NCBI RefSeq assembly: GCF_003991155.1
Contig: NZ_CP031293.1
Reading direction: 5' to 3' (one strand)
Source: Escherichia coli
Lineage (GTDB): Bacteria > Pseudomonadota > Gammaproteobacteria > Enterobacterales > Enterobacteriaceae
Length of the DNA stretch: 64,000 nt
Position 1 is the first letter of the stretch; the number at the start of each line of letters is the position of its first letter. Under the pieces are notes generated by a model that saw nothing but the letters and a program-made list of their open reading frames with translations, was not told where the DNA came from and did no database searches. Positions 1-64,000 of the stretch are shown here, in pieces. The translations under genes were made by a program, and so were the position numbers.

Positions 1-13080: not shown

Positions 13081-13105
13081 GCCCTCACCCGTGCAGGGTG
13101 AGGGC
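13081..13105. terminator. GC-rich hairpin between convergent aroP and ampE (likely bidirectional terminator)
   Basis: gccctcaccc-gtgca-gggtgagggc perfect stem-loop. Confidence 0.5.
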
Positions 13106-13113
13106 AATAATCT

Positions 13114-13968
13114 TTACACCAACGCCCCGTAAATCGTCAGTAGCGCAATTACCACCACGACCACGAACGAGGTTTTCTTCGCCATGGAAACCGCTGCCTT
13201 TGGCGTCTCCACCTTATCGACATGCGGTTCACGCGCCAGAGAGAACTGTGCCAGACGCGTTAATACCTGATATTGCGAAGTATGGAAATCACCCAGCGAA
13301 GCAAACCAGGCCGGTAACGCTTTCTCACCATGACCGATCAAGGCATATACCACACCCGCAAGACGAACCGGCACCCAATCCAGTGCATGAAGCACGCCAT
13401 CAATGCCGGACTGTAAACGATGATGCGGCGTCTGGTATCGCGCCAGCCAGTATTGCCATGCACGTAAAAACGCATACCCCATCAGCGTAACGGGTCCCCA
13501 GGTTCCCCCCACAATCAGCCAGAACAGCGGAGCAAGATAAAAACGAAAGTTAATCCACAGCAATGCATTTTGCAGCTCACGCAAATACTCACGTTCATCG
13601 CAGCCTGCCGGGACGCCGTGAATCATGGTGAGTTCGCCAGCCATCGTGGCACGGGCATGGCTATCATTACGTGAAGCAGCTGTCAGATAAGCATGATAAT
13701 GAAGACGAACTTTACCTGCGCCAATACAAAGCAAACCAATCAGCAGCCACACCAGCAGCGTGGGAACGTTGAACAATACTCCCTGCAATGCGCGTAACAG
13801 TAAAAAAGTCACGCCCATCGCAATAATGGTCATGCCTAATGTGCGCCCGAGAGAAAAATGTTTCACCCGCCGAAAGAACGCTTCAAGACGATGATCAAGC
13901 TGCCAGTGCTCGCCCAACTTAAACAGGCGCTCGAAAATTAACACCAGTAAGGTTGTAAATAGCGTCAT
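13114..13968 (-). CDS. ampE: AmpE inner-membrane protein
   Basis: Start at [16 protein letters not shown] (284 aa), overlapping ampD stop by 4 nt; track ORF extends 13 codons upstream. Confidence 0.92.
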
Positions 13969-14516
13969 GTTGTCTCCTTGATGACCAGCGCACGAAACCG
14001 TGCCCAATCAAATGCAGGACCGGGATCGGTTTTCCGATCCGGCGCAATATCACAATGGCCCGTCATGTTATTAGCGATATCTGGATAGCGATCAATCAAT
14101 GCCCGCGTAACCGCCGCAAGCTGTTGATACTGCGCATCGGTATACGCCAGCGTATCGGTGCCTTCCAGCTCAATCCCAATAGAAAAATCATTGCAGCGTT
14201 CGCGCCCCTGATACTGAGAGACTCCGGCATGCCAGGCACGTTTATCGAAAGGAACATACTGGACTATTTCACCATCGCGGCGAATCAAACAGTGAGCGGA
14301 GACGCGCAAATGGGCGATCTCAGCAAAGAAAGGATGTGCCTGCGGATCAATAGTTCCAGTGAATAATGCGTCGATCCACGGACCGCCAAACTCGCCTGGC
14401 GGCAGGCTAATATTGTGCACCACCAGCAGGGTGGGTGTTTCGTCATCCGGGCGGCAATCGTAATGTGGTGAGGGAACGCGGCGCGCGCCAACCAGCCACC
14501 CCTGTTCTAACAACAT
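13965..14516 (-). CDS. ampD: 1,6-anhydro-N-acetylmuramyl-L-alanine amidase
   Basis: 183-aa [28 protein letters not shown]... Confidence 0.95.
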
Positions 14517-14543
14517 GCAGGATCTCCTTATATGTGGTGCTAA

Positions 14544-15497
<954 letters not shown>

Positions 15498-15699
15498 TTG
15501 CTGACAGATTTATCCGCTCCATCGCGGGCGGATAATCTCCCCTTTCCCAACTTTCTTCGTAACGCCTCGCAAATTTCTTGTCTTTCGCTGCAACGTAATA
15601 AAAAACTCCGGAAGCTGCTTTCCCGTTTCGTTTTTTGCCCCTCGCTTGTGCTGATGGCGTTTGCCAAAGTAGCGCCAACCAAATCAAGGAGCGAAACAA

Positions 15700-16140
15700 A
15701 TGGACAAGCAACGCGGTTTTACACTTATCGAACTGATGGTGGTTATTGGCATCATTGCCATTTTAAGCGCCATTGGTATTCCCGCTTATCAAAACTACCT
15801 GCGCAAAGCCGCACTCACCGACATGCTACAAACCTTTGTGCCTTACCGTACCGCCGTAGAGTTGTGCGCGCTGGAACATGGTGGATTAAATACCTGCGAC
15901 GGTGGCAGCAATGGCATTCCTTCGCCTACCACCACCCGCTATGTTTCAGCCATGAGTGTGGCAAAGGGCGTGGTGTCGCTGACCGGGCAAGAAAGTCTCA
16001 ATGGGCTAAGCGTCGTCATGACGCCGGGTTGGGATAACGCAAACGGCGTCACCGGCTGGACGCGCAACTGCAATATTCAAAGTGACAGCGCATTGCAGCA
16101 AGCCTGCGAAGATGTCTTCCGCTTTGATGACGCCAACTAA
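15700..16140 (+). CDS. ppdD: prepilin-type (type IV pilin-like) protein
   Basis: 146-aa ORF with prepilin leader and GFTLIELMVV N-methylation motif. Confidence 0.93.
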   Translation: MDKQRGFTLIELMVVIGIIAILSAIGIPAYQNYLRKAALTDMLQTFVPYRTAVELCALEHGGLNTCDGGSNGIPSPTTTRYVSAMSVAKGVVSLTGQESLNGLSVVMTPGWDNANGVTGWTRNCNIQSDSALQQACEDVFRFDDAN

Positions 16141-16149
16141 GGAGCGGCA

Positions 16150-17535
16150 ATGAATATTCCACAGCTCACCGCCCTGTGTCTGCGTTATCAGGGAGTCTTG
16201 CTGGATGCCAGCGAAGAGGTGGTTCATGTTGCGGTAGTCGATGCACCTTCGCATGAGCTACTGGACGCATTGCATTTCGCTACCACCAAACGTATTGAGA
16301 TCACCTGCTGGACGCGCCAACAAATGGAAGGTCACGCCAGTCGCACACAACAGACATTGCCCGTAGCTGTTCAGGAGAAGCATCAGCCCAAAGCAGAGTT
16401 GCTGACTCGAACGTTACAGTCTGCGCTGGAACAACGCGCGTCTGATATTCATATCGAACCAGCGGACAATGCCTACCGCATCCGCTTGCGTATCGACGGC
16501 GTATTGCATCCTTTACCGGACGTTTCACCGGATGCCGGAGTCGCATTAACCGCCAGATTAAAAGTGCTGGGAAATCTGGATATTGCGGAACATCGCCTGC
16601 CGCAGGACGGGCAATTCACTGTCGAACTGGCAGGAAACGCCGTCTCATTTCGTATTGCGACCTTACCATGTCGGGGTGGTGAAAAGGTGGTATTAAGGTT
16701 GTTACAGCAGGTGAACCAGGCACTGGATGTTAATACGCTTGGAATGCAGCCGTCACAACTGGTGGACTTTGCTCATGCCTTGCAACAACCACAGGGACTG
16801 GTGCTGGTAACTGGCCCTACAGGCAGCGGCAAAACGGTCACGCTTTATAGTGCCCTGCAAACACTGAATACCGCTGACATTAATATTTGTAGCGTCGAAG
16901 ATCCGGTTGAGATCCCCATAGCCGGACTAAACCAGACGCAAATCCATCCGCGTGCCGGACTCACCTTTCAGGGCGTTTTGCGTGCGTTATTGCGCCAGGA
17001 CCCTGACGTCATCATGATCGGAGAGATCCGCGATGGCGAAACGGCAGAAATTGCCATTAAAGCCGCGCAAACCGGTCACCTGGTGTTGTCTACCCTACAC
17101 ACTAATTCCACCTGCGAAACGCTGGTACGTTTACAGCAAATGGGAGTCGCCCGCTGGATGCTATCATCGGCGCTTACGCTGGTAATAGCCCAGCGTCTGG
17201 TACGCAAACTTTGCCCGCATTGTCGCCGGCAGCAAGGGGAGCCCATCCATATTCCAGACAATGTATGGCCATCGCCGCTGCCCCACTGGCAGGCACCCGG
17301 TTGTGTACATTGCTACCACGGTTTTTATGGTCGCACGGCCTTATTTGAAGTTCTGCCCATAACACCGGTCATACGTCAGCTTATTTCCGCTAATACCGAC
17401 GTTGAATCGCTGGAAACGCACGCCCGACAGGCGGGTATGCGAACGCTTTTTGAAAACGGCTGCCTGGCCGTGGAGCAAGGCTTAACCACCTTTGAAGAGT
17501 TAATCCGCGTATTGGGGATGCCGCATGGCGAGTAA
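16150..17535 (+). CDS. hofB: type IV pilus / type II secretion-family assembly ATPase
   Basis: 461-aa ORF with Walker A GPTGSGKT and tetracysteine motif CPHC...CVHC. Confidence 0.93.
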   Translation: MNIPQLTALCLRYQGVLLDASEEVVHVAVVDAPSHELLDALHFATTKRIEITCWTRQQMEGHASRTQQTLPVAVQEKHQPKAELLTRTLQSALEQRASDIHIEPADNAYRIRLRIDGVLHPLPDVSPDAGVALTARLKVLGNLDIAEHRLPQDGQFTVELAGNAVSFRIATLPCRGGEKVVLRLLQQVNQALDVNTLGMQPSQLVDFAHALQQPQGLVLVTGPTGSGKTVTLYSALQTLNTADINICSVEDPVEIPIAGLNQTQIHPRAGLTFQGVLRALLRQDPDVIMIGEIRDGETAEIAIKAAQTGHLVLSTLHTNSTCETLVRLQQMGVARWMLSSALTLVIAQRLVRKLCPHCRRQQGEPIHIPDNVWPSPLPHWQAPGCVHCYHGFYGRTALFEVLPITPVIRQLISANTDVESLETHARQAGMRTLFENGCLAVEQGLTTFEELIRVLGMPHGE

Positions 17536-18727
17536 GCAACTCTGGCGCTGGCATGGCATAACCGGCGACGGCAATGCGCAAGATGGGATGCTATGGGCAG
17601 AGAGCCGTGCTTTGCTGCTCATGGCACTACAGCAACAGATGGTTACCCCACTAAGCCTGAAGCGAATCGCCATCAATTCTGCGCAGTGGCGAGGAGATAA
17701 AAGCGCGGAAATCATTCATCAACTGGCGACGCTGCTCAAAGCCGGGTTAACGCTTTCTGAAGGGCTGGCACTGCTGGCGGAACAGCATCCCAGTAAGCAA
17801 TGGCAAGCGTTGCTGCAATCGCTGGCACACGATCTCGAACAGGGCATTGCCTTTTCCAATGCCTTATTACCCTGGTCAGAGGTATTTCCGCCGCTCTATC
17901 AGGCGATGATCCGCACGGGTGAACTGACCGGTAAGCTGGATGAATGCTGCTTTGAACTGGCGCGTCAACAAAAAGCCCAGCGTCAGTTGACCGACAAAGT
18001 GAAATCAGCGTTACGTTATCCCATTATCATTTTAGCGATGGCAATCATGGTGGTTGTGGCAATGCTGCATTTTGTTCTGCCGGAGTTTGCCGCTATCTAT
18101 AAGACCTTTAACACTCCGCTACCGGCGCTAACGCAGGGGATCATGACGCTGGCAAGCTTTAGTGGCGAATGGGGTTGGTTGCTGGTGCTATTCGGCTTTC
18201 TGCTGGCGATAGCCAATAAGCTGCTGATGCGCCACCCAACCAGGCTTATCGCACGGCAGAAATTGCTGTTACGCATCCCGATTATGGGTTCACTGATGCG
18301 GGGACAAAAACTCACGCAGATCTTTACGATTCTGGCGCTGACACAAAGTGCAGGCATTACTTTTTTACAGGGCGTTGAGAGCGTCAGAGAAACAATGCGC
18401 TGCCCGTACTGGGTGCAACTTCTGACACAAATCCAGCACGATATCAGTAACGGTCACCCCATCTGGCTGGCGCTAAAAAATACCGGTGAGTTTAGCCCGC
18501 TCTGTTTGCAATTAGTGAGAACAGGAGAGGCATCCGGCTCGCTGGACCTCATGTTAGACAACCTCGCCCATCATCATCGGGATAACACAATGGCGCTGGC
18601 GGATAACCTCGCAACCTTACTGGAACCGGCGTTGCTGATCATAACGGGAGGAATTATCGGTACGCTGGTGGTGGCAATGTATCTGCCAATTTTCCATTTA
18701 GGCGATGCGATGAGTGGGATGGGATAA
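17525..18727 (+). CDS. hofC: type IV pilus platform protein (GspF/PilC family)
   Basis: 400-aa ORF, multiple TM segments, overlaps hofB end. Confidence 0.93.
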   Translation: MASKQLWRWHGITGDGNAQDGMLWAESRALLLMALQQQMVTPLSLKRIAINSAQWRGDKSAEIIHQLATLLKAGLTLSEGLALLAEQHPSKQWQALLQSLAHDLEQGIAFSNALLPWSEVFPPLYQAMIRTGELTGKLDECCFELARQQKAQRQLTDKVKSALRYPIIILAMAIMVVVAMLHFVLPEFAAIYKTFNTPLPALTQGIMTLASFSGEWGWLLVLFGFLLAIANKLLMRHPTRLIARQKLLLRIPIMGSLMRGQKLTQIFTILALTQSAGITFLQGVESVRETMRCPYWVQLLTQIQHDISNGHPIWLALKNTGEFSPLCLQLVRTGEASGSLDLMLDNLAHHHRDNTMALADNLATLLEPALLIITGGIIGTLVVAMYLPIFHLGDAMSGMG

Positions 18728-18754
18728 CGCTGGCGTGTTGCTCCACGCCAGCGT
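18727..18754. terminator. hairpin between convergent hofC and guaC
   Basis: acgctggcgtg-ttgct-ccacgccagcgt inverted repeat. Confidence 0.5.
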
Positions 18755-18761
18755 TGGGAGA

Positions 18762-19805
18762 TTACAGGTTGTTGAAGATGCGGTTTTCTTGTTCCAGCAC
18801 ACGAATAAACGTGGTGCGCTTGGTCAGCTCTTTCAGGCGTGAAGCCCCAACGTATGTACAAGCTGAACGCAGGCCGCCCAAAATATCACGCGCGGTATTT
18901 TCAACCGGGCCTCGCAGCGGCAGCTTAACGGTTTTACCTTCTGCTGCGCGATATTCCGCAACGCCGCCAACGTGACGTTTCATCGCAGACTCGGAGCTCA
19001 TGCCGTAGAACAGCATAAATTTCTCGCCGTTCTCCTCAACGATGCGACCGCCGCTCTCTTCGTGGCCCGCCAGCATGCCGCCAAGCATGACGAAATCGGC
19101 ACCGCCGCCAAAGGCTTTCGCGACATCGCCCGGCGTGGTGCAGCCACCGTCGCTGACGATCATTCCGCCCAGACCATGCGCAGCATCGGCACATTCGATC
19201 ACCGCAGAAAGTTGCGGATAACCGACGCCTGTTTTGACGCGAGTTGTACAAACAGAACCTGGGCCAATGCCAACTTTAACGATATCAGCACCGGAGAGGA
19301 TAAGCTCCTCACACATTTCACCAGTCACTACGTTGCCAGCACAAATGGTTTTGGTCGGCCACGCTTCACGCGCTTTCGCAACGAACTGCACGAAGTGTTC
19401 GGAATAACCATTCGCCACGTCAATACAAACGAAGTTTAATGCCGGGTTCAGGTCGAGAATCTGTTTAGTTTTTTCGAAATCCGCATCAGACGTGCCGGTA
19501 GAAACCATCACATGTTTCAGCACATCAGCGGAAGAATTGTTGATAAACGCTTGCCACTCTTCGACAGAATAGTGTTTATGCACAGCAGTCAAAATATCAA
19601 AAGAAGCCAGCGCAGAGGCCATAGAAAATGTGCCTACGGTGTCCATATTGGCGGCGATAATCGGCACGCCGGACCAGCTCTGACCTGAATGTTTGAAGGT
19701 GAATTGACGTTCCAGTTCAACATCGGAACGGCTTTTAAGAGTGGAGCGTTTAGGGCGGATGAGAACGTCTTTAAAACCTAACTTCAGATCTTCTTCAATA
19801 CGCAT
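18762..19805 (-). CDS. guaC: GMP reductase
   Basis: 347-aa [26 protein letters not shown]... Confidence 0.96.
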
Positions 19806-20029
19806 GTGCGGATTCCTGGGGTTAATGGCTATAAGGGTAAGAGCGCAACTCCAGTGACGTTATCATACGCACTAATCAATGCGGCGCAAGACTGCGAAAT
19901 TGTCTTTTTTTACGCTACAATCCCATAAATTTACCTGGTAAATAGTGAGCGAACGTTTCATCAATTTCGCTTTCGTGCGCTCATTTTTAACGTTTTGATA
20001 ATCATGATGAATTCCCGGGAATATAAATT

Positions 20030-20650
20030 ATGAGGTATATAGTTGCCTTAACGGGAGGCATTGGCAGTGGCAAGAGTACCGTTGCCAATGCGTTTGCTGA
20101 TCTCGGAATTAACGTCATTGATGCCGATATTATTGCGCGTCAGGTGGTTGAACCAGGTGCACCTGCGCTACATGCCATTGCTGATCACTTTGGCGCTAAC
20201 ATAATTGCTGCTGATGGAACATTGCAGCGCCGGGCCTTGCGCGAGCGGATTTTCGCCAACCCGGAAGAGAAAAACTGGCTTAACGCCCTGCTGCATCCGC
20301 TGATTCAGCAAGAGACGCAACACCAGATCCAGCAAGCAACTTCCCCCTATGTACTGTGGGTTGTGCCATTGCTGGTAGAAAACTCACTGTATAAAAAAGC
20401 GAATCGAGTGCTGGTGGTGGATGTCAGCCCAGAAACGCAACTTAAGCGCACCATGCAGCGCGACGATGTAACTCGCGAGCATGTCGAACAAATCCTTGCT
20501 GCTCAGGCAACGCGCGAAGCTCGCCTTGCCGTGGCAGATGACGTCATTGATAATAACGGCGCACCGGATGCAATCGCATCGGATGTTGCCCGCCTGCACG
20601 CACACTATTTGCAGCTTGCGTCGCAGTTTGTCTCACAGGAAAAACCGTAA
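20030..20650 (+). CDS. coaE: dephospho-CoA kinase
   Basis: 206-aa ORF with P-loop GGIGSGKST. Confidence 0.95.
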
Positions 20651-21393
20651 TGCAGACCCAGGTCCTTTTTGAACATCCACTAAATGAAAAAATGCGTACA
20701 TGGCTGCGCATTGAGTTTTTGATTCAGCAACTCACCGTTAATCTACCCATCGTTGACCACGCTGGCGCGCTGCATTTCTTCCGTAATGTCAGTGAATTAC
20801 TGGATGTTTTCGAGCGCGGCGAAGTCCGCACTGAGCTGTTGAAAGAACTTGACCGGCAGCAACGTAAACTCCAGACCTGGATTGGCGTGCCTGGCGTGGA
20901 CCAGAGCCGTATTGAAGCATTAATTCAGCAGTTAAAAGCGGCGGGGAGCGTATTAATTTCCGCGCCGCGTATCGGGCAATTTCTGCGTGAAGATCGTTTG
21001 ATTGCTCTGGTGCGTCAGCGACTGAGCATCCCAGGCGGCTGTTGTAGCTTTGATTTACCTACATTGCACATTTGGCTGCATCTACCCCAGGCGCAGCGCG
21101 ACAGCCAGGTAGAAACCTGGATTGCCAGCCTGAACCCGCTCACCCAGGCACTTACCATGGTGCTGGATTTAATTCGCCAGTCGGCCCCCTTCCGTAAACA
21201 AACCAGCCTGAATGGTTTTTATCAGGATAACGGTGGCGATGCCGACTTGCTGCGCCTGAATCTGTCACTCGATTCACAGCTTTATCCGCAAATTTCCGGT
21301 CATAAGAGCCGTTTTGCCATTCGTTTTATGCCGCTGGACAGTGAAAACGGACAGGTACCAGAACGTCTGGATTTCGAACTGGCCTGTTGCTAA
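20650..21393 (+). CDS. zapD: cell division factor ZapD (YacF)
   Basis: 247-aa [27 protein letters not shown]... Confidence 0.93.
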
Positions 21394-21402
21394 GGAGTAA
21401 AA

Positions 21403-21600
21403 ATGTCAGAAACTATTACGGTGAATTGCCCAACCTGCGGGAAAACGGTGGTGTGGGGTGAAATCAGCCCGTTTCGGCCATTTTGTTCCAAACGTTGCCA
21501 GCTGATCGACCTCGGAGAATGGGCTGCTGAAGAAAAACGAATCCCCAGCAGTGGCGATCTTTCCGAAAGCGATGACTGGAGCGAAGAGCCAAAGCAGTGA
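21403..21600 (+). CDS. yacG: DNA gyrase inhibitor YacG (zinc-finger)
   Basis: 65-aa ORF with CPTCGK...CSKRC zinc ribbon. Confidence 0.9.
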
Positions 21601-21610
21601 CATTTTGTCT

Positions 21611-21697
21611 GATGCGACGCTGGCCTGATAAGACGCGGGCAGCGTCGCATCAGGCATCGTGTGCAAATGTCGGATGCGGCATAAACACCTATCCGAC
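21611..21697. repeat. two REP palindromic units between yacG and mutT; the second overlaps the mutT 3' end
   Basis: gatgcgacgctggcctgataagacgcgggcagcgtcgcatc and gtcggatgcggcataaacacctatccgac. Confidence 0.7.
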
Positions 21698-22087
21698 GTA
21701 CACGCGCTTAAGCTTCGCAATTACCGGTTCATTGGCTGGCGGAAACTCATCGGCATTAAGACCGACCAGCGACATCCACTTACCGGGTTGCCCTTCTTTA
21801 CCCCACGGCTCCCCTTCCCAGCTTTCGACCAGCCAGAACCACAGAGTTATATGCCTGTCCGGGAATTCATATTCCAGTTTTTCAAATAGCGAAAAATGTT
21901 GTGGGGTAATCCCGACCTCTTCCTGAAGTTCACGCACCACCGCCTGTTCCGGCGTTTCGCTCATTTCAATTTTACCGCCGGGAAACTCCAGTTTATTCGC
22001 CATGTGCGCATCTGCTGCGCGACGGGTTATAAAGATTTCATTGTTCTCGTTGCGAATAATACCTACCGCAATTTGCAGCTTTTTCAT
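21689..22087 (-). CDS. mutT: 8-oxo-dGTP diphosphatase (Nudix)
   Basis: 132-aa ORF with Nudix box GGKIEMSETPEQAVVRELQEEVGI; C-terminus (…KRVYVG) runs into the REP unit. Confidence 0.93.
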   Translation of the reverse strand: MKKLQIAVGIIRNENNEIFITRRAADAHMANKLEFPGGKIEMSETPEQAVVRELQEEVGITPQHFSLFEKLEYEFPDRHITLWFWLVESWEGEPWGKEGQPGKWMSLVGLNADEFPPANEPVIAKLKRVYVG

Positions 22088-22099
22088 TGTCTTAAACCT

Positions 22100-22127
22100 A
22101 TAAAAAAGGCGCAGAATCCTGCGCCTT
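22100..22127 (-). terminator. rho-independent terminator downstream of secA
   Basis: On the minus strand, hairpin aaggcgcag-gatt-ctgcgcctt followed by TTTTTT. Confidence 0.6.
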
Positions 22128-22146
22128 TTACTTCAACTGTTAGCTT

Positions 22147-24852
22147 TTATTGCAGGCGACCATGGCACTGCTTGTATTTTTTACCAGAACCGCACGGGCA
22201 AGGATCGTTACGTCCTACTTTGCGCTCACCGGTTTGCGCCGCCAGTGCAGCTGCAGCTGCAGAGTCGTCATCCTGATGGCTAAGCTGCTGCATTTGCGCT
22301 AAACGCTCGGCTTCCATACGACGCTGTTGTTCCAGCTCCTCAACCTCTTCAGGCATACGTACCTGAACTTTGCTCAGCGTGCTGATAACTTCATATTTCA
22401 ACGACTCCAGCATCGCTGCAAACATGGAGAACGATTCACGTTTGTATTCCTGCTTCGGATCTTTCTGTGCATAGCCACGCAGGTGGATACCCTGACGCAG
22501 ATAGTCCATCGCCGCCAGGTGCTCTTTCCACAGAGAGTCGAGAGTTTGCAGCATGACGCCTTTTTCGAAGTGACGCATCATCTCAGCACCAACCACTTCT
22601 TCTTTACGCTGATACACTTCGATGGACTGCGCCAGAATGCGCTCACGCAGCGTCTCTTCATGCAGTTCTGGTTCTTTATCCAGCCACTCGGCAATTGGCA
22701 AATCGAGGTCGAAATCGTTCTTCAGACGTTCCTGCAGTCCCGGAATATCCCACATTTCTTCCAGCGACTGTGGCGGAATGTAGGCATCAATGGTCGCTTT
22801 GAACACATCTTCACGAATGCTGTTGATGGTTTCGCTCACATCGCTGACATCCAGCAGTTCGTTACGCTGGGAGTAAATGGCGCGACGCTGATCGTTAGCC
22901 ACGTCATCATATTCCAGCAGTTGCTTACGAATGTCGAAGTTACGACTTTCAACTTTACGCTGGGCGTTGGCAATCGCTTTAGTCACCCACGGGTGTTCAA
23001 TGGCTTCGCCTGGCTTCATACCCAGTTTACGCATCATGCCGGATACTCGGTCGGAAGCAAAAATACGCATCAGCGCATCTTCCATCGACAGGTAGAAACG
23101 GGAAGAACCAGCATCCCCCTGACGACCAGAACGACCGCGCAACTGGTTATCGATACGACGGGATTCGTGACGTTCAGTACCGATGATATGCAGGCCACCT
23201 GCTTCCAGTACCGCATCGTGACGAACCTGCCAGTCGGCCTTAATTTTTTCAATTTGCTCTGCGGTCGGATTTTCCAGCGCGGCAACTTCTGCCTGCCAGC
23301 TACCACCGAGCACAATATCTGTACCACGACCCGCCATGTTGGTCGCGATAGTCACCGCAGCCGGATAACCTGCCTGAGCAACAATCGCCGCTTCGTTGGC
23401 ATGGAATTTGGCGTTCAGGACGTTGTGCTTAATACCGGCTTTGGTCAGTTCGTTTGACACCAGCTCAGATTTTTCGATGGAGATAGTACCCACCAGCACC
23501 GGCTGGCCTTTCGCAGTACGTTCTTTGATATCTTCAATGATCGCCTGAATTTTTTCCGCTTCAGTCATGTAGACCAGGTCCGGCAGATCTTTACGAATCA
23601 TTGGACGGTTGGTCGGAACAACGACGGTATCCAGCTTGTAGATGGAGCTGAATTCGAAAGCTTCGGTATCAGCAGTACCGGTCATCCCCGCCAGTTTTTC
23701 ATACAGACGGAAGTAGTTCTGGAAGGTGATCGAAGCCAGCGTTTGGTTTTCGTTCTGGATCTGCACACCTTCTTTCGCTTCCACAGCCTGGTGCAGACCA
23801 TCGGACCAGCGACGCCCCTGCATGGTACGACCGGTGTGTTCGTCAACGATGATAACTTCACCATCTTTAACGATGTAGTCGACGTCTCGGGTAAACAGCG
23901 CATGAGCGCGCAGCGCCGCCGTTACGTGGTGCATCAGCATGATGTTTGCCGGAGAGTACAGAGACTCCCCTTCATCCATGATGCCTTCTTTCACCAGCAG
24001 TTCTTCAATCAGCACCAGACCACGTTCGGTCAGGTTCACCTGGCGAGATTTTTCGTCCACCGAGAAGTGGCCTTCGCCCTGGAAGGTTTCGGAGTCTTCT
24101 TTTTCCTGACGGATCAGGTGTGGAATAATTTTATTCACGCGTTTATACATTTCCGAGCTGTCTTCTGCCGGGCCGGAAATGATCAGCGGTGTACGCGCTT
24201 CATCGATCAGGATGGAGTCCACTTCGTCCACCAGCGCATAGTGCAGTTTACGCTGTACACGTTCTTCAGGACTGAACGCCATGTTGTCGCGCAGGTAGTC
24301 AAAGCCGTATTCGTTGTTCGTACCGTAAGTGATGTCAGCTGCGTAAGCTTCACGCTTTGCCGGTGCTGGCATGCCCGGCAGGTTGATACCAACAGTCAGG
24401 CCAAGGAATTCAAACAGCGGACGGTTGTTTTCGGCGTCACGTTGCGCCAGGTAGTCGTTGACGGTAACTACATGCACGCCTTTACCGGTTAGTGCGTTCA
24501 GGTAAGCAGGCAGCGTTGCGGTCAGGGTTTTACCTTCACCGGTACGCATTTCGGCGATGCAGCGTTCGTTAAGAACCATACCGCCGAGTAACTGAACGTC
24601 GAAGTGACGCATACCAAAAACACGCTTACTGGCTTCACGCACCACAGCGAAGGCTTCCGGGATCAAGTTTTCCAGCACTTCGCCTTTTTCCAGACGCGCG
24701 CGGAACTCTGCGGTTTTCCCTTTCAGTTCTTCATCGGAGAGTTTTTCCATCTCCGGTTCCATGGCATTGATGATGTTGACCACTTTGCGCATCCGGCGCA
24801 GGGTGCGATCGTTACGACTACCGAAAACTTTAGTTAATAATTTGATTAGCAT
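22147..24852 (-). CDS. secA: preprotein translocase ATPase SecA
   Basis: 901-aa [26 protein letters not shown]...; C-terminal zinc-binding [14 protein letters not shown]. Confidence 0.97.
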
Positions 24853-24913
24853 AATAAAATCTCAAACGCCCCGCGTTGCGGAGTCAATAAAATGAAGTAA
24901 AGGTTTATTGTTG

Positions 24914-25594
<681 letters not shown>

Positions 25595-25656
25595 TCACCT
25601 GGCCGGAGAGAGTGCCAGATTTGCCAGTCGAATTTTATACGACAGTATAAATGTCG

Positions 25657-26595
<939 letters not shown>

Positions 26596-26674
26596 CTATC
26601 CAACCGAAGTGTACTATACATTCGGCGGGCCAGTTTAGCACAAAGAGCCTCGAAACCCAAATTCCAGTCAATTC

Positions 26675-27826
26675 TTAATCAGCTTGCTTACGCAGGAATG
26701 CTGGGATATCCAGATAATCTGGCTCTTTCGCAGTTTGCGGCGCATTGTCATTCACGACTTTAGCAACCGGCTTCTGCTCCTGGGTCAGCGGAGCCATCCC
26801 GTGCTGCTGGTAGCGATCCATCACTGGCTGCTGAACCTGCTTATTGGTCACCAGAGTGATTTCAGGACGTTTGTCCATGCCGATACCTGTCGCAACAACA
26901 GTTACGCGCAGCTCGTCATTCATATCCGGGTCAAGAGAAGTACCGATAACCACAGTCGCGTTGTCGGAAGCAAATGCACGGATGGTGTTACCTACCGTTT
27001 CGAACTCATCCAGACGCAGGTCGAAGCCCGCTGTGATGTTAACCAGCACGCCGCGCGCGCCAGACAGGTCGATATCTTCCAGCAGCGGAGAAGAGATAGC
27101 CATTTCAGCAGCTTCTTCCGCACGGTCTTCACCGCTCGCCACGCCAGAACCCATCATTGCGTAGCCCATTTCAGACATTACGGTGCGAACGTCTGCAAAG
27201 TCCACGTTCATCAAACCCGGACGCGTAATCAGTTCGGCGATACCTTGTACAGCACCTTTCAGTACATCGTTCGCTGCGCCAAACGCATCCAGCAGGGAGA
27301 TACCGCGGCCCAGAACTTTCAGCAGTTTGTCGTTCGGGATAGTGATCAAAGAGTCCACATGCTTGGACAGTTCAGTGATCCCCTGCTCCGCGAATGCCAT
27401 ACGCTTCTTGCCTTCAAAGTTGAAGGGCTTAGTGACGACAGCAACGGTCAGGATACCCAAATCTTTTGCCACTTCAGCGACGACTGGTGCTGCACCTGTA
27501 CCGGTACCACCACCCATACCCGCAGCAATAAAGACCATGTCTGCACCTTCCAGCGCCGCACGCAGTGCATCGCGATCCTCATCAGCCGCATTGCGGCCAA
27601 CTTCTGGATTAGCGCCAGCTCCCAGTCCTTTGGTGATACCGCTACCGATTTGAATCGTCTGTCCAACCGCTGTTTTACGCAGCGCTTGTGCATCGGTATT
27701 TACCGCGAAGAATTCAACACCTTCAATGCGCTCGCGCACCATGTGTTCAACAGCATTACCGCCGCCGCCGCCGACGCCGATGACTTTAATCACCGCGTCA
27801 TTGGTAAGTTCCATTGGTTCAAACAT
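26675..27826 (-). CDS. ftsZ: cell division GTPase FtsZ
   Basis: 383-aa ORF with tubulin signature GGGTGTG. Confidence 0.97.
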
Positions 27827-27887
27827 AGTTTCTCTCCGATTTGTGCCTGTCGCCTGAGGCCGTAATCATCGTCGGCCTCATAAAAAA

Positions 27888-29150
27888 TTAAAACTCTTTT
27901 CGCAGCCAACTATTGAGTCGCTTGATCCACGAGCCAACTGATGCTGTAACACGTTTTTCTACTTCAGCTTCACCGTTAAGATGTGACTCTTTCCCATAGT
28001 GAAGCAATCCCACCGCCGTCGAATAATACGGCTCCTGAGCATAATCCGTTAAACCGGTAATGTTCAGCGGCGCGCCGATACGCACTTGCGTATGAAACAC
28101 GCGCTGAGCACAGGCTGCAAGACCTTCGATCTGCGCTGCGCCACCGGTTAATACAATGCCTGCCGCCAGGTGATGTTTAACCCCTTGTTGGCGAAGCTTT
28201 TCCTGCAACTGCAATATCTCTTCGTTGACCAGATTGAGCAGCTCGGTATAGCGCGGCTCGATCACCTCTGCCAGGGTCTGACGTTGCAGACTCCGCGGCG
28301 GACGGCCGCCTACGCTCGGCACTTCCACGCTCTCATCTTTTCCAACGATGGAGCCCAGCGCACAACCGTGGCGAACTTTAATCGCTTCGGCGTCACTTGG
28401 CGGTGTGCCAAAGGCGTAAGCGATATCACTGGTCACGACATTGCCAGCATAAGGAATTACCTTCGTGTGGCGCAATGCCCCACCGGTATAAACGGCGATA
28501 TCCATTGTACCACCACCGATATCGACAACGCAGACACCCAGTTCACGTTCATCTTCCGTCAATACCGAATAACTTGATGCCAGTCCGGCAAATATCAGTT
28601 GGTCAACTTTCAGCCCACAACGTTCAACCGCTTTGACGATGTTTTTCGCCATATCGTTGTGACATGTGATCAGGTGCACTTTTGCCTGCATCCGCACGCC
28701 CGAAAGTCCTACCGGATTCTTGATCCCTTCCTGATAGTCAATCGCATACTCTTGCGGGATCACATGCAGCACACGATGCTCATCGCGCACACGCACCGAT
28801 TTCGCGGTATGGACGACGTTTTCCACATCTTCTTGCGTCACTTCTTCTTCAGAAATAGGCACCATACCAATTTCATTCTGGCAGCTGATGTGCTTACCAG
28901 AAAGCGCCAGATATACCGAAGAGATCTGACAATCTGCCATCAATTCTGCCTGGTCAATGGCGCGTTGTACGCACTTGACCACGGATTCGAGGTCGTTCAC
29001 CCCGCCTTTATCCATACCACGCGACGGGCAGCTGCCCACGCCAATGATATTGACCATACCGTCGGGCAGAACTTCCCCTACTAAAGCGGCAACCTTCGCG
29101 GTACCAATCTCCAGTCCTACTACCAGTTTTCTGTCCGTCGCCTTGATCAT
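27888..29150 (-). CDS. ftsA: cell division protein FtsA (actin-like ATPase)
   Basis: 420-aa [23 protein letters not shown]... Confidence 0.96.
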
Positions 29151-29977
29151 TGTTGTTCTGCCTGTGCCTGATTTTGTTGCTGAGTAGATTCCTCTGGCGG
29201 CAAGGGCGCCCAGCCTACTGCCGCTCCAGAGTCATAACGCAAATCAACGTAGCTAATCCGTTTGCCATCGGTTTGCGCCTGCTGCTGTAAAACCGGATAA
29301 AGTTCTACAAAGCGAGCCAAACGTTTCATCGTATCGCCCCGGCCAAGATTGAGCTTAATATCGTTATTCAGCGTCAACTGCCAGGAACGCCGCGCGGTCA
29401 TCGCCGCTTCCTTCAGAGTAAATCTGTCCTTTGCCAGCATCTGCCCCATTTCGCGATAGCCCTGCAACACTTCATTGGCGCTGCCTTCCGGGCCATACAG
29501 CATTGGAAGCACCTGCTTGCTGGTGCGATCTGGCGGCACGCTGAAAGTGTTTCCTTCCGCGTCTACCATATGTTGATCATTCCACCGCGCAATCGGCACA
29601 TATTCAACCAGATGAATCTTCAATTCATCAGGCCACTGCTTTCTGACGCTCACCTGCTTAATCCACGGCAGGCGTTGTTCTATTTGCGTCTGGATGATGT
29701 TGACATCCTGGGTCATAAAGGTACCTGGCTCACCCAATGCCAGGATCGACTGCCGGATATCGTCATTACGCGTGTAATGGCGTTCACCGGTCAACACCAG
29801 CTTTGAGAGCGGCAGGCGTTGCGCATCTTCCATCCAGCCCAACACGACCCAGCCGCTCACCAACACTGTCGTTAAAACGGTCAGCAGGAAAAGGATCCCC
29901 GCCAGACGCGTTCCATTATTGCGGCGAGAAGAAACCTCTTCTTCGCTGTTTCGCGTGTTCAGAGCAGCCTGCGACAT
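29147..29977 (-). CDS. ftsQ: cell division protein FtsQ
   Basis: 276-aa ORF, single TM segment, overlaps ftsA start. Confidence 0.95.
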
Positions 29978-29978
29978 A

Positions 29979-32367
<2,389 letters not shown>

Positions 32368-32420
32368 TCTTTACGCCATTAACTTCTTAAATTCATACGA
32401 TGCAAAAGGCATCGCTACAA

Positions 32421-33488
32421 TTACGCCCGGGCAGCCCGGCTCACTTCATTTGCCACTCGCTCGGTGGCATCCGGAATGGATGCCGCCCGGGCGCGTTCTG
32501 CCATGGTTAATAAGGTTTCTCGCGACCACCCGGCCAGGGTGTTGGCGACAGCATCCACGCTAAGCTGTGACTGCTCGATAATTTTGGCTGCGCCCGCTTT
32601 TTCCAGCGGTAGCGCATTCCAGTATTGCTGACGGTCTTTATGTTGAAACGGCACAAACAACGCCGGAAGTCCTGCCGCGGCGATTTCACTCACCGTTAAC
32701 GCACCGGAGCGGCAAACAACGACATCCGCCCACGCATACGCCGCCGCCATATCATCAATAAATTCCGTCACTTTATGCTGCGGTTGTCCCGCTTCGGCAT
32801 ACGCCTGTTCAACGGATTGTTGCGAACCTTTGCCGCTCTGATGCCAGATAGTGACTGAATCACCCAGTTTTGCAGCAACCTGCGGCATTGTCTGATTAAG
32901 AATGCGTGCGCCCTGGGAACCACCCACTACCAACACACGAACCGGACCTTCACGTCCAGCCAAACGTTGCTGCGGCAACGGCAGCGCCAGCACATCGGTA
33001 CGCACCGGGTTACCCACCACTTCCGCATTAGGGAAAGCGCCTGGAAACGCCTGCATCACTTTGGTAGCAATCTTCGCCAGCCATTTATTGGTTAAGCCCG
33101 CAATACCGTTTTGTTCATGAAGTACAACCGGAATGCCTAACGACCACGCAGCCAGACCACCTGGACCTGATACATAGCCGCCCATACCGAGCACCACGTC
33201 AGGTTTGTACGCTTTCATAATCGCCCGCGCCTGACGCCAGGCGTTGAAGATACGCAGCGGCGCAGCTATCAGTGCTTTTATACCTTTTCCACGCAGACCA
33301 GAGATACGAATGAAATCAATTTCGATGCCATGTTTTGGCACTAAGTCCGCTTCCATACGGTCGGCAGTCCCCAGCCAGCGAACTTGCCAACCCTGAGCCA
33401 TTAGATGGTGCGCAACCGCCAGTCCCGGGAATACATGTCCACCGGTTCCGCCTGCCATCACCATTAATCGCTTTCCTTGACCACTCAT
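32421..33488 (-). CDS. murG: UDP-GlcNAc:undecaprenyl-PP-MurNAc-pentapeptide GlcNAc transferase
   Basis: 355-aa [29 protein letters not shown]... Confidence 0.96.
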
Positions 33489-34729
33489 CGTGAACCTCGT
33501 ACAAACGCCTGCGCTTTCTCCAGACGCGTTTCATAATCAATACGCAACAGCATCATGATGGCTGTCGACATAATCAGTAAGCTCGAACCACCGTAACTGA
33601 TCAGCGGCAATGTCAGACCTTTGGTCGGTAACATCCCCGCCGCCGCGCCTACGTTAACCAGCGCCTGGAAACTAAACCAGATACCAATAGAACAGGCGAG
33701 AAAACCGGAAAAACGGTGGTCAATTTCTAATGCTTTGCGGCCAATCGACATCGCGCGAAAAGCGACGAAGAATACCATTAAAAGTGCCAGCACCACACCG
33801 ACATACCCCAGTTCTTCGCCGATAATGGCGAAAATAAAGTCAGTGTGCGCTTCCGGCAGATACTCCAGTTTTTGTACCGAGTTACCTAAACCTTGTCCCC
33901 ACAGTTCACCGCGACCAAACGCCATCAACGATTGCGTTAACTGATAGCCGCTGCCAAAGGGATCTTCCCACGGATTCCAGAATGCGGTAACACGGCGGAT
34001 ACGGTACGGTTCGGCGAGGATCAGCAACACAACAGCTGAAATGCCCATACCGATAATGGCAATGAACTGCCACAATTTCGCTCCCGCCAGGAACAACATC
34101 GCCAGCGTAGTCACAAACAACACCACCACCGTACCAAGGTCTGGCTGTGCCAGCAGTAGCACTGCCAACACCAGAATTACGCCCATCGGTTTCAGAAAGC
34201 CGCGCAGGTTATTACGTACTTCGTCGCCTTTACGCACCAGATAGTTGGCGATATAGCAAAACAACGACAGTTTTGTCAGCTCCGCAGGCTGGATACGCAG
34301 CAAGCCGAGATCGATCCAACGCGATGCCCCTTTAACCGAGCTACCCACTACCAGAACGATCATCAGCAGGATGATAGATCCGAGCAGCATCGTGGCACTG
34401 TAGCGTTGCCAGAACTCCATCGGCAGACGCAGCGTAATGATCGCCAGAATGAATGCCAGGATCAGATAGACGCCATCACGCTTCGCGAAGAAGAACGGAT
34501 CGTTGGTTAAGCGTTGCCCTATGGGCATTGACGCCGAGGTCACCATGATAAAGCCAATCGCCGCGAGGCCGAAGGTCAGCCACAGTAAGGTGCGATCGTA
34601 CATGATCAGGCTGTCGGTATCTTTTTCCCGCGAGCCCATCACCCAGCCCTTTAGCGCCGTGGAGATCCAGACCAGAATACTGAATCCTGGCAGGCGCGGC
34701 ATTTTCAGGCGAGGGAGAGATAAACGCAT
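33485..34729 (-). CDS. ftsW: peptidoglycan glycosyltransferase / lipid II flippase-family FtsW (SEDS)
   Basis: 414 aa from [16 protein letters not shown]...; the track ORF has one extra upstream Met (ends 34732). Confidence 0.93.
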
Positions 34730-36045
34730 CAACCTAACTCCTTCGCCAGACGGGCAAACTCATTGCCTCGTTGTTCAAAGTTCTTGAACTGATCAAGGCT
34801 GGCACAGGCCGGGGAGAGCAGAACCATATCGCCCGGCTGAACACGCGGAGCCAGCAAGCGCATCGCCTGTTCCATGGTTTCGGTTTGTTCTGCCACTTCC
34901 GGGCGTAGCGCCGCCAGCTGCGCGCCGTCCCGACCGAAACAATACAGACGTACGTTATCGCCATTCAGGTAACGCGCCAGTGGGCTAAAATCTGCCGATT
35001 TACCATCGCCGCCCAGCAACAAATGCAGCGTGCCGTCTACGTGCAGGCCATTCAGTGCCGCTTCCGTACTGCCGACGTTGGTCGCTTTTGAATCGTTAAT
35101 CCAGCGCACACCGTTATGCTCCAGCACAACTTCAAAGCGATGCGGCAGACCAGTGAATGTGGTTAACGCTTTCAGGCTGCTGGCGCGCGGCAAACCAGCG
35201 GCATCTGCCAGTGCCAGAGCTGCCAGTGCATTGGTGTAGTTATGCTGCCCGGAAAGTTTCATTTCTTTCACGTTCAGCACTTTCTCGCCCTTCACCCGCA
35301 GCCAGGTTTCACCCTGCTGATGATTCAGGTGATAGTCACCCATGTTGACGCCAAAGCTGACGCAGCGTTCATCCGCACCGCGAATCGGCATTGTTAAGGC
35401 ATCATCAGCATTAACCACGCAAATTTTTGCGTTTTCGTAAATGCGCAGTTTTGCTGCACGATACTGTTGTAAACCAAACGGATAGCGATCCATATGATCT
35501 TCAGTTACGTTCAGAATGGTCGCTGCTACCGCCTGTAAACTGGAGGTGGTTTCAAGCTGGAAGCTCGACAGCTCCAGCACGTACAGTTCGCACTCATCAT
35601 CCAGCAGCATCAACGCAGGCAGGCCAATATTGCCACCCACACCAACGTTAACCCCCGCCGCTTTCGCCATTTCACCCACTAGCGTGGTGACCGTGCTTTT
35701 GCCGTTAGAACCGGTGATCGCCACAATCGGTGCTTGTGCTTCACGACAGAACAGCTCGATATCGCCAACGATTTCGATTCCGGCATCAGCGGCAGCGCTT
35801 AAGGATGGATGCGCCAGTGCAATACCGGGACTGGCGACAATCAGATCGGCCGCCATCAGCCATTCATCATTCAGACCGCCCGTGTGGCGTTCTACAGCTT
35901 CGGGTAATTTATCCAGGCCAGGCGGTGTCATACGCGTATCCATAACGCGCGGCGTCACACCGCGAGCGAGGAAAAAGTCCACGCAAGAAAGCCCGGTGAG
36001 GCCCAGGCCGATAATGACGACATTTTTACCCTGGTAATCAGCCAT
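34729..36045 (-). CDS. murD: UDP-N-acetylmuramoylalanine--D-glutamate ligase
   Basis: 438-aa [24 protein letters not shown]... Confidence 0.96.
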
Positions 36046-36047
36046 GA

Positions 36048-37130
36048 TTAACGTACCTTCAGCGTTGCCAGACCAATCAGGACCAGCATCAGCGAAATAA
36101 TCCAGAAACGTACAATGACGCGCGGTTCCGGCCAGCCTTTCAGTTCATAGTGGTGATGAATCGGTGCCATGCGGAAAATACGTTGTCCGCGCAGTTTAAA
36201 GGAGCCGACCTGCAGGATGACGGAAAGTGTTTCTACCACGAACACGCCCCCCATAATCACCAGCAGGAATTCCTGACGCAGCAGTACGGCGATAATACCT
36301 AACGCACCACCTAACGCCAGCGAACCGACATCGCCCATAAAGACCTGCGCCGGATAGGTGTTAAACCACAGGAAGCCCAGCCCTGCCCCGACTATCGCGG
36401 TACAGACAATGACCAGTTCCCCGGCGTGTCGTAGATACGGTATGTGTAAATAGCTGGCAAAGTTCATGTTGCCGGTCGCCCACGCCACCAGCGCAAAACC
36501 ACCGGCGACAAATACGGTCGGCATAATTGCCAGACCGTCAAGACCATCAGTCAGGTTTACCGCGTTGCCTGTACCCACAATGACGAAGTAAGCCAGCAGA
36601 ATGTAGAACAGCCCCAGTTGCGGCATCACATCTTTAAAGAACGGAACCACCAGCTGCGTTGCGGGCGTGTCTTTGCCGGCAAGGTACAGCGCGAAGGCAA
36701 CACCCAGCGCAATGACCGACATCCAGAAATACTTCCAACGAGCGATCAACCCTTTGGTGTCTTTACGCACCACTTTGCGATAGTCATCAACAAAGCCAAT
36801 GATGCCGTAGCCTACCAGCACCACCAGTACGCACCAGACGTACGGATTGGATGGATAAGCCCACAGCAGTACGGAGATCACAATCGCTGTCAGGATCATA
36901 ATCCCGCCCATGGTCGGCGTACCGCGCTTGCTGAAGTGTGATTCAGGACCGTCGTTACGCACCACCTGACCAAAGGAAAGTTTTTGCAAATGAGCAATCA
37001 TGCGCGGGCCCATCCACAATGAGATGAACAGCGCAGTCAGCAGGCTGACGATGGCGCGAAACGTCAGATAGGAAAAGACGTTAAAGCCGGAATAATATTT
37101 GACCAAATGTTCGGCCAGCCAAACTAACAT
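36048..37130 (-). CDS. mraY: phospho-N-acetylmuramoyl-pentapeptide transferase
   Basis: 360-aa multi-[24 protein letters not shown]... Confidence 0.96.
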
Positions 37131-38482
37131 GTCCCATTCTCCTGTAAAGCGCGTACTACCTCTTCCATGGCAGCACTACGTGAACCCTTAACTAAAATCG
37201 TAATTACCTGTTGCTCAGCAATCAGTGATTTAAGACGCGCGATAAGCGCAGTTTTATCGGAAAAATGTTCGCCAACGCCGCTGGCGGTGCTGATAGCATG
37301 GCTTTGTTTGCCCACGCTTAACACGCGGTCAATACCAGCTGCTTTTGCCGCTTCGCCCACCTGTATATGGCAGGCTTCGCTTTCAGCGCCCAGTTCCGCC
37401 ATATCGCCCACCACCAGCACGCGGTAGCCCGGCATTTCAGCCAGTACCTGGACTGCTGCAGTCATTGAACCAACATTGGCGTTGTAGGAGTCGTCGAGCA
37501 GCAACTGGTTTTCTACCAGTTGAATGGGGAACAGACGGCCTGGAACAGCTTTCAGATTTGCCAGCCCCGCTTTGATAGCATCAAGCGTTGCGCCCACGGC
37601 CATGGAGAGCGCAGCGGCTGCCAGCGCATTCGCAATATTGTGACGCCCCGGCAACGGCAGCAGAACATCGACGCTACCTGTTGGGGTTTGCAGCGTAAAT
37701 TCCGTACCGTGCGAAGTCACATGGATATTGGTGGCGGTGAAATCGCTGTTGGCGGCATTGGGTGAGAAACGCCACACTTTGCGTGAGCCAATTACGCTCT
37801 GCCAGTTCAGCCAGTCGTTGTTGTCAGCGTTCATGATGGCGATACCGTTTTCCGGCAGGCCGCTAAATATTTCACCTTTCGCTTTCGCGACACCCGCAAG
37901 CGAGCCAAAACCTTCCAGATGTGCCGCTGCCAGGTTGTTGACCAGCGCCGCTTCCGGGCGAGTCAGACTCACAGTCCAGGCAATTTCACCCTGATGGTTC
38001 GCGCCAAGTTCAATAACTGCGTAATCGTATTCCGGCGTTAAGCGCAACAGCGTCATCGGTACACCGATGTCGTTATTGAGATTGCCTGCCGTATAAAGTG
38101 TGTTGCCGCACTGGTTTAAAATTGCCGCCGTCATCTCTTTAACGGATGTTTTGCCGGAGGAACCTGTCAGAGCAACCACGCGCGCCGGAACTTGCTGGCG
38201 AACCCATGCAGCCAGTTCACCAAACGCCAAACGCGTATCCTTGACGATTAACTGCGGCAGATCGATATCCAGCGGACGGCTAACCAGTAGTGCGCCTGCG
38301 CCGCCAGCTTTCGCCTGGTCGGCAAAATCATGAGCATCGAAACGTTCGCCTTTCAGGGCAACAAACAGGCAGCCCGGCGTCAGTTTTCGCGTGTCAGTGG
38401 TTACAGCATCAAGGGTAATATCTGCACCTTGCAGTTCACCGTTGAGAATATCGGTAAGTTGGCTAAGGGTTACGCTAATCAT
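37124..38482 (-). CDS. murF: UDP-MurNAc-tripeptide--D-alanyl-D-alanine ligase
   Basis: 452-aa ORF with GSSGKTS P-loop. Confidence 0.96.
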
Positions 38483-39966
38483 GCAATCACCCCCAGCAGA
38501 CGCGCCACCGTGACGCGATCGGAGTAGTCCAGACGCTGATTGCCAACAATCTGGTAATCCTCATGACCTTTGCCCGCGACCAGTACCACATCATTCTCTT
38601 TAGCCTGCATAACAGCGCAAGTCACCGCTTCAGCACGGCCTTCCATCACTTTGGCATGTCCGGCATCTAACATTCCCGCCAGAATATCGTTGATGATGGC
38701 ACGCGGTTCTTCGGTACGCGGGTTATCGTCCGTTACCACCGCCACGTCAGCGAACTCTTCAGCAATTGCGCCCATCAGTGGACGTTTGCCTTTATCACGA
38801 TCGCCACCACAGCCAAAGACGCACCACAGCTTGCCCGCACAGTGCAGGCGCGCCGCCTGTAAGGCTTTTTCCAGTGCATCTGGCGTATGCGCGTAATCCA
38901 CCACCACCGTCGGTTTGCCTGGTGCAGTGAACACTTCCATACGTCCGCAAACCGGTTGCAGACGCGCGGCGGTTTTCAGCAGCTCAGCCAGTGGATAGCC
39001 GAGTGCCAGCAGTGTCGCCAGCGCCAGCAGCAGGTTGCTGACGTTAAAAGCGCCCATCAGATGGCTTTCAATTTCCCCATCGCCCCAGCTTGAGCTAAAG
39101 CGAATAGTCGCACCGCTGTCGTGATAGTTCACTTCAGTCGCTTTCAACCAGCGTCCGTGACAGTTCGGATTGATATGATCTTCCATTGACACCGCAACCG
39201 CGTCTGGCAGTTTTGCCAGCCAGCGGCGACCCACTTCATCGTCGGCGTTAACAATCGCCTGACCGCAATGATGTGCAGAATAAAGCAGCCATTTCGCCGC
39301 TTCGTAGTGTTCCATATCACCATGGTAATCAAGGTGATCGCGGCTTAAGTTGGTAAAGACCGATGCCGCAAATTTCAATGCCGCCACACGGTGCTGTACC
39401 AGCCCGTGGGAGGAAACTTCCATTGCGCAAAAAGTCGCGCCCTGATCCACCAGCCCCGCCAGCTCATGCTGAACATCGACTGCCGAACCGGTGGTATTTT
39501 CTGTCGGGATCACTTTCCCCAGCAGGCCGTTACCAACGGTGCCCATTACCGCGCTGGTTTCGCCAAGCAGTTGGCTCCACTGTGCCAGCAGCTGGGTCGT
39601 CGTGGTTTTGCCGTTGGTGCCCGTTACGCCTACAAGACGTAAATTGTCAGAGGGTTCATGGTAAAAGCGGCCCGCCAGTGCAGATAAACGCTCGTTGAGC
39701 TGGCTGAGATAGATGACCGGTACGCCGTGCATTTCACGGATTTCACCGTCGGTCGCCTCATCTTTCGCCTCTGCAATAATGGCAGCCACACCTTGCGCTA
39801 TCGCCTGCGGGATATATCGACGCCCGTCCGCCTGATGACCTACTACAGCTACAAAGAGATCGCCCGCCGCAGCCACACGGCTGTCGAGTGTCATCTCTCG
39901 CAGTGCTCGCGAAGGTGCGTCTGGCACCCACGGAGCAAGAAGGTCGCGCAAATTACGATCTGCCAC
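38479..39966 (-). CDS. murE: UDP-MurNAc-L-Ala-D-Glu--2,6-diaminopimelate ligase
   Basis: 495-aa ORF with [10 protein letters not shown]-loop. Confidence 0.96.
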
Positions 39967-41719
39967 CTGTCCCCTCGCCTTGATTAATCACAAATTCATT
40001 TTTATCGCCCGTTGTCAGCGCATCCGGCTCGATGTTCATGGTACGCAATACGCCGCCCATGATGGCACCAAAGACCGGCGCGGAAACGGCGCCGCCGTAG
40101 TATTTACCCGCCTGCGGATCGTTGATAACAACAACCAGCGCGAAGCGCGGCTGACTCGCAGGCGCAACGCCTGCGGTATAAGCAATATATTTATTGATGT
40201 AGCGACCGTCCGGCCCGACCTTTTTCGCGGTACCGGTTTTAATGGCGATACGATAGCCTTTAATCGCCGCCTTCACGCCGCCGCCGCCCGGTAGCGCCAC
40301 GCTTTCCATCATATGCACCACGGTGCGAACAATGGATTCCGGGAAGACACGTTCACCGGGAACCGGGGGGTCAACTTTGGTAATCGACAGTGGGCGATAA
40401 ATGCCGTAGCTGCCGATAGTTGCGTAGACTCGCGCTAACTGTAACGGTGTTACCATTAGCCCGTAGCCGAAAGAGAAGGTGGCCCTCTCTATGTCAGACC
40501 ACCGTTGTTTTTGAGGATATAAGCCACTGCGTTCTCCGACCAACCCCAAATTGGTCGCTTTTCCCAGTCCAAAACGTGAGTAAGTATCTACTAACGCTGA
40601 GGACGGCATCGCTAACGCCAGCTTGGAAACACCGACGTTACTCGACTTCTGTAATACCCCGGTCAGGGTTAATTCGCTGTAGCGTGCCACGTCTTTGATT
40701 TCGTGGCCGTTAATTCGATAAGGAACGGTATTCAGTACCGAGTTTTCCCGCACTACGCCACGTTGCAACGCGGTCATCACCACCATCGGTTTAACCGTTG
40801 AACCCGGTTCAAACACGTCAGTGATGGTACGGTTACGCATCGCCTCTTTCGGCGTGCCACTCAGATTGTTTGGGTTGTATGACGGGCTGTTAGCCATCGC
40901 CAGCACTTCACCGGTGTTGACATCCACCAGCACGGCGCTACCAGATTCAGCTTTGTTAAAGGCCACCGCGTTGTTCAGTTCGCGATACACCAGCGCCTGC
41001 AGGCGTTCATCAATACTCAGCGCCAGGTTGTGCGCCGCCTGACTGTCGGTGGAAGAGATATCTTCAATTACGCGACCATAGCGGTCTTTACGCACAATGC
41101 GCTCACCCGGCTGCCCGGTAAGCCATTTATCGAAACTCTTCTCAACGCCCTCAATCCCCTGACTATCGACGTTAGTAAAGCCGATGAGGTGAGCGGTCAC
41201 TTCGCCGGATGGATAATAACGGCGAGATTCTTCACGCAGATGAATCCCCGGCAGTTTCAGTTTTTTGATGTACTCTGCCATGTCAGGGTTTACCTGACGC
41301 GCCAGATAAATAAAGCGCCCTTTCGGGTTGGCGTTAATGCGGGCTGAAAGCTGATCCAGCGGAATATTGAGTGCGTTAGCCAGCGCCTTCCAGCGATCAC
41401 CGACGCTGATACCGCCAGCGTCATGCACTTCTTTCGGGTCAGCCCAAATCGCTTTAACCGGCACGCTCACCGCTAACGGGCGACCAGAACGGTCAGTAAT
41501 CATGCCGCGGGAGGTGGAAACTTGCTGAACGCGAAGAGAACGCATGTCGCCCTCTTTTACCAGCATATCCGGGGAGATAACTTGTAACCACGCTACGCGT
41601 CCGAGCAGAAAAGCCAGCGCCAGGAGAATACAGCCGCATAACAACGCAAAACGCCAACTGATAAAGTTGGCATGTTCTTCCTGACGTTTTGGTTTCTGCG
41701 TTTTCGCCGCTGCTTTCAT
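39953..41719 (-). CDS. ftsI: peptidoglycan D,D-transpeptidase FtsI (PBP3)
   Basis: 588-aa ORF with STVK, SSN and KTG penicillin-binding motifs. Confidence 0.96.
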
Positions 41720-41734
41720 GCGTCGCGTTTATCC

Positions 41735-42100
41735 TTATTTTTGCACTACGATATTTTCTTGTGACGGATCAACATGCTGCATTTGCAGCTTTTCCGTGGC
41801 TATCCTTTCCACCCGGCTATGGTCGCCGAGCGCATTCTCTTCAAGGATCAGGTTGCGCCATTCAATGTCTAAAGCATCTCGCTCCAGCACCAGTTGTTCG
41901 CGCTGAGCGGTCAGTAAACGGGTATGGTGCGCCGTGGTTACCACGGTCACCGCCGTCAAAATAATGCAAATGAACAGGCAGAGTGGCAGCTTCCCAAATC
42001 GCAAAAGATCGTCACCGATAACACCAGGCAATGCATGGCGCTCGTGGCTTCCCATCGATCCTTTAACTTTGCTTAGAGCTTCTGTCACTCTGCTGATCAT
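41735..42100 (-). CDS. ftsL: cell division protein FtsL
   Basis: 121-aa ORF, single TM, leucine-zipper-like region. Confidence 0.94.
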
Positions 42101-43038
42101 GCGTTCGTCCTCTCTGCAATACGCAGAACTGAACTACGGGCACGAGGGTTCTCAGCCACCTCTTCTTCGCCCGGCATTAACTTGCCTAGTGCTCGCAGCT
42201 GACGGCCACCCAGTTTTTTGAGCTGCTCTTCAGTCATCGGTAACCCTGCCGGAACTTGCGGACCGCGGCTGTTTTCACGCATAAAACGTTTCACAATACG
42301 GTCTTCCAGCGAGTGGAAGCTGATGATCGAAAGCCGCCCACCCGGGGCCAGCACGTTGAGCGAGCTTTTTAGCGCCTGCTCTATCTCCTCCAGTTCACTG
42401 TTTACCCAAATGCGCACCGCCTGGAAGGTCCGGGTCGCGGGATGTTTAAACTTATCTTTCACCGGCGTTGCAGCAGCCACGACTTCCGCCAGTTCTTTGG
42501 TGCGGGTCATCGGCTGTTCGCGGTTATGCTCGACAATTGCGCGGGCAATGCGTTTGGCAAAACGCTCTTCACCATAGGTTTTCAATACCCAGGCGATATC
42601 GGCTTCTTCTGCGGTTTGTAGCCATTCAGCGGCTGACTGCCCACGGGTTGGGTCCATACGCATGTCCAGCGGACCATCGCGCATAAAGGAAAAGCCGCGT
42701 TCAGCATCATCAAGTTGCGGTGAAGAGACGCCAAGATCGAGGAGAATGCCATCGATCTTGCCGATAAGATCGCGCTCGGCAACGTATTCGCCCAGCGCGG
42801 AGAAAGGTCCGTGGATGATGGAGAAGCGCGGATCATCAATAGTCTTCGCAACGGCGATAGCCTGCGGGTCGCGATCGATCGCCAACAAACGCCCCTCTTC
42901 GCCAAGCTGCGAGAGGATCAGACGTGAGTGACCACCGCGACCAAAAGTCCCATCAATGTAGATGCCATCAGGACGGATATTGAGGCCATTAACGGCTTCA
43001 TCCAGCAGCACCGTAGTATGTTTATAGTTTTCCATCAT
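42097..43038 (-). CDS. rsmH: 16S rRNA m4C1402 methyltransferase RsmH (MraW)
   Basis: Start at [19 protein letters not shown] (313 aa); the track ORF extends 43 codons upstream. Confidence 0.93.
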
Positions 43039-43039
43039 T

Positions 43040-43498
43040 TTATAGAGACAAGTCCTGCAGTCGCTCCGATAAGTCTCCGGTAGCCAACTGCTCTGCGTCG
43101 ATATCTTCCTTGACCTGTTGATGCCAGGTTGTTTCATCCCACAGCTCAAACTTGTTGAACTGTCCAACCAGCATCACTTCTTTTGTCAGCCCGGCATGTT
43201 GCCGCAGTACTGGCGCGATTAACAATCGACCTGCGCCATCCATCTGACATTCGCTGGCATGACCTAACAGTAGGCGCTGCACACGGCGCTCAACCGGGTT
43301 CATGCTCGACAGACGCGATAATTTTTGCTCGATAATTTCCCATTCAGGCAGGGGGTAAAGCAGCAGGCACGGGTGATGAATGTCAATGGTGCAAACCATT
43401 TGACCGGCAGCGTTCTCAAGCAGCTGTTCCCGATAACGGGTAGGCACTGATAAGCGCCCTTTGCTGTCGAGATTGACTAACGTTGCTCCCCGGAACAT
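43040..43498 (-). CDS. mraZ: transcriptional regulator MraZ
   Basis: Start at [19 protein letters not shown] (152 aa; ATG complement 43496-43498). Confidence 0.93.
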
Positions 43499-43512
43499 GC
43501 CAGCCTCACCCC

Positions 43513-43545
43513 TTATTCCCACTTTGCCCCACAATTTCCCACTGA
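43513..43545 (-). promoter_or_regulatory. three direct GTGGG repeats at 10-bp spacing upstream of mraZ (MraZ operator / Pmra region)
   Basis: Minus strand reads GTGGGaaattGTGGGgcaaaGTGGGaataa; matches the known MraZ-binding direct-repeat arrangement. Confidence 0.65.
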
Positions 43546-44099
43546 AAGGAGTTTACGGAGCGGAGGAAAAGCTTGTCAAGCCAGTCACAAGGCATACCGA
43601 GGTAAAAAACCCGATGTTTACGGCTAATATCAGCGTTGTTTATTTTACGTCCAACGTGCGAAGCAAATTAACGTTATGAATAGCTGTAAGAAAAAATCCC
43701 TCATCGTCATCACCGTTTTAAAATGACTCACTATTTTCCACAGCAAATATAAAGTGTCAGTTTGCGACGCGAGCGGCATTTTAGGACATATCTTCCCCGG
43801 TTAACAGTCCCTGTTGCGTCTGTGTGGCGCTTGATGCCAGCGGGTTTGCGCAAAAGCAAAGAAAAGTGTTTGTTAAATCGGCAATTCATCTCTGCATGTA
43901 ACAAAATAATGCAAAAACGCGCTATCGATATCACTTAATTATTGTGAATTTCAGCTGGTGAGGTAATTAACGGGCAGGTTTAAAAGCATTTATCAATAAT
44001 AGCCAGGAATAGTCTTATTTACTTTAAGGATATTGATGTCCATTCCCGTACTCAACGCGCCAGAGAGAAATTCACCTGGCGCGTATTTTTGTTCGCGGC

Positions 44100-64000: not shown

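Follow-up and report, generated by a model that had tools for sequence, protein, structure and literature searches.

In the 64,000-nucleotide stretch of Escherichia coli DNA analysed here (the window), mutT ends inside a y-type REP unit, with the last three codons of the gene and its stop codon made of REP sequence. Compared with K-12, the allele reads as a stop-loss that runs on to an in-frame backup stop carried by the REP itself. We regard the explanation as a whole as very likely: a BIME fills the gap between mutT and yacG, mutT ends in its y unit, an ancestral GTAG stop has been lost, the added tail is tolerated, and the REP has roles at the mRNA 3' end.

The REP cluster at the 3' end of mutT

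The region is chromosomal. The genes coaE, zapD and yacG lie on the plus strand and converge with mutT and secA on the minus strand (Table 1). The 88 nt at 21601-21688, between the yacG and mutT stop codons, are a REP cluster, with palindromic sequence throughout. In the ORF listing the mutT product is 132 aa long and ends in EPVIAKLKRVYVG, followed by TAG. This protein scores 244.4 bits against the equivalog model NCBIfam NF008044 (cutoff 148) and 224.5 bits against TIGR00586 (cutoff 97.9), and the 129-residue chain of PDB 1MUT aligns with its residues 1-129. The Nudix box has the motif GX5EX7REUXEEXGU and, read directly from the translation, is intact in the window: G38-KIEMS-E44-TPEQAVV-R52 E53 L Q E56 E57 V G59 I. 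An identical CDS is annotated as mutT (WP_000736040.1) in NZ_CP033635. The MutT of K-12 (P08337; PDB 1MUT, 3A6S and others) is the product of the same gene in the same place, with secA-mutT facing yacG-zapD-coaE, and over residues 1-128 it is identical to the window protein except for G43S, R89S, E103K and D114E. Beyond that point the window protein differs by L129V and a three-residue YVG extension, which makes it 132 aa rather than 129 aa. Of the internal differences, G43S marks a variable position inside the Nudix box, and S89 is common to most of the non-K-12 alleles that we sampled. A strong Rfam match to STnc40, a candidate sRNA of Salmonella (81.7 bits, gathering score 45), lies at 22102-22171 on the minus strand, directly before the start of mutT; it takes in the secA 3' end and the spacer that separates secA from mutT.

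Table 1 Features at the mutT-yacG junction, in window coordinates
Feature	Position	Strand	Basis and remarks
yacG (DNA gyrase inhibitor)	21403..21600	+	NCBIfam NF001638, 130 bits; convergent with mutT
Extra partial z2 arm	21606..21625	+	Begins 6 nt past the yacG stop; inverted repeat of 20 nt, 90% complementarity
z2-type REP unit	21622..21655	+	Score 29 against the Z2 consensus, near-perfect; inverted repeat; inverse to the y unit
Whole BIME, Rfam naRNA4 (RF02564) match	21622..21698	-	61.2 bits against a gathering score of 59.5; model positions 1-77, full length
BIME linker, joining the z2 and y units	21656..21668	.	13 nt
y-type REP palindromic unit	21669..21701	-	Consensus alignment, inverted repeat, RNA folds; GTAG strand on the mutT mRNA
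REP-derived mutT end	21689..21701	-	Third base of Val129, Tyr130, Val131, Gly132, TAG; K-12 alignment, codon tables
REP tetranucleotide position	21698..21701	-	GTAG in the REP, GTAC here; its TAG is the mutT stop in K-12
mutT CDS (8-oxo-dGTP diphosphatase)	21689..22087	-	132 codons + TAG; ORF listing, NCBIfam, PDB 1MUT alignment
mutT end codons	K 21707-09, R 21704-06, V 21701-03, Y 21698-700, V 21695-97, G 21692-94, stop 21689-91	-	

An earlier note, made from the sequence alone, had placed a palindrome at 21669-21697 and claimed that the last codons of mutT overlap a REP. The palindrome is real. It consists of a 7-bp perfect outer stem, formed by GTCGGAT (21669-75) and ATCCGAC (21691-97) with 100% complementarity, and a 3-bp inner stem, and it is matched by both the REP consensus and the Rfam naRNA4 model. 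The overlap likewise stands, and the 7-bp stem includes the first base of the mutT stop codon. Counted with its tetranucleotide position, which takes the unit to 21701, the y unit shares 13 nt with the mutT CDS including the stop, and these 13 nt hold the extra codons; it is thus not strictly extragenic. In K-12 the REP overlaps mutT by 3 nt, the stop codon itself. Folding of 130 nt of the mutT strand gave z = -3.75.

Alignment of 21671-21701 with the published E. coli REP consensus GCCGGATGCGGCGTGAACGCCTTATCCGGCCTAC matched at 26 of 32 positions with one gap. The alignment score was 19, and 110-nt stretches elsewhere in the 64-kb window scored at most 14, barring the REP cluster and a REP at 3912-3945. 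No match in the whole window was obtained with an IUPAC REP pattern of fixed spacing, even when 3 mismatches were allowed, because loop length varies and the window copy is decayed; REPs were then sought by half-site fuzzy matching and local alignment. Within the window, which alone was scanned, these searches located the mutT-yacG cluster and the one canonical copy at 3912-3945. The latter is also y-type and has an intact GTAG (tGTAGGTCGGATAAGGCGTTTACGCCGCATCCGGC); it is intergenic and overlaps no long ORF end. The y unit at mutT has GTAC where the conserved GTAG is expected 5' of the stem foot, and the orthologous unit of K-12 has GTAG. The window unit is a decayed copy of a true REP and a member of the class by descent.

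The z2 unit and the y unit lie in inverse orientation on either side of the linker and together form a BIME, whose copy number varies among strains. As an independent check we used the Rfam naRNA4 model, which is built on a REP Z2+Y unit; the window BIME passes its gathering threshold marginally. The extra partial z2 arm next to yacG and the stretch 21637-21656 pair in a long hairpin of the yacG transcript, and the plus-strand fold that includes this arm has a predicted energy of -63.8 kcal/mol (z = -6.3). A consensus scan of 21300-22200 for intrinsic terminators, meaning a hairpin followed by a T-run, found none in the mutT-yacG spacer. The REPs of this spacer are not classic hairpin-plus-T-run terminators.

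E. coli strains differ in how many BIME units they have between mutT and yacG, with one in the window and two in K-12. The stop-to-stop gap between the two genes is 87-90, 98-99 or 201-215 nt in E. coli, and 331 nt in a second Escherichia species representative (L023). In K-12 the linker between the units contains TATCAATGAGTTA, which fits the IHF consensus WATCAANNNNTTR. In strain B1_2 (NZ_CP074764; positions 1-400 of locus L011) a copy of IS621, an IS110-family element, sits inside the mutT-yacG REP cluster, and its end adjoins GGCCTGATAAG of the z2 unit precisely at the expected GTAG site. IS621 targets REPs, and this insertion agrees with that.

Loss of the GTAG stop in E. coli

The K-12 protein (NC_000913) has 129 aa and ends in ...AKLKRL before a TAG stop. 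The ...KRL ending that the earlier note gave for K-12 is therefore correct, and alignment of the two genes bears out its claim that the C-termini differ, with KRVYVG in the window against KRL. Shared C-terminal residues in K-12, which would have told against that claim, were looked for and are not there. The K-12 codons read cgt ctg TAG gtc aga TAA, and those of the window read cgc gtg TAC gtc gga TAG. In K-12, too, the stop comes from the REP: it is the TAG of the conserved GTAG 5' of the stem. This tetranucleotide is highly conserved and is needed for binding and cleavage by TnpA_REP (PMC3333891). In the REP consensus GTAGGCCGGATAAG, the TAG of GTAG and the TAA of GATAAG, which is the complement of the REP motif CTTATC, are 9 nt apart and hence in the same frame, so that a REP abutting a gene in frame gives it a stop and, three codons on, a second one in reserve. 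The window protein has 132 aa because a point mutation (GTAG to GTAC) removed the K-12 stop. Its stop is TAG because a 1-nt deletion turns GATAAG into GATAG; most other 132-aa alleles, without the deletion, have TAA at the same codon.

We propose that the ancestral allele would have been K-12-like, stopping at the TAG of the REP's GTAG and encoding 129 aa ending in ...KRL. The change from GTAG to GTAC, with a linked change of Leu129 (CTG) to Val (GTG), would have abolished this stop. The ribosome would then read Tyr-Val-Gly from the 5' arm of the REP stem and halt at the GATAAG motif (GATAG here). The GTAT found in other lineages may be an intermediate towards GTAC.

Both allele classes are common. 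The 561-nt yacG-mutT stretch around the finding was found in 5424 of the 5426 complete E. coli genomes; 4 of its 6404 matching places were on records labelled plasmid. We sampled 18 E. coli genomes in even steps down the ranking of matches to this stretch, and nine had a 399-nt mutT (132 aa) and nine a 390-nt mutT (129 aa). Codons 129-130 were ctg TAG in all of the 129-aa alleles and gtg TAT or gtg TAC in all of the 132-aa alleles, whose tails varied among YVG, YAG and YVE. A census of the 5426 complete genomes was then made with exact 28-mer seeds in queries of 30-33 nt, every seed spanning the diagnostic codons. The 129-aa form was represented by the K-12 haplotype (1787 genomes) and a second haplotype (1370 genomes). 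The 132-aa form was represented by TAT with "aaa ctt" (937 genomes), TAT with "aag ctt" (647 genomes, O157:H7 among them), and TAC in the exact 33-nt window haplotype (206 genomes). The 132-aa form is thus present in at least 1790 of 5426 genomes (33%) and the 129-aa form in at least 3157 (58%), with 479 genomes (9%) in neither haplotype set. The 132-aa form is one of the major alleles in E. coli, already catalogued as WP_000736040.1 and not peculiar to the window strain.

Three outgroup-like sequences bear on the direction of change, and all have a stop at codon 130. These are E. whittamii (L045), which reads ctt TAA gtc gga taa, and two that read ctg TAG, namely the second Escherichia species representative (L023) and a divergent E. 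coli with 92% identity (L012). Together with the GTAG of the REP consensus, these stops point to 129 aa as the state that would have followed the arrival of the REP, and to 132 aa as the stop-loss derivative. The pattern scan of species-representative genomes did not recover E. albertii or E. fergusonii. The 132-aa allele is also present in several distinct haplotypes, which could mean an old polymorphism instead of a simple recent derivation.

The reverse order, in which 132 aa is ancestral and a nonsense mutation (TAT to TAG) shortened the protein to its K-12 form, recreating GTAG by chance, would accommodate these divergent 132-aa haplotypes, including that of O157:H7 and the one found in 937 genomes. 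It is also compatible with the two linked differences between the allele classes, which could mark two old haplotypes. It has against it the codon-130 stop in three of three outgroup-like sequences, and it would have the REP arrive without the intact GTAG that its transposase requires (PMC3333891). Moreover, the 129-aa alleles match the consensus at the tetranucleotide and the 132-aa alleles do not. We consider this reverse order unlikely, and retain the stop-loss from 129 to 132 aa as our reading.

The 132-aa haplotype is set apart from the 129-aa one by two substitutions, C to G at -6 and G to T at -1, which on the mutT strand fall immediately 5' of the REP stem. In a comparison of window positions 21698-21706 with the linker, 21656-21668 (alleles L005 and L091), both substitutions turn a mismatch into a Watson-Crick pair, so that the hairpin gains length at its foot; in the window a subsequent T to C change at -1 disrupts that new pair. 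A single continuous quasi-palindrome template switch as the origin of the 132-aa haplotype is excluded, because positions -3 to -5 are not converted. The paired pattern is a weak hint, with a rough chance of about 0.02 and no supported mechanism; the two changes may be independent events, a matter of chance, or the outcome of selection acting on the hairpin.

Recurrence and MutT tails in the Enterobacteriaceae

A pattern scan of species-representative genomes gave 78 Enterobacteriaceae mutT loci, 33 of which have a REP-like 5' half near the end of mutT. In 13 of these 33 the mutT stop is at the GTAG position, for example in Enterobacter species with ccg TAG GCCTGCTAAGCG. In a further five the stop is the internal TAA of the REP, reached after three REP-encoded codons; these proteins end in KAC (three loci), QAG (Citrobacter amalonaticus) or KVG (Klebsiella spallanzanii). 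The REP starts 0-15 nt past the mutT stop in 14 loci and further away in one. The architecture seen in the window thus recurs in other genera and has arisen repeatedly. The reading in the earlier note, of REP sequence supplying the 3' end of a coding region, is supported.

Nineteen of the 78 loci are REP-less, in genera that include Buttiauxella, Cedecea, Franconibacter and Yokenella (loci including L015, L017, L025, L035, L038, L044, L051, L052, L060, L063, L065, L071, L075, L086, L088 and L090). Here the stop codons of mutT and yacG overlap or abut without a spacer, mostly sharing TTAA. With no spacer between the genes, an inserted palindromic element must rewrite one or both gene ends. Past the conserved FPPAN..I..L segment, MutT tails vary in both length and sequence across genera, a pattern that fits weak constraint on the tail. 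One sequence outside this family by its label, a 424-nt contig (QXHL01000193.1, coverage 0.83) from an assembly labelled Alicyclobacillaceae, carries a Salmonella-like mutT 3' end, ...RKLRQFAP followed by a stop. Its presence in a Firmicute assembly is almost certainly contamination.

The three extra residues in the window are probably a tolerated, effectively neutral tail, and the variant is probably harmless. We weighed the possibility that Tyr-Val-Gly is an adaptive extension that alters the activity, stability or partner binding of MutT. The tail is frequent (at least 33% of genomes), persists in successful lineages and is always accompanied by Leu129Val, as might be expected of a selected feature, but its residues vary by lineage and their sequence is dictated by the REP stem. 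The tail also lies past the last residue of the solved 129-aa structure, in a protein whose C-termini differ in length and sequence across the Enterobacteriaceae. From the fold and helix layout we take it to be far from the Nudix box as well, which we count as a further point against adaptation. An adaptive role is therefore very unlikely in our view.

That the extension is an artefact, either a sequencing or assembly error or a miscalled stop, is effectively refuted: repeats are error-prone and the window REP has a 1-nt deletion relative to K-12, but the exact 33-nt haplotype is in 206 complete genomes, the 561-nt region is 100% identical to that of NZ_CP033635 (strain ECCNB12-2), the exact protein, named MutT, is on at least 1000 public contigs, and the stop-loss is independent of the deletion, since alleles that lack it end at the same codon with TAA.

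Roles at the mRNA 3' end and known REP systems

For the stop-loss allele and its K-12 counterpart alike, the position of the hairpin relative to the stop may matter for expression. Work on REPs placed less than 16 nt from a stop codon reports stalling of the terminating ribosome and reduced translation (Liang, Rudd and Deutscher, Mol Cell 58:431, 2015, as relayed by PMC12306157). REPs between convergent genes are described as two-way terminators and/or decay blocks, and their presence correlates with increased expression of the gene pair (Harris et al. 2026, bioRxiv 10.64898/2026.03.23.713779). By analogy, the BIME between mutT and yacG would work in both directions at the 3' ends of the convergent transcripts, holding back exonucleases and terminating part of the transcription. 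At mutT the hairpin is within the 16-nt distance: it starts directly after the stop in the 129-aa allele, and in the 132-aa allele it contains the first base of the stop, as the last base of the 5' arm of the stem. Because it touches or contains the stop codon, the hairpin would belong to the class that, as far as PMC12306157 describes it, stalls terminating ribosomes and cuts protein output. With a stop base inside the stem, a ribosome on the 132-aa allele would have to melt the stem to terminate.

Loss of GTAG (to GTAC) should also end recognition of the y unit by TnpA_REP, again by analogy. One could go further and treat the change from GTAG to GTAY as a three-way switch, which at once lengthens MutT, removes transposase recognition and shifts termination off the hairpin foot and into the stem. 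We offer this only as a speculation, and an improbable one. If the shift in termination alters ribosome stalling or the protection of the mRNA 3' end, the two alleles would set different levels of MutT, and slightly different A:T to C:G mutation rates among E. coli lineages would then be possible. If the position of the stop relative to the hairpin affects MutT output, it would provide a natural handle on the expression of an antimutator gene.

Much of this is already known or catalogued. That applies to REPs and BIMEs and the way their numbers vary, to the nearness of REPs to stop codons, and to the MutT allele of 132 aa. A literature search on mutT and REP gave irrelevant REP-PCR typing papers and no published account of the mutT REP case. 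The case is a small, tidy example of known things and matters little alone. It does indicate that REPs are not always strictly extragenic, which is mildly against general statements in recent REP papers. It also draws attention to the two in-frame stops of the REP consensus, GTAG and GATAAG, by which an abutting REP can give a gene both a stop and a backup, and it suggests that REP decay can alter the C-terminus of a protein harmlessly. For annotation, it accounts for a MutT of 129 aa in K-12 and 132 aa in about one third of E. coli, including O157:H7, and for the wide differences in the MutT C-terminus between enterobacterial genera.

The closest known systems are the E. coli REPs and BIMEs themselves (y, z1 and z2 units; Bachellier et al.; Ton-Hoang et al. 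2012, PMC3333891). The window cluster shares with them the imperfect palindromes of about 33 nt, the inverse arrangement, the short linker and the location at convergent gene 3' ends. REPs are described as extragenic, whereas the y unit here overlaps mutT by 13 nt, and it departs from the E. coli REP in having GTAC for GTAG, several stem and loop substitutions, and the 1-nt deletion. With the class of Liang et al., as it is presented in PMC12306157, the mutT REP shares the distance to the stop codon; in that description the REP is downstream of the stop, and in the window the stop is within the REP. The other marks of that class are ribosome stalling, cleavage of the mRNA and tmRNA tagging, with less protein made. 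A third comparison is with naRNA4/REP325 (RF02564; Qian et al. 2015, PMC4550694; Harris et al. 2026), which has the same Z2+Y two-hairpin unit. As a class, naRNA4 is a processed, stable RNA that binds HU. The 2026 preprint of Harris et al. now describes REP325 as a 3'UTR element that both terminates transcription and stabilises mRNA, and it questions the nucleoid role. The naRNA4 match in the window mainly indicates an ordinary BIME. REP325 is a cluster of six units between tandem genes, whereas the window element is a single unit between convergent genes.
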